Origin: Dendrobates tinctorius
Taxonomy: Eukaryota
Direction of reading: 5' to 3'
Length of the DNA: 64,000 nucleotides
Assembly (NCBI RefSeq): GCF_039654945.1
Contig: NW_027361830.1
Span: 1-64,000 of the forward strand
Part shown: positions 1 to 64,000 of the stretch, piece by piece
How the letters are laid out: each line of letters begins with the position of its first letter
Position numbering within the stretch: the stretch's first letter is position 1
Notes under the pieces: model-generated
What the model was told of the DNA's origin: nothing
Databases searched by the model: none
Seen by the model: the letters and a program-made list of their open reading frames with translations, nothing else
Position numbers and translations under genes: made by a program

Positions 1-260
1 CAGCAGAGTTGCTTTCAAAGTAGTTGTTTGCATGTTATATGAGGCCAAAGAGTCTAGATGTAATATACAGTGGGAATGGAAAGTATTCAGACCCCATTAA
101 ATTTTTCACTTTGTTTCATTACAGCCATTTGGCAAGTTCATTTTTTTCTCATTAATGTACACTTTGCACCCCATCTTGCCTGAATAAACAGAAATTTTTG
201 CAAATTTATTATAAAAGAAAAACTGAATCTCACATGGTCATAAGTATTCAGACCCTTTGC

Positions 261-872
261 TCAGTATTGAGTAGAAGCACCCTTTTGAGCTAGTACAGCC
301 ATGAGTCTTCTTGGGAGGGGTGATGCAACAAGTTTTTCACACCTGGATTTGGGGATCCTCTGCCATTCTGCCTTGCAGATCCTCTCCAGTTCCATCAGGT
401 TGGATGATGAACGTTGGTGGACAGCCATTTTCAGGTCTTTCCAGAGATGCTCAATTGGGCTTAGGTCAGGGCTTTTGCTGGGCCAGTCAAGAATGGTCAC
501 AGAGTTGTTCTGAAGCCACTCCTTTGTTATTTTATCTGTGTGCTTAGGGTCATTGTCTTGTTGGAAGGTGAACCTTCGGCCATGTCTGAGGTCCAGAGCG
601 CTCTGGAAGAGGTTTTCATCCAGGATATCTCTGTACTTGGCCGCATTCATGTTTCCTTCAATGGCAATCAGTCGTCCCGTCCCTGCAGCTGAAGAACACC
701 CCCATAGCATGATGCTGACACCACCATGTTTCACTTTTGGGATTGTATTGGGCAGGTGATGAGCAGTGCCTGGTTTTCTCCACACAAACCACTTAAAATT
801 ATCACCAAAAAGTTCTATCTTTGTCTCATCAGACCAGAGAATCTTATTTCTCATAGTCTGGGAGTCCTTCAT
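261..872 (-). pseudogene. Tc1 transposase DDE-domain remnant
   Basis: ORF track translation has the Tc1 DD34E motifs; the N-terminal half is frameshifted and split by the MITE at 1053-1400. Confidence 0.85.
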
Positions 873-1052
873 GTGTTTTTTTTTTTAGCAAACTCTATGC
901 GGGCTTTCATATGTCTTGCACTGAGGAGAAGCTTCCGTCGGGCCACTCAGCCATAAAGGCCTGACTGGTGGAGGGCTGCAGTGATAGATGATTTTGTGGA
1001 ACTTTCTCCCATCTCCCTACTGCATCTGTGGAGCTCAGCCACAGTGATCTTA

Positions 1053-1400
1053 GGGTGTGTGCAGACGCTGCGGAATCCACTGCGGATTAATCCGCACGGA
1101 TTTTGCAAAAACCGCAGATAAACCGCAGGTCAAAAGACCTGCGGATTATCTGCGGTTTGGTCCTGCGGATTCACCATCTCCACAATGGTGGAGATAGGAA
1201 CCCGCTGCGGATTCCACAGAAAGAATTGACATGTCACTTCTTTCTGCGGTTTCAAAACCGCAGCAAATCCGCGCGGATTTTTCCGCAACGTCTACACAGC
1301 GTTTTTTTGTTACCATTCATTTGAATGGTACTGTACACCGCAGCTAAAACTGCTGCGGGTCCGCAGCGGCCAGCGGAATCCGCAGCGTGTGCACATACCC
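1053..1400. mobile_element. PIF/Harbinger-type (Tourist-like) MITE nested in Tc1
   Basis: TTA|GGGTGTGTGCAGACGCTGCGGA...TCCGCAGCGTGTGCACATACCC|TTA; 3-bp TTA target duplication. Same family at 11453-11769 and 52008-52385. Confidence 0.85.
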
Positions 1401-2249
1401 TTAGGGTTCTTCTTTACCTCTCTAACCACGGCTTTTCTCCCACGATTGCTCAGTTTGCCTGGACAGCCAGGTCTAGGAAGACTTCTGATGGTCCCAAAAT
1501 TCTTCCATTTAAGGATTATGGAGGCCACTGTGGTCTTGGGAAACTTGAGTACTGCAGAAATTCTTTTGTAACCTGGGCCAGGTCTGTGCCTTGCCACAAT
1601 TCTGTCTCTGAGCTCCAAGTAAAAAATGAACTTTTTTGAATTTACCAAATAGCTGAAATGAAATAGTGAAAAAATTTAAAGGGGTCTGAATACTTTCCCA
1701 CTGTAATAGACTCTAGTCTATGGCAAGATATCCGTATATCAGCGCGTTCACAGGACTGAAGCGTATAGATAAGCATATGGTCCACAAGCTGGAAAGCCCT
1801 TGCTGTCTGCTGTTATCAGGCTGCAAGTCTGGTCATCGCAAACCCTAATCTAAGGCCGGGTGCCCATGATCCGGAACTAGCAGCGCTTTGGAAGCAGTGT
1901 ATTTGCTGCGTCCAAAGCGCTGCTGTCTATTGAACGCAGGTGATTACGTATGTGGTCACTGAACCGTGCGGATTCACCCCATCCAATACATTGTATGGGT
2001 GAAATTTCTCTTGTGGAAACTAACATCTTGAAAGACGCGGCACATATCAGTCTCCGTGGGTGAGCCATGGCCATCTCTGGATGCATGGTGGGCATGGATT
2101 CCATCCACTATGCTGTTGAGACCAGCTGTTATGACGTCTCCTATGCACAAAAGCAGAGGGCTTCTGACTTCTTTCTCTGTTTTGCACTTATTCAGAAGTC
2201 ACAGAAGCAGCAGGAGATTGATTAGGGTATGTGCAGACTTTCAGTATTA

Positions 2250-2648
2250 GGCTATGTGCACACGTTGCGGATTTTGATGCGAATCTGCAGCGTTTTTTGA
2301 CGTGCGGAATTGCATCAAATCCGCAGTGTAGTGCACAGGTAATGTTAGTGTATGGTACACATGCTGCGGAAAAATCCACGCAGATTTTCAGCGATCTTTT
2401 TTTTTTTTTTCCCCCGTAGCACACAATTCTTTTTGGAGATCCGCAGCAGGGTTTTTTATTTTACTCTTGCACGTATATTCATTCTCTCTCTCTCTCGCTC
2501 TCGTACCACGGAACAAATCTGCACAGGAAAAACGCATTAAAATCTGCACGAAAACTGCATCAATTCCTCAAGCATTTTGCACTGCGTTTTCTGCCAAGAG
2601 ATGCTGATGCGGATTCCGCAGGCTAATCTGCAATGTGTGCACATACCC
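2250..2648. mobile_element. TWA-target MITE nested in an older MITE (about 2225-3000)
   Basis: TTA|GGCTATGTGCACACG...ATGTGTGCACATACCC|TTA; the outer element starts GGGTATGTGCAGAC at 2225 and ends near GGGAACACAACC at 3000. Confidence 0.7.
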
Positions 2649-3319
2649 TTAGTCAGCACTTTGGATGCAGCACATGTCCACTGTGTCCAAAGCGCTGCCG
2701 GCTATTGAACGCAGGTGATTCCGCTTGTGTTCATTGAACCGTGTGGAATCACCGCGTCCAATACATTGTATGGGTAAAATTTCTCTTGTGGAGGCTCGTG
2801 CTTCCACAAGATAAATTGACATGCTGCGGTCTGGAAAGACACTCCACATGTCGGTCTCCACGGGTGATCTGTGGGCCTCTGTGCACCCATAGTGGACATG
2901 GGATTTCTTGAAAATCCCATCCACTGTGCTGTAACATCTGGACACTGCGGATGTATGCAGCTTCCAACCCGCAGCGTTTACTGACCATGGGAACACAACC
3001 TTCTGCAACAGTGCTGAGCTGTGTAGCTGTGTGTCCAACTCTGAAAGATGCCAAATTGCTCATTAACTGCAGCACAATCTACTTGTCTATGCCACTTTAT
3101 ATCTGCTCACTCTTTCCTCATTACTCTTTGCCATATATAAAAAGAGATGTAACTTGGCACCTCACTTTTCTGGCTGACCAAGACGGTTTTGATCTATTTT
3201 TCAGAGTATTCGTAAGTCTAGGAGGAAGGGAAGAGGTGCAGTGATAAGATGTGTTATAAAGTTTTTTGTATTCGCTTATATTATTGATGTATGCATTTTG
3301 TTGAAATCACCGGGACTAT

Positions 3320-3850
3320 TTAAAGAGGACCTGTCACTTTCTCAAATTGAGTAAAATACCTTGTAAAAATCCATAAACTTCCCTTGAGTCTGCTGCTTTT
3401 TTCCTGTTTGTGCTGCATCACTCCATTGCAGAGATTTTTCACATTAGATGTTTTTGGAGATCAGTATGTGAAATTTCTCCTTGCAACCATACTGGATGTT
3501 TTTTCAGTCTTTTCTGGCGGGATGTGCTTGTACTCATTTCTCCCAAATGCGGCCATTCCACAACTCTGCACCATCTGAGACTGCTAGTTCGGCTGCCGAG
3601 CTGTGATTGTCAGTGTCTGGGAAGGGTGAAAACTCATTTTCCCAGAGAAGACTTTTAATAAATGCCAAGTTGAACGACAAGCAGAGATTTCACCTATTGT
3701 GCTCCAAAAGCAACAATTCTTTGCAAAGGAACAACACAAAAATTGAGAAAAGCATCAGTATCACTGGAGCATAGGGATTTTTACAAGGCATTTAACTATT
3801 GTTTTTTTTTTTGTTGTTTTTTTTTTGATCAAGTGACCAATCCTCTTTAA
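3320..3850. mobile_element. TTAA-target (T2/Kolobok-like) MITE, degenerate
   Basis: TTAAAGAGGACCTGTCACTT...AAGTGACCAATCCTCTTTAA inverted termini. Confidence 0.6.
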
Positions 3851-4387
3851 TGTTTTGTTTTTAGTTGCTATGGGCCGCAAAACAGTTTTTATTTTTAGAC
3901 TGTTTTAATTAACGTGCCCAATTGTGTCTGAGCAACTCTTTTAATTGCATAATGGTCTTTAGAAGCTTATTTGAATAGTACAAAAAATAAAGATATAAGA
4001 AAGTATTTCTAATAAAAAATAGCCTTTGCTACCTTTTATACTGGGTCTCTTTACCCTATAATCTAGCTAGCTGACTTTTGTGACATTCCTAAATTATATA
4101 TGAAATGTTTTTGGTGCATTTTTCTGTTCCTTTTCTAAAGATTTAAGGCTGGCGCTGTGCATTTTTAAGAAATGTCTTCCCTGGGAAGAAAATTGTGAAA
4201 CTAAAGTAGTTGAAATTGTGTAGAAAAGGTCAGCTGTTTTTTGGGGGAAATATATTTAGGAATTATTTTGTTTTTTTTTGTTTTTTTGTTTTTTTTTCTG
4301 CAAAATCCTGTTTTGTATCCTGTTTACACTAACATTTTCCTTAGTTCTATTGTTTTTTTATCTTTTAAAACCCATAAGAAAAGAGAC

Positions 4388-4809
4388 TTAAAGGGAATCT
4401 GTCAGCAGGTTTTTGCAACCTCATCTGAGAGTAGCATGATGTAGAGAAAGAGACCCAGATTGTAACGATGTGTCACTTAGGCTACTGGGTGCAGCCTTTC
4501 TGACACAGAGCTTTTAGATTTAGCAATGCAGAAAAGATCAGAACGCTAACCCCGCCCACACCACAACTCTTTATGTACATTGTCAATAGACGGTGAGCTG
4601 CTTATCACAGAATGGGCGGAGTCTGACCAGGAGGCAAGCTGTCTTGTAGGCTGGACAATGATAATCACAAGGTGATAAAACCTTGATTGTCAATAAACAG
4701 CATACAGCTGGACATGTGACACATCATTGAATTTTGTGTTTTAACTCTTAACTCATGCTGTCCTCTGATTGCCCTACATGGCAAAATACAGCCGACAGAT
4801 TTCCATTAA
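4388..4809. mobile_element. TTAA-target (T2/Kolobok-like) MITE
   Basis: TTAAAGGGAATCTGTCAGCAGG...GACAGATTTCCATTAA; a related copy lies at 15713-16053. Confidence 0.65.
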
Positions 4810-6578
4810 TAAAGTACGGTATGCATTTAACTGAGCAGGCATGGTTAGATCTACTACTCTAATTTCTGTTCCATAGGGCTCCTGGAAGTGATGCTGTCAT
4901 CCTGTAGACATTGCTTGAGAACGCATACATGGGATTGGAGTCTCACAAGCCCACGCTCCCCGCTTACCTAACCCAAGTATTCTGCATTGTAGAAGTGGTT
5001 TGGGTAATAGGTTTTTTTTCTGTTCTAAATTCTACATCCATAAATCCCAACAGATGCTGATTTAGTAAATGTACCAGAATCTCAAATAGGTAATATATGA
5101 TGAATAAAAAAGAAGTTCTCAAATGTTGGTGTCTGAAAACCTGATTAGCCTGTGGAAAGTGACAGTATATGAGACGGCCTGTGGATGTGAGCCCACTTTA
5201 ACTGACTCGCACTAATGACTTTGACAATGCGGGATGTGTATTTATCTTGGGAATGGAGCAGGTGCCTGGTGCAGACACGAGCACGGAATAAGCTTTTCTT
5301 GGTACGAGATGATAGAACACAGCAAGACTTGTTTAACAGGACATTTCCATTTCCTCAGATGAACCTTCAAATTGTCTTGGAAATGCTTAACACATTTCTA
5401 ATGAGCTGATATAAAGCCAGGCTGTGCCAACTGCACTGACACTGTCGGCATCCACACATTTCTTCAACAAACTGCATTTTCTATCACTTTTTATCACATA
5501 TATGATTATTAGATACAGGCATGACTACCCTTGCTGTAGCTTTGTTGTGACTGTGTGATGTTAAAATGACGCCAATGATTTCGCTACTAAACCTCCAGAT
5601 TTAAAAATTGTATTTTTTTTTCTAGTTCAGTTTTTATTTATTTTGTTCTTTTTTATGTTTTGATTTCACGGTTATCTTGCAAATAGCTTTAGCATCAATT
5701 TTCGAATTCACCGTAAATTAATGAATGTCCTTTGTCCTCCCTGATCGTTTCAACAGGCAATGTGTTGACACTAATTGACACTTAACCACACAATTAATTC
5801 AGTCTTCATTTACTTAGCACATTAGCAGAATCCATACTGGTGCTTCACTCTGCAAAGCCTTTTTTTTCAGTACATGCTAGTGGAGGGATAGAAAAAAAAA
5901 AAGAAAAAAATCATATATACATATGTTTATGCATATTTGCCTCTATAATGCTCAGAGTACTAGATCAGTGAGATATTTATTTGCAAGTGAAATCCTCATT
6001 TTACTTACCATTCATATGCCTCATATTTGTCTCATGTACTAAGCCCACTACATTTTGATCTATATCTGATCCTTGTCCAGTCATTACTGTTAGTCAAGAT
6101 GAATAGCCTTCAGCAGATAATTTTCATTCAAATTGAACTCACCAGTTTTATTCTGCCGTACAAGTCAATACTGTAAAGGACACGGTAATGTCTATATATG
6201 ACTGAAGCTGTTGAGACTAAGGAGACTATAGCCAGTCCAGCCATTGCATTCTATGCTCAGATCGTGAATTTCAAGCACGTGAAAAAAGCCTAAAGCTTTA
6301 CTTAATATTTTAGTGGAAGCTCGTGAGCCTTCCCAAGCATGGTGGCCATGTTGTACCCATTTATGGGGGAGATGTGTTCCAAGAATGTGCACACAGCTCT
6401 CAACTTCTATTTGGGCTGTAAAATAGCAGACACGGTTCCTTAGTGTTTCCCTTCTTCTTGCAGTGAATGTGTCCAGAGAACAACCTTATTGGATTCCGTT
6501 TTGCTGTTGCTGACATAATGGCCATACTGCCATACAACAGTGATGTAGCCATTTTTAATTCATAGCTCCATTCTCAAC

Positions 6579-7032
6579 TTAAAGAAGTATGGTACTCCCA
6601 ACAAAAATGTTATCCTCTTAATATAGTGCAGTGATCATCTTATATGGCGCTGTGTACTTACAATTGCTCATTTTGCCTTTCTACCCATATAATGCTGCTT
6701 TTTTCCATAAGGTCTATATCACGTGATTAAGAACTGACTAGCTGAATCCTTCTAAGCTCTATGTAGAAACAGGAGGTCCTTTTTGTCTGCACATGTCATG
6801 AGTCACTGCAAAAGTCTATGACTGGGGTAGGCGCGGAGCAGCTCGTTCCGAAGTTGAAGAGGGAGATGATTTCTGTAGGGACAAATAACTTTGTGTTTCT
6901 ACATAGAGAAAAGAGGAGAATTATCTGGGTAGAAAGGCAAAATGAACAATTGTAAGTACACAGTGCTATAGAATATGATGACTGCAATATATTAAGAGGA
7001 TAAAAACTTTGATGGGAAGAGTGCTTCTTTAA
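6579..7032. mobile_element. TTAA-target foldback MITE
   Basis: TTAAAGAAGTATGGTACTCCCA...TGGGAAGAGTGCTTCTTTAA with long imperfect inverted arms (GCTGTGTACTTACAATTGCTCATTTTGCC / GGCAAAATGAACAATTGTAAGTACACAGT). Confidence 0.65.
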
Positions 7033-7320
7033 AGATTTATGACTGGTGAATGACTTTTCCCTCCTAGAATGAGGCGGTGATATACTGTCTAGCATTGGAA
7101 TAATATGACAGAAATGAATTGATGCCGCATTCTTTTATCTAAATGTGAATCTACGGTATTTTATTGTGAAAGATTGGAATGTTCTGATTGGAGTCTGTTG
7201 GTTGCTGCGCTTGACGTTCCTATATGGATTATGAGATTGCATGTAATTCTTTATGTTCCATTTTCTGAATAATTACATTTATGTAGGAACTAATATAAAT
7301 TATCTTAATGCAGAGGGTAA

Positions 7321-7735
7321 GGGCCCCGTCACACACAGCGATCTCGCTAGCGAGATCGCTGATTTTGTGACACATCAGCGATCTCGCCAGCGAGATCGCT
7401 GTGACAGGGATCAGTGACCGGCCCCCCTGCCGGTTATCGCTGATCGTGCTCAAGCGGCCTGGGCCGTTTTTCGATCACTGGTCTCCCGCTGGCCAGCATG
7501 CATTGCTGTGTGTGGCAGCGAGAGACCAGCGATCAGCTACGCTGGACGCTGGTTTCTAATGTAAACGTCGGGTATCCAGGAGCCGCGGCTCCTGGATACC
7601 CGACGTTTACATTAGAAACCAGCGTCCAGCATCGCTGGTCCTGATCGCTGGGGCTGTCTATCGATGTCCCAGCGATCCCATCCATGTCGGATCGTTGGTG
7701 GGATCGCTGGGACATTGTTATGTGTGACGGGGTTC
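7321..7735. mobile_element. TWA-target MITE with an internal 90-bp perfect palindrome
   Basis: TAA|GGGCCCCGTCACACA...TGTGTGACGGGGTTC|TTA; palindrome at 7541-7630. Confidence 0.75.
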
Positions 7736-8374
7736 TTAAGTCAGAAGGATTTCTGTGGGATGCCCTCTACTACAAATCTCCTGTACATCATCACAAGTGA
7801 TCATCAGTACATAGAATTGGAACGTGTCTATTTTGGCCACAATTTTTTGATCCCAGGTCAGGTTACAACAGCCAGAATCGGAACCATTGCCTATCCTAGG
7901 TAGTTCTCGTCCATTTTCAATCCTGTGGGGAAAAGACATTTCAATGTGGATCCTAATATATTGTCAGAATTTATTGGAATTGTTTCATCTCACAATTAGA
8001 GATAAATTGTATTAAGTGTCTTCCTATTAGCAAGCATCTGATTTTCATTAAGCGCTCATTAGTGCTACCCACTGTATGTTTACACTGCAACACAATTTTG
8101 GAGGATGTTGATGAGATTTTCTGAAAGCTTTTAATTGAGTGGAGTGCAACTTTGGTGTTCAAGCATGGCAGTAATATACACATTTACTGGATGGTTCATT
8201 CTATGCAAGGCTCGAGTAGTATGTGTTGGGAATTACTGCATCAGAACCTATAACTACGGTATATATATCAGGTATGTTTCATATTGTATAGATCAGGGGT
8301 CTCAAACTCGGCAGAGTAAATGTGACGCACATAAAAAAAATTGAGCTGGCGGGCCGCATTCCTTTCAAACTTAT

Positions 8375-8657
8375 TACACCTCATACACACACGGCTCCGC
8401 TCCGTACACCTCGTACACACATGGCTCCACTCCGTACACCTCGTGTACACACGGCTCCGCTCCGTACACCTCATACACACACGGTTGCACTCCTTACACC
8501 TTGTACACACACAGCTCCACTTCGTACACCTCGCACACACACGGCTCTACTCCATACACATTGTACACACACGGCTCTGCTCCATACACATTGTACACAC
8601 ATGGCTCTGCTCTGTACACCTCGTACACACGCGGCTCTGCTCCGTACACCTCGTACC
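8375..8657. repeat. 30-bp minisatellite, about 9 copies
   Basis: Tandem TACACCTCGTACACACACGGCTCCGCTCCG variants; they explain the repetitive ORFs at 8268-8772. Confidence 0.9.
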
Positions 8658-8741
8658 CATACACACACACACAGCTCTGCACACCCATGGCTCTGCTACA
8701 TCCACCCTTTAAACCCCTCCTGACCCCACACATTAGCTTAC

Positions 8742-10161
8742 TGTGACGAACGACCCACCGACGTTCGTCCAAATACGGAGGCGACTAACGGGGGTCCCGC
8801 TGCCACCAAAACGCGACGGACAGCGGACCCTGTGTCACCACTATGTCACAGTCCCACCACTGACACGGGTGTATCAGCGGACGGAGGGACGAGACACAAT
8901 GCCGGCACACGGCTATCACAGGCACAGTTGGGGCTTATCTTAGTTATCCCACCACTGGCACCATGTGACAAAAATATCCAGCAAGCTACTCTCGCTCTAC
9001 AATTTGCCACAGGGGGAGTTTAATTTGGATGCCCCACCACTGCTATCAATCTTCCAAGTACTGTGGGGATTTATGTATATCCCACTTTCTCAGTTCCACT
9101 TTGGAACTCGCAGCTCTCCGGCGCCCCCCTTACCCTCAGGTCAGTCAGGGAACTGCACCTAGGATAATTAGTCACCGGACGGGCTGCCTGTTGTGAACCG
9201 GCAATTAGGCTTCTGCAGTAAGGGAATTATCAATGCTGTGGCCGCAGCCCCTTATTCAGCAATATAAGACCCTTCTGTACTGCCAGCAAGCTGCAATAGC
9301 CATACACAACGCGCTGCCACCAGTCACGGTTACTTAATTCACAGTGTTAAATTAAGAGGGTCCGTGGCAAACCCCTTGAATTAGTAGCGATTATCAAAGG
9401 CGTATAGTTCGATTCTTAGAACATGGAGACAGGCTAAATATTAAATCATTTATTTTCCGAAAGAGGACAGTGATTACAGATAAAAGTTGCTATAAAATTG
9501 AGACATAAAATATGTACATTAGACAAGTATAAAACAAAGTGGATGAAAGAAGAAGGTACACTCACATTTAGTCAGTTGTTAGGCATCCCATGTGGCTTTA
9601 AGGGGGGTGGAGGCGGAGCTGCACGTCTCCACTCATCTGGGTTCTGCTCAGCACGAGGATTGGAGCTCTTCTGAGCTGGTTTTGCCAGGGAATGCCTTAT
9701 AGACTTTCCTATGTGACATCACGGAGAGGTGCATTCTGGGTTGATCCCACCTCTCTCATCCAAGTTATGTTTTGGCTACAAAACTTAGATTAGCTATAAC
9801 TTTATGGGAGAAGCTGGTATGGACTCATCAGTGGTATCATGTTTCCCAGCGTAATGAGCCCATCAAGAAAACATCAAACATCTATGCGATATGACCGTCC
9901 ATTTGGGAACAAATCATATCTCATGTTCTGGACAGGGTAGAACTTCGAAAGATACGCGGTATCGAAGCTGGGACCGCTCAGGTTACAAAAATATGATTTT
10001 CATATCTCTACTTGGTACGGTTTTCGCAGGGCAGGCTCTTAAAGGTTTACTTCTAACTCCTCATTTCAAACAAAGAGTTTTCCTTTCCCGCACTTTTTTT
10101 TCCCTCTTTCAGCTGAGGCTGAGAGAGGCCAAATGGTGTGGCAGGAAGTTGATTTATAACA
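8742..10161 (-). mobile_element. Possible solo LTR inserted in the hAT element
   Basis: Minus strand begins TGTTATAA and ends GTCACA. A TATA-like site near 9697 is followed by AATAAA near 9450 on the minus strand. No target duplication found. Confidence 0.35.
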
Positions 10162-10952
10162 TCTGGGGGGGAAGGGAAGCTGCTGCAGTGTGCAATGTAA
10201 CTGAGACACTGGCAGGCAGCTTCTTACAAAATGGAGGATTTTTAGCACATTGCAACAGAAAACATATCTTGCAGACATTGTACATCACACTTACCTTCAT
10301 CCAGCACCATGACAACCAGTACAGACAGCAGAGTCCTGCATACACTGAGGCCACTGATCATGTGACCCCTGACTCCTCCCCCTCCTGTGACCTCATCCCA
10401 GGTCCTGTGCAGTGTGAGCACACAGAACAGCCATAGCGCGCTCCTGAATGCGCGCCCTTCCCCCTGCCTCAGGGAGTGAGACGTGGTGCACCGCGGGCCG
10501 CAGATGCCTGCCTCAGGGGCCGCAGGCGAGCCGCGTGTTTGAGACCTCTGTTATAGATCGACTCTTGTAAATGAAGCATGTTGTCTGCACAGAGTCATGA
10601 TTTCTGTCATCTGAAATTAAATCTATAGAAGATGCATAATGAATTGAGAATCGATCTTTTGGAGTTGTTTTTCCTCAACCTGGTTTCATTTAATGGTGCC
10701 TAGAATTTAATAATAATAAATAATAAAATATACAGCAATGAAACCTGATGGTGGTTTGCTGTTGGGGAACATTATGGCTCTTTGATCTTCAGTAGACATT
10801 TGTGACAACTAGGTATATGTTGCGCATTGGTGGGAAGTCAGTTACTCCTATGAATTTTCCTTATGGTGCCTTAATAGGATCCTTGTATGTGACTTCCTAT
10901 TGAGGCCTGATTTATAGGCAACTGAAAGAAACTTAGACTAACGTTGAACTTG

Positions 10953-11414
10953 AAAAAACAAAAAAACTAAACTGGAGTAGAATTGAATGACATGCATGAT
11001 GTAAAAGCATGTTCACACTGGCCATAAAAGCAAGCAAAAACCAAAGGAAAAAACAATGTGTGTATATACCCTAATGAAAATAAATAAGTCAAAAGCAAGT
11101 GCATTAAATAACATAGGGTACTTGGTAAACACTATTTTGATCAAAAAAGTATAAAGCTGTCCCACCACGGCAAGGTGTACCCATTTGAGACAGTAACTAC
11201 ACTAACGGTTAAAACCACTATTCACACTAGGTAGGTTTTACCGTTAGTGTAGTTACTGTCTCAAATGGGTACACCTTGCCGTGGTGGGACAGCTTTATAC
11301 TTTTTGATCAAAATAGTGTTTACCAAGTACCCTATGCTATTTAATGCACTTGCTTTTTTACTTATTTATTTTCATTAGGGTATATACACACATTGTTTTT
11401 TCCTTTGGTTTTTG
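10953..11414. mobile_element. Non-coding inverted (foldback) insertion with 15-bp TSD, Penelope-type signature
   Basis: Arms 11033-11216 / 11234-11416; flanked by CTAACGTTGAACTTG at 10938-10952 and 11415-11429. Confidence 0.7.
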
Positions 11415-11452
11415 CTAACGTTGAACTTGGTCTTACGGTAGTGATACTTTAA

Positions 11453-11769
11453 GGGTGTGTGCACACGCTGCGGATTCTGCTGCGGAACCAGCTGCGTTGT
11501 ACAGTACCATTAAAATGAATGGAAAATGGAAACCGCAGTGCAGATGCTGCAGAATTTTCCGCGGTTTCAAATCCGCAGAAAGAATTGACATGTCAATTCT
11601 TTCTGCGGATTCCACTGCGTTTTGCCATCTGCTCCATTGTAGAGGTGATAAACCGCAGGGCAAAACCCCAGGCTAATCCGCAGATAAACCGCAGGTCTTC
11701 TGACCTGTGGATTTTACTAAATCGGCTCGGAAAAATCCGCAGACCATTCCGCAGCGTGTGCACACACCC
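11453..11769. mobile_element. PIF/Harbinger-type MITE
   Basis: GGGTGTGTGCACACGCTGCGGA...TCCGCAGCGTGTGCACACACCC TIRs with TAA/TTA flanks. Confidence 0.8.
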
Positions 11770-12621
11770 TTAGTCATCTGTTGTAATAGCTTTTGGCCCA
11801 GAATTATCAAGACTGGCATTTTGTTCATCAGTCTTGATGAAGTGTTCATTGATTAAAATGCACCAAAATCGTTAAGAAGTGCATATAATGAATTTGGCAG
11901 TTCTTTCAACTGCTGTTCACTACCACAAGAAATGTAACTCCAGTCGGGGACTGGAGTACACTTTTGTTATAATTTATACCACTTTTATGGCGTAAATATG
12001 TACTAATTTGCCGCACGTGCTCAACAACACCCCTCCCACCACCACAAAGCTCTGCCTGCTTTTCAAAAAAAAGCCAAATGTCATAACATTTTTGTACAAC
12101 TACAAGGTGAGCAAAAATGTTTCAATATTTCCATCAATTTTCCACCAAAAATTGCTGGATGTATAGAGTCTCACTAGACCATGTCAGGCATTGAAATAAG
12201 GCCAGAAAAACATGATCTTATTTGGTGGTGTTTGGTTTTTTTATTATTATGGTCAGTGGTAGGTATTTGCAAGATTTGGAAAGTATTGTCAAATGTCAAA
12301 CCTGTCACTAATCTCATAGTCACAGGTGGTGGCAAAGAATGATGGATAACCTGTCATTTGAAATTGAAAGGCGCTGTCATCAAGAATCTTCACAGCAGAC
12401 CATGAATGATATAACATGGAAAATGTCTGTCCAAAATCGGCATTGTATAGCCAAGTGTTTCAGTCATTTCTCCATTCCTGCCTGAAAACCGCATATTACA
12501 TTTTTCTCAAGTGTAGGATCCTCTAATGGGGACTCACACTACGATAACATAAATGACTTTTCTTTAGCGTAGGTCATCAATTTCAGATGAAAAAGGGGGA
12601 AGTATAGTGGAGATGATCTAA

Positions 12622-13134
12622 GGCTGGTTTCACATTAGCGCTTTTGTGCGCAGCGCATCATGCGCATGCGCACTGTGCACCTATGTTTAACATGACGTGC
12701 GCATGGTCTTGCGCACACTTGCGTTTTCGTGCGCATGCGTTTTTTCGTCTTGCACGCCAGGCGCAGCATGTTGCATTTTTTGGTCCGCCCTGTCTTGTCA
12801 AAAAAACGCATGCGCAAAAACAACACATTGAAGTCTATGGGAACGCATGCGTGCGCATGGTCTTGCGCACGCTTGCGTTTTTTGCGCATGCGTTTTTGAG
12901 GTAAACAAGTCTGGAATGTTCTCTAGACAATGGAAAAAATGTCACACCTAAAAACGCATGCGCATAAAAAAAGCATACGCATTTAAAACTCATGTAAAAC
13001 GCAAGCAACGCTGCGTTTTTTGACGCATCAGCGTGCGCATGACGCTAAAAAAAGCATTTGTTTTGCGTTTTTCATTGCATTTTTTATGTGCCCGATGCGC
13101 AACAGAACAAAAAACCGCTAATGTGAAACTATCC
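12622..13134. mobile_element. TWA-target MITE rich in (GCGCAT) motifs
   Basis: TAA|GGCTGGTTTCACATTAGCG...CGCTAATGTGAAACTATCC|TTA. Confidence 0.75.
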
Positions 13135-14207
13135 TTAGACGTTCAACCAAGCAGAACACCACTGTGGTCATAGTTAGTGGCCGGCTTCTGCGGAGCAGCT
13201 TCTATTGGCTTGTACCAGTTAGCTTCCACTAAACGGTGTGGCAGAGCGGTGGTGTTCTGCACCATACACTTATTACATATGATGATCGTGGGGGTGCCGA
13301 ATGTTGGACGTATTAGTACACAAGAAATCAGCCAATTTTGAGAACTGTTTTGCGCATGACTGCCATCACTGACAATTGTACATCTACATAGAAAGGGCAG
13401 ACTGACTAAGCTAAAGGCGATAGAATTTTGGCTCAGTTTGTGCCAAAAAAGTCTTTTACGACTTGTACCATATTTATGCCTTGATTGACAATGGGGTGTG
13501 AAAAGTGATGTGCACCAAAAATGCTTCAAAACTATTCCTACAAATTTTGGGAACAAAGCCCATTGGTAGAAGAGACAGTGTGAAGATGCACCAGATGTAT
13601 CAATGTAAACGAGCCAGTGTGATCAATTTGGTGACTGGTCTATATCTACATTGTCTCTCAAGCATAGATATGTAAAAAGGTGTAACGCCATATAATTACA
13701 CATATATGGTATTGCCATACTACCCATACCATAGGAGAGGTGAAGAGGCTCATTCACTTATTTCTATGGGAATTCCAAAATGGCCAATCACACTTAATAA
13801 TAAGAGAACGAGAATGTGCGGCCAACTGTACTTTGACAGCATTGCACAAATCGTGCATCGTCATAAGGTAGATGCCCATCTATCATATATTTATGACGTA
13901 CCCTGTAGAAGATGGTAATAACCCTTGAATTGGTTTTTTTACATTACTATTGTCTATTAGTTTCTAATTGCATTAAAATTAACATTTTAATGCAATTAAA
14001 ACAAGATTAGATAACGTTTTCTGTCTTCAGGTAGCTCTTGTAATACAAGGCTTGTTCTGTTGGAAACAATAATGGATGGAGAAAAAAGTGACTACTGTAT
14101 TAGCCATATTTTCTATGAGTAGTAATCATATTAATCTGGTCATATTTGTATACACAAATGGTACTTCTCCGTAAAGAAAAAGCTGATAGCCCCGTTTTCT
14201 CTTGCAG

Positions 14208-14376
14208 GGATAGAACTTTGCCCTCCGGGCCACAGATTCATGATTACAATGGTGGCCAGTTTCATTGGAATGGCAGGACAATTTCTTCTGCCAGGGTTGG
14301 CAGCTCTCTGTAGAGACTGGCAGATCCTCCAGGCTGTCATAATCTGCCCTTTTATTCTGATGCTTTCCTACTGGTA
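14208..14376 (+). CDS. SLC22A23: SLC22A23 internal coding exon (169 nt)
   Basis: ttgcag|GG ATA GAA CTT TGC...TAC TGG TA|gtaagt; encodes (R)IELCPPGHRFMITMVASFIGMAGQFLLPGLAALCRDWQILQAVIICPFILMLSYW, typical of SLC22A23. Not in the ORF track. Confidence 0.95.
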
Positions 14377-14436
14377 GTAAGTATGCACATCCTTTATATG
14401 AGTTGGGCATGGGAGATATGCAAACTTTAAGGTTCT

Positions 14437-14596
14437 NNNNNNNNNNNNNNNNNNNNNNNNNNNNNNNNNNNNNNNNNNNNNNNNNNNNNNNNNNNNNNNN
14501 NNNNNNNNNNNNNNNNNNNNNNNNNNNNNNNNNNNNNNNNNNNNNNNNNNNNNNNNNNNNNNNNNNNNNNNNNNNNNNNNNNNNNNNNNNNNNNNN
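14437..14596. other. Assembly gap (160 N)
   Basis: Run of N inside an SLC22A23 intron. The flanking exons join in phase, so no exon appears to be missing. Confidence 1.
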
Positions 14597-14839
14597 AAAG
14601 GGATTACAAATAAGGACTTTATAAGTATTGGGTTATTCCCTGTAACACTGGAGCCTCTTTGCATCCCCTTACCAAGTCTTATTTCGCCCACAATTGCTAA
14701 ATATCCCAAAACAACTCCAGGTCTAAAAAATGTACGACCATAGCGAGCATGTGCAACTTTTTGTAGTTCTGGTCAGCTTTGTTTTTCTGTACATACAAGC
14801 GTATAAAATGTGCCGTCTATGGTTGTTATTTGCCTACAG

Positions 14840-14967
14840 CATCTTTCCCGAATCTTTGAGGTGGTTAATGGCCACAATGCAGTTTGATGCTTCCAAGAAG
14901 CAAATTCTTCAAACTATTCACAAGAACAGAGTGAACACCGAAAGTGACACCAAAGGAGTAATGCCAG
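14840..14967 (+). CDS. SLC22A23: SLC22A23 coding exon (128 nt)
   Basis: ctacag|C ATC TTT CCC GAA...ATG CCA G|gtacgg; (Y)IFPESLRWLMATMQFDASKKQILQTIHKNRVNTESDTKGVMP, with the SLC22 PESxRWL motif. Confidence 0.95.
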
Positions 14968-15287
14968 GTACGGATTGTGCGCCTCCAATGTGACGCAGCC
15001 TGCTACTGATATTTGTTTTCTCTAAATAATTTTCTATAAAGAGTTGATCAGGCAGTTTATTTTATTGTAAGTGACCCTCTGCCTAGTTCTAAAAGGGTGA
15101 CCGCATTCTCCAAGCACTTGTACCTCCTGTTCTCCCTAAGTGGCAATGAACAAGAACAAAGTGCTTCCAGCATGGGCAGATGATTGTGGAACTATTTGCC
15201 GTAAGGATTTCCAGTATAGAGCCAGGTACTGGATATTAGGAAGGATATATGAATATTAGATTAATTTATATCCACCATACTTTACAG

Positions 15288-15390
15288 AATTGGAAAGGGA
15301 GCTCGCAAGAAGACCTAAGAAAGTTTGTATTGTGAAAGTCGTGGGAACCAGGAACCTATGGAAGAATATACTCGTCCTTTGTGTTAATTC
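15288..15390 (+). CDS. SLC22A23: SLC22A23 coding exon (103 nt)
   Basis: ttacag|AA TTG GAA AGG...AAT TC|gtaagt; (E)LERELARRPKKVCIVKVVGTRNLWKNILVLCVN(S); phases match both neighbours. Confidence 0.95.
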
Positions 15391-15712
15391 GTAAGTCGAC
15401 CTATATGTATATCATGATCACGATGCCCCGATGTTTGTGGATGCGGCATCCTCCTATATGTCGCATGTTTTGTGACGGATGACCGTTTGTGTATATACAC
15501 CAAAGAACCGAAGAGCTGTACAATCTGTGATGAAGAGCAGAGATGAGTGAATATATTCAGAAACGATCGTCAAACATAAATTCGGTACGAATATGGCAAA
15601 TTCGGATTCGGCAATCGTTTTCCAAACATATTCTCTCACCTCTACTAATGAGTGCAGGAGGGGATCCTGCGACTCCCAACTAGTTACACTCAAGTAGATA
15701 TTTATGTCTTGG

Positions 15713-16053
15713 TTAAAGGGAATCTGCAAGCAGATTTTTGCTTCCTCATGTGAGAGCCATGTAATGTAGGAAAAGAGACCCTTAATCCAACAATGTATCA
15801 CTTGGATTACTGCCTGCAGCATTTGTGACACATAGTCTATTGACAGTGAGCTGCTTATCACGGGGGGTCGGAGTCAGACCAGGAGGCAAGCGGACAGTTT
15901 GTCACAGCAATGATGATGTCCTTGTGATAAAACCTTCACTGTAAGCAAACCACACACAGTTTAAGTGACACATCGCTGAATTCTGTGTTTTAAACTCACG
16001 TCTCATGGTATCCTCAGATTGCAAAGCAAAAACCTGCTGACAGTCCCTTTTAA
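15713..16053. mobile_element. TTAA-target MITE, same family as 4388-4809
   Basis: TTAAAGGGAATCTGCAAGCAG...CTGCTGACAGTCCCTTTTAA; shares internal sequence with the 4.4-kb copy. Confidence 0.6.
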
Positions 16054-16369
16054 ATATTGGGAAACTCTAGTATTCTACATATCACAGGTAAGTAGCACAA
16101 AAATAAAACATTGCACTCTTCTGAGCCAAGTAGGCCTCCCTGACCATCTCTGACTTCTTTTAGAAGAAAGGTGCTGTGGAGCGCGTGGTGCAATCCTAGT
16201 TGGCCAGTTAGCTGTTTTCCTTGAGGGCCTTTTATTGTTCTTGTCATTGATGTACCACATAAAAAGAGAATGGCGATAATATGATGGTATATAATATCTT
16301 GGTAATGTGTTGACTTTTCTAAGAGGCAAACATAACTTTTTAATTGTATCCTTGTGTAATCATTTCCAG

Positions 16370-16602
16370 GTTGACTGGATATGGGATACACCACTGTTTT
16401 GCTAAAAGTCTGATGGACCCTGAAGTCAATATGAACATGATGCACAACTTCTATGCCAACTACTTTGCCATGGCAGGAATTACATTGGCATCTTGTCTGG
16501 CAATGTGTCCTGTTGTTGGATTTTTGGGAAGAAGGGGAGGGTTGCTACTGTTCATGATACTAACAGCTTTGGCATCACTTCTTCAGCTTGGTCTTCTGAA
16601 TT
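16370..16602 (+). CDS. SLC22A23: SLC22A23 coding exon (233 nt)
   Basis: ttccag|G TTG ACT GGA TAT...CTG AAT T|gtaagt; LTGYGIHHCFAKS...FLGRRGGLLLFMILTALASLLQLGLLN. Confidence 0.95.
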
Positions 16603-17633
16603 GTAAGTAGTTATTTATGTGACCATATCATCTGCTGCATTAGTGTACTAGACGTGACTGGTTTTGGCTTTCTCTTGGAGAACACAGGATCACTCGCTGA
16701 GCGAGCGCTCATTATATGGGATAGATGGTCAATATCATTACCGGCCAAACCGTAATTCGGCCAACAGCCATCTGATGTGAATGGTGGAACTTAAGTCTTA
16801 TTGCACAGGTGGCATTGACAGATATGATAGGTGTCCAAGTCTAAAGAATTTACATTGGGCCTAACAGCTAATAGTAACGTTTTTGTCTATGATAAGAATC
16901 ATTGTACCTCTGTGCAAATGCACCCTACACAAAAGAAACCTTCAAGGGGTTTCTTCAGATTAATGAAGAAAGCCATTCACGTACACGGCCACCACTTTAT
17001 TTCTGACTGATACATCAGCTCGTGGGCCAGGAGCCGTTTGCCCCATTTCTTGAAATTGTCTGATTGAAGCAACACCACAACATATTCTAGATTTATCATT
17101 AATGTGTAGTAGTCAGTGCTGCTTAGCCGTGAAATGGGAGTATTCAAGAATTTCTATGCCTCATTCACATGTCAGCTGGTTTTTGTTTCTTTAGATTTTA
17201 AGAAAATGTTTAATATTAATCTTGATCAGTATTTGTTCGATTTTCATCAGTTCTTTTATGGTCCATGTGTCCGTTTTTACTATCAGTGTGGCATTCATTT
17301 TTCCCATATGCACAAATAAAAAAAAAATAAAGGTTTTCATATTTCTCTTGCTCCTTTTCCATACCTGAATGAGCAATTTTTAACTGCAGATCTGGATAAA
17401 AAATTACATGTCAGCTTTTAATTGCGGAGAGATATATAAACTTGCTAATAGACTATAGTGGATATGTGTGGAATTGAATAGAACACATGCGCATGGAGCC
17501 TCTAATCACCATTGTATTATGTGCTGCAGTACCTTCTGTACTAGGCCATTTTTCAGAAGTCTACTTTTTAAAGTGCATTCCGAAACAATACATACGAGTA
17601 TGTGCTTTTAAAAGTGTGTCTTCTGAAGACTGA

Positions 17634-17979
17634 GGCTGTGTTCACACACAGCGGGGTTTTTTTGCAATTTCCCCCCCCCGTGGATTTGCCAAAAATCCGC
17701 GGGAAAAACGTGAAAAAGAAGCTTCCCATTCATTTCTATGCATTTTGCACTTTTTGTGCACATTGATGCGTTTTCTACTGCGAAAAAAAAAACCCCGTAT
17801 CGCGGTAAAAAACGCAGCATGCTCGTTTTTTTTCCGCGTTTCTGGCTTTTTCCATGTGTCTAGAAATCGCGCGGAAAAAAACGCAAAAAAAAGCGCAAAA
17901 ATCGCTGTAAAAACGCGCGGTTTCTGGGAAGGGAGTCCTGTTTTTCAGCAGAAAATTTCTGCTATGTGTGCACTTAGCC
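17634..17979. mobile_element. TWA-target MITE
   Basis: GGCTGTGTTCACACA...TGTGTGCACTTAGCC termini, followed by TTA. Confidence 0.7.
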
Positions 17980-18414
17980 TTACAGTTCAGAACAGCAAGG
18001 TTGGAAGGATGGTCTGAACCGTGCAGTTTCTGATGCTGCTAGCAGAGGTAACGTTGCCTCTGCAGCATGAGTGTAGCACTGGGACTTTGAAAATACCCGG
18101 ATCCAGCCATTAAATTTTAACCAACAAAAAGTTGTGCAAACTTTGTTACTGTTTTTAGGGTTTTTACACTGGTCCCGGCCAGCTGACGGCTTTTTGAAAA
18201 AGTGGGCAAAGCTCAAAGAGGCATGACCAAATGCACGCAACAGATTTATTATAATTTACACCACGAATTACAAAGCAAAGTACGCAAGCCCCTGGCTGAT
18301 GGACATTTCTGCATTATGTTCATTCTGTTTTGTATTGTGCAATGTAACTGAGAATTGAGATAACGGTAATTTTCTTCTCGATTTCCTTTTTCCTCCTCTG
18401 CTGTTTGGGAATAG

Positions 18415-18447
18415 TGATTGGAAAATACGCGCAGCGGCCTGACATGG
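18415..18447 (+). CDS. SLC22A23: SLC22A23 33-nt micro-exon
   Basis: Polypyrimidine tract...aatag|TG ATT GGA AAA TAC GCG CAG CGG CCT GAC ATG G|gtaaga; (L)IGKYAQRPDM(G), matching human LIGKYSQHPDSG (from memory). Phase 1-1. Confidence 0.9.
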
Positions 18448-18578
18448 GTAAGATCTCATTCCCAAGTCTTTATTTTATAGTTTGTTATGTTTAAGACATA
18501 TTGGCAAGATTTGTAATAGTTGTCTTTAAATTGCCTTGAATATGTTAATTATGAGGTTGTGTTTGATATATTTTTTAG

Positions 18579-18702
18579 GTATGAGTGAAACAGTGAAGAA
18601 TAAATTCTCCGTCATCTTCTCCATTATCGGGATGTTCTCCTCTCATGCAGTTGGCAGCTTAAGTGTGTTTTTCTGTGCTGAAATCACCCCCACTGTGATC
18701 AG
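18579..18702 (+). CDS. SLC22A23: SLC22A23 coding exon (124 nt)
   Basis: ttttag|GT ATG AGT GAA...GTG ATC AG|gtacat; MSETVKNKFSVIFSIIGMFSSHAVGSLSVFFCAEITPTVIR. Confidence 0.95.
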
Positions 18703-20750
18703 GTACATACATTACTTCTACCTATGCTGCGATCGTGTCACTGCTGATTCTATTAGTCATTTCTGGGCATCCGGTTACTGACGTCACTGAATTCTCTTAT
18801 CTTTGATGCCAGACCGATTATTATTATTATGCGTTGCTTATATAGCACTATCATATTCCACAGCGTTTTACATACAGTACCATGTAAAAGTTTGGGGACC
18901 CCTGGTCAAAATTACTGTTATTTTTTTTTCCCCAGAAATTTTTTTTCTAGCATATGTGGGAAATACTGCAATGTGTTTACTATTAAAATCAATGATCGGC
19001 TTATTCAAAGGATATTTGAAGCAGTTTTTTTTTTTTTTAACGTGAATTTTGGTGCAGAATCTCCTCCAAAATCCACAGTGCTAAACTCCCTAAATTTTAT
19101 ATGCTCATGTTGTCTTTTTCAGGTGGATTTTGCTGAGAAGCGCCCCATAAAGTGAACAAAGTGCACAGCAATGTTAAAGCAACATTGCTGTGCACGTTCT
19201 GGAAACTCCGAAATGGTAAAACATGTGACCTGTTCTGAAACTTGCCGACTCTGCATGCTTAACACTATATAGTGAGAGAGGATGGCAGAGCTGCCAGCGT
19301 TTTCCTGAAGTGGCTTTGTCTGAGAAAACTTGGCAGCTGTACCGGTGTCCCAGTCATCCCATGTGCACATACATGTTGAGTTTTTGTCACTTCAGTAAAC
19401 CACTGGCAGCATTTTTCCAGAAGCGTGGTCTTTGGCGTCTCTTTGGGCACTTTTCCACCAGCTTTTTTTTTTCAACTGTATACATAAAATAGTTCAGCAG
19501 CTTCCAAATGGAAGACCCCTGATGAAAGGACTAGTCACCGTTAGCCACTTGATGGCTTTCAAAGTCTGACGTGGGTAAAATAAGCAGAAAAAGACTTAAC
19601 ATAAGCACCATAAGCCGTTGTGACATAGCAGTGCATGTGTTAATTCTTTTTAGCATTTTTTTTTTTCCTGGGATTTCAGGTGGAACCCACCTGAAAGACA
19701 GCGCAAACTTACCCCTTAACATTCTGGGGCCAAAATGTGGAGTGTTTTTTTCTGACACAAATTCTTCAAGATTTGACGTATGGCGCTTTTTTCCCCATGT
19801 TAAAAGAAAAAAAATCTGCTGGGGAACAAAAAAACGGCACCATGTGCAATAAGGCTTGTTTTCCATTAAAATCCAGCATATTTGAAGCTTTTCTTGATAA
19901 GGGTTTTGGCTTACAATCCACACTGTGTGAACATATGCTTACATTACGTTAAAGCTTACTGGTATAGACCGCCATCTCTACTATGGCATTGTCTGTCTGC
20001 TCTCACCGGAGTTCATTGACCTGATTTTACTCTTGAGATGGAACTGCTGTGTCCGTCACTCAGATCTGTCTTTCTGCAGTCATAGAGAAGTAGGGTTAAT
20101 GTAAGTCACATTGCAAAACTGTGTGAAAGGTTGTGCTCTTCTGTGCACCCTAGTACGGGTTTATTGGAAAGGACGCCGCCGACACCCGGGGGTAGGACTG
20201 ATGACTGCTTACTCTGCTATTCCAGTTCCACTAAACTCACCAGATCATCATGAGCTGAGCTGCGGAGACAGATCTGTATTACTGGGCTGTAGCATAGGAG
20301 ATGACTGAATGCGGAGAATGCAGCCTACAGATTCACTGCAGAACAAGGGAAATCATTGAAGAAAGCCTTGTGTACTAGGCTTCTGCTTACTGCTCTTCCA
20401 GTTAGCACTGAATGCTGTAGGTGCTCTTGGAAAGCAAGGCAAGAGAAGCAGTTGTTGCTTGGCATGCTGTAGGACATGCTACCAAGAACTTGAATTCCTG
20501 CACATAACAGATCCCATTAGTCACAACCAATTATTTGAGTGATCTAGCTGTAGTCTATCCATTGGAGATAGCACAAGAGGCATGGAGAGTGAGGTTGTAC
20601 GTGCAATGGCCTAACCGTAATACAAATAGGCTCTTCAGAGAGGGAGAGGAACTCCAGTGCCACATATTTGAATCCTAAAACTCAATGTCGCCCCCTCTTA
20701 AAGGGCGTTCCGACATTACTTAGGATAAGAAGGCAAACTAGAAACTCCAT

Positions 20751-20793
20751 TTGCAGACACGTGTTCTAGTGTGTTTGCTCCTCATCAGTGCAA
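20751..20793 (-). ncRNA. Degenerate type I hammerhead ribozyme relic
   Basis: Minus strand TTGCA CTGATGA GGAGCAAACACACTA GAA CACGTGTC TGCAA; one A is missing from GAAA and stem II is eroded. Confidence 0.5.
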
Positions 20794-22812
20794 AACAGGA
20801 AAACTTGTTTGGCTGGGTGAGAGGCTTCTAACAGAGGATTTGGTGGTTAGATTTTAGGGTACGGTAGATCACAAACTATTTTATAAGAAAAAACAGAACT
20901 ACAAATTCCCAGATATAATTTTTTTTTCCTGCATTCTCCTAAAAAAAATCTTTTCATCAATTCTCTTGAATATTATTCTATACTGAGACTTGTCCTTTTA
21001 AATATATCCATAAGAGTTCTAGTTGGTGGAACTGTGGTCTCCATTACTACATTATAGGACTGCCATCGTGTGCTTGATTTGGCCCAAGCTCTACTAGTTT
21101 AGATGGTGCCAAATCTTGCACGGGTTTCCGCTGGTCACTCAGTTTAACCGGTTCCCAATTAGAGATGGAGCTTTGTCTACTGTGTCACAGTGTAGGGCAC
21201 TTGAACGGCTGACATTTATCTGTATTGAATTTGAATGGTTTTATTTTTTCATGTTAAGATATTTTGTAAGGGGAAATTGTATTTGTTTTTACTTTTTTAA
21301 TGTTTTCTCCTCCTGTAATTTACCATGGCTGCCCTATCATTGACCTGTCTTTAGGATAGGTCCTCATTATTCGGATCTGACACTTAGGAATAATGGTTGT
21401 GCAGTGCTGGGGTCCTGTATGAAGTCTGTATGGTCTCACGGTATGTGTGCGTTTCCTGCCACACTCCAAAAACCTGCTGATTGGTTGACTTCCGCTAAAA
21501 GGGAACGTCCCCTTTTAGTACATATTTGTACCTGGGTGCAGTTTGGTATTAAAACAAACAGACCCAAGTTATCCTCACCTTCCTCGGGTCCAGCACGGAG
21601 TGTCCACCACTGCTCCCAGTGTCTGGTATGGACTCGCTTGCCAATAGCATGGCCGCCTATCGGTGAGCTTAGCAGTTTTTGAGTGGGGTGATCTGTTGTG
21701 GGGTGGGTTTTTTTTGTTTTTTTATACCAGACTGTGCCCGGTGATTTAAGATTTCCTGAAATGGGACAGTGCCTTTGCATTGAGCTCATGGCGCTGAATA
21801 CTAATTTGATTGGCTCATTACCAGTCATTTTAGAACTCTCCTAACGTCAGTGGCACAATGCCTATGCTGGGACGTGATCAGATGGCACCTTGCTCTGCTA
21901 TCCGGAAAAGCCATTTTATTTCCTCATACAGATACATAAAGCCCGTTTATCTGAGCGCTATGTGCAACTCGACAAACCAGAAAATGTTGTATACCCAGGA
22001 TGTGGTGCATCTGTAGCTGGCGGGCCGGATGACATTGTCACTTCCACCGGTTGCCGAGCCAAAGTGGATAAATGTATTCTCTGTTGGGCACATTGGCTCA
22101 GCATTAATGAGCATTCCGCTCTAATAGAAGCCATCTACCAATAAGTGAATGAACCCGTGTATGTACTAATGCTGACGCTTTCCTCGCACTTAGCTGCTAT
22201 AACCCTGCGCTCTCGGGCTCGAATTTTCTGACACTTTTTGTACATATGGATTGTGGCCGATGTAATAACTGGTTAATGATACATTTCCCATATTCTGCCC
22301 ATTGTTGCATCACTATACGATCCTGTCTGGTTCTGATACTCCCTCAATGAGTCCTCTTGTCTGGTAAATATTCCCACCGCGGGGACATCTTAGTCCCTGA
22401 AGTTAATTAACTGCAGCACTTAAGAATAAGGAAATCTTGTATTATTATTATTTTTTACTAACCCCTCTTTATAGAAATAATGTGGAAAAATATTATAGAA
22501 ATAAATTACAGCATACCCCATCCTTTCACACAAAACCTGTAGAAAAGCATGATCTTCCTGCCTGCTTGGACCACTCGTTGAAACGGCTTCAAATGCCCAT
22601 ACTAGAAAAAATATGAAAAAATGCAATGTGTGAATGGAGCCTAAGCTTCTTACTTTAGAGGGCACTTTAGGTTGGCAACACATAGTTTTTCCTTTAGTAA
22701 GGACCACGCTGCAGGTTTGTCGAACAAAGTCAGTATTAAGCTCGCTTCTCACCAGTACAAGTGCAGGACCCGCGGCTAGATTCATTTCAACTGGCGCTTA
22801 TGAAGCCACTAA

Positions 22813-23638
22813 AGCAAAATAAAGGATGGAATCTCCAGCGCTGGACTTCAGTTAAAAATACATCATTTATTGTAAATTCTTAAAATCGAACAGAAAAAGT
22901 GTGGATAAGGACATACAGGCAGATGGGGTCTCTGGTGGTCTCCAACCTCTGCCAATTTCTCTGAAAAAGACCCTATCCCCGAAATTATAGTTCTAAAGGG
23001 GGGGGGGAACAAATCCTTGTGGATTTTAGGAAACGCATGATAAATGGGAATCACAGGGTTCTTGATATTAACATAATCATAAATTTTCTGTGTTATGGCC
23101 CCTGTGACTAAACCATCGTTTAATAATTTTGACAAATCACACTGAAATTTAGACGTGGGATCACTAGAAATCTTGGAATAGGTAGATCCCACGTCTAAAT
23201 TTCAGTGTGATTTGTCAAAATTATTAAACGATGGTTTAGTCACAGGGGCCATAACACAGAAAATTTATGATTATGTTAATATCAAGAACCCTGTGATTCC
23301 CATTTATCATGCGTTTCCTAAAATCCACAAGGATTTGTTCCCCCCCCCCTTTAGAACTATAATTTCGGGGATAGGGTCTTTTTCAGAGAAATTGGCAGAG
23401 GTTGGAGACCACCAGAGACCCCATCTGCCTGTATGTCCTTATCCACACTTTTTCTGTTCGATTTTAAGAATTTACAATAAATGATGTATTTTTAACTGAA
23501 GTCCAGCGCTGGAGATTCCATCCTTTATTTTGCTTCAGTCAACACCCCTGATCAAGGTGACTCCGTGCGCAGGAGGATTATGGATCGCAACCGAGACTGG
23601 TGAGCTGACCTCCCTTCATTTTCCCTATCCTTCTATAA
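22813..23638. mobile_element. Penelope-like retroelement, inverted insertion with RT fragment
   Basis: 351-bp arms 22812-23162 / 23185-23535; both encode the PKIHK..PFRTIISGIGS Penelope RT N-terminal motif; 15-bp TSD TTATGAAGCCACTAA at 22798-22812 and 23639-23653. Confidence 0.85.
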
Positions 23639-23671
23639 TTATGAAGCCACTAAGTTGTTTCTCTATCATTG

Positions 23672-23689
23672 CCTGCCCTCTAGTGGCCA
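23672..23689 (-). promoter_or_regulatory. CTCF-like binding motif
   Basis: Minus strand TGGCCACTAGAGGGCAGG closely matches the CTCF core consensus. Confidence 0.5.
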
Positions 23690-24051
23690 CAAGGAAACAA
23701 CAAAAAAACAACTCATTTCTGACTTAACCCTGTATTTGTATGATTATTTGGCTGGTTCTTGTAGTGATGACACACTAGAAGATCCATTGCAGAATTGCTA
23801 AAACCAGAGCCTGACCCCACTGACTTTTATAATAGGATCCATTGGGTTTTTATTGTGAAAGGATGTGATCTTTTCTGGGATTCTATGGCGATGGACGCAC
23901 ATGCTACAATGCACACTGGATATATATATGTAAATGTAATGATTGACAAGATAATGGATGCCACCTATGACTTGATTTACTGTGTTTCGTTCTTCCCATA
24001 TGGATTATTATACATTGGTAGCTAATTATTATATTTTGATGTTTTTTTTAG

Positions 24052-24409
24052 GGGTGGAGGCCTGGGTTTGGTCTTGGCTAGTGCCGGCTTTGGGATGCTA
24101 ACAGCCCCCATCATGGAGCTTCACAATCAGAAGGGGTACTTCCTCCACCATGTCATCTTTGCCTGCTGTACTTTGATTTGCATAATTTGCATTCTTCTAC
24201 TGCCTGAAAGTAAGAACCAAAGCCTCCCGGAAAACATCCCTCACGGAGAGCATTATACCCGCCAGCCTCTCCTACCTCACAAGAAAGGAGAGCAACCACT
24301 CTTGTTAACAAACTCTGAACTCAAGGATTACTCTGGTCTCCATGATTCTGTAGCCATGGGGGATGGTGTATCTGAAAACACCACGGTCAATGGTATCAAA
24401 TCAACATAG
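24052..24409 (+). CDS. SLC22A23: SLC22A23 terminal coding exon
   Basis: ttttag|G GGT GGA GGC CTG...TCA ACA TAG; GGGLGLVLASAGFGMLTAPIMELHNQKGYFLHHVIFACC...LLLPESK...QPLLPHKKGEQPLLLTNSELKDYSGLHD. Confidence 0.97.
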
Positions 24410-26988
24410 CCGGAAAACTGCCACGGAGAAACATCTCATGTATTTATTATTTTTTCCCCTTTGCACAGGTCGTACAGACCAACCTTAGGACTTTCTGGTA
24501 TTGGGGCATCCTCCCACACAGCTGCTAAGTCTCCTTAGGCCCCTTCAACCATATGGGAAAACACCAAAAGGAAATGCAGCCTCTAGCACTCCAAGATATC
24601 AAGAAATGCTTTGCTCTTGAGCAGTGATTTGATCCTAAAATTGGTTTCCTCCGACATCTGTTACTTCATTTCCAGTTGGTCATTCGTAGGAAGACCTACC
24701 TACATTCACAGACAAAAAAAGTGGAAGGACTGATTACTATTTATTTGACATAGTAATTCTCTATTCCGTAGCCTTGCTTTACATTTACATCTGCCCAAGT
24801 ACCAAAACTTTGGTTCCTGGGTGAGAAACCGAGATGGTGCAACGGAGGAACCTGGCAACACAACAGTAGTGGGAGGCTCCTGCTCATCAGTAGGACACTT
24901 CTCCACATATGCCTAAGTGAACATGAAAGGGAAGACTGAGCTAATGGACTCCGCGTTCGATGTTTCTATATTATTTTTTTTTCTTGCTAGAATACTTGAG
25001 CAATACAGAAAAGTTGGGAAACTGAGAAATACCACTACCTTGAAAGACCGGTTAGCTGCCATTCATTATAATTTGCAGCTACTACTGAGCGTACCTTATG
25101 GTTACCCCTCAGGTTTTACGTCTTACATTGAAGACATTTGGGAAAAGGCTTTTAAATATGTGAAGTCAATATGTGCCAAATTCTGCCGAATACTCTCCCC
25201 TCCTGTATGAACAGAACGTTGGCTACTAAGGGAAGAGTTATTGCCCCATCGAGAGAGTTAATGCCTTTTTGATGTATAGCAATTTTGAAGACAGGTCAAG
25301 ACCACGTGTGTTGGTCAGTAGGAGATTGCTAATTCCTCGCAATACCATTGTAGAAAACATTAGACCTTACACTAGAAGCAAGTGACACCTTACATTGGTT
25401 CAAAACAAGAAGCCCTAATTTATGATGGTTGGTTAGGGTCTACATCTAGGATAAAGGGCCCCTGATTCTTTTCTGATCAGTTGCTTTTACTCAAAGGCCA
25501 ACTTGAGACGCCTCCTTGACTAGTAGGACTTTCTAAAACCATTCAGAAAGGAATTTCTTTAATCTAGGATGGGTGTGAATGTGTAGTAATCATGACAACT
25601 CTGTGGCTGGGCACATACAGGACAATACACAGGCAGGGTATAGCTCATCTCTAGCTCGGTGCAGAGCTTTTATACACAGGTCAAGATCAAATCAGCCCTA
25701 ATTCAATCTTGTAAGTTCTAGTAATGGATGATCCAGGCCTGGAAATGTTAGCTCTTCTAACACCTTGCTTAGGGATTGGCCTTCACAAGGGTCTCTCGTC
25801 AAAGGACCTGCCGACAAAGGTGTATTCATTGTAACTGTTACATTAGTGCTTTCTAGTTGAATACTGTTAATCATAATGTGAACTATGCTGTAGCTGTTGG
25901 GGTTTTTTTTTAGATGCATCATAAGGAAGAAAGAAAAAAATAAATTATGGCCGATCTAGTTTTGTGATCTGGAGGGAGGGAAGATGGGGTTTGTACAGAT
26001 GCAAAATCAATGTTAGTATTTTAATAAATGTTGCTAAATGTTGTGGAGCCAAAATCACGGGTTACTAATTGGAAGAAGTGCCATTAAACTGAGTGTTGAT
26101 CACTTTACTGTCGGGATGACTTAAAGCGCACTGCATCCCCTCTAAACCAGACGGGGATATGATGCACCTTAAAAAAAAAAAAAAATAATAAAAAAGTAAC
26201 GTGTTCTGAAGTGTAACGTGAGTGTTTTGGAGGAAATTTAGCCTATTTTAATCCAGGTGTTTAACACCGATCCTTCACATTTCTGTTCCTTTATAAAAGT
26301 AATAACTTTTAGTGTCTTCTTTGTACAGTATCTTAAAGCAATCATCCATGAATTGGTGACATTACTGTAGACTTGTCAAACCACTACTGCTAATCCTGGT
26401 GTCATCGCCATTATTTTAGGAGTGAAAGCAATAGGTTATACAGGTCACTCATACCAAGCGAAGGTTTTATTTGTCTCATTTTAACACATGTTACAACTGG
26501 CCATTAATACTAATAATGATGAGGTGATCTATGAGAAAATGTGTAGAATTGAAAGATCCTTCCAAAACGAAGCTATGGCTGACTGATTAATTATGTTTGA
26601 AATTAGGCAAACTGCTTTTGATGGATCATGCGTTCCTGATGACCTATGAAATAGAAATTAGCCGTAAAATTATTTTGGGTAAAGTTACATCAAATTTGTT
26701 TCTACACGATCAGCATTTCTCCTGCCACAGGCATTTGTGAAACTTGTCTTTTTTTATGTTTTCTGTACAAGGAGACAAGGACTACGATGTTTTTGGTCTT
26801 GGTTTACTTTTAATACATACATGTTTTAGTACATACCTGTTCGGTTTGATCTTCAGGAGTAGTTTGGTGGTACACATCCATAGCACAAGCTTTCAAAATT
26901 TAGTACTGAAACATGTCTTAAAAACTAAATGTGTGCATGTCACCTGGTTGTATCTGCGCAAAAACTATTTGTACTGTATGTGTACAGA

Positions 26989-26994
26989 AATAAA
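26989..26994 (+). terminator. Probable SLC22A23 polyadenylation signal (3'UTR about 24410-27015)
   Basis: AATAAA preceded by clustered TGTA motifs and followed by GT-rich TGCTTGTTTGTG. The 24.4-27 kb stretch lacks recognisable transposons. Confidence 0.6.
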
Positions 26995-28658
26995 AACCTA
27001 AAAACAACTCAACTGCTTGTTTGTGAATTATGAATGGTGCTTAATGCTAACCAGATGCATAAAGTGTGTATTCTCATATTGATTGACTTCTACCTCTTAG
27101 GCTATGCACACAAATCAACCTCAAAGACAGAACTCCTTAAAAACATAACTTCCACTATAAAAAATGTATTAAAATATCTTCACATTTCCTTAATGGGCTT
27201 GCAATGAAACAAAAATACTGCTTCTAAAGTCGCACAACAAGAGACCTAGTTGGGCGGAGAGAGTCTGGTGAGGACCTCTCTTTTGGACTAGATATCGTAC
27301 CTCCTACTCAGCCGCGCTTTCAATGATTTTCTGTTCCCCCATCCTCCGCAGCAATTCAGGGTAAATTATATAGATTTTTAGAATCTGGGAACGGACAAGA
27401 TTTTCTTTAAGCAAAAAGAAATTTATAGTGTAGCTTTCCCCACATCGCTGCAGTCCTCTTTCCTGGCCTATATTTGTAGATGGTCAGAAACTCCTTCATT
27501 CCATCCAAAAATCCACCTAGCGCGCAGACATCCCTTAACTTTGTCAGGTTGTGTGCCACTTTCAAATCTAGTCCTGTATATTTCTTGAAAGACATCCTGG
27601 TGATTGCAGTTATGTCTTTCTTAAGTTCTCTTTTTATTGAGCTTGTAAGCACTGATTTGGAGATGGCTGAAGAGTTCACTGTTATCGCCTAATGCCAACC
27701 AGCTTCAGGGCAGTGCTTACAAGCTAAATAGTAGCCGTGGTCAGATTCCTAGGCAAGGAAATTATCTCCAGAATGGCTGTAAATTTTAATAAGGCTATGT
27801 TAACAGCCTTGCGTTTTTTTTAATGCAGATTTTCAGCTGTGTTTCACAGTACCAGCGAAAGCTATGAGACTTCAGAAATCTCATGCACACACCTTGTATT
27901 GGAAAACTGCTTTTTTGCAAACTGCAGCATGTCCCTTTCAGCATTTTTGCAGCATTTTTTTCACCCATAAAAAGCAATGAGTAAGTGCAAAGAATGCAGG
28001 TTTCAGGTTTTGCTGCATTTTTGGTACAAAAACTCTAAGGAAGTTGCATCACTTTTTTCCCTTCACCCATGACAGCACCACATGAGAGAGGGATCCGCCC
28101 CGCCAGGACAGGAACCTACTGAAATATAAGGGGCGGCACCTCTCCCCCGCTTCAGTTGGGTTCCTGTCCTGGAGCGGGATCCCAGGCTGACAGCGGCGGT
28201 GCCTGCCATGGATGAAGACATGGACCCAGGGCCGTCCCGGCGCGGGAAGAGCAGGTCAGCTTACCTGCAGCGCTGGCCGTCGGCGCCTGGAAGCGCAGTC
28301 CCCGGGGTTCCTCCAGCAGGCCCCGGGTTCGTGCGGGTGCAGTAAGGCGGCCTCCATTCGGGGCGCTCCTCCGTGCCTCCCTCCCCCTGCGCGCGCGCCC
28401 GCTCGCTCCTTCTCCCTGGGACAGGGGAAGCCGGGCGCGACTTCCGGCGCCTGACGTCAGCGGCGCGGTGCAGCTTGGGTATGCGCCGGCTGACGTCACG
28501 GACGCGACTGACATGGCGCCTAGTGCGGCGCCGGCCACAAAAGAAGGAAAAAAAAAAAAAAAGAAGAATGGCCGGCGGTCGCAGGGGGGAGGGTCAAAAG
28601 GATCGCTCACCGGGGCCTATTTAAAGGAGGCAAGGAGCAGAACGGCCGGGCTGTTACA

Positions 28659-28857
28659 ATGGGGTCACAGCAGGAACGCTCACCGTCCCTACTGTCTCTA
28701 CCCCCGTCGCAGACCTCGGCACGGAAGCACGGTAGCCGTTCGAGCGGTAAGAGCAGCAGCCGTCCGAGCCATAGATCAAATGATTCCTCGAGATCGAGAG
28801 AACACAGACCACATGCTCCAGCGCAGCCTTCCAGCCCGGTACCCGATTTTGTGGGTG
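28659..28857 (+). CDS. Putative first (Ser-rich) exon of DIRS gag
   Basis: TATTTAAA at 28618-28625, ACAATGG start at 28659, donor-like GTGGGT (28851) or GTGAGT (28858), acceptor ttccttag at 28927. Confidence 0.4.
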
Positions 28858-28927
28858 GTGAGTGGATCTTCGTGAATGTTAGACCATTATTAATAGGGTC
28901 CTTTTTGTGTGTTATTTGCTTCCTTAG

Positions 28928-30156
28928 GTGAATGGCAAAAAAGCAGGGAGCAAAAGAAATAGGGAGTGTGCGATATGCCAGAACCCCCTAGCGAAGGATT
29001 GGCAAAAAAACCTTTGCGCTAGCTGTATACAGCAAACAGTGGCGGAGGAAGTGCCGAGCCTAGCAACTCACCTCAGATCTGTCATAAAATCAGAGGTGGA
29101 AGGTTCACTTAAATTATTATTAAAGAAAAAGAAAAAAGTAGAAGAAACTCCTCAAGTTCTTCAGACTCCTCCTCGTCCGAATATCAGGCTGAGCGCATGT
29201 CCTCTTCCTCCTCGGATAGTGACACAGGGGGCAGACCGTGTTTTCCGGTTGAGGATACTGATAGTCTCCTTAAAGCCATTAGGTCAACTATGGGCCTTCA
29301 GGAGGAAAAAGCGACCAAATCCCTAGAAGATGTAATGTTTGGTGGGTTACAGGAAAGGAAGAAACGCACCTTTCCAGTTAATGAAAAAGTCCAGGCGCTC
29401 ATCGAAAGGGAGTGGAAGAAGCCTGAAAAATCAGGTAGCCTTCCTTCCTCCTCAAAAAGGAGATATCCCTTTGACCCTAAGGATACGGAAATATGGGACA
29501 AGGTCCCAAAAATCGATGCGGCAGTATCCAGGTCATCCAAAAGGTCGGCCCTGCCCCTAGAGGACTCAGGAGTACTAAGAGATCCACTAGATAAGAAAGC
29601 AGACTCCTACCTAAGGCATGCTTGGGAAGCAACAGCGGGGGGACTAAAACCTGCGATAGCCGGTACCTGTACAGCCCGGTCTTTAATGATCTGGCTACAG
29701 CAGCTAGAAGAAAAAATTGCTTCCAAGATGTCTAGGGAGAAAATTTTAGGAGACATGTATCTGCTACACGGAGCAGCCGCCTTTTTAGCCGACACCTCTG
29801 CCGATTCCATGAGGTTGACGGCGAGAGCAGCGGGACTATCAAATGCTGCAAGGCGTGCATTATGGCTTAAAGGGTGTCTGGGAGATCTACAATCAAAAGC
29901 CAAATTATGCTCCCTTCCATGTGATGGACAATTTCTCTTTGGAAAAAATCTGGACGAAATCCTAGAAAAAGCGGGTGATAAGAAGAAGGGCTTCCCCAGG
30001 TTTCAGGGAGATCAAAGAAGACCGCCCTTTCGGAGGGGGAAATTCAATAGAGGCCGGCCTCCGGGAGATCGGAAAAGATGGGAAGACAAGAGGAAGAAAG
30101 AGTCTGGATTCATGTTCGGGGGAGCCGCTTCATCCGCAAAAAAGTCCCCTCAATGA
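28928..30156 (+). CDS. DIRS gag-like protein (CxxC-CxxC finger plus LAP2alpha-like domain), one frameshift near 29135
   Basis: CAICQNPLAKDWQKNLCASC in ORF 28928; YPF..WDKVPKIDAAV..DPLDKK..RRALWL..LFG in ORF 29197; the frames join across the A-run at 29122-29137. Confidence 0.8.
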
Positions 30157-32053
30157 CGCCGGCATCCCCGTAGGGTGGAGACTGATGCTGTTTGGTCAGG
30201 CCTGGGAAAATATATCTTCCAATACTTGGATTTTAAACATCATAAAGGAAGGTTTAAAATTCCCCTTTTTTCAACAGCCAAGAGCATCATTTGTGGTGAC
30301 CCCCGTCAGGAGAGGGGTAGAAGAACAGTTGGCCTTAGAGGCAGAGATCCTAAGCCTGCTGGACAAACATGTCCTGATCGAGGTCCCAAGAGGACAGGAA
30401 AGAAGGGGTTTCTACTCGCCCCTCTTTCTAATAAAAAAACCGGATCATTCGTTCAGGACTATTATAAACCTGAGAGGCCTCAACCGTTGGATACAGAACC
30501 AAACCTTCAAAATGGAGTCAGTGACTTCAGCTATAAGGCTGTTACACCACAACTGCTTCATGGCGGTAGTCGATCTAAAGGATGCTTACTACCACATCCC
30601 GATCCATTCAGAATACCAAAAATACTTAAGGGTAGCGCTCTACATTCGGGGCAACCTCAAACATTTTCAGTTCAGAGCCCTTCCATTCGGCATATCCATA
30701 GCACCGAGGGTGTTTACAAAAGTAGTTGCAGAGATGACAGCATTCCTCCGCATCCACAACACAATTATAATACCCTACCTAGACGATTTTCTAATTGTGG
30801 GCAACTCAGAACGTCACTGCACAGAGCAAGTAGAAAGGGTGATAGATACCCTACGGAATCTCGGCTGGATGGTGAATGTCAAGAAGTCAAGGCTACAACC
30901 CTTACAAAGGCAAATGTTCTTAGGTTTCATCTTGTACTCAAATCAACAAATTTGTCTCTTACCAGACGCCAAGGTGGAAAAGGTAAGGGATATGATCTTG
31001 GCAACAATAGATCAACCTCACACGACCCTGAGAGGGGCAATGTCCTTGTTGGGCACTCTGACAGCCTGTATCCCAGCGGTCAGATGGGCACAATTTCATA
31101 CCCGTCAACTACAAGCAGAGGTCCTATCAGCACAGAAGTCGCTAAAAGGCTGTTTAGAAGGAAGGCTGGAACTTTCCGTAAAAACCAAAGGCTCTCTCAG
31201 ATGGTGGCTAGACAGAGCAAACCTACTAACAGGGACATCGTGGCAGAAGCCAGTGTCCGACGTGATAATGACAGACGCAAGCTCCTCGGGGTGGGGAGCG
31301 CACCTAAGGGGACAGGTAGCCCAGGGACCCTGGGGACACCTAGAGCAAAACGCATCCTCCAACCTAAGAGAGCTATGGGCAGTAAACAGAGCCCTAAGGA
31401 TATTCATGCCCACTCTAGAAGGCCGCAATGTCCGGATTATGTCGGACAACAGCACAACAGTAGCCTACATCAACCACCAGGGAGGGACAAGGTCACGCTC
31501 CCTAATGCTCGAAACCAACGAGATCTTTCACAGGGCAGAGAGACACCTACACTCCCTATCAGCCCTACACATCAGAGGGGTAGAAAACACACAAGCTGAT
31601 TTCCTAAGCCGCAACACACTAAAACAGGGGGAATGGACCCTGAATCGGGTAGTGTTCCAAAAGATAGTACATCTTTGGGGAGAGCCAATAATAGACCTCT
31701 TTGCCAACAGAAGCAACAGGCAGGTAAAAAGATTCTGTTCACTGAACCCAAAGGAAGAGCCATGGGCAGTGGACGCTTTGCAAATTCCGTGGGATTTCAA
31801 GCTAAGTTATGCCTTTCCTCCGGTAGCTCTAATCCCAGTAGTAGTGAAAAAGATAAGGGAAGATCAGGCCAGAGTGATCTTAATAGCCCCGTTCTGGCCA
31901 AAAAGGCCATGGTTCTCACTACTACAGATAATGTCCCTCTTAGATCCATGGGTACTGCCAGAGATTCCAGACCTGCTAGCTCAGGGTCCGGTATTCCACA
32001 CGCAAGTCAAGGGGTTCCATCTGACGGCGTGGAATTTGAAAGGTCACTTTTAA
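29975..32053 (+). CDS. DIRS reverse transcriptase / RNase H / adenine-methyltransferase-like ORF
   Basis: 692 uninterrupted codons; DLKDAY, LPFG, YLDD (RT); TDAS, E, SDN, ADFLSR (RNase H); IDLFA, YAFPP (MT-like). True start uncertain. Confidence 0.95.
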   Translation: MIRRRASPGFREIKEDRPFGGGNSIEAGLREIGKDGKTRGRKSLDSCSGEPLHPQKSPLNDAGIPVGWRLMLFGQAWENISSNTWILNIIKEGLKFPFFQQPRASFVVTPVRRGVEEQLALEAEILSLLDKHVLIEVPRGQERRGFYSPLFLIKKPDHSFRTIINLRGLNRWIQNQTFKMESVTSAIRLLHHNCFMAVVDLKDAYYHIPIHSEYQKYLRVALYIRGNLKHFQFRALPFGISIAPRVFTKVVAEMTAFLRIHNTIIIPYLDDFLIVGNSERHCTEQVERVIDTLRNLGWMVNVKKSRLQPLQRQMFLGFILYSNQQICLLPDAKVEKVRDMILATIDQPHTTLRGAMSLLGTLTACIPAVRWAQFHTRQLQAEVLSAQKSLKGCLEGRLELSVKTKGSLRWWLDRANLLTGTSWQKPVSDVIMTDASSSGWGAHLRGQVAQGPWGHLEQNASSNLRELWAVNRALRIFMPTLEGRNVRIMSDNSTTVAYINHQGGTRSRSLMLETNEIFHRAERHLHSLSALHIRGVENTQADFLSRNTLKQGEWTLNRVVFQKIVHLWGEPIIDLFANRSNRQVKRFCSLNPKEEPWAVDALQIPWDFKLSYAFPPVALIPVVVKKIREDQARVILIAPFWPKRPWFSLLQIMSLLDPWVLPEIPDLLAQGPVFHTQVKGFHLTAWNLKGHF

Positions 32054-33018
32054 GTAATAGAGGATTCTCCCCTGGGTTGGTGGCTACACTGATGAAAAGT
32101 AGGAAGCCAGTAACAACTAATATATATGGTAGAATATGGAATAAGTTTCTGGGGAAACCATTAGACCAAGAACCCCCGATCAAGACTATCTTAGAGTTCT
32201 TACAGGCAGGTCTACAGCTAGGCCTAGCGGTAAATACACTCAAAGTACAAGTTTCAGCGCTAGGCGCTCTATATAATTGTAACATAGCGGCAAACAGATG
32301 GATAGCTAGGTTTATTAAATCCTGCCACAGGTCTAGACCAGTCCCATCGCAAAAAATGGCTCCCTGGGATTTAAACCTTGTGTTAGAAGCTCTCACAAAG
32401 GAACCATTTGAACCAGTACAACAACTATCAGTGAAATATCTTACCCTAAAAACCATTATTCTAGTGGCCCTTACATCGGCACGTAGGGTAAGTGACCTGC
32501 AGGCCCTATCAGTTAGTCCACCGTATACCCAGGTATACCAGGACAGAATTGTCCTAAAAACAGACCCTGCTTATTTACCGAAAGTGGTGTCGGATTTTCA
32601 CCGTAGCCAGGAAATCGTCCTCCCCTCCTTCTGTGAAAATCCGAAAAACCCAGGAGAGGAGAAATTCCATAATCTAGATGTGAAAAGAGCCCTCTTAGAG
32701 TATATATCAGTAACCAGCCAGTGGAGGAGGTCCCAGTCCCTATTTGTAGCCTTCCAGGGTGCCAGGAAAGGTTATGGATTATCGAAAGGGACTATTGCCA
32801 GATGGATTAGGGAGGCCATTAGTGTAGCCTACTCAGCTAGTGGTGTTCCGATTCCTGATGGCATCAAGGCTCATTCCACCAGAGCCGTGGCGACCTCCTG
32901 GGCTGAAAAGGCAGAGGTATCAATTGAGCAAATTTGTAAGGCCGCTACCTGGGCCTCACCCTCAACCTTTTTTAAGCACTATAGATTAAATCTATCCTCC
33001 TCGGCTGACTTGACCTGA
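31633..33018 (+). CDS. DIRS tyrosine recombinase
   Basis: TSARRVSDL (R), AHSTR (HxxR), ATWASPSTFFKHY (W, Y). Overlaps the RT ORF; the TGA at 33016 is followed by 11 more in-frame codons. Confidence 0.93.
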   Translation: MDPESGSVPKDSTSLGRANNRPLCQQKQQAGKKILFTEPKGRAMGSGRFANSVGFQAKLCLSSGSSNPSSSEKDKGRSGQSDLNSPVLAKKAMVLTTTDNVPLRSMGTARDSRPASSGSGIPHASQGVPSDGVEFERSLLSNRGFSPGLVATLMKSRKPVTTNIYGRIWNKFLGKPLDQEPPIKTILEFLQAGLQLGLAVNTLKVQVSALGALYNCNIAANRWIARFIKSCHRSRPVPSQKMAPWDLNLVLEALTKEPFEPVQQLSVKYLTLKTIILVALTSARRVSDLQALSVSPPYTQVYQDRIVLKTDPAYLPKVVSDFHRSQEIVLPSFCENPKNPGEEKFHNLDVKRALLEYISVTSQWRRSQSLFVAFQGARKGYGLSKGTIARWIREAISVAYSASGVPIPDGIKAHSTRAVATSWAEKAEVSIEQICKAATWASPSTFFKHYRLNLSSSADLT

Positions 33019-33077
33019 CGTAGAAGGGTGCTGCAAGCGGTGGTCCCTCCCTAAAGGTGTTTCGAAGTCTCCAAAAA

Positions 33078-33164
33078 TCTCTCATGTGGTGCTGTCATGG
33101 GTGAAGGGAAAACCACCATGGTTACTTACCGGTAGCCGGTTTTTCCGGAACCCATGACAGCACC
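33078..33164. repeat. DIRS internal complementary region (ICR)
   Basis: First part is complementary to the left terminus, second part to the right terminus; they join at GAAGGG-AAAA-CCACC. Confidence 0.92.
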
Positions 33165-34127
33165 CGTATATTCCCCCCCCTTTTTTCACCGTATGGGTGT
33201 GCACAATAGTCGGGTGTATTTGTGTGATGTGGTGTTGGATAAACATGTAACTAACCGGGAAGTCCTCTCAATGCTCTGTAATCCAACTGAAGCGGGGGAG
33301 AGGTGCCGCCCCTTATATTTCAGTAGGTTCCTGTCCTGGCGGGGCGGATCCCTCTCTCATGTGGTGCTGTCATGGGTTCCGGAAAAACCGGCTACCGGTA
33401 AGTAACCATGGTGGTTTTATCATTATGCACAAGAGACAATAAAAACACAAAATACCTGCTTTTTGTAAACAGGATTTGCCTGCAGAAAAAAACGCAACGT
33501 GTAAATATTGCCTGAGAGTACTTTCCCACGTTCAGGATTTGCTGCGGTTTTGACGCTGTGTATTTATGCAGTGTCAAAAACGCAGTGGCTAAGATGTTGT
33601 GCACCTGGGGAAAAAGACATGCAGCGTGACTTTCAGATCAATCTTAACATTCATCTACCTAGCAACTATATATCATTTACTATACATATATCTCTTCGTT
33701 CAGTATGTGTTTATCTCAGATCAACAGCATGTCCAGGGGCAGACACTGACAGCTTGAGACCCCTGTGCAAGAAATGTCTGGGCCCCCTTCCTTTTATACA
33801 GTGCCCTCTCTTGCTATGTACAGCACCGTTCCCTACATATTGTATTATATAGAGCCCTGTATTTTATTACATACTGTGATGAATGAACTCATGGAGATCA
33901 ACATCCAACACTTCGGAGACACCATCACGTTTCTCAACGCAGTGATTCTAGAGCAATGCCCCCATCCCCTATGGGAAATATGCAAAATCATGCAAAACAA
34001 GCTGCGGAGACACCATCACGTTTCTCAACGCAAGCAATGACTAGCCAGGTCTTTCCCCAGGAAGGAACAACCACGGGAAGGGCAGTCTCCAATGAAGAAA
34101 ACCACATATGCCAAAACATGGTATCCA

Positions 34128-34171
34128 TCCACAGACAGCTGTTTCGGGGTATTGCCCCTCATCAGTGTGGA
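34128..34171 (-). ncRNA. Minimal type I hammerhead ribozyme
   Basis: Minus strand TCCACA CTGATGA GGGG-CAATA-CCCC GAAA CAGCTGTC TGTGGA; complete core, GUC cleavage triplet. Confidence 0.85.
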
Positions 34172-34293
34172 GTAGGAAACTGGCTAGTAGGATGGTGTCT
34201 CCGCAGTGTTGGATGTTGATCTCCATGAGTTCATTCATCCTCATTTTTCACAGTCTTTTACTAGGCATTGCTCCTACTAGCCAGTTTCCTACT

Positions 34294-34335
34294 CCACACT
34301 GATGAGGGGCAATACCCCGAAACAGCTGTCTGTGG
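34294..34335 (+). ncRNA. Minimal type I hammerhead ribozyme
   Basis: CCACA (stem I), CTGATGA (34299-34305), GGGG-CAATA-CCCC (stem II), GAAA, palindromic ACAGCTGT stem III, GTC cleavage after 34330, TGTGG (stem I'). Confidence 0.85.
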
Positions 34336-36942
34336 CTGGATACCATGTTTTGGCATAGGTGGTTTCCTTCATTGGAGACTGCCCTTCCCGTGGTTGTTCC
34401 TTCCTGGGGAAAGACCTGGCTAGTTATTGCTTGCGTTGAGAAACGTGATGGTGTCTCCGCGGCTTGTGTTTTGCATGTTTTATTACATACCGTCCTGTCT
34501 TGTTAGCTGTATAATGCAATGGCTAGGAAAGTTTCCTTTCTAATGGAGATGATGGACTGGTCGTCTGGTCACCGGGTCCTCCATCAGCAGTCATTTTATA
34601 TCTAAAAAGAGAGGGGACTTTGTAATAAAAGAGGGCACTGTTAATAACAAAATTAAAAAGAATACACTATGTAAGAGACAGCACTATACATAAGAGCAGA
34701 GGAAGCTATATAATAAGGGACGACACCATATATAACTAGAGAGGATGGTAGGTAATAAGGGACAGTGTTATACATAATAAAAGAGGAAACTGTAACTAAG
34801 GATGGTGTTATACAGAATTAGTGAGTACACTATATACTAAGGGACTATGTTATACATAAAAAGTACGTATACTATATGCTAAGGGACTGTTAGACATAAT
34901 AAGTGAGTACACTATATACTAAGGGACTGTTAGATATAAGTGATAATAATGTCTTCCTCCACCTCCCCCTCCCCCTGTTCCTAAGTCAATTATAAGTCCA
35001 CCTTCCTCCCATCCCAATCCCCTACACCCCTCATTGTCGTCCTCTCCCCGCATCCCATTATTGCCCTCTTTCCCACCTATATCATTGCCTTCTCCCCTGC
35101 CACCCCATCATTGCCCTTTCCACCACCTCCATCATTGCCTTCTCCATCATTGCCTTCTCCACCACCCCCATTATTGCCTCCTTCCCCATCACTCCCATAT
35201 CGTCTTTTCCACTACCACTATCATTGCCTCCTCCCCATCACCCCCCATCATGGCCTTCTCCACCTACACACATCGATCCACACACAACACATACATACAC
35301 ATCCACTCCACACACATACTACATCATTGCCTTCTCCCATCACACTACATACATACACACACATAGTCACACTCACACACACAGCAGCAGTGACAGGCAG
35401 GACAGTACTTCACATGATGTCCGCTCCGCAGTATCACTGCCTCCACCCTCCACAGCTGCTTCCTGTGTCTCTGGAACAGCAGCTGTGCCGCTGAATGATG
35501 AAGTCATTCAGCGGTGCGCTCCTCTATGTGTCAGAGAGACACAGGAAGCGCTGGCGCCGGGCAGGAAGGATCCTTGCAGCTCCACTCCTGCTGTTTTCTC
35601 TTGCAGGCAGCGGAGCTGTTGGGATCTCTCCCTGCCCGCCGCTACACGAGGGCAATCTGGCCAGGGGCCCCCCGGAGCCTCCGGCCCGGAGAAACCGGCC
35701 AGATTGCCCTCATCATTAGCCGCCCTCCAGGGACCCCCTGGAGCCTCTGGGCCCCGATGCAATGCACCGGTTGAACCGGCAGTATGTCCGCCCATGAGCA
35801 TGTCAATTTCTTTTGTGGCTACACATGTGGATTTCCCCCATAGACTGGCACTAATGTCCGCTAGTTTGCATAATAGGTTCGGATATTTCAAAACCGCAGC
35901 AGATCCTGAACGTAGGAGCGTACCCTAAACCAGTAAATTGTGCAACCAAGTATTACTTAAAGCGAACCTGTCAGTAGTTTTGGCCGATCTAAGATGCGGC
36001 CACCGCCTTTCAGGGCTTATCTACAGCATTCTGTAATGCTGTAGATAAGCCCCCGGTCTAACCTGAAAGATAAGAAAAATAAGCTTCATTATACTCACGG
36101 GGGGGTGTCAGTTCGGTCCGATGAGAGGCGCCGGATCCGGACCTGCGACACCTATCTTGTGATGCCGCCCTCCTGCTTGCTTCATGGCTCCCCGGCATTG
36201 CGCTCCTGCACAGGCTTACTTATCTGCCCTGTTGAGGACAGAGCAAAGTACTACAGTGCGCAGGGGTTTGGCCTCTGACTTTTCCCTGCGCACTGCATTA
36301 CTTTTACTCTGCCCTCCACAGGGCAAAGAGATACGCCTGCGGAGGAGCACGATGCCGGGGAACCTGTGAAGCAAGCAGGAGGGCGGCATCGGAAGGTGAT
36401 GGGAAGTGCCGGACCTGTGACATCTATCGGACCCCCCCCCGGTGAGTATAATGAAACTTATTTTTATCTTTCAGGTCAGACTGGGAGCTTATCTACAGCA
36501 TTACAAGAAACAATTGAAGCAAGACCAATGTCCTACCTCTAGCTGCAATCTAGCCTGCACTAGAACCTTCAGTAACAAGGACGTACCTAATATTATTGGC
36601 TGCTTAAGTGGCTCCTTGCAAGAATTCCTGAGATATTACAAATATATATAACAAAAGCTAGTCAGTATCCTAGAAGAGATTATCCTATGCGAGGTTGCCA
36701 CCAGGAATTTCAGGGTCCTATACTGGCAAATTTTTCGGGTTCCCTTGAGACTTCCCTCGAACCTTCCACAGGCCCACTGCCCACTTCTGCACCACGTCGT
36801 CACCAATAACACATTAACACTTCCCATAGAACACCAGGTCACATACATAGCTATCAGCTTTTGTTTTATCCAAAAGATTTAAGCCACCGCCACTACAAGG
36901 CAGACTCTCTTGGCTGGGCCATACTCTTCTGTAACCTATTAA

Positions 36943-39208
36943 CCCCTTAACGACCAAGCCATTTTGTAGGTTAAAGACCAGGCCTTAATTTTGAAATCTG
37001 ACCACTGTCACTTTATATAGTTATAACTCTGGAACGCTTCAACGTATCCCGCTGATTCTGAGATTTTTTTTTTTCGTGATATATTGTACTTCAGGTTAGT
37101 GGTAAAATTTCTTTGATATGACTTGTTTTATTTATGAAAAAAATGGAAATATGGCAAAAAAAATTTAAAATTTTGCAATTTTCAAACTTTTAATTTTTAT
37201 GCCCTTAAATCAGAGAGATATGTCGCAAAAAAGTTAAACAAAATTTCCCACATGTCTACTTTACATCAGCACAATTTTGGAACCAACATTTTTTTTTCTT
37301 AGGAAGTTATAAGGGTTAGAAGTTGACCAGCAATTTCTCATTTTTCCAACAAAATTTACAAAACCATTTTTTTTAGGGACACCTCACATTTGAAGTGAGT
37401 TTGGGGGGGGGGTCAATATAACAGAAAATACCCAAAAGTGACACCATTCTAAAAACTGCACCCCTCAAGGTGTTCAAAACCACACTCAAGAAGTTTATTA
37501 ACCGTTTAGGTACTTCACAAGAATTGAAGCAATGTGGAAGGAAAAAATGAACATTTAACTTTTTTCCCCAAAATTTTTATTTGGACACAATTTTTTTTAT
37601 TTCGTCATGGGTATCAGGAGAAAATGAACCACAATATTTGTTGTGCAATTTCTCCTGAGTACACCGATACCCCATGTGTGGAGGAAGACCAATCTTTAGG
37701 CGCACGGCAGTGCTCAGAAGGGAAGAAGCATCATTTGAGATTTTGAATGTCAAATTTGCTGGAATAATTAGCGGTTGCCATGTCGCGTTTGGAGAGCCCC
37801 TGATGTACCTAAACAGTGGAAACCCCCCACAAGTGACCCCATTTTGGAAACTAGACCCCCCCCAAGGAACTTATCTAAATGTGTTGAGCACTTTGAACCC
37901 CCAAGGGCTTCACAGAAAGTTATAACAGAGCCGTAAAATTAAAAAAATCTATTTTTTCCACAAAAATGATCTTCAATGAGCTATAATTTTTCCATATTTC
38001 GGCTGACAAAGTCATGTGCGGGCTTGATTTTTGCGGGAAGAGCTGACGTTTTTATTGGTACCATTTTCGGGCACAACTTTTTTTGATCATTTTTTGAATG
38101 AACAAAAACCAGCAATTTAGGAATGCTTTTTTGCCCCCCCCCCCCCCCTCCGTTCCGCCTGTGGTAAAATTAGTATGGCAGCTTTATTCTTTGGGTCACT
38201 ACGATCACTTTTTTTTTATGTTTTGGTGTTTTTGTACACAAAAACTTTTATAGAAAAAATATTTTTGCATCACTTTATTCTGCGAGCTATAACTTATTTT
38301 TTGCTGATGACGCTGTATAGCGGCTCGGATGACGTTTTCATCGGTACTATGTATATTCGTCTTTTTGATTGCGTGTTATTGCACTTTTTGCAAGCGGTAT
38401 GATGATACTGCTTGGAAAAAGTATAATTTGCTACTTTTTTGTGTTTTTTCTACGGCATTCACTGAACGGGTTAACTAGGGTGACACTTATGGATGGGATT
38501 TTTACGGACGTGGCGATACCAAACGTGTATTTTTTTTATTTTATTTTTTTACATAAAAGTAATTTTTAGGGAATTTTTATATTTAATAATTTTCTTTTAC
38601 ATATTTCAAAAATTTTTTACCTTGTCCCTTTATGGGACTTTCACTTTCGCTTTAGGTATAATACATTACAATGCTCCAGCATTGTAATGCATTATACCAA
38701 TGCTGAGAGCTGCTGACATCATGCTGTGAGCATGATCTCACCAGCTCTCCGTAGGTAAATTACCCTGAGGTTGTCATGACACCTCCGGGTCATCATGGCA
38801 CAGGTCGGGCCCCGCGATTACATCGCAGGGACGCCGACCTGAGGCAGAGGGAGCCCTCTGCCTCCCCCTCTGAACGCTGCGATCATCAGGGGCGGTGGGG
38901 GCTCCGCTCCTAGCTGTCAGCGCAGGACGCTCAGCCACTGCAGCGCTGGGCTCCTACACTGATCAAGCAAGGAGAAGCTCAAATTTCATCTTCTCCTGCT
39001 GATCAATGCTGTGTTTTGTCTGTCAGATTGACAAACCAATCACAGCGCTGTGGGTGCAAGGGTCCCTGCCCCCTTTCTGTCGGCACTGAACTGAAACTGC
39101 GTGTTTACACGCAGTGACAGTTCAAAGGCAGGACGTGCAGAGTCCGTCATGGTGCTGAAAGTTACCTCCTGCCATGACGGACTGTGCACGTCCATAGACA
39201 TTAAGGGG
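36943..39208. mobile_element. piggyBac-type non-autonomous element
   Basis: TTAA|CCCCTTAACGAC...GACATTAAGGGG|TTAA; no transposase ORF. Confidence 0.75.
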
Positions 39209-39410
39209 TTAAACATTTCTTAAACTATCCAATACTCTCTTTAGGTATATTTTTCTTTAAAGGAATGTGTCACATACATTTTTTTATTTTTTAAAATGAC
39301 CAATAATACCACATACAAGGAACAAATATTGTCACCATGGCCAGACCACCTACTACCATCACATAGTGGCCAAATACTACAATACTGATCATTAATAAAA
39401 AAAAAAAAAA

Positions 39411-39715
39411 AGTGCCATTATACACAGGAGCTCTGTATATAGAATCAGTGTACAGGTAATACAGTGATCACTAGTGCCATACACAGGAGCTCTGCATATA
39501 GTGTCAGTGTACAGGTAATAATTGTCACCAGTGACATTATACACAGGAGCTCTGTATATAGTGTCACAGGTAATACAGTGATCACCAGTGAATTATACAT
39601 AGGTGCTCTGTATATACTGTCAGTGTACAGGTAATACAATGACATTATACAAAGGAGCTCTGTATCTAGTGTATAGTGTACAGGTAATGCAGTGACTCAC
39701 CAGTGACATTATACA
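39411..39715. repeat. ~60-bp minisatellite, about 5 copies
   Basis: Tandem ATTATACACAGGAGCTCTGTATATAGTGTCAGTGTACAGGTAATACAGTGATCACCAGTG variants. Confidence 0.8.
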
Positions 39716-39717
39716 CC

Positions 39718-39890
39718 ATGAAGACCAAGGAGATCTTAAAACAAGTCAGGCACAAAGTTGTTGAGAAGTACAAGTCAGGGTTGGGTTATTAAAAAAAAAA
39801 AAAAAAAAAACCCAATCTCTGATGATCCCCCAGAGCACCATTATATCCATCAAATGGAAAGAACATGGTAGCACCACAAACCTGCAGAGA
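39718..39890 (+). pseudogene. Tc1 transposase 5' fragment
   Basis: ATGAAGACCAAGGAG..KQVRHKVVEKYKSGLGY, broken by an A-run. Confidence 0.6.
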
Positions 39891-40781
39891 GGGGGTAGCT
39901 CTCTAGTTATATGGAAAAATAAAATACATTTAACAAACTGATATAAACAAGTGATTGTTTTCTGCCAAAATTATCCTTTTCCTATATGTCCCAGTATATG
40001 TAGTTTCTTATTGATTAGGTTTCCACTTCTGTGTCTCCCACTTTTCAGGAGGAAGAGGAGCAACATCTGCACATCACTGTCATTTATGGGAGTTGAGAGC
40101 TATTTCAACATCTGAACATTTCACTATTCCTATGCAAGACCTCCACATCTCACCTGTACTCAGACATTTGTGTTATATCCAGTAGCTATGTCAAATGGTA
40201 TTCCGTCTTAAAGAGCCTATCTGGTTTAAACAGTTGCCCTGCATTATGCCCAGTGCAGAGTCTGAGGGGGTGGTGCAGTTATGGTGGTACTAGGCAAAAC
40301 ACGGTGAGAACTACATCCACGCAGTGTCCCCCAGAAAGTGACTGATCTTAGTACTTACCTGTTAATGCCATGGTTTCCTCTTGAACCCAGAAACACATCT
40401 AAGTAACACACATGCCCAACCTGCCTTAGTAACTGCAGCTTTTACATGCTCTGGTGCAATGGAATACTTGGTTAAGGTTGGATCCTGCTTACTGGAGTTT
40501 TAGTTTTTCCTTTATAACAGTTCCTTGGACCTCCCAGCAACCAGCTGTAATTATGTAAAAACCTGCCATCAGTAGCTCAATTCCCCACTGTGCCCCCACA
40601 AAAAAAAATAAAGTATTATATTTGGTGTCTGATTAAATTGCATATACAGGTTGTCGTTTCCATACACTCTGTTCAGATTAAATAGCAGAGGTCCTGAACG
40701 ATCGTTGGACATGACAAAAAGTAAAATGAAAGACTCTACTTATCACCATAAGAAAATAAAGTTTTAACTGTAGGATAAAAA

Positions 40782-40787
40782 TTTATT
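40782..40787 (-). terminator. Probable PSMG4 polyadenylation signal
   Basis: AATAAA on the minus strand about 290 nt after the stop codon, with an upstream TGTA. Confidence 0.55.
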
Positions 40788-41077
40788 TTGGACATTGAAT
40801 GTACAGCACTGCAAAATAGTGCGGATTTAATTGAATTATTTCCAGGCATGGAGAATGAGATCATAATTTTAGTAATCTCACTTAAGTATGCGAGCCTCAT
40901 CCCCACCGAATCCACTAATACATATAAATCTTGTAAGAGGCTAATGTTTTGCAGTCACTCTTAACACATCAGCGTCCGTGTGCTTTAAAGCCCAGCATTT
41001 CCATCTAGTAGGGAGGGTAGGAACTGTCCAACCCAAGCAGTCTGATGGGTCCTCAGCCAGCCAAGGACGGGTCATCT

Positions 41078-41199
41078 TTAGAACTTCTCAGGAAAGGATT
41101 CCATCTCCTCCTTGATCCGTTTCTCTACTAGCAGCATGAGCTGGCTGTCATTGGTTGGGATGTTGACACTAGCAAACACTTGCTTCTTGGTCTTCTTCG
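41078..41199 (-). CDS. PSMG4: PSMG4 exon 3 (terminal)
   Basis: ttatag|CG AAG AAG ACC...AAG TTC TAA; (A)KKTKKQVFASVNIPTNDSQLMLLVEKRIKEEMESFPEKF*. Confidence 0.95.
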
Positions 41200-41903
41200 C
41201 TATAACACATTGGTTCAAAAAAAAAAAAAGTATTAGATCCACATGGGACGTTAATTATGTCTGGTCTACAACAACCATAAGCTGCAAAAAAAAATCCTTT
41301 ACAATGTTACCAAGATAATGACCCTGTCATTCAATCACCATTGGGGCACAGTCAGATGACTGTATAAATCGGACTAATATCAGAACGCAGGGCAGGGATT
41401 GGTCGGCAGCTCTCCTGAACAATGCATGGAAATACATGAAGCGGTCACACTCAGGTTGGGAGAGTCGCCGGCCAGTCCACGTACAGCGCTCTTATCTCGA
41501 CCGGCTGACTGCACTCTTATTATCGGACATAGTATTTTACTGTTTGCAAACTAATAAGTCATGCATATCAAATAAAAAGGTTCATGATGTGGTAGAATTG
41601 GGATAGTTAAGAACAGCTGCTTTAGTAAGTTGTGGTTGACTTACAGGGCAAGAGTACATGCAAAAGTAGCAGCCACCACCGTGACGCTGAATGGGGGTAG
41701 CCACACTAGTCACATAATACTGCAGCAGGCAAATGGCCATCTGCTGCATCTGTACCATCGAGGTAGATCATGGGGCTGTTGTGAAACCCAGAGAACTCTA
41801 AGCCCCTATTCATCCTATCCACTTGCTAATAGGTCACGAACACCTATACTAGATACCCCTTAAATTTTTTTTTTTTTTTTTAAATCTTCCAGCTCTCCTT
41901 TAA

Positions 41904-42287
41904 AGAAGTTGTCCACTACTTTGACAACCCCTTCTCATTCTCCACACTTGGCCCCGATAAAATAAAAAGCCTATACTCCACCTCCTGTGCTGGCAATATT
42001 CCCAATCAGCACTGGCATCACTTCCCCCTTTTTCAGACAAAATCAAACATGAAGAGGAAGTCTGAGTTGCAGCGGATCTCTGGCTTGCTCTTCATGTTCG
42101 ATTTGTCTGAAGGCAGGGACAGTGACGCCAGTGCTGATTGGGCACCGAGTCACGTGTGACAACACCGCACAAGAGCCCCGAGGAGAGAAAGTGCCGACAC
42201 CGTGGGAATGGTGCCGGTACGGGATGTGAGTATTGTCTATTTAAATCGAGGCCAAGCAAGGGATATGAGAAGTAGTGGACAACCCCT
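41904..42287. mobile_element. TTAA-target (T2/Kolobok-like) foldback MITE
   Basis: TTAA|AGAAGTTGTCCACTACTT...AAGTAGTGGACAACCCCT|TTAA with internal inverted arms. Confidence 0.75.
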
Positions 42288-42624
42288 TTAATAACAATGG
42301 AGGTTAAAGAAATATTCCCATCTCACACATTTATTTTGCACCCAATGGCCATAGAGAAGTGGTCATAATTTCTAGTAATTTGGTTGAGAATTCCAACCAC
42401 CTTTCCATTGACAGTGGAGCACATCAAGACCCAGTTCCTGAGACAGACATGGGTCTAATTGGTGGGATCCACTTCTACTATACAGTTACAGCACAACCTG
42501 TGGACATGATAAAATGTACAACATGGGAATACCCATTTAATGGCTGACCAAATCCAATTTAGGGTCTCCATGTTACTTGCGTAAGCTCAACACCAGATGT
42601 GAAGGCAGCCTTCGCAAACAACGT

Positions 42625-43270
42625 TGGATCTAGGAGTGCTGAGCCAAGGAGGCTGCTCACACTGCTGTCCACCCAGTATATCTAATCTAAAACTGGAGAT
42701 GAAAGGTGTGTCGAGGGAAGAGGCTACTCGCATTGCTGTCTACCCTGTCTTCTAATACTAGAGATACCAGCGGTGCCGAGCTAAGAGGCCGCTCACACTG
42801 AGGTCCAATCTGTATATTTGATCCAATACTGAAAATACCAGTGGCAATGAATTAAGAAGAGGCTGCTCACACTGCTGTCCACTCAGTGTATCAGATCTAA
42901 TACTAGAGATACCAGGGCTGCTGGGGTATGAAGAGGCTACTCATACAGCTGTCCATCCTGTCTTTCTGAACTAATACTAGAGATTCCAGGGGTACTGAGG
43001 TAAAAAGAGCTTGTTCCAACTGCTGTAATACAGGAGATACCAAGGATGCTGAGGCGAGAAGCAGTTGCTCACACTGCTGTCCACCTTGTGTATCTCATCT
43101 AATACTGAAGACATCATGAGGGTTATGGTGGTAAGAAGAGGATGCTCACAATACTGTCCACCCTGTCTATCTGATCCAATTCAGGAGATATCAAAGATGC
43201 TGGGGTAAAAAGCAGTTGCTCACACTGCTGTACACACCCTGTCCTTCTGATCTAATACTGGAGATACCTA
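42625..43270. repeat. Degenerate ~60-bp tandem repeat in PSMG4 intron 2
   Basis: Recurrent GCTGCTCACACTGCTGTCCACC...TCTAATACTAGAGATACCAG, about 10 copies. Confidence 0.75.
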
Positions 43271-43373
43271 CTGTATTAAACTTTCATACCAAGTTTAAGA
43301 ATGTGTATAACATTAGAAACTCAACATGTTCCCCTTTTGTCCTGCCATTGACTGATATGATACCAAATATGTA

Positions 43374-45119
43374 CAGTGCCTTGCGAAAGTATTCGGCCCC
43401 CTGGAACTTTTCAACCTTTTCCCACATATCATGCTTCAAACAAAGTTACCAAATGTAAATTTTTGGTGAAGAATCAACAAGTGGGACACAATTGTGAAGT
43501 TGAATGAAATTTATTGGTTATTTTAAATTTTTTGGGAAATTCAAAAACTGAGAAGTGGGGCATGCAATATTATTTGGCCTCTTTACTTTCAGTGCAGCAA
43601 ACTCACTCCAGAAGTTCATTGTGGATCTCTGTATGATCCAATGTTGTCCTAAATAACTAATGATAAATATAATCCACCTGTGTGTAATCAAGTCTACGTA
43701 TAAATGCACATGCTCTGTGATAGTCTCAGGGTTCTGTTTGAAGCACAGAGAGCATCATGAAGATGAAGGGACACAACAGGCAGGTCCGTGATACTGTTGT
43801 GGAGAAGTTTAAAGCTGGATTTGGATACAAAAGGATTTCCCAAACTTTAAACATCCCAAGGAGCACTGTGCAAGCGATCATATTGAAATGGAAGGAGTAT
43901 CATACCACTGCAAATCTACCAAGACATGGCCGTCCCCCTAAACTTTCATCTCAAACAAGGAGAAGACTGATCAGAGATGCAGCCAAGAGGCCCATGATCA
44001 CTCTGGATGAACTGCAGAGATCTACAGCTGAGGTGGGACAGTCTGTCCATAGGACAACAATCAGTCGTACACTGCACAAATCTGGCCTTTATGGAAGAGT
44101 GGCAAGACGAAAGCTATTTCTCAAAGATGTCCATAAAAAAGTGTTGTTTAAAGTTTGCAACAAGCCACCTGGGAGACACACCAAACATGTGGAAGAAGGT
44201 GCTCTGGTCAGATGAAACTAAAATCGAACTTTTTGGCAACAATGCCAAACGATATGTTTGGAGTAAAGGCAATACAGCTCATCACCCTGAACACACCATC
44301 CCCACTGTCAAACATGGTGGTGGCAGCATCATGGTTTGGGCCTGCTTTTCTTCAGCAGGGACAGGGAAGATGGTTAAAATTGATGGGAAGATTGATGGAG
44401 CCAAATACAGGACCATTCTTGAAGAAAACCTGTTGGAGTCTGCAAAAGACCTGAGACTGGGACGGAGATTTGTCTTCCAACAAGACAATGGACCTGTTGA
44501 AGTGCATTGGCAAGGAAACGGCTGTTGTCCGTCTTTTTACATCTCTCCCGTGCCGATGCCTATGCTTTGTCAATATGAAATAAAGTGAATCATTTCAAGA
44601 GAACGGTGAGTGCCATCCTCCTGTCTTTTTCTTCTACAATGGAAGGGTTCACAAATAAATGTATCCAGGTGTTAGAATGGCCAAGTCAAAGTCCAGACCT
44701 GAATCCAATCGAGAATGTGTGGAAAGAGCTGAAAACTGCTGTTTACAAACGATATCCATCAAACTTCACAGAGCTCGAGCTGTTTGCCAAGGAAGAATGG
44801 GCAAGAATTTCAGTCTCTCGATGTACAAAACTGATAGAGACCTACCCTAAGAGACTTGCAGCTGTAATCGCAGCAAAAGGTGGCGCAACAAAGTAGTTAA
44901 AGGGGACGAATAATATTGCACGCCCCACTTTTCAGTTTTTGTATTTCCACAAAAATGTAAAACAACCAATAAATTTCGATCAACTTCACAATTGTGTCCC
45001 ACTCGTTGTTGATTCTTCACCAAAAATTTACACTTGGTACAGTATCTTTATGTTTGAAGCATGATATGTGGGAAAAGGTTGAAAAGTTCCAGGGGGCCGA
45101 ATACTTTCGCAAGGCACTG
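43374..45119 (+). mobile_element. Tc1-like transposon with long TIRs, disrupted transposase
   Basis: TA|CAGTGCCTTGCGAAAGTATTCGGCCCCCTGG...CCAGGGGGCCGAATACTTTCGCAAGGCACTG|TA; ~200-bp inverted ends. Confidence 0.95.
43757..44896 (+). pseudogene. Tc1 transposase, frameshift near 44135 and foreign insertion at 44491-44632
   Basis: ORFs 43757, 44007 and 44585 together give paired HTH, WSDETK, FQQDN and SPDLNPIEN. Confidence 0.9.
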
Positions 45120-45257
45120 TATCTGGATACTTACATGTTTTTAATAGTTTTTTTAATAAAGAAACTATAATTTTTATTGGAACTTGGTGCCCTGTGAGAT
45201 GGATCTTCCTCCTCTTTTTCCCCCATGTCTTTTTATACAGTTATGGTATAAAGTATA

Positions 45258-46260
45258 CAGTGGCATGTAATAGTTTGGGCACATTGGATACATTTACTTT
45301 GTATTTTAGGCAAAAAACTTTTACATTTCAAAAAAAATATTACAAAAAGGAAAATGGGCTGATTAGATTAGATTAGATTAGATTAGATAAACTTTATTGA
45401 TCCCGGAGGAAATTACAGTATTACAGCAGCAGAACAAAGATCAAGAACATTACAAGAACAATACACACTTTACAAAATAAGTCTATATGGACAGCAGATG
45501 CGGATAGACTGATGCAAAAGTTTGGGCAATAAGTCTATATGGACAGCAGATGCGGATAGACTGATGCAAAAGTTTGGGCACCCTGCATGGTGTTATGTTT
45601 GCATGAAGAATTTGTTGAAATTTAAATGAATATATTCCTCCCTCTACCCGGGAAATGTTCCTGTTCCATTGGCTCAAACAACGCCAAAGCATGATTGATC
45701 TACCCCCATGCTTAATGGTTGGCAAGATGTTCTTTTCCTGAAATTGTGCCCTTTTTTTCTACACATACCTTTGATAATTGTGGCCAAAGAATTCTATTTT
45801 ACCCGCATCAGTCCACAGGACTTGTTTACAAAATTCATCAAGCTTGTTTACATGTTCTTTTGCATAGTTCTGAAGCGGCTGAATTTTATTGGGAGGATGC
45901 AGGAGAGGTTTTCATCTGATGACTCTTCCCTGAAGGCCTTATTTGTGCAGGTGTCTGTGAACGGTAGAACAATGTACCACAACTCCAGAGTCTGCTAAAT
46001 CTTTCTGAAGATCTTTTGCAGTCAAGCGGGTGTTACGATTTAACTCTCTAGCAATCCTACGACCAGCTCTTACTGAAATTTTGCTTGGTCTTCCTTACCT
46101 TATCTTGGCCGCCACTGTTCCTGTTAACTGCTATTTCATAATTACTTTTCCAACTGAGGAAAGGGCAATTTGTATTTTCTTATAGCTGCTTTGTGGGCCT
46201 CTACCATTTTCAGAATGCTAGGCAGCTGCTTAGAAAAACCCACAGCTGCTGTTTTAAGGA
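45258..46260 (-). mobile_element. Old Tc1 remnant with a nested LINE-like 3' tail
   Basis: TACAGTGGCATGTAATAGTTTGGGCAC end; minus-strand PTIKHGGRSIMLW; a (TTAGA)n-TAAACTTTATTGATCCC tail at 45361-45405. Confidence 0.55.
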
Positions 46261-46559
46261 GAGGGCATCATCCACATCAATTATAGAAGGAGGATGGCTA
46301 TCAGCAGCAGGGAGGGGTATGGAGACCGCAGAAACCACCCCCATCAGAACAGACCAACAGGATTAACGTCCAACATGGCAGAACTTCAAAAGAAAGGGCA
46401 ATGGCTAAAAGAAAAAAATGTAATAGATGTCCTCTCTAGCTAATAATCTGAAAGATTTGACAATTCCACATATGCTGGAATAAAAGCAGATGAAGGGCAC
46501 AAAACAAGTTTGGAAATTGGTTAAAAAAAAAAAAAAAAAAAAAGACAATAGACTCTCAC

Positions 46560-46635
46560 CTAATCTCTGTGCAAAAGAACCAGAAGTTGTATCAGATTTA
46601 TCCCCAAGAATCAGCGAAGACAAAGGCATGGAGTC
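46560..46635 (-). CDS. PSMG4: PSMG4 exon 2 (76 nt)
   Basis: ttgtag|GAC TCC ATG...AGA TTA G|gtgaga; DSMPLSSLILGDKSDTTSGSFAQRL; phases fit exons 1 and 3. Confidence 0.95.
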
Positions 46636-47182
46636 CTACAAATAAAGAGGGCAAGAAAAATGATTAGACCATTGCTGCCATCAGTCACGCATAATACAGG
46701 GAAATCATGCAGGTTGGCTTACACTACAGAGTGCACTGGGACAACAGAGGAGAAGACAAAGGTTTCGGGAGTGACGTGGGACACGTGTACATTTATACAT
46801 GCAAGTTCTCAAATTAAAAACACAAAAACCGCCCAACACCCGAAATACACAACAGAAAGGGGATTTCTCCATGATAAATGGGAACGAGGACATACCTCCT
46901 GTGCACAAGTTCCACATTTGGCAAACGTAACCTAATATATAGTATGGAGATTAAAATATGTCCCTGAACCAACCCTGGGAATATGATACACGTCCATTAA
47001 AATGTGGGCTCTTTTCACATACAGAAAAATGCTAGGAAACACGTTCACTGTAGACATTTTGTATTCTTTCCTAATATCTGGATACCAAGCAGGGCTTCCA
47101 CCATGCTTCCACCAATAGATGCCAGTGATTGCTACAGTCTAGTATAGTAGATCTTGTTACACAAATACAATACTACTGCAAA

Positions 47183-47197
47183 CCAGCAGATGGCGCC
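47183..47197 (+). promoter_or_regulatory. CTCF-like binding motif
   Basis: CCAGCAGATGGCGCC, a near-consensus CTCF core. Confidence 0.55.
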
Positions 47198-50100
47198 ATC
47201 TAATACAGGTTTTTCTGTACCTTGGTACAGCTCATTAATATATTGCTTGCATATAGAGTAGAGGAGTACAGGATCAGAAACACATGCTATATACTGTAGT
47301 CAAATATATATGTTTCTGCCCCAAGTCTTTCCAGTGTACAAAATCCCATAGGTATTCGTTTTCAAGTCTAATTCTTTTTGTCCAATTGTTTGTATGATTC
47401 AAAACTACTGTATACCTGGTAATCCACTGGGCTTAGTACTGGCCGAAAACAGTCTTTGTTCTGCTTCAAGGGATGTTCCAGTTTTAAGTTGCAATATCAT
47501 TAATTAATACATTAGGGGATGCAGACAGAGGCGCAGGTTTTGCCGTTTGTATTCAGTCATTACCTTCTTTTCTCCCTGTTGTCCAAGAGCCATAACTTTT
47601 TTTTATTTTACTATCAACATATTCAGGACGAGTTATAGTCTTAAATGTTGCCACTTATTGTACTGGAAAAAAAGTTATTTGTGGGGAGTAATAAAGAAAT
47701 AAACATATTTCCTTCACTGTTCAAATTTCATTTTTACGTTACATTTAATTTGCTGTACAGTAAAAAAAAAAAAAAGACGATTTATCGATACCAAATGTTT
47801 ATTCTTTATCACTTTAGAAAACAAACGACAACTGTAAAAATTGGAAATTTGATGTGTCATTCTGAGTCTGAGATCCAGAACTTTATTTTTCCATTGGCTT
47901 CTCTCTGAGGCTTCATTTTTTTTTGTAGGGACAGTTGTAGTTTCCATTGGAACCATTTTTAATTTTGGGTTACGCAAGACTTTATGATAGACTGTTCTTC
48001 CATTTTTGGGGTGGAGACAAGGGACCATGTTACCGTGCAGGAAAAATAAAGTGATATTTTAAAATTTGAACTTTTACAAAGTTTATTTTATGCAATTTTT
48101 TCTTATTATTTCAACAATAGGAAAAGGAAGAGATTGTTTAGTTTTTAATGATAAAGTGGGGGTGCGACACCCGGCACAGCAGCCAATCACCTTCATGGGT
48201 GGACTTTAAATACAAGTTAAAAAAAATATATAAAAAGAGGGAAAAGTGAAGCAAAATTGCATTAGCAGGTGAGCCATCAGGGTAGGTCATACAGCATGAA
48301 GCAAAGACAAAAGCACCGTATGTCTGAATGAGGCCTTGAGGTCTATTTTCACAGATAGAACTCGTACCTATTACAGTCTTTGGGGCTGTTCACATGCCTG
48401 TGTGTTTTTGCCAACCAAGCAGTCTACCCCAAAACACGGAGATACGTTACATTTTGATGGAATCAGGAAACAAACCAGCCAATGCAAACCTGTGGGTCCA
48501 TTCAAAAAAATATAAATAAAAAATACAATTGGACAATCAACATTCAGAGCCTGTGATGTGCTGTCCAATATTCAGGTTTGGTTGATAGAAGTCTGAGAAC
48601 ACTTCTACGCAAAAAAACTGGTAGAAAAAAAATGACAACAAAAATTCATGAAAATTTGATCCAAAACACAAATGAAAAAAAATTTCTTCATGTTTATACC
48701 TACAGGAAAAATCAGCAATGTGTGAATGAGGCCTGAGGTCAGGTTTAGCTAGCTATTATCAGCAGCACTTACAAAGTAATTTTGCCACTAGTGAAGCACG
48801 TCAGTGGTCTCATCCACTACACTGCCCTCACTTTCATGTCCCCCATTAAAGTATGCCAACAAAATGCTTCCCCCCAAAACACAGATGAAAGCCCCCACAG
48901 TAAATTCCTCCACACACACTATTAAGTCCCCAATACAGTGATGACCCCACATACACAAGGCCCCCAGTCCCACAGTACAGTATAACCCCCCACACACACA
49001 GTTGATGGCCCCTAAAGCTCCCCACACTTTGTGATGACTCCTCATCCCCTACAATCAATATGATGGCCCCACAGTATATATCCCCCGAACACAGTATATC
49101 TCCAGAATAAGTCATTTATTGACTGAAGTTGAAGCAGCGATGTCATCTCATCCGCCGCACTGAGACGCCACAGTTCAGACGTACAGTGAGAATCACAGGG
49201 AGCTGAAAGTTCCATGTTCCATCATTGCGTACAGCTATAGAAAGATATCAGGGCAGGTGTAGGGGCCTGGTACAGCATCGAAGCAGGGCAATCCCCTCCG
49301 ATTCACGGGCTCCATAGCGACTGACTGGTCTGCCGATGTTGGCAGTATACCACGATTACAAAAAAAAAAAAAAATTTTCTCCACAGACCACCAAAATTTG
49401 TTCATGTGTACTTGCACATGGGCCAACATTGCCCAGTGTGCCATCCGCTGCCCTCATAGACAGCACACTGACCAAAAATACATTCATTTGGACATAGCCT
49501 ACGGAAGGACTAGCACGCAGATTATCTTCTGCTATAGCCCATCAGTGTGTAAGGAATAGCTAGTTGTGCATTCGTACACACTGTGTGCCGTCTATTTGTC
49601 GGAACGATTCTTGGCATCCTCCTTAGACCCTTTTTGTCCACTTGTCATTTACATCCAGAGGATCCCCTTTCTCTGGGTGTTTTCCCTCTATCACATCATT
49701 TTTGGCTTAGCTTGTACATGATTTTACGAGGCTGGTAGTTTCTGAAAGATTGACCTCCATCTAGTCTAAGGGCTCATGCAGATGTCAGTGGATGACATAT
49801 GTTTAATCACGGACTGGCCGAGCGTGACAGCCTCATGGAAATACATGAAGTTGTCACACTCCAGTCAAGAGGCCCGCGGCCAGTCCGTGCATTGTGGTCC
49901 ATGATCAGACGGAGATCCACATACATCTGCATGAGCCCCAACACTGATGATTAGGTCTTGTGTGAGGTCACTCAACTCAATATCGACTCACACCGATCCA
50001 CAGAAAAAATTATTTTATGCTGCTCTCTGAGGTGATAGTTCTAATTTCTATACAGGCAAGCTGCAGCCATGAGAGGCTAGGTGTCCATCAAAAGATGGCC

Positions 50101-52007
50101 ATGTAAGTATTTATGTTTCAATTGCAGAACTAAAAATCCCAGATGGCCAAGAATTTTACGAACAAATTGGAAAACCATAATAAATCATTAAGATTTCATA
50201 TTATTTACGTGCTCGGCCCATAATACTAACATGAACACATTGGCAGCATTTACCATGAAATGCAAAATTAAGAAAATTGCAAGTAGACTGAAAGAAGAAA
50301 TAAATATATCTTTTTTATTTTTTTTTACAAAGAGGGAAAAGGGGACCTATTTTTAAGGAGTGTCCAGGAATTTTTGAATGGTTGGGAAACTTGGCTCCAT
50401 TCCACTACACAATGACCCACTTTGTGCAAGGGTGGCCTTACTAATAGAATGGAAGGAAAAACCATTTGGCCCTGATGTTTCCAGGTCACTGTACATGACC
50501 TAAGGCAGCAAGTAATCATTAGGCGTCAACTGTCCTGGATTGCATGGAACTCCTGGGATGAAAGGGGGCGGACATTTTAGGATGCATCGGGCAGACGTAC
50601 TGGATGGTTGGGGCTCACACATTCCCAGAAACGCTAATAACTATCTGCAATCCTGACAGCAGTACACAGAGAGCCAACACTCCAAAGTGACCGCAGTGGG
50701 CATCATGAGGCTATGTGCCCACGATCTGGCAGTATTTGAACGCAGCGTATGTTTGCCAAGTCCAAAACTCTACGCTTTATTGAACGCAGGTAAATCCGCA
50801 CGTGTTCACTGAACCGTAGATTACTGCATCCAATACATTCTATTGATGTAATTTTTCTTGCGGAGACTCGCATCTCCGCAAGAGAAATTGACATGCTGCG
50901 GTCTTGCTATATGCGCAGAATGTCCACCTCCACAGGTGATCCGCAGGAGTCTGTGCTGTAACATCTGGCCGCTGCGGGTTTGACGCTGCACCTGTGCGCA
51001 GCATCCAAACCACAGCAACTCCAGATTGTGGGCATGTACCGATAACCATTTTGCATGGTTTGCTTACTAGCCTTTGTGTTGCATTGCCTATTGCTGGCAG
51101 CACACAGCCCTGAATCAGAGTATGTGCACAAGACATTTATTCAGGCAGGAGAACTCGCAGAGATTTTCCTCACGATGAAGACACTTCAGGAAACTCCTTT
51201 TCTCTGACATTTCATAATCCTGAAGTCTTTTTTTTTAGCATTTTGGGCTTTCCTAGAGGACTTCAGCGACCGCTGGTGGTCTTTTTGAGCTTTTTTCTAT
51301 TGTGTTAAGTGGTGTCTTTTTACAGATGTTTTCCAGACCTTTTTCAAATGCCATTCAACAAAGAATAAATTACTAACATATTTTAATTTTCTTTTAAACC
51401 AAAACCGCTGGCAAAGCTTTGAAAAAGATGATCGGGTGTCTTATCAGCCCTCCTGTTGACTTGTATGGTAAAATATAGAGCGTCTTCAGAGCGGACGGCG
51501 CCTGAAGAATAGTCAGCTCACCTCTTCACATCTTTGGAAACCAGAGGCTTTTAAAAGACACTCAGACTGAGCACGTGCAGAGCAGGTCATTTTTCTTATG
51601 CTTATGGACATTCTTTTAGTTGGTGCCTGAAGCAAACATTGTGTGCACAAACCAATAAAGAGGTGGCCCATGGCCTATAAAGCCTTTATCAATATCTACC
51701 TTTAAGCCCTAATCACTGTCAGTTGTATAATTAAATTCACTACATGTCTCACAATACAGGTATTTCTGGTGTTTTTTTAACTTTATTCCCTGTGACTTTT
51801 CGTTTGAGAGGAGATTCAAAAGGGACATCACATGAGGATAGGGCTGCCCTCACCTCGCTGCAGTGTCTCCCTTCCTGAAAAAGGATATCAATGGGGGCTG
51901 CACTGCAGTCACTCACTACAGCTATGGTCACCACCATCCCCTGATGACATCCTGGGTCCGTAGAGTTGATCGAGAAATGAATACATCTTCAGTCTCTGCC
52001 ACCTTTA

Positions 52008-52385
52008 GGCTGCGTGCACACGCTGCGGATTCCGCTGCGTTTCCGCAGCGTTTTTGGCCGCTGCGGACCCGCAGCAGTTTTAGCTGCGGTGTACAGTACC
52101 ATTCAAATGAATGGGAATAAAAAAACGCTGTGCCGACGCTGCGGAAAAATCCGCGCGGATTTGCTGCGGTTTTGAATCCACAGAAAGAATTGCATGTCAA
52201 TTCTTTCTGCGGAAACCGCTGCGGGTTCTTATCTCCACCATTGTGGAGATAGTGAATCCGCAGGACCAAACCGCAGGCAAAACCGCAGATAATCCGCAGG
52301 TCTTTGGACCTGCGGATTATCTGCGGTTTTTGCAAAATCCGTGCGGATTAATCCGCAGCGGATTCCGCAGCGTGTGCACGTACCC
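52008..52385. mobile_element. PIF/Harbinger-type MITE, inverted relative to the 1053-1400 copy
   Basis: TTA|GGCTGCGTGCACACGCTGCGG...CCGCAGCGTGTGCACGTACCC|TTA. Confidence 0.85.
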
Positions 52386-52519
52386 TTACAGTCTCTGCTT
52401 CTAACACCACACTCTCGTTCCCTGAAACTAATTGTCATCAGGTGGTAAAGATAGAAGCAGTGTGAGTAACAGCAGCCCCACCCCTGATGACAATTTGAGA
52501 GCTGTGGGGTGAAGCAGCG

Positions 52520-55008
52520 GTCACTCACACTGCTTCTATCACTGCTCTCAAATGAATCACCCTCAGGAGGCAGCACTGGTGTCACTCACACTGCTTCTAT
52601 CACTGCTCTCAAATGAATCACCCTCAGGAGGCAGCATTGGTGTCACTCACACTGCTTGTATCACTGCTCTCAAATGAATCACCCTCAGGAGGCAGCACTG
52701 GTGTCACTCACACTGCTTCTATCACTGCTCTCAAATGAATCACCCTCAGGAGGCGGCGCTGGTGTCACTCACACTGCTTCTATCACTGCTCTCAAATGAA
52801 TCACCCTCAGGAGGCGGCGCTGGTGTCACTCACACTGCTTCTATCACTGCTCTCAAATGAATCACCCTCAGGAGGCGGCGCTGGTGTTACACTGCTTCTA
52901 TCACGGCTCTCAAATGAATCACCCTCAGGAGGCGGCGCTGGTGTTACACTTCTATCACTGCACTCAAATGAATCACCCTAAGGAGGCAGCACTGGTGTCA
53001 CTCACACTGCTTCTATCACTGCTCTCAAATGAATCACCCTCAGGAGGCAGCACTGGTGTCACTCACACTGCTTGTATCACTGCTCTCAAATGAATCACCC
53101 TCAGGAGGCGGCGCTGGTGTCACTCACACTGCTTCTATCACTGCTCTCAAATGAATCACCCTCAGGAGGCGGCGCTGGTGTCACTCACACTGCTTCTATC
53201 ACTGCTCTCAAATGAATCACCCTCAGGAGGCGGCGCTGGTGTCACTCACACTGCTTCTATCACTGCTCTCAAATGAATCACCCTCAGGAGGCGGCGCTGG
53301 TGTTACACTGCTTCTATCACGGCTCTCAAATGAATCACCCTCAGGAGGCGGCGCTGGTGTCTCTCACACTGCTTCTATCACTGCTCTCAAATGAATCACC
53401 CTCAGGAGGCGGCGCTGGTGTCACTCACACTGCTTCTATCACTGCTCTCAAATGAATCACCCTCAGGAGGCGGCGCTGGTGTTACACTGCTTCTATCACT
53501 GCACTCAAATGAATCACCCTAAGGAGGCAGCACTGGTGTCACTCACACTGCTTCTATCACTGCTCTCAAATGAATCACCCTCAGGAGGCAGCACTGGTGT
53601 CACTCACACTGCTTCTATCACTGCTCTCAAATGAATCACCCTCAGGAGGCAGTGCTGGTGTCACTCACACTGCTTCTATCACTGCTCTCAAATGAATCAC
53701 CCTCAGGAGGCAGCACTGGTGTCACTCACACTGCTTCTATCACTGCTCTCAAATGAATCACCCTCAGGAGGCAGTGCTGGTGTCACTCACACTGCTTCTA
53801 TCACTGCTCTCAAATGAATCACCCTCAGGAGGCGGCGCTGGTGTTACACTTCTATCACTGCACTCAAATGAATCACCCTAAGGAGGCAGCACTGGTGTCA
53901 CTCACACTGCTTCTATCACTGCTCTCAAATGAATCACCCTCAGGAGGCAGCACTGGTGTCACTCACACTGCTTGTATCACTGCTCTCAAATGAATCACCC
54001 TCAGGAGGCGGCGCTGGTGTCACTCACACTGCTTCTATCACTGCTCTCAAATGAATCACCCTCAGGAGGCGGCGCTGGTGTCACTCACACTGCTTCTATC
54101 ACTGCTCTCAAATGAATCACCCTCAGGAGGCGGCGCTGGTGTCACTCACACTGCTTCTATCACTGCTCTCAAATGAATCACCCTCAGGAGGCGGCGCTGG
54201 TGTTACACTGCTTCTATCACGGCTCTCAAATGAATCACCCTCAGGAGGCGGCGCTGGTGTCTCTCACACTGCTTCTATCACTGCTCTCAAATGAATCACC
54301 CTCAGGAGGCGGCGCTGGTGTCACTCACACTGCTTCTATCACTGCTCTCAAATGAATCACCCTCAGGAGGCGGCGCTGGTGTTACACTGCTTCTATCACT
54401 GCACTCAAATGAATCACCCTAAGGAGGCAGCACTGGTGTCACTCACACTGCTTCTATCACTGCTCTCAAATGAATCACCCTCAGGAGGCAGCACTGGTGT
54501 CACTCACACTGCTTCTATCACTGCTCTCAAATGAATCACCCTCAGGAGGCAGTGCTGGTGTCACTCACACTGCTTCTATCACTGCTCTCAAATGAATCAC
54601 CCTCAGGAGGCAGCACTGGTGTCACTCACACTGCTTCTATCACTGCTCTCAAATGAATCACCCTCAGGAGGCAGTGCTGGTGTCACTCACACTGCTTCTA
54701 TCACTGCTCTCAAATGAATCACCCTCAGGAGGCGGCGCTGGTGTCACTCACACTGCTTCTATCACTGCTCTCAAATGAATCTCCCTCAGGAGGTGGCGCT
54801 GCTGTCACTCACACTGCTTCTATCACTGCTCTCAAATGAATCACCCTCAGGAGGCGGTGCTGGTGTCACTCACACTGCTTCTATCACTGCTCTCAAATGA
54901 ATCACCCTCAGGAGGCGGTGCTGGTGTCACTCACACTGCTTCTATCACTGCTCTCAAATGAATCACCCTCAGGAGGCGGCGCTTGTGTCACTCACACTGC
55001 TTCTATCA
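52520..55008. repeat. 61-bp satellite, about 41 monomers, with a 900-bp higher-order repeat
   Basis: Unit GTCACTCACACTGCTTCTATCACTGCTCTCAAATGAATCACCCTCAGGAGGCRGYRCTGGT; sequence lines 52921-53820 recur unchanged at 53821-54720. Confidence 0.97.
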
Positions 55009-55651
55009 CCGACGCCTAATAACGTCTCGTTTCAGAGAAAGAGACTGCAATGTTAGAAGCAGTGACTGTGACGGCGGTGATTGAAGATGGGGTCACTTCT
55101 CAATCATCTCAACAGAACCAGGTTCAGGGGACGGCAGTAGCTGCGATAAGTGACTACAGTGCCGCTGATGCCGTCCTGTTACAAGAGGGGGCAATAGTCT
55201 GCAGGGAGTGAGTGCAGCCCCAGCTTCCTATGACATCTCATTTGGGACTCCTCTCTGAACTGAAACAATACAGGAAGCAAAGTAAGAAAAACCATATAGG
55301 AAAAAGTGTTTATAACATATATATAGATAGATATTTATAAAGAGCTTTCAAGGTTTTGGACCACCCTCAGTCAGTGGGTTGTTCTGAAGGACCGACAGGA
55401 GACATTGTAACTCTTTATCTTTGTCTGAGATGATTTATGGCCACAAAAAAATCAAAGTAGAATTTGCTGTGAAGCAAGGAACCTGTAAAAGCCAACCGGT
55501 GCAAAATTTATAACAAAACCCAACAGCAAAAGATTATTTCAGCCCAAAATACATGTAATTAAGTTAAAAATAACAATCACTGCCCTCAAAAGGCGGCGGA
55601 GGATGACACGTTGGCCTGTATACACACAACCTCTATAGAACAGGCACTCAC

Positions 55652-55822
55652 AAATCTGCTGCACATGGCCACCGCCAGATTACACAGCCTGGCCGAGAAC
55701 CCGACCCACAGGAAGAAGCAGTCCTGCAGGCTCATGACGTGGAAGTGGACGAGCCGGTCACAGATCTTCTCACTGAAGTTGTGGATAGTGATGGGCCGGT
55801 GCGACAGCTCCATGGCTTCCAT
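55652..55822 (-). CDS. PSMG4: PSMG4 exon 1 (proteasome assembly chaperone 4; spliced protein 122 aa)
   Basis: MEAMELSHRPITIHNFSEKICDRLVHFHVMSLQDCFFLWVGFSARLCNLAVAMCSRF|gtgagt; convergent with SLC22A23, as in human. Confidence 0.95.
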
Positions 55823-55834
55823 GCTTCTTCTCTG

Positions 55835-55951
55835 TGGCCGGTACCCGGCTTCCGGTGACGTCACCGGGTCATAGTCTCCCTGTATGTGTGACACTTCCGC
55901 CCACAACAAATATGGCCGCCGAGGAAGTTCCCGGGATGGTATAGCGTGCAG
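55835..55951. promoter_or_regulatory. Compact CpG-rich bidirectional promoter
   Basis: ETS CTTCCGG abutting CRE TGACGTCA (55856-55863) within the palindrome CCGGTGACGTCACCGG; ACTTCCGCCC; YY1-like AATATGGCCGCC; donor-like CAG|GTACGA at 55952. Confidence 0.65.
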
Positions 55952-57776
55952 GTACGATGCGTGCGCTCCTCACGGTACGCCGAGCTGTCGTATGGAGTCC
56001 CGTCTGGAATATCTGGACAGGAGTCAGTCACAGCCCGCCATTTATGTGTATTAACGCTGCGCTAGGACACAGCCCCGGGTCCTTGTGAGTGGTGTTTTGC
56101 ACAAGAGCATTTGGTGGCGGATTTTGAGCCTATATGTGTTTAGCAGTTTGTTTTTTAGCCTATAAGCTTATAGTAAAGTGCCAGAATATAAAAAAAACTC
56201 CAATTCAGAGCGTGCCGGGGTGTGCAAGACACCAGGAACCCGCAATACTCCGTGAGGAAAAAGAAGCCCTAGGAGAAAGGCCGCAGCGCTTGTGGCGAGT
56301 CTCAGGTTTCTCTTATTGTCTAATAGCGTTTAAAAAAAAAGCCGGAAAAACCCAAGTTCGGCTCCTTTCACATGGTGCGTTTTTGCGGCTTTTTTTCTGC
56401 ACGTTTTCAGCTGTTTCACAGTAGCAGCAATGGCGGAGGTCTCCGAAATCTCATGCACACGTTGTTTTTTTTTTTCTCCTGACTGTTTTGTCAGAGAGCT
56501 GCGTCTTTGCAGAATGTCGCTTCTTTCAGTGTTTATTCAGCGCTTTTCGCCCATTCCCCTCCTGCGGAATATGTCGGCGCCATAGAAATAAAATAATTAT
56601 CATTGCTTTAGTGCAAAAAAAATGCAGGTGTCAGGATTTGCTGCGTTTTTGATGAAAAAAGCTGCTAATGCAGAACTAGATTTTTTTTTTTTTAAGCAAT
56701 AAACGTTATCAGCACGCACAAGAGACAAATGTGCCCTGGGAAAAACACTGAAAAAAACACAGCAAAACCTAAGTAAAACCTGCTTTTTTGTAAGCATCTT
56801 AAACACAGCTTAAATTTTACATTAAATAAATCCACAGCAAAAATGCAATGTGTGAACATAGCCTAAGGGAGGTGTAATGTGTGCAGGCTTTTTTTTTTCT
56901 TTTTTTGCATACAATAAGCAAATTCATGAAGATGGGTTTTCCCCCCAAATACTGGTGTAAAATACATTCAGATGTCAAAGTCAGTGAAAAACCCCAAGTT
57001 AACAACTTTTTTGGCCATGGTCTTCCCACGGAAAAATACTTGGGGGGAAAAAAACCCTGAAAAATGCAATGTTTTTTGTTTTTTTGTCCAAATTAAGGGA
57101 ACTTTTCATTGGTTTTCCCAATGCAAACTAAGGCCACCACTGTCAATACCTCTTTTACACCCATGTACCAGTCTGTACATAAATCCCCAATCCCTCTGAG
57201 TATCACAAAAAATGCCTTTTCTAATCCCCCAAATGGAGCGGTCCAGTCCAGTGGGCTTCTTTGGTCCTGCTTGGCGGCCACACAATCGCTTTTGTCCTGC
57301 CCTGCTTCATGTGGAGCATCTTATGACACTCTGAGGGTCTGTAATGGTCACGCATCACTGTCTCTTCCTCGGCCGTATAAGTGATCTATAGCCGGTGCGG
57401 GCAGCTCACGTCCTCTTGATTAACTATACATCTGATGGAGGGGCCCGTGACGCCAGTACTGATTGCGTGCAGGGCTCACGTGTCGTAACAAGCTCACGTG
57501 AGAATCGGGAACGCATGTGCTGACGCCGCTGGAACGCTTCCGGCCAGGAGATGCATGCAGGTGCTGTTATTTTATCATGTGGAATGAGGAGGGGTTGTCC
57601 TACTAGTAGACAACTCCTATAAGTCACTGAAGAATATCTATTAATATGAGATAACATTCCCCTGGCAAATAATTGAATGTTATTTTCGGTTACCTCTGAT
57701 AATTATTTGGTGTGTGTGTTTTTTTTTGTTTTTGTTTTTTTTTTTATATATATATCTAGGTCATTGAACAGCAGAT

Positions 57777-57884
57777 ATGGCGGGATATCATTCCTTAATC
57801 GGTTACCCCTGGATCATTGACTGCATTGCTAATTATGACAGTACAGCTGATAAGCAAAAGCCAGTCCCCGGTCAGGTAGTGGAG
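57777..57884 (+). CDS. First coding exon of an ACD/TPP1-like (shelterin OB-fold) gene; exon starts at 57760
   Basis: Long T-tract...ctag| acceptor, GATATGG Kozak, MAGYHSLIGYPWIIDCIANYDSTADKQKPVPGQVVE|gtaggt. The PWI...P..GQ..E pattern resembles the TPP1 N-terminus (from memory). Only 36 codons are visible. Confidence 0.6.
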
Positions 57885-58022
57885 GTAGGTTGTGTAAGAT
57901 TTCATGATTTGTTCCAAATAATTCGGACACGCAGCACAAGTAATGGTCTATGTACGTTCTCTTTCTTGACTCTCCTCCTTGTTACTGTGTCCAATAACGT
58001 GGCATACTACAACAACGCCTTA

Positions 58023-58960
58023 GGCTGGGTTCACACGTGGCGTTTTTTTCGCGTTTCCGCGGCTGTTTTAACCGCGTGATTTTGCCGCGAAAAATAAGCA
58101 TCCCATGCATTCCTATGGGATTCCGCAATGCTGTGCTAATGCTGCGGTTTTTACCGCGGCGGAATCGCTTCGCGGTAAAAACCGCAGCATGCTCATTAAT
58201 TTGCGGAATCGCGGCGATCCCGCACCCATAGGAATGCATTGTTCCACTTATTTCCCGCATGTGGCTGTGCACAACATGCGGAAAGTAAGCAGAACATTTG
58301 CGGATGGTACCCATGGTCCGGAGGAGAGGAGACTGTCCTCCGGGCTTTGGGTACCATATCCCTGTAAAAAAAAGAATTTAAAAATAAAAAATATTGTTAT
58401 TCTCACCCTCCGGCGTCCCGCGCAGCCTTCCCGCTTCTCTTCACGCTCCCGTTCCCAGTAGTCCTTTGCGAAAATGCCCGCGATGGCGTCCGATCTCGCG
58501 GGATCGTGAAGTCTCGCGGTCATTCGCGCGACGTCATCGCGAATAACCGCGAGACGTCGCGATCCCGCGAGAACTGACGTCATCGCAGGCATTTTCGCAA
58601 AGGATTACTGGGAACGGATGCGCGGGACGTCGGAAGGTAAGAATAACACCGTTTTTTATTTTTTTTTTTACATTTTATCTTTTACTATTGATGCTGCATA
58701 GGCGGCCTCAGTAGTAAAAAGTTGGTCACACTCGTCAAACACTATGTTTGACGAGTGTGACCAACCTGTCAATCAGTTCTCCAAGCGATGCTACAGATCG
58801 CTTGGAGAACGCTAGCATTTTGCAAGCTAATTACGCTTGCAAAATGCTAGTTTTTCCGCGGGAAAATCACGGGAATTTAAAATGCGATTTTCCCGCGGAC
58901 TGGAATTCCGGAATTCTCGCGGTAATTTCCGCGAGAGTTCCGGTACGTGTGCACTTAGAC
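58023..58960. mobile_element. TWA-target MITE with internal hairpins
   Basis: TTA|GGCTGGGTTCACACG...CGTGTGCACTTAGAC|TAA; hairpin TTGGTCACACTCGTCAAACA-CTA-TGTTTGACGAGTGTGACCAA. Confidence 0.75.
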
Positions 58961-59079
58961 TAATTGTTTTTATTGTTTTTTTTCTTTAGCAATAATTTGA
59001 ATCAGTTGAGTCATTCAAAACTTTATTCAGGCATTTCAGTAATGTTTTATATAACTTAATAAATTGGAGTAAAATTAAC

Positions 59080-61153
59080 TTTCTTTATCACTTCATTGGG
59101 GGACACAGATTACCATGGGTGTATGCTGCTGCTGCTAGGAGGCTGACACTATGCAAAAACAAGAAAATTGGCTCCTCCCCGGCAGTATACACCCACCGAC
59201 AGGCACCAAGAACCTCAGTTTGTGCTTAGTGTCTCTAGGAGGCGGACCGGGATCTTCCCAGATCCGCAGTTATGATTTCTTTTTCCTTTTAGGGTTTTAG
59301 TCAAATGTTTTTAATCTTTTCTCATTTATTTTTCAGGTTCACCGTCGGGAAACAGGGTGTAAGTACCACCCTGATTTCCCGTATCAGGCGGCTGAGCGAG
59401 CAGTGTGGTGTCACCCACATCGCAACTTTCAGTACCGCAGGCAGGACCTTTTCCCTATCACCCTCAGGTGCTATGGGCTGATGACAGGTGGCCGGTCCTT
59501 GCCAAAACACCTCCTCACCCCTCTCCCGAGACAGGGCTGAGAGGAAGACGGCGGTCGTCTGTGGTCACCTCCTTCTCTTCTAGCAAGAGGTTAACACCGT
59601 CTTCTGCATGATGCGGGTAAGAGGACCTTTCCCAGCGGCCTGCCTTCTACGCATGGGCCCCTGTGGTCATCCTCTTCAGGGACGTCAGGTAAGACTCTGA
59701 ACGATCCCTCCAGCCCCGCATGTCTCAGGGAGCACCTTCAGTTTCATTCTCTTTTTGAATCTCCCACCCCTGCCAGCCGCGCGCCTCATCCTCAGCCGCG
59801 CACTTTTCTATGCAGGGGGACACATCAGCCGGTGATTACACACTCGGGGGGGGGGGGGGGGGGGGGGGGGCTTTCAGAGCGTTGTAAGCGCAAGATCACC
59901 TTTATATATCGGCGCCGCAGGCATCTTATCTTCTCGGTGTAGAAACTCAGGCGGGGAGGAGACCGCGTTACTTTCACTTTCAAAAGGCTCCTTCCTCCCC
60001 GCTCTGAGCGCGCTCATTTCCACTATCTGAGCGCGCTTTTTTCGCGCTCTTTTTAGCCCATCACAGGGCGCCTTTATCTTTTGGGGCGTCAGCTCCCCTG
60101 CTTACAGCGCCCCTCCGCTGTCTTTATCCAACCATGCTCTGGCGCTAAGCTCCTCCCACCGAGTTCGTCAGCCAGCTTCCTCTGCAACTTTTCTTCACTT
60201 CCTGCGCTGCTTGGGGATACTTCGGCGTCCTGCTGCTCGTCAGATTCTCGGTAGGTTCTGCTTTGAGGCTCAAAATTGGCTCTCCTCTGCAGTTTCCTCC
60301 CTATTTCGTGCGGCCATACGGCGCAGCCTACCTATGCTCAACCCTTCAAGGGTTCTCAGTTTTAGACCCACCGCTACTCACTACGCCTGTGCACGCTGTA
60401 AAAAGAAGTGGGCATCAGGTCAGTCGTCTCCCTTCTGCCCGTCCTGCAGCCCTTCAGCTATGTCGGCCTCTCAGGAGCACACAGATTCCTGGGAGGAGGC
60501 CACTCCACCTCCCCCCTAGAGTGGGCCGTTGCAATGTCTCAGTCGGTCTCTGATCTGACTAAAGTCTGTCAGTCCCTGGTTCATGTCCTAGAACGTTTAC
60601 CTCAACTATCTACAGCCACCTGTGTGCCGACCGCCTCTCACGGTGAGTCGCCCACACCTGACCGCGACCTTCAGAGGGACAGACCAGGTGGGAGTTCTAG
60701 GAAGCGGGCTCTGTCTAGCTCATCCTCCAGCTCGCGGGGCCCTTCTGCTTCACCCAGGTTTCCGTCTCCTTCTTCAGAAGACGACCTTAGGTCAGACGAC
60801 GATTCCCAATCGGGATCTAGTTCAGAAGCCGATAACATATCTAAAACACGGGACATGGTCGATAGTCTCCTTTCGGCTATCTTTCAAACCCTTGAAATTA
60901 AGCAAGATAAGGCCCCTCCTCAGGAATGTTCTGTCCCCTTTAAACGAGCAAGGCCTCCATCCCAGACCTTTCCAAACCACAAAGAGTTCGATACTACACT
61001 ATCCAAACATTGGGAGCACCCTGAGCAACGCTTTTCAGGCCGCAGGTACTTAGATGTGCTGTACCCCTTTGATGTGGATTTGCTCACAAAATGGACCAAA
61101 GCTCCCGAAGTGGATCCTCCTGTTTCTCGCATAGCCTCTAAGACGGTTATATC
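59080..61153 (+). mobile_element. Second DIRS-type element, 5' part, interrupted by hAT
   Basis: TTT-initiated end (TTTCTTTATCACTTCATTGGGGGACACAG), GC-rich leader, and a gag with CxxC-CxxC finger and YPF..W..APEVDPPVSR motif. Confidence 0.75.
60334..61153 (+). pseudogene. DIRS gag-like ORF, frameshift at the C-run near 60512, truncated by hAT
   Basis: MLNPS..CARC..CPSC in ORF 60211, continuing as PLEWAVAMSQS...SKTVIS in ORF 60408. Confidence 0.7.
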
Positions 61154-61600
61154 CAGGGTGGATTTGATTTAAATCTGATTTAAATCACGATTTAAATCAC
61201 TAGTCAGTAAGGCTTGATTTAAATCAGTGATTTAAATCAAAGTTTCTACCTAAACTAGTTCTTGCTACTTTAACATGCAAGTAGATGAAGATTTTTAGAA
61301 TCACTTTTTATTACTTTTTTCTCCCCAGTTTAATGGGTTAATCATTCATATTTGGACACCACTGTTCTGTTGTACTTAGGAAGGAGAAAAAATAATCCTG
61401 ACCTTAATAACAATTTAAATAGATTTATTCAACTGAAACAATAACAACATTACAGCATAAGTTATTTGCTTAAACAAACATCCATGTTTGTTAACTAATT
61501 TGGCTAAACAAAATATATATATATTTTAAGAAACTTAGACTGTCAGCCCAGCCGACACATGAAAAACTTAAATACTACTGTCCCTGCTGTCCTCTGTACC

Positions 61601-63231
61601 TCACTTGTCGTCATCTTCATCATCATCTTCTTCTTTGTTCCTATTCATAATCTGGAAAAGAAAAACAAGCTTTCCTGCTTTATTGGGTCCCAACCGATTT
61701 CTCAATTTAGAATGAATGAGTCCAAAGGAAGAGAATATTCTTTCAACGCCTGCAGAAGAAGCTACTGCTGTTAAAAGTGAAATCATTACTTGAACAGTCT
61801 CTAAATCCAAGCGCTTAAGTGACTTCCACCAGTTTACTGGTGTGACCTTCCTTAAAATATCTTCAGCAAACATATATTTCTTGAATGGTTCCCCCTTAGC
61901 TCTGAAGTTTATTATAGTTGGCATTAAAGATGGATGATTGCTGGATACCCATGTCATAGCTAACTCCTCTTCCTCAGCACTTAGGTTTTGACCCTGATAT
62001 TGGATATTGACAATATTTGCCAAAAAATGAGCTGGAGTCAGTGCTTGTCCCATTCGTTTGTTTACTGCTTGTAATTTAATTCTGTCCATGTTTAGTTCTG
62101 TTTTTAAGTGTTCACTCAGTTCCTTCCAAATTTCAACAGCATCCGCAATAAAACAGCTATTTTTCTGTATTTTGTTTAAAGCTTGAGAGATGGGTTCCAG
62201 GAAGCTCAGCATATGTTCAACATTTCTCTTAAGCCCAATGTTGAGGATTTTGGCCGTGACAGTGCCATCTATTTTATCTCGATTTTCTTCACAAAGTGTC
62301 ATCAGAATAGGCCAGTTTTTGATATACTGCTCAAAACAGTCCACCACAGAGTTCCATCTAACATCTTGTGGGAGCGTTAGCTTGGTTCCACCCATCCTTT
62401 TCAGAGCTGCTGCAGCAAAATGATTATTACGGAAGTATTTAGCATTTTCAACAACATTAGCCTTTATTTCTGGAACACTTAAGTCTTTGGCTAAGAGGTG
62501 CAGCAAATGAGCACTGCAACCATATGTTATTAGCAGCTTTGTATTCCCTCCCTGCTCTTCTAAATCTCTTCTCATCTTGGATACGTTTGCAGCATTGTCA
62601 GTGACCAAACTGCGTACTAGACATTTGAATTTTTGTTCACATGTCGTTATAGCTTTTACTGCCACTTCTTGTAAGTATTCTGCTGTGTGTGCATTTCCTG
62701 ACGTATCAGTTGTTTGTGCAAGGAAGACTTTACCTTCTTTTGTTGTTATACAAGCACATACAATAGGATCATTGTGGACATTACTCCAACCATCAATACT
62801 TAGGTTAACAATTTTACCCTCCAGAGCTGTTGCACATTGCTCCATTTCTCTGTCATACACTTGATCCAGCAGTTTCCCTGCAACATCAGCTCTGCTGGGT
62901 GGACTGTATCCTGGTCTCAGTGACTGAACCATATTAATGAAATGTGGGTTCTCAGTCAGACGGAAAGAAGAGTTCGTTGCATAAATAAACTGGGCAATTT
63001 TTTCATCAATCAACTCTTTTTCTAATCTGCTAGTTCTTATCACAAACCTATCTATGGTGGTTCCAGGAGGTAAAGGTTTTTTCTTCCTTTTGGGTGATGG
63101 TGATATGTGGCTGTGGGTGTCTGATGATGATGCTGCTAATGAAGCACTATCCTGGATGGATAACTCTGAAACTGTAGAACAGGATGATGGTGATCTTGGA
63201 GGTGGATAGTTTCCAGAATCCATGAATTCCC
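61601..63231 (-). CDS. hAT transposase exon 2 (DDE and dimerisation domains)
   Basis: SIDGWS (D), VTDNAAN (D), CSAH (CxxH), VRWNS, SSAGVERIFS (E); acceptor tttag| at 63231; no stops. Confidence 0.92.
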
Positions 63232-63484
63232 CTAAACAAAAAAAAGTTTCCAGAATCCATGAATTCCCCTAAACAAAAAAAAGTCAATGCTGTTATTTTA
63301 TTGTTTATACAATTTCTGCTTATTGTACACAACACATCACTGCCCCTGCCCCAAAAGGAATATTTGTTTTTCTTCATAACTGTACCAAATGACAGTAACA
63401 TGCAGTAATAATAAGAAATATAATTTTTCTCACACATGACAGTTCAGTCTTTAGAAATAGGATTCAATAAAAATGTTTACCAAC

Positions 63485-63686
63485 CTGAAGATCCTGCCTG
63501 TTCAGAAGTGTTTCTTTGGTCATCTTCATCACTGCACTTCTCATGATGTTGCCTCATTCGCGCCACCAGGCCTTGCATCTCTTTGTTGCATCGTTTGCAT
63601 TTTGCACGCATGCCTGCCTTAACGATAGGCGAAGGAGCTTCATTAAAATATTCCCAAACTGGGTCTCTTTTACGGCCTGCTGCCAT
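63485..63686 (-). CDS. hAT transposase exon 1 (BED zinc finger)
   Basis: MAAGRKRDPVWEYF...AKCKRC...MRQHHEKC; donor TCAG|gttggt in phase 1 joins exon 2 in frame, giving 610 aa. Confidence 0.85.
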
Positions 63687-64000
63687 TATAAGGAAAGAAT
63701 GTAATAAACCTCAGATCGTACACACAAACAGATCCAGACTTGTCTGTCTGTGGCTATGCTGCAGTATTGTGCTCAAAGTTTCACTTTCATTTTCTTGTCT
63801 GCTTGCCCTTCCTCCTCCTCCTCACACTTAGATTCACATTCTTCTTGTGTTGTGCAGATCTATTCCACTCCAAACAATCAGAAACATATTGTCTAACTTC
63901 TTGGACTTGGCACTGAAGGGGTTGCTTCTGTATTCATAGGTTTGTAGAACAATAGGATTAAGGTCTTTTTCTCAACTCTGTTCATGTTGTAACATTTTTG

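Follow-up and report, generated by a model that had tools for sequence, protein, structure and literature searches.

The question raised by this locus is how two identical hammerhead ribozyme motifs came to lie on opposite strands of a single insert in the genome of Dendrobates tinctorius, and what kind of element left them there. With its target-site duplications (TSDs), the insert occupies positions 33862-34493 of the window, by which we mean the whole 64,000-nt stretch of contig NW_027361830.1 that was analysed, and it consists of two head-to-head arms (Table 1). We consider it most probable (about 0.8) that the insert records one retrotransposition event, in which a Penelope-like enzyme would have placed two cDNAs of a non-coding hammerhead retrozyme RNA of ~350 nt, copied from a multimer or a circle, into a host repeat.

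A true insertion into a host repeat

The locus is a true insertion, as established by its TSD and by empty sites. Positions 33862-33874 and 34478-34490 agree at 13 of 13 bases, which bears out the 13-bp duplication of the preliminary description. If a single mismatch, at a CpG, is allowed (T at 33875, C at 34491), the match is 16 nt long; the duplication was probably 16 bp long before CpG decay. The host sequence around the insert is a high-copy repeat, and contigs from X1 and X6 join 33861 straight to 34478, the 13 letters fitting either side of the join. Three further near-identical skips of the insert are found among public contigs. These empty-site contigs are paralogous copies of the flanking host repeat in which the 13 bases are present once.

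Within the insert, positions 33994-34192 pair with 34272-34470 over 199 nt (97% complementary), and a second pairing joins 33878-33926 to 34191-34239 over 49 nt (98% complementary). Both arms point their 3' ends outward, at the TSDs. The predicted fold of the whole insert reaches -451 kcal/mol (z = -42.8). None of the contigs shown spans the central junction 34191/34192.

Table 1. Features of the insert, in coordinates of the window; unit positions refer to the 347-nt unit.
Feature	Position	Strand	Remarks
Left target-site duplication	33862..33877		13 perfect bases (33862-33874) and 3 with one CpG-to-TpG difference
Arm 1 (unit 1-315)	33878..34192	-	3' end adjoins the left TSD, 5' end central
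Segment X (unit 200-266)	33927..33993	-	about 58 nt (unit 209-266) missing from the plus arm
Type I hammerhead, minus copy	34129..34170	-	predicted cut between 34134 and 34133
Head-to-head junction of both 5' ends	34191..34192		2 nt common to both arms (microhomology)
Arm 2 (unit 267-347, then 1-208)	34191..34477	+	3' end adjoins the right TSD
Linker L, 32 nt (unit 316-347)	34240..34271	+	in the plus arm only; closes the unit; crossed by the 381-nt X2 contig
Type I hammerhead, plus copy	34294..34335	+	predicted cut after C at 34330
Right target-site duplication	34478..34493		from the sequence repeat and the empty-site contigs

The hammerhead motifs and the closure of the unit

The two 42-nt hammerheads are identical letter for letter, and a relaxed core pattern matched only these two positions in the 64-kb window, where shuffling gave an expectation of 0.03 matches and two matches were reached in none of 100 shuffles. 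Each copy has an intact catalytic core (CUGAUGA / GAAA / GUC), a helix II of four G-C pairs, an open-ended helix I of 5-6 pairs, as in type I, and a helix III of only A-U and C-G closed by the palindromic loop AGCU. This much of the preliminary description is confirmed. In the look-up that it had proposed, Rfam did not call the ribozyme: there was nothing in the whole window at the gathering score, and, at permissive E-values, only Hammerhead_3 for each copy (16 bits, E = 2.5), a weak score that is expected with so short a helix III. The other permissive matches were miRNA look-alikes driven by the hairpin. With Rfam giving 16 bits only, the ribozyme assignment is based on the motif and its pairing. 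Thermodynamic prediction favours a dimer, with a co-fold of -41.1 kcal/mol against -35.6 for two monomers (2 x -17.8) and an intermolecular helix III of 8 bp. Metagenome contigs contained no exact match to the 32-nt ribozyme.

Together the arms contain all four junctions of a closed unit (B-X, X-A, A-L and L-B), in the order A-L-B in the plus arm and B-X-A in the minus arm; the locus itself is not tandem. At this locus the unit measures 347 nt, as against about 351 nt in the family as a whole. Its GC content is 47%, and it lacks coding capacity: round a trimer, the longest run free of stops is 109 aa. In unit coordinates the predicted cut falls at 59/60, after C59. Closure is also seen in a 381-nt contig from a related organism (X2 record 9), which runs from unit 44 through 347 to 72 and whose ends overlap by ~30 nt, giving a cycle of ~351 nt; the joint 33929/34191 in an X2 contig confirms the continuity of X and A. 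The arm coordinates and this wrap-round contig uphold the proposal that the arms are circular permutations of a 347-nt unit and, to judge from these joints, the unit is continuous head to tail or as a circle. BLAST of the rebuilt unit against the 64-kb window found no further copy.

The unit belongs to an abundant family. A survey of public Logan contigs, covering three organisms and 8 studies, found 396 family contigs in X6 and 567 in X20. Both arms lack an AT that most of the family has, after 34019 and after 34444 (one and the same unit position), and they have a common minority state at 34059/34405; the arms therefore derive from one template or one subfamily. Seven substitutions separate them, at least four of which are private to a single arm, one of these (34003) at a CpG, a distribution that points to decay after insertion. 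In organism A the ratio of retrozyme to host-repeat depth is at least 10-fold higher in X1 than in X20, a weak hint of expression, the 'RNA?' label of X1 being a guess. Loose ends of family contigs recur before 34259 and before 34120 in several runs, and the similarity of X2 record 13 is limited to 34290-34324.

The preliminary description had cautiously interpreted the insert as the integrated form of a self-cleaving RNA family, either tandem or circular. The TSD, the empty paralogous sites, the independent closure, the abundance and the absence of coding capacity all argue for this reading, and by analogy with published amphibian retrozymes the family would be expected to cleave itself and to form circular RNA. 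Eight of nine Xenopus retrozyme dimers failed to cleave in vitro (2026 preprint, 10.64898/2026.07.22.740005), and an intact core is therefore no guarantee of activity.

Template, priming and competing origins

Each arm has a segment that the other lacks: ~58 nt of X in the minus arm and the 32 nt of L in the plus arm. Neither arm was therefore copied from the other, and a snap-back origin of the second arm, by self-priming, is rejected because the ~58 nt of the minus arm are missing from the plus arm. Both arms also cross the cut site at 59/60, and a linear monomer released by cleavage can therefore not have served as template. Together, the unique segments and the crossed cut site indicate that the arms were copied separately from a template that was longer than one unit, or circular.

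The layout matches that of insertions of Penelope-like elements (PLEs), with head-to-head inverted arms, outward 3' ends and a long TSD, and PLE insertions often have an inverted 5'-truncated copy (PMC8557442). A fragment of a PLE reverse transcriptase (RT) lies in the same window (ORF 22863-23192, minus strand; 73% to the 859-aa RT protein P0001, E = 2.4e-32), which shows that PLEs are present in this genome. P0001 was the best full-length match in a search of representative proteins and itself matches RVT_1, and the window's PLE-derived insert is also two-armed, with a 13-bp TSD. The sequences of animal retrozymes give no clue to their helper element, according to a 2020 review (PMC7761336); here the head-to-head layout typical of PLEs is consistent with the suggestion, made in the preliminary description, of mobilisation by a Penelope RT, which would make a PLE the likely helper. 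The 30-40-bp 'tail' of PLE insertions is not evident at either arm, both of which adjoin their TSDs directly; such a tail is frequent, not obligatory (PMC8557442). No pLTR matching the unit was found in the comparison, which covered one PLE locus (L001, the locus of P0001, in another assembly); this locus contains neither a hammerhead core nor any sequence similar to the unit. As for a parent element nearby, the coding element at 29-33 kb was rejected: it is DIRS-like and has its own terminal repeats, which end at 33418.

We propose that an endonuclease, most likely as part of the RT/GIY-YIG protein of a PLE, nicked the target with a stagger of 13-16 bp and that each freed 3'-OH primed reverse transcription on retrozyme RNA, either multimeric and uncleaved or ligated into a circle. 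Synthesis of the plus arm would have begun from the bottom-strand primer at unit 208, where 4 nt of T/A microhomology are present, and that of the minus arm from the top-strand primer at unit 315, where no homology is evident; the cDNA ends would then have been joined head-to-head through 2 nt of microhomology. Two observations run counter to this scheme: the 4-nt microhomology of the plus arm requires the T that most of the family has at the position of 33988 but that this element's own minus arm lacks, and the minus-arm junction is without microhomology. For the family as a whole, the cycle published for amphibian retrozymes is expected to apply: transcription of tandem copies, pairing of two hammerheads by way of their palindromic helix III, cleavage after GUC, and circularisation of the monomers by a host ligase. 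It is tentatively possible, although we would put it below even odds, that the helper RT needs no defined 3' end, the cDNAs having begun at two unrelated points, unit 208 and unit 315, of a hammerhead RNA that was circular or multimeric and matched the nicked target over 0-4 nt. If this is true, and if 3' ends are spread round the circle across the family's many insertions, genomes would show directly that circles or multimers are the templates of animal retrozymes, with priming of the PLE type on both strands.

A rival explanation would be a relic of an autonomous PLE, made of two 5'-truncated copies reaching only into the pLTR, with the 'unit' being the pLTR itself. PLE pLTRs have type I hammerheads, and their insertions are often inverted and 5'-truncated (PMC8557442, PMC7761336); the loose ends before 34259 and 34120, and X2 record 13 at 34290-34324, suggest in addition that the ribozyme is common to other sequence contexts. 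We regard such a relic as unlikely, given that the unit has no coding capacity and closes at 347-351 nt, leaving no room for an ORF, both at the locus and in the independent 381-nt contig. Helix III is moreover present here and usually missing in PLE minimal hammerheads (PMC7761336). The preliminary description would have been refuted by a unit that occurred only as the pLTR of a coding Penelope element, and on this point the 381-nt contig indicates closure without an RT gene.

Very unlikely, in our estimate, is an origin that involves no retroelement endonuclease, in which the repair of a double-strand break took up, as filler, a piece of tandem satellite DNA or of the circular DNA or cDNA derived from it. 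Retrozyme families do also occur as satellite-like arrays (10.64898/2026.07.22.740005), microhomology at the junctions is slight (2 nt centrally, 0-4 nt at the outer ends), and the arms end at unremarkable unit positions. Against capture, the clean 13-16-bp target duplication implies staggered nicks rather than end joining, both 3' ends point outward, as expected from priming at both nicks, and the window's PLE-derived insert has an equal layout and TSD length. Inverted arms of 199 nt, a very stable hairpin and flanking direct repeats would also suit a DNA transposon of the foldback or MITE type, with its long inverted repeats; we rejected this origin as extremely improbable because the outer ends of the insert do not form an inverted pair, the left being the end of segment A and the right lying in segment X. 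The arms are also permuted, and no contig shown spans the central junction. DNA transposons of the usual superfamilies have TSDs shorter than 13-16 bp, which counts further against this origin.

On the preferred reading of a retrozyme copied by a PLE-type enzyme, this particular copy is a dead end. Each strand of the insert has a single sense ribozyme; the copy is unable to yield unit-length RNA because its two ribozymes are on opposite strands, and its transcript would fold into a 199-bp duplex.

Relation to known hammerhead retroelements

The insert is a hammerhead retrozyme copy of a kind already described in amphibians and not of a new kind. Non-LTR retrozymes with dimer-dependent type I hammerheads have been published for axolotl and newts, and these amphibian elements, of 330-350 nt, are cut as dimers and form circles (PMC7229834). 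Non-LTR retrozymes have been reported from seven of seven amphibians sampled, Xenopus included, and are described as related to PLE pLTRs (bioRxiv 10.64898/2026.07.22.740005). The suggestion that the family might be uncharacterised does not, therefore, extend to its kind, given these accounts (PMC7229834; 10.64898/2026.07.22.740005). Four traits of metazoan non-LTR retrozymes are found here: an intact type I hammerhead with an NUH site, a short, low-GC, non-coding unit (the range being ~150-450 bp) without LTR, PBS or PPT, unit continuity, and a TSD that exceeds 4 bp, the length seen in LTR retrozymes. With amphibian hammerhead retrozymes and their suspected dependence on PLEs already published, the locus alone adds little. 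Its value is modest, as a well-preserved single event in which the insertion is proven, the template was uncleaved and either longer than one unit or circular, and the scar is the one that two-sided priming by PLEs typically leaves; counted across the genome, scars of this type could decide which enzyme mobilises animal retrozymes and whether circles are copied.

Plant LTR retrozymes (PMC4918200) are likewise non-autonomous hammerhead retroelements, with a circular RNA stage of their own, yet their hammerheads are of type III, and they have LTRs, PBS and PPT motifs, TSDs of 4 bp and helpers of the Gypsy group; this locus shows none of these features. With PLEs, as far as the cited accounts describe them, the locus shares the head-to-head inverted, 5'-truncated layout, the outward 3' ends, the long TSD and the type I hammerhead (PMC8557442; Cervera and de la Pena 2014, cited in PMC7761336). 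Unlike them, it has no RT/GIY-YIG ORF, its unit closes after ~350 nt, it lacks the 'tail' extension, and it has the helix III that PLE minimal hammerheads usually lack (PMC7761336).

The closest likeness in features, as distinct from sequence alignment, is to the amphibian non-LTR retrozymes (axolotl Rtz_331 and Rtz_353, newt satellite 2 and Xenopus families such as REP4; PMC7229834, 10.64898/2026.07.22.740005), with which it shares a self-closing, non-coding unit of ~350 nt with a GC content below 50%, a single type I hammerhead in each unit, whose helix III is very short and whose palindromic loop favours dimeric action, a TSD of more than 4 bp, and membership of an abundant family; it differs in having two head-to-head arms, each shorter than the unit, and no tandem array. 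In twin priming of L1, cDNAs from both nicked target strands are joined at short microhomology, which inverts the 5' part, as proposed here. Unlike in L1, the arms of this locus share an overlap of 248 nt and are permuted round a circle, an arrangement that calls for a multimeric or circular template, or for two template molecules.

A two-armed insert built from one circularly permuted unit

Reading of positions 33700-34700 and a repeat scan confirmed the inverted arms and flanking direct repeats reported in the preliminary description of this insert (33862-34493), as well as its proposal that the arms are circular permutations of a monomer of ~347 nt. The minus-strand arm (33878-34192) comprises unit positions 1-315 and the plus-strand arm (34191-34477) positions 267-347 followed by 1-208, and therefore the two arms hold all four junctions of a closed 347-nt unit. 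The 3' ends of both arms point towards the target-site duplications (TSDs), and the 5' ends join at 34191/34192 on 2 common bases. The unit has a GC content of 47% and an internal 31-nt direct repeat at a spacing of 91 nt and, read round a trimer, contains no reading frame of more than 109 codons.

Coordinates of the insert, its unit and neighbouring elements
Feature	Positions	Strand	Remarks
Hammerhead motif, 42 nt	34129-34170	-	identical to + copy
Hammerhead motif, 42 nt	34294-34335	+	identical to - copy
Segment B (unit 1-199)	34272-34470	+	numbered in ribozyme sense
Segment X (unit 200-266)	33927-33993	reverse complement	numbered in ribozyme sense
Segment A (unit 267-315)	34191-34239	+	numbered in ribozyme sense
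Segment L (unit 316-347)	34240-34271	+	numbered in ribozyme sense
Inverted pair 1	33994-34192 and 34272-34470	opposite	199 nt, 97% complementary (repeat scan)
Inverted pair 2	33878-33926 and 34191-34239	opposite	49 nt, 98% (repeat scan)
TSD direct repeats	33862-33877 and 34478-34493		13/13 identical; 16 with one mismatch
Host repeat	33780-33877 and 34478-34930		very high-copy
PLE-derived arms	22808-23162 and 23185-23539	inverted	355 nt, ~100% complementary, 22-nt loop
PLE-derived insert TSD	22800-12 and 23641-53		13 bp
DIRS-like retrotransposon	28055-33418		own terminal repeats
DIRS-like: LAP2alpha-like gag ORF	29197-30156
DIRS-like: RT plus RNase H	29975-32053
DIRS-like: tyrosine recombinase	31633-33018		weak match
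DIRS-like: inverted terminal repeats	28055-28162 and 33280-33387		95%
DIRS-like: internal complementary pieces	33078-33164 and 33363-33418
hAT-type transposase ORF	61601-63223	-	DUF659 plus hAT dimerisation domain
Tc1-like DDE_3 fragment	261-872	-

Each arm carries the 42-nt motif that had been read as a type I hammerhead, a reading that holds: the two copies are the only matches to a relaxed hammerhead core pattern in the 64 kb (0.03 matches expected in shuffled sequence; two in none of 100 shuffles). The motif runs from the helix I 5' strand through CUGAUGA, helix II (four G-C pairs, loop CAAUA), GAAA, helix III (A-U and C-G, loop AGCU) and the GUC cut site to the helix I 3' strand; it is thus a type I hammerhead whose core is complete. 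Rfam, at its thresholds, did not recognise it, and the identification therefore rests on core and pairing, not on a curated model. On the plus strand the predicted cut follows C 34330 and on the minus strand the C at 34134, which are both unit position 59. For a single copy, the active fold (constrained) has -15.1 kcal/mol versus -20.3 for the minimum-energy fold. Two copies co-fold at -41.1 kcal/mol versus -35.6 for two separate monomers, the palindrome giving a predicted 8-bp intermolecular helix. This predicted co-folding agrees with the dimer-dependent action of newt and axolotl hammerheads reported in PMC7229834, citing Forster et al. 1988.

Empty sites and family members in public contigs

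Logan contigs were available for 24 public runs, which came from eight studies and represent three coded organisms, their RNA status being a guess; contigs from four runs were compared with the locus at >=85% likeness, and read ends, strand and expression are not readable from such data. The insert is flanked by a very high-copy host repeat (summed depth 68,735 at 34482-34508 in run X20). One contig from run X1 and one from X6 pass from 33861 straight into 34478 with 13 letters fitting both sides, and three more skip nearly the same interval. Host-repeat copies without the insert hold the 13 bases once, which is the standard proof of insertion with a TSD and upholds the 13-bp TSD first proposed. 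In the three bases past the 13, the sole difference is T at 33875 versus C at 34491; this C belongs to a CpG, which makes an original TSD of 16 bp probable. The TSD is located within one minisatellite unit of the host repeat, whose ~20- or ~42-nt tracts (34598-34930) recur inverted left of the insert.

Closure of the unit was seen in a 381-nt contig (record 9) of X2, a run from a related organism, which spans unit positions 44-264, then 267-347 and on to 72, its ends overlapping by ~30 nt, as a k = 31 graph would be expected to yield for a closed cycle. In this other organism, therefore, the unit closes at ~351 nt, a cycle that fits tandem DNA and multimeric or circular RNA alike. Family members are abundant (396 contigs matched in X6, 567 in X20), and most have an extra AT after 33928, 34019 and 34444; the element lacks it at all three, hence 347 nt here versus 351 nt. 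Since a single position of the unit is represented by 34019 in one arm and by 34444 in the other, and a minority state at 34059/34405 is also common to both, the arms derive from one template or one subfamily. The single ribozyme variant listed among the contigs lies in loop 2 (34313). Taken together, the TSD with its empty sites, the closed unit and the abundant contigs support the earlier interpretation of the insert as an integrated copy of a tandem or circular hammerhead RNA family.

The ribozyme-proximal part of the unit is shared by contigs of several runs and organisms that, ahead of 34259 and of 34120, pass into different conserved sequence, and one 440-nt contig shares only 34290-34324, suggesting that other repeat families, or the pseudo-LTRs (pLTRs) of Penelope-like elements (PLEs), carry nearly the same hammerhead.

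Template, priming and Penelope-like elements

About 58 nt of X occur only in the minus-strand arm and 32 nt of L only in the plus-strand arm; therefore neither arm arose from the other by fold-back copying. Because the predicted cut site, unit 59/60, lies within both arms, the template was no ribozyme-cleaved linear monomer; it was either a multimer left uncut or a circle formed by religation. In the simplest mechanism, nicks staggered by 13-16 bp would free two 3' ends, and both would then prime reverse transcription. The bottom-strand primer of the right junction has four A at its end exactly where the family-majority RNA has a U run (33988 is another base in most contigs), consistent with 4 nt of microhomology with the family-majority sequence; no microhomology was seen at the left junction. 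One linear RNA of ~1.6 units could have served, if priming took place at the 3' end and a second time 240 nt further upstream, with a 49-nt displacement; a circular RNA would do equally well, as would two different molecules. Tallied genome-wide, such scars may reveal that PLE-type priming can start at any point of a circular or multimeric retrozyme RNA.

The signature described for PLEs is a pair of arms joined head-to-head, including an inverted, 5'-truncated copy, between TSDs that vary in size and are fairly long (PMC8557442), and the frog insert shares this design. So does a very young PLE-derived hairpin in the window (22800-23653), whose ORF fragment has a 73% match to an 859-aa reverse transcriptase (RT) protein; PLEs have therefore been active in the D. 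tinctorius genome. A full-length PLE relative (one locus, another assembly) lacks the hammerhead, and the unit was linked to no specific PLE pLTR. The right arm of the hairpin extends 106 nt further 3' than the left and the retrozyme arms end 107 unit positions apart, with a 13-bp TSD in both, a likeness that may be chance (n=2); the hairpin's left junction has 5/6 microhomology to an internal site. The large coding element left of the insert (28055-33418) was ruled out as partner, since it is DIRS-like and has terminal repeats of its own. Additional hairpins or inverted repeats (11033-11416, 58444-58622 and 43372-45121; arms 62-118 nt) could represent MITEs or other two-armed retro-insertions.

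Age, fate and relation to known retrozymes

Alignment of the arms over 248 positions shows one 2-nt indel and seven substitutions, of which at least four are present in one arm only and in none of the matched contigs (34106, 34003, at a CpG, and 33913 in the minus-strand arm; 34425 in the plus-strand arm), as decay after a single insertion would predict. Change per arm is ~1.4%, and the insert is therefore not young. Because each strand has one sense and one antisense ribozyme, no transcript has a second cut site, or a second sense ribozyme with which the first could pair, and any transcript is predicted to form a duplex of ~200 bp (-451 kcal/mol, z = -42.8). The insert is a dead-end copy that, speculatively, might at most be a source of double-stranded RNA.

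At the sequence level, the frog unit qualifies on every count as a metazoan non-LTR retrozyme, a kind defined by Cervera and de la Pena (PMC7229834). Axolotl retrozymes have units of 330 and 350 nt and hammerheads that cut well only as dimers (PMC7229834); the 347-nt frog unit likewise has a type I hammerhead, with a predicted cut site. Li, Clavereau and Pollet (bioRxiv 10.64898/2026.07.22.740005) report retrozymes in each of the seven amphibians that they sampled (consensus length 316 bp on average), a relation of Xenopus retrozymes to PLE pLTRs, and in vitro cleavage in one of nine dimers tested. Neither PMC7229834 (where 'inverted' is absent) nor this preprint ('inverted' once, in the reference list) mentions a two-armed layout, whereas for PLEs such a layout is standard. 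The insert is a further member of an already described kind of retrozyme.

Follow-up and report, generated by a model that had tools for sequence, protein, structure and literature searches.

Within shelterin, TPP1 is the subunit to which POT1 and TIN2 bind, and it recruits telomerase. The human and mouse protein, encoded by ACD (TPP1, also PTOP/PIP1/TINT1; PDB 7QXA chain O, 2I46 and 7TRE), shares its architecture with the frog protein considered here, with an N-terminal OB fold (PF10341), a POT1-binding region, a disordered linker and a C-terminal TIN2-binding motif in the same order. The arrangement of OB, POT1-binding and TIN2-binding regions is conserved in vertebrates, including amphibians, which a survey of metazoan shelterin covered (PMC8653790), and there is experimental work on Xenopus shelterin (Vizlin-Hodzic et al. 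2009, cited in PMC8653790). Human TPP1-S begins at Met87, a start also used in rodents (10.1101/626523), and the human OB domain's N-terminus (NOB) touches TERT in its TEN and IFD-TRAP parts (PMC10055720). Amphibian TPP1 is already known, and the ACD protein of Dendrobates tinctorius is already in RefSeq.

The window analyzed here is a 64,000-nucleotide stretch of D. tinctorius DNA. Its positions 57763-57884 very probably constitute the first coding exon of the canonical, single ACD gene of this species, which is oriented divergently to PSMG4 in what is the normal anuran arrangement. The exon lies on the plus strand and comprises a short part of the 5′ UTR (57763-57776) followed by 36 codons, from the ATG at 57777 to 57884, that end in phase 0 and read MAGYHSLIGYPWIIDCIANYDSTADKQKPVPGQVVE. 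It is preceded by a pyrimidine-rich tract of 50 nt closing in an AG acceptor at 57761-62 (57712-57762, plus strand) and followed by the splice donor GTAGGT (57885-57890, plus strand). The initial annotation had proposed a TPP1-like exon at 57760-57890, a span that brackets the true exon correctly, and its peptide is correct.

These limits are also those of the transcript evidence. Public runs were searched with 55560-57960, and four of them, X1 and X3 from organism A and X6 and X7 from organism B, were compared with 55500-61499. The runs are Logan contigs tagged 'RNA?', a label that is itself a guess, and we treated them as RNA because they are spliced. In all four, a single contig matches exactly the interval 57763-57884, starting at 57763 and stopping at 57884, and contains nothing else of 55500-61499. 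The contigs of organism A carry no mismatch in the exon (614 nt in X1, 3454 nt in X3), and those of organism B carry two each (2744 nt in X6, 3339 nt in X7). The exon occupies contig positions of about 32-172, behind 31-50 unplaced nt that derive from another exon, and the contigs continue after it for up to 3.3 kb with sequence from elsewhere. Because the match is exact and internal and the remainder of each contig maps elsewhere, 57763-57884 is a spliced internal exon; it is spliced and expressed, and is more than a chance open reading frame. A short non-coding exon precedes it. Spliced contigs of up to 3454 nt that contain the exon exactly show it to be part of the mRNA.

The identity of the encoded protein emerges from full-length homologs. 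Alone, the 36-residue peptide matches neither Pfam nor the PDB sequences, because it is too short, and a word-indexed protein search with the 100-residue read-through frame (region 1-40) returned zero candidates, by a method blind to full-length proteins. An exhaustive phmmer search of the peptide against 1.84 billion protein representatives identified two proteins that start with it. The first, P0001 (351 aa), is 100% identical to the exon over residues 1-36 (E 2e-16), and cluster look-up names it XP_073406224.1, 'adrenocortical dysplasia protein homolog isoform X2 [Dendrobates tinctorius]'. The second, P0002 (676 aa; 83% identity, E 5e-11), is the ACD homolog of Dendropsophus ebraccatus. Ten other matches, internal and split into several stretches at unrelated positions, were taken as noise. 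Both proteins exceed the cut-off of 26.5 bits for the Pfam TPP1/ACD family PF10341, with 72.9 bits for P0001 and 78.4 bits for P0002. The RefSeq entries of the D. tinctorius gene, XP_073406222-4, include a 684-residue isoform X1 (P0013), whose residues 1-36 match the window with 100% identity at 57777-57884 (tblastn). The exact N-terminal match, together with the same spacing of 1955 bp to PAC4 (PSMG4), links the exon to this full protein, of which the window holds only 36 of 684 residues, the OB-fold exons lying outside this DNA.

Comparison of the long isoform with human TPP1 (7qxa_O) extends the assignment along the protein. The whole-sequence match has an E value of 2.6e-28 (HMMER); residues 1-386 align on human residues 1-369, residue 1 on residue 1, a range that takes in the region behind the OB fold which binds POT1. 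The frog segment at the start of this alignment runs from 'magyhs' to 'pgqvve', with a 3-residue gap included. Near the C-terminus, residues 636-679 align on human 406-449 with an independent E value of 2.3e-06 and the pattern DG..FQY.Y..P...LCA.V.A...P..L..WA, which corresponds to the TIN2-binding tail. P0002 gives the same result against the human protein. The identification as ACD/TPP1 is therefore upheld by the identity of the exon to the N-terminus of P0001 and by the Pfam score of that protein, and the resemblance to the human TPP1 start that had been proposed (MAG, PWI, GQ..E and a 3-residue gap) is reproduced by the HMMER alignment. The gene is, on the other hand, not 'hidden' as had been supposed, since NCBI RefSeq carries it as an adrenocortical dysplasia protein homolog.

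The short isoform, a prediction, differs from the 684-residue form over its last ~30 residues and has neither the linker nor the TIN2-binding tail. As a genuine product, P0001 would be a TPP1 with no means of attachment to shelterin; just as well, it may model a transcript that retains an intron or is terminated by a transposon.

The 36 residues make two contributions to the protein. The exon provides the ACD start codon, equivalent to human Met87, the start of TPP1-S, and it forms the OB fold's N-terminal edge with the invariant PWI. P11, W12, I13 and Y20 stay unchanged throughout an alignment of seven frogs with a crocodile, a turtle and a bird. By position, the region corresponds to the human NOB, and by analogy it may contact telomerase in frogs as well. 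Judged from its homology, frog ACD would be expected to localize to telomeres, bind POT1 and TIN2 and recruit telomerase.

On the other side of the intergenic region lies PSMG4 (PAC4), whose first exon occupies 55651-55953 on the minus strand, with a coding sequence at 55822-55652, as indicated by translation, Pfam and transcript contigs. Its 57-residue peptide matches the Pfam PAC4 family (2.7e-05), and contigs from the same runs stop at 55651, the end of the exon, and extend to at least 55953. The annotated PAC4 gene of D. tinctorius encodes 122 residues, and its coding start stands 1955 bp from that of ACD, in the window as well as in the annotated record. The head-to-head placement of the two genes in the initial annotation is thus borne out, with PAC4 on the opposite strand directly upstream of ACD in both. 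A candidate for PSMG4 exon 2 (DSMPLSSLILGDKSDTTSGSFAQRLG...) is present at 46546-46635 on the minus strand, downstream of exon 1 by ~9 kb. Repeats have lengthened PSMG4 as well; among them, a tandem array at ~52200-54300 encodes repeated 'TPAPPPEGDSFES' open reading frames.

The same pair is found across frogs. In annotated loci of six anurans, PAC4 lies on the opposite strand directly upstream of the TPP1 gene; these species range from Discoglossus and Xenopus to Bufo and dendrobatids. The distance between the coding starts is 1.2 kb in Xenopus laevis, 1.7 kb in Nanorana parkeri, 1955 bp in D. tinctorius, 3.3 kb in Ranitomeya imitator, 4.1 kb in Discoglossus pictus and 9.9 kb in Bufo gargarizans. 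No PAC4 was found within 10 kb upstream of ACD in Dendropsophus; given the spacing in Bufo, it may sit beyond that distance. The adjacency of PSMG4 and ACD is an old, order-wide feature of frogs that is not specific to Dendrobates, and nothing marks the gene as an extra copy. PAC4 of X. laevis is annotated with 133 residues and a coding start at 8780 (L002 1-8780), and the region homologous to Dendrobates PSMG4 exon 1 lies at L002 7562-7422; the additional residues at its N-terminus may come from an extended annotation.

A persistent divergent pair invites the explanation that one shared bidirectional promoter drives both genes and accounts for their conservation as neighbors. The retention of the divergent orientation in six anurans and the short distances in X. 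laevis and Nanorana are consistent with this idea, which we nevertheless consider unlikely. The Dendrobates intergenic region contains two distinct CpG-richer patches, 55800-56100 and 57300-57600, ~1.4 kb apart and separated by an AT-rich, repeat-bearing stretch. CpG observed/expected is 0-0.3 in 56800-57200 versus 0.84-0.88 in 57300-57600, a patch that carries two CACGTG boxes and is a putative ACD promoter on the plus strand. This patch probably holds both the ACD promoter and the short non-coding 5′ exon, for which 57498, 57395 and 57561 are candidate donors. Across species, the coding-start spacing is variable, reaching 9.9 kb in Bufo, with PAC4 more than 10 kb away or absent in Dendropsophus, which argues against an obligatory shared promoter. 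Nor did the intergenic regions of distant frogs show conservation: comparison of the Dendrobates sequence with Xenopus, Nanorana and Dendropsophus revealed no conserved promoter block apart from the 24 nt directly before the ACD ATG, which match Dendropsophus weakly. Within the same region, the contigs of organism B (X6 and X7) omit 235 bp at 56246-56482, where the ends, AC..TG, do not resemble splice sites. The gap has the look of an indel between organisms A and B, and a repeat was probably inserted in this genome.

Outside frogs, the neighborhood of ACD is different. ACD adjoins a CARMIL gene and no PAC4 is present in the annotated loci of a loon (Gavia stellata) and a turtle (Mauremys reevesii), matching the human order CARMIL2-ACD-PARD6A. 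Open reading frame peptides from the bird and turtle loci, used as queries, detected no exons of CARMIL or of a short-chain dehydrogenase in the flanks, 10 kb each, of frog ACD. Scattered matches in those flanks, intronic or upstream, were taken for transposons, and long open reading frames in the downstream flanks resemble transposon frames. The view that frog ACD occupies a position unlike that of amniotes thus agrees with the bird and turtle loci. The proposal of a 'relocated' ortholog holds in part: the difference from amniotes is ancient and frog-wide, because the pair recurs in six anurans and the CARMIL neighbor in both bird and turtle, and a recent or species-specific move is contradicted by the same six anurans.

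The consistency of this difference, six anurans against two sauropsids, could also reflect hidden paralogy, in which frog ACD (in a SLC22A23-PSMG4, 6p25-like block) and amniote ACD (beside CARMIL2, in a 16q22-like block) would be reciprocally retained copies from the genome duplications of early vertebrates. Human 6p25 and 16q22-24 share the paralogue pairs FOXC1/FOXC2, TUBB2A-B/TUBB3, IRF4/IRF8, SLC22A23/SLC22A31 and CARMIL1/CARMIL2, which would suit such an origin, as would a frog-crocodile ACD identity of only 26% over full length. TPP1 evolves fast, however, so that low identity is uninformative, and both groups share one exon structure and a start of the Met87 type. Two ACD genes occur in no species listed, and both copies would have had to survive from the duplications up to the separation of amphibians and amniotes, with reciprocal loss afterwards. 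We regard this history as improbable; if true, the shelterin subunit of frogs and mammals would be the 'same' by name and not a moved ortholog.

Copy number points in the same direction. Apart from isoforms, one named ACD gene is found per species in ~29 anurans, and likewise in sauropsids, in a count of annotated proteins (word-indexed search, 0.55-1.75 times the query length) rather than a whole-genome scan; no second divergent copy appears among them, and D. tinctorius ACD is probably single-copy. The initial annotation had offered an additional TPP1 paralogue as its alternative, from the single point that the position is unlike the human one. Such a copy, confined to the Dendrobates lineage and leaving the 'true' ACD in place next to PARD6A/CARMIL2, is scarcely credible against the same PSMG4-ACD pair across Anura, one named ACD per species, a protein that retains the OB fold, POT1-binding region and TIN2-binding tail, an NCBI name of ACD homolog and, as weak evidence, no mention in the genome of a further locus for ACD, PARD6A or CARMIL2.

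Beyond the canonical ACD exon, the window is occupied by the start of a repeat-filled intron (57885-64000, plus strand) that runs off its end. The donor at 57885 is spliced across this transposon-swollen intron to exons past the window end. The downstream OB-fold exons that had been sought are not found within the window: tblastn of P0013 matches residues 1-36 only and reveals no further ACD exon in 57885-64000. The four runs contain no second piece of the ACD contigs in 57885-61499, which puts the next exon at a greater distance. The intron that follows the 36-residue exon measures ~900 bp in Dendropsophus versus more than 6.1 kb in Dendrobates.

The description of this intron as loaded with a MITE, a DIRS and a hAT element stands for two of the three. 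A high-copy repeat block lies at ~58020-59300, with contig depth in the thousands over 57900-59300, and contains a palindromic MITE-like element without assigned strand (58363-58672; nested inverted repeats I1, I2 and I7). All four transcript-type runs show many joints and loose ends in 58000-59300, and the MITE-like repeats of this interval are abundant in transcripts genome-wide. An intact hAT transposase frame of 540 residues lies on the minus strand at 61601-63223, with Pfam matches to DUF659 (1e-11) and Dimer_Tnp_hAT (1.1e-07), both above cut-off. The open reading frame at 60408-61169, the proposed DIRS, has no Pfam match. The ACD range of R. imitator also contains a called 511-residue DUF659 gene, which points to recent activity of a hAT family in dendrobatids.

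The importance of the locus is largely that of housekeeping: this is an ordinary, annotated gene of a kind already included in published shelterin comparisons, and the PSMG4-ACD pairing can be read from any genome browser. Our literature search on PSMG4-ACD synteny found nothing relevant, and Myler et al. 2021 does not analyze synteny. The pairing could serve as a synteny marker, and it raises a small question about the ancestral arrangement. The unaided reading of the DNA did correctly recognize a 36-residue exon of a fast-evolving protein.

Set against human TPP1, the frog protein combines conserved landmarks with differences. The PWI at residues 11-13 is kept in both, and the acidic 'EDEHF' of the frog aligns with 'EEKEF' of the human TEL-patch loop, at an identity of only ~30% over the OB region. 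The frog linker is longer, with a protein of 684 aa versus 458 aa in the human PDB chain, and frog ACD has no upstream extension like residues 1-86 of human TPP1-L. The genomic neighbor is PSMG4 in frogs versus CARMIL2 and PARD6A in human.

Among amphibians, the closest counterparts are the Xenopus laevis 'telomere end-binding protein PTOP' (P0040) and the other anuran ACD proteins, which are orthologs with 39-92% identity, and Dendropsophus has the same 36-residue first coding exon as Dendrobates. The genes themselves differ far more in extent, ~16-fold among the species compared: the ACD range is ~138 kb in D. tinctorius, 104 kb in Ranitomeya, 62 kb in Bufo, 50 kb in Discoglossus, 40 kb in Nanorana, 36 kb in Dendropsophus, 33 kb in the turtle, 18.7 kb in X. 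laevis and 8.4 kb in the loon. The Dendrobates gene is thus far larger than its counterparts in X. laevis and Dendropsophus because its introns are filled with transposons, and the locus shows how introns are inflated in a giant dendrobatid genome.
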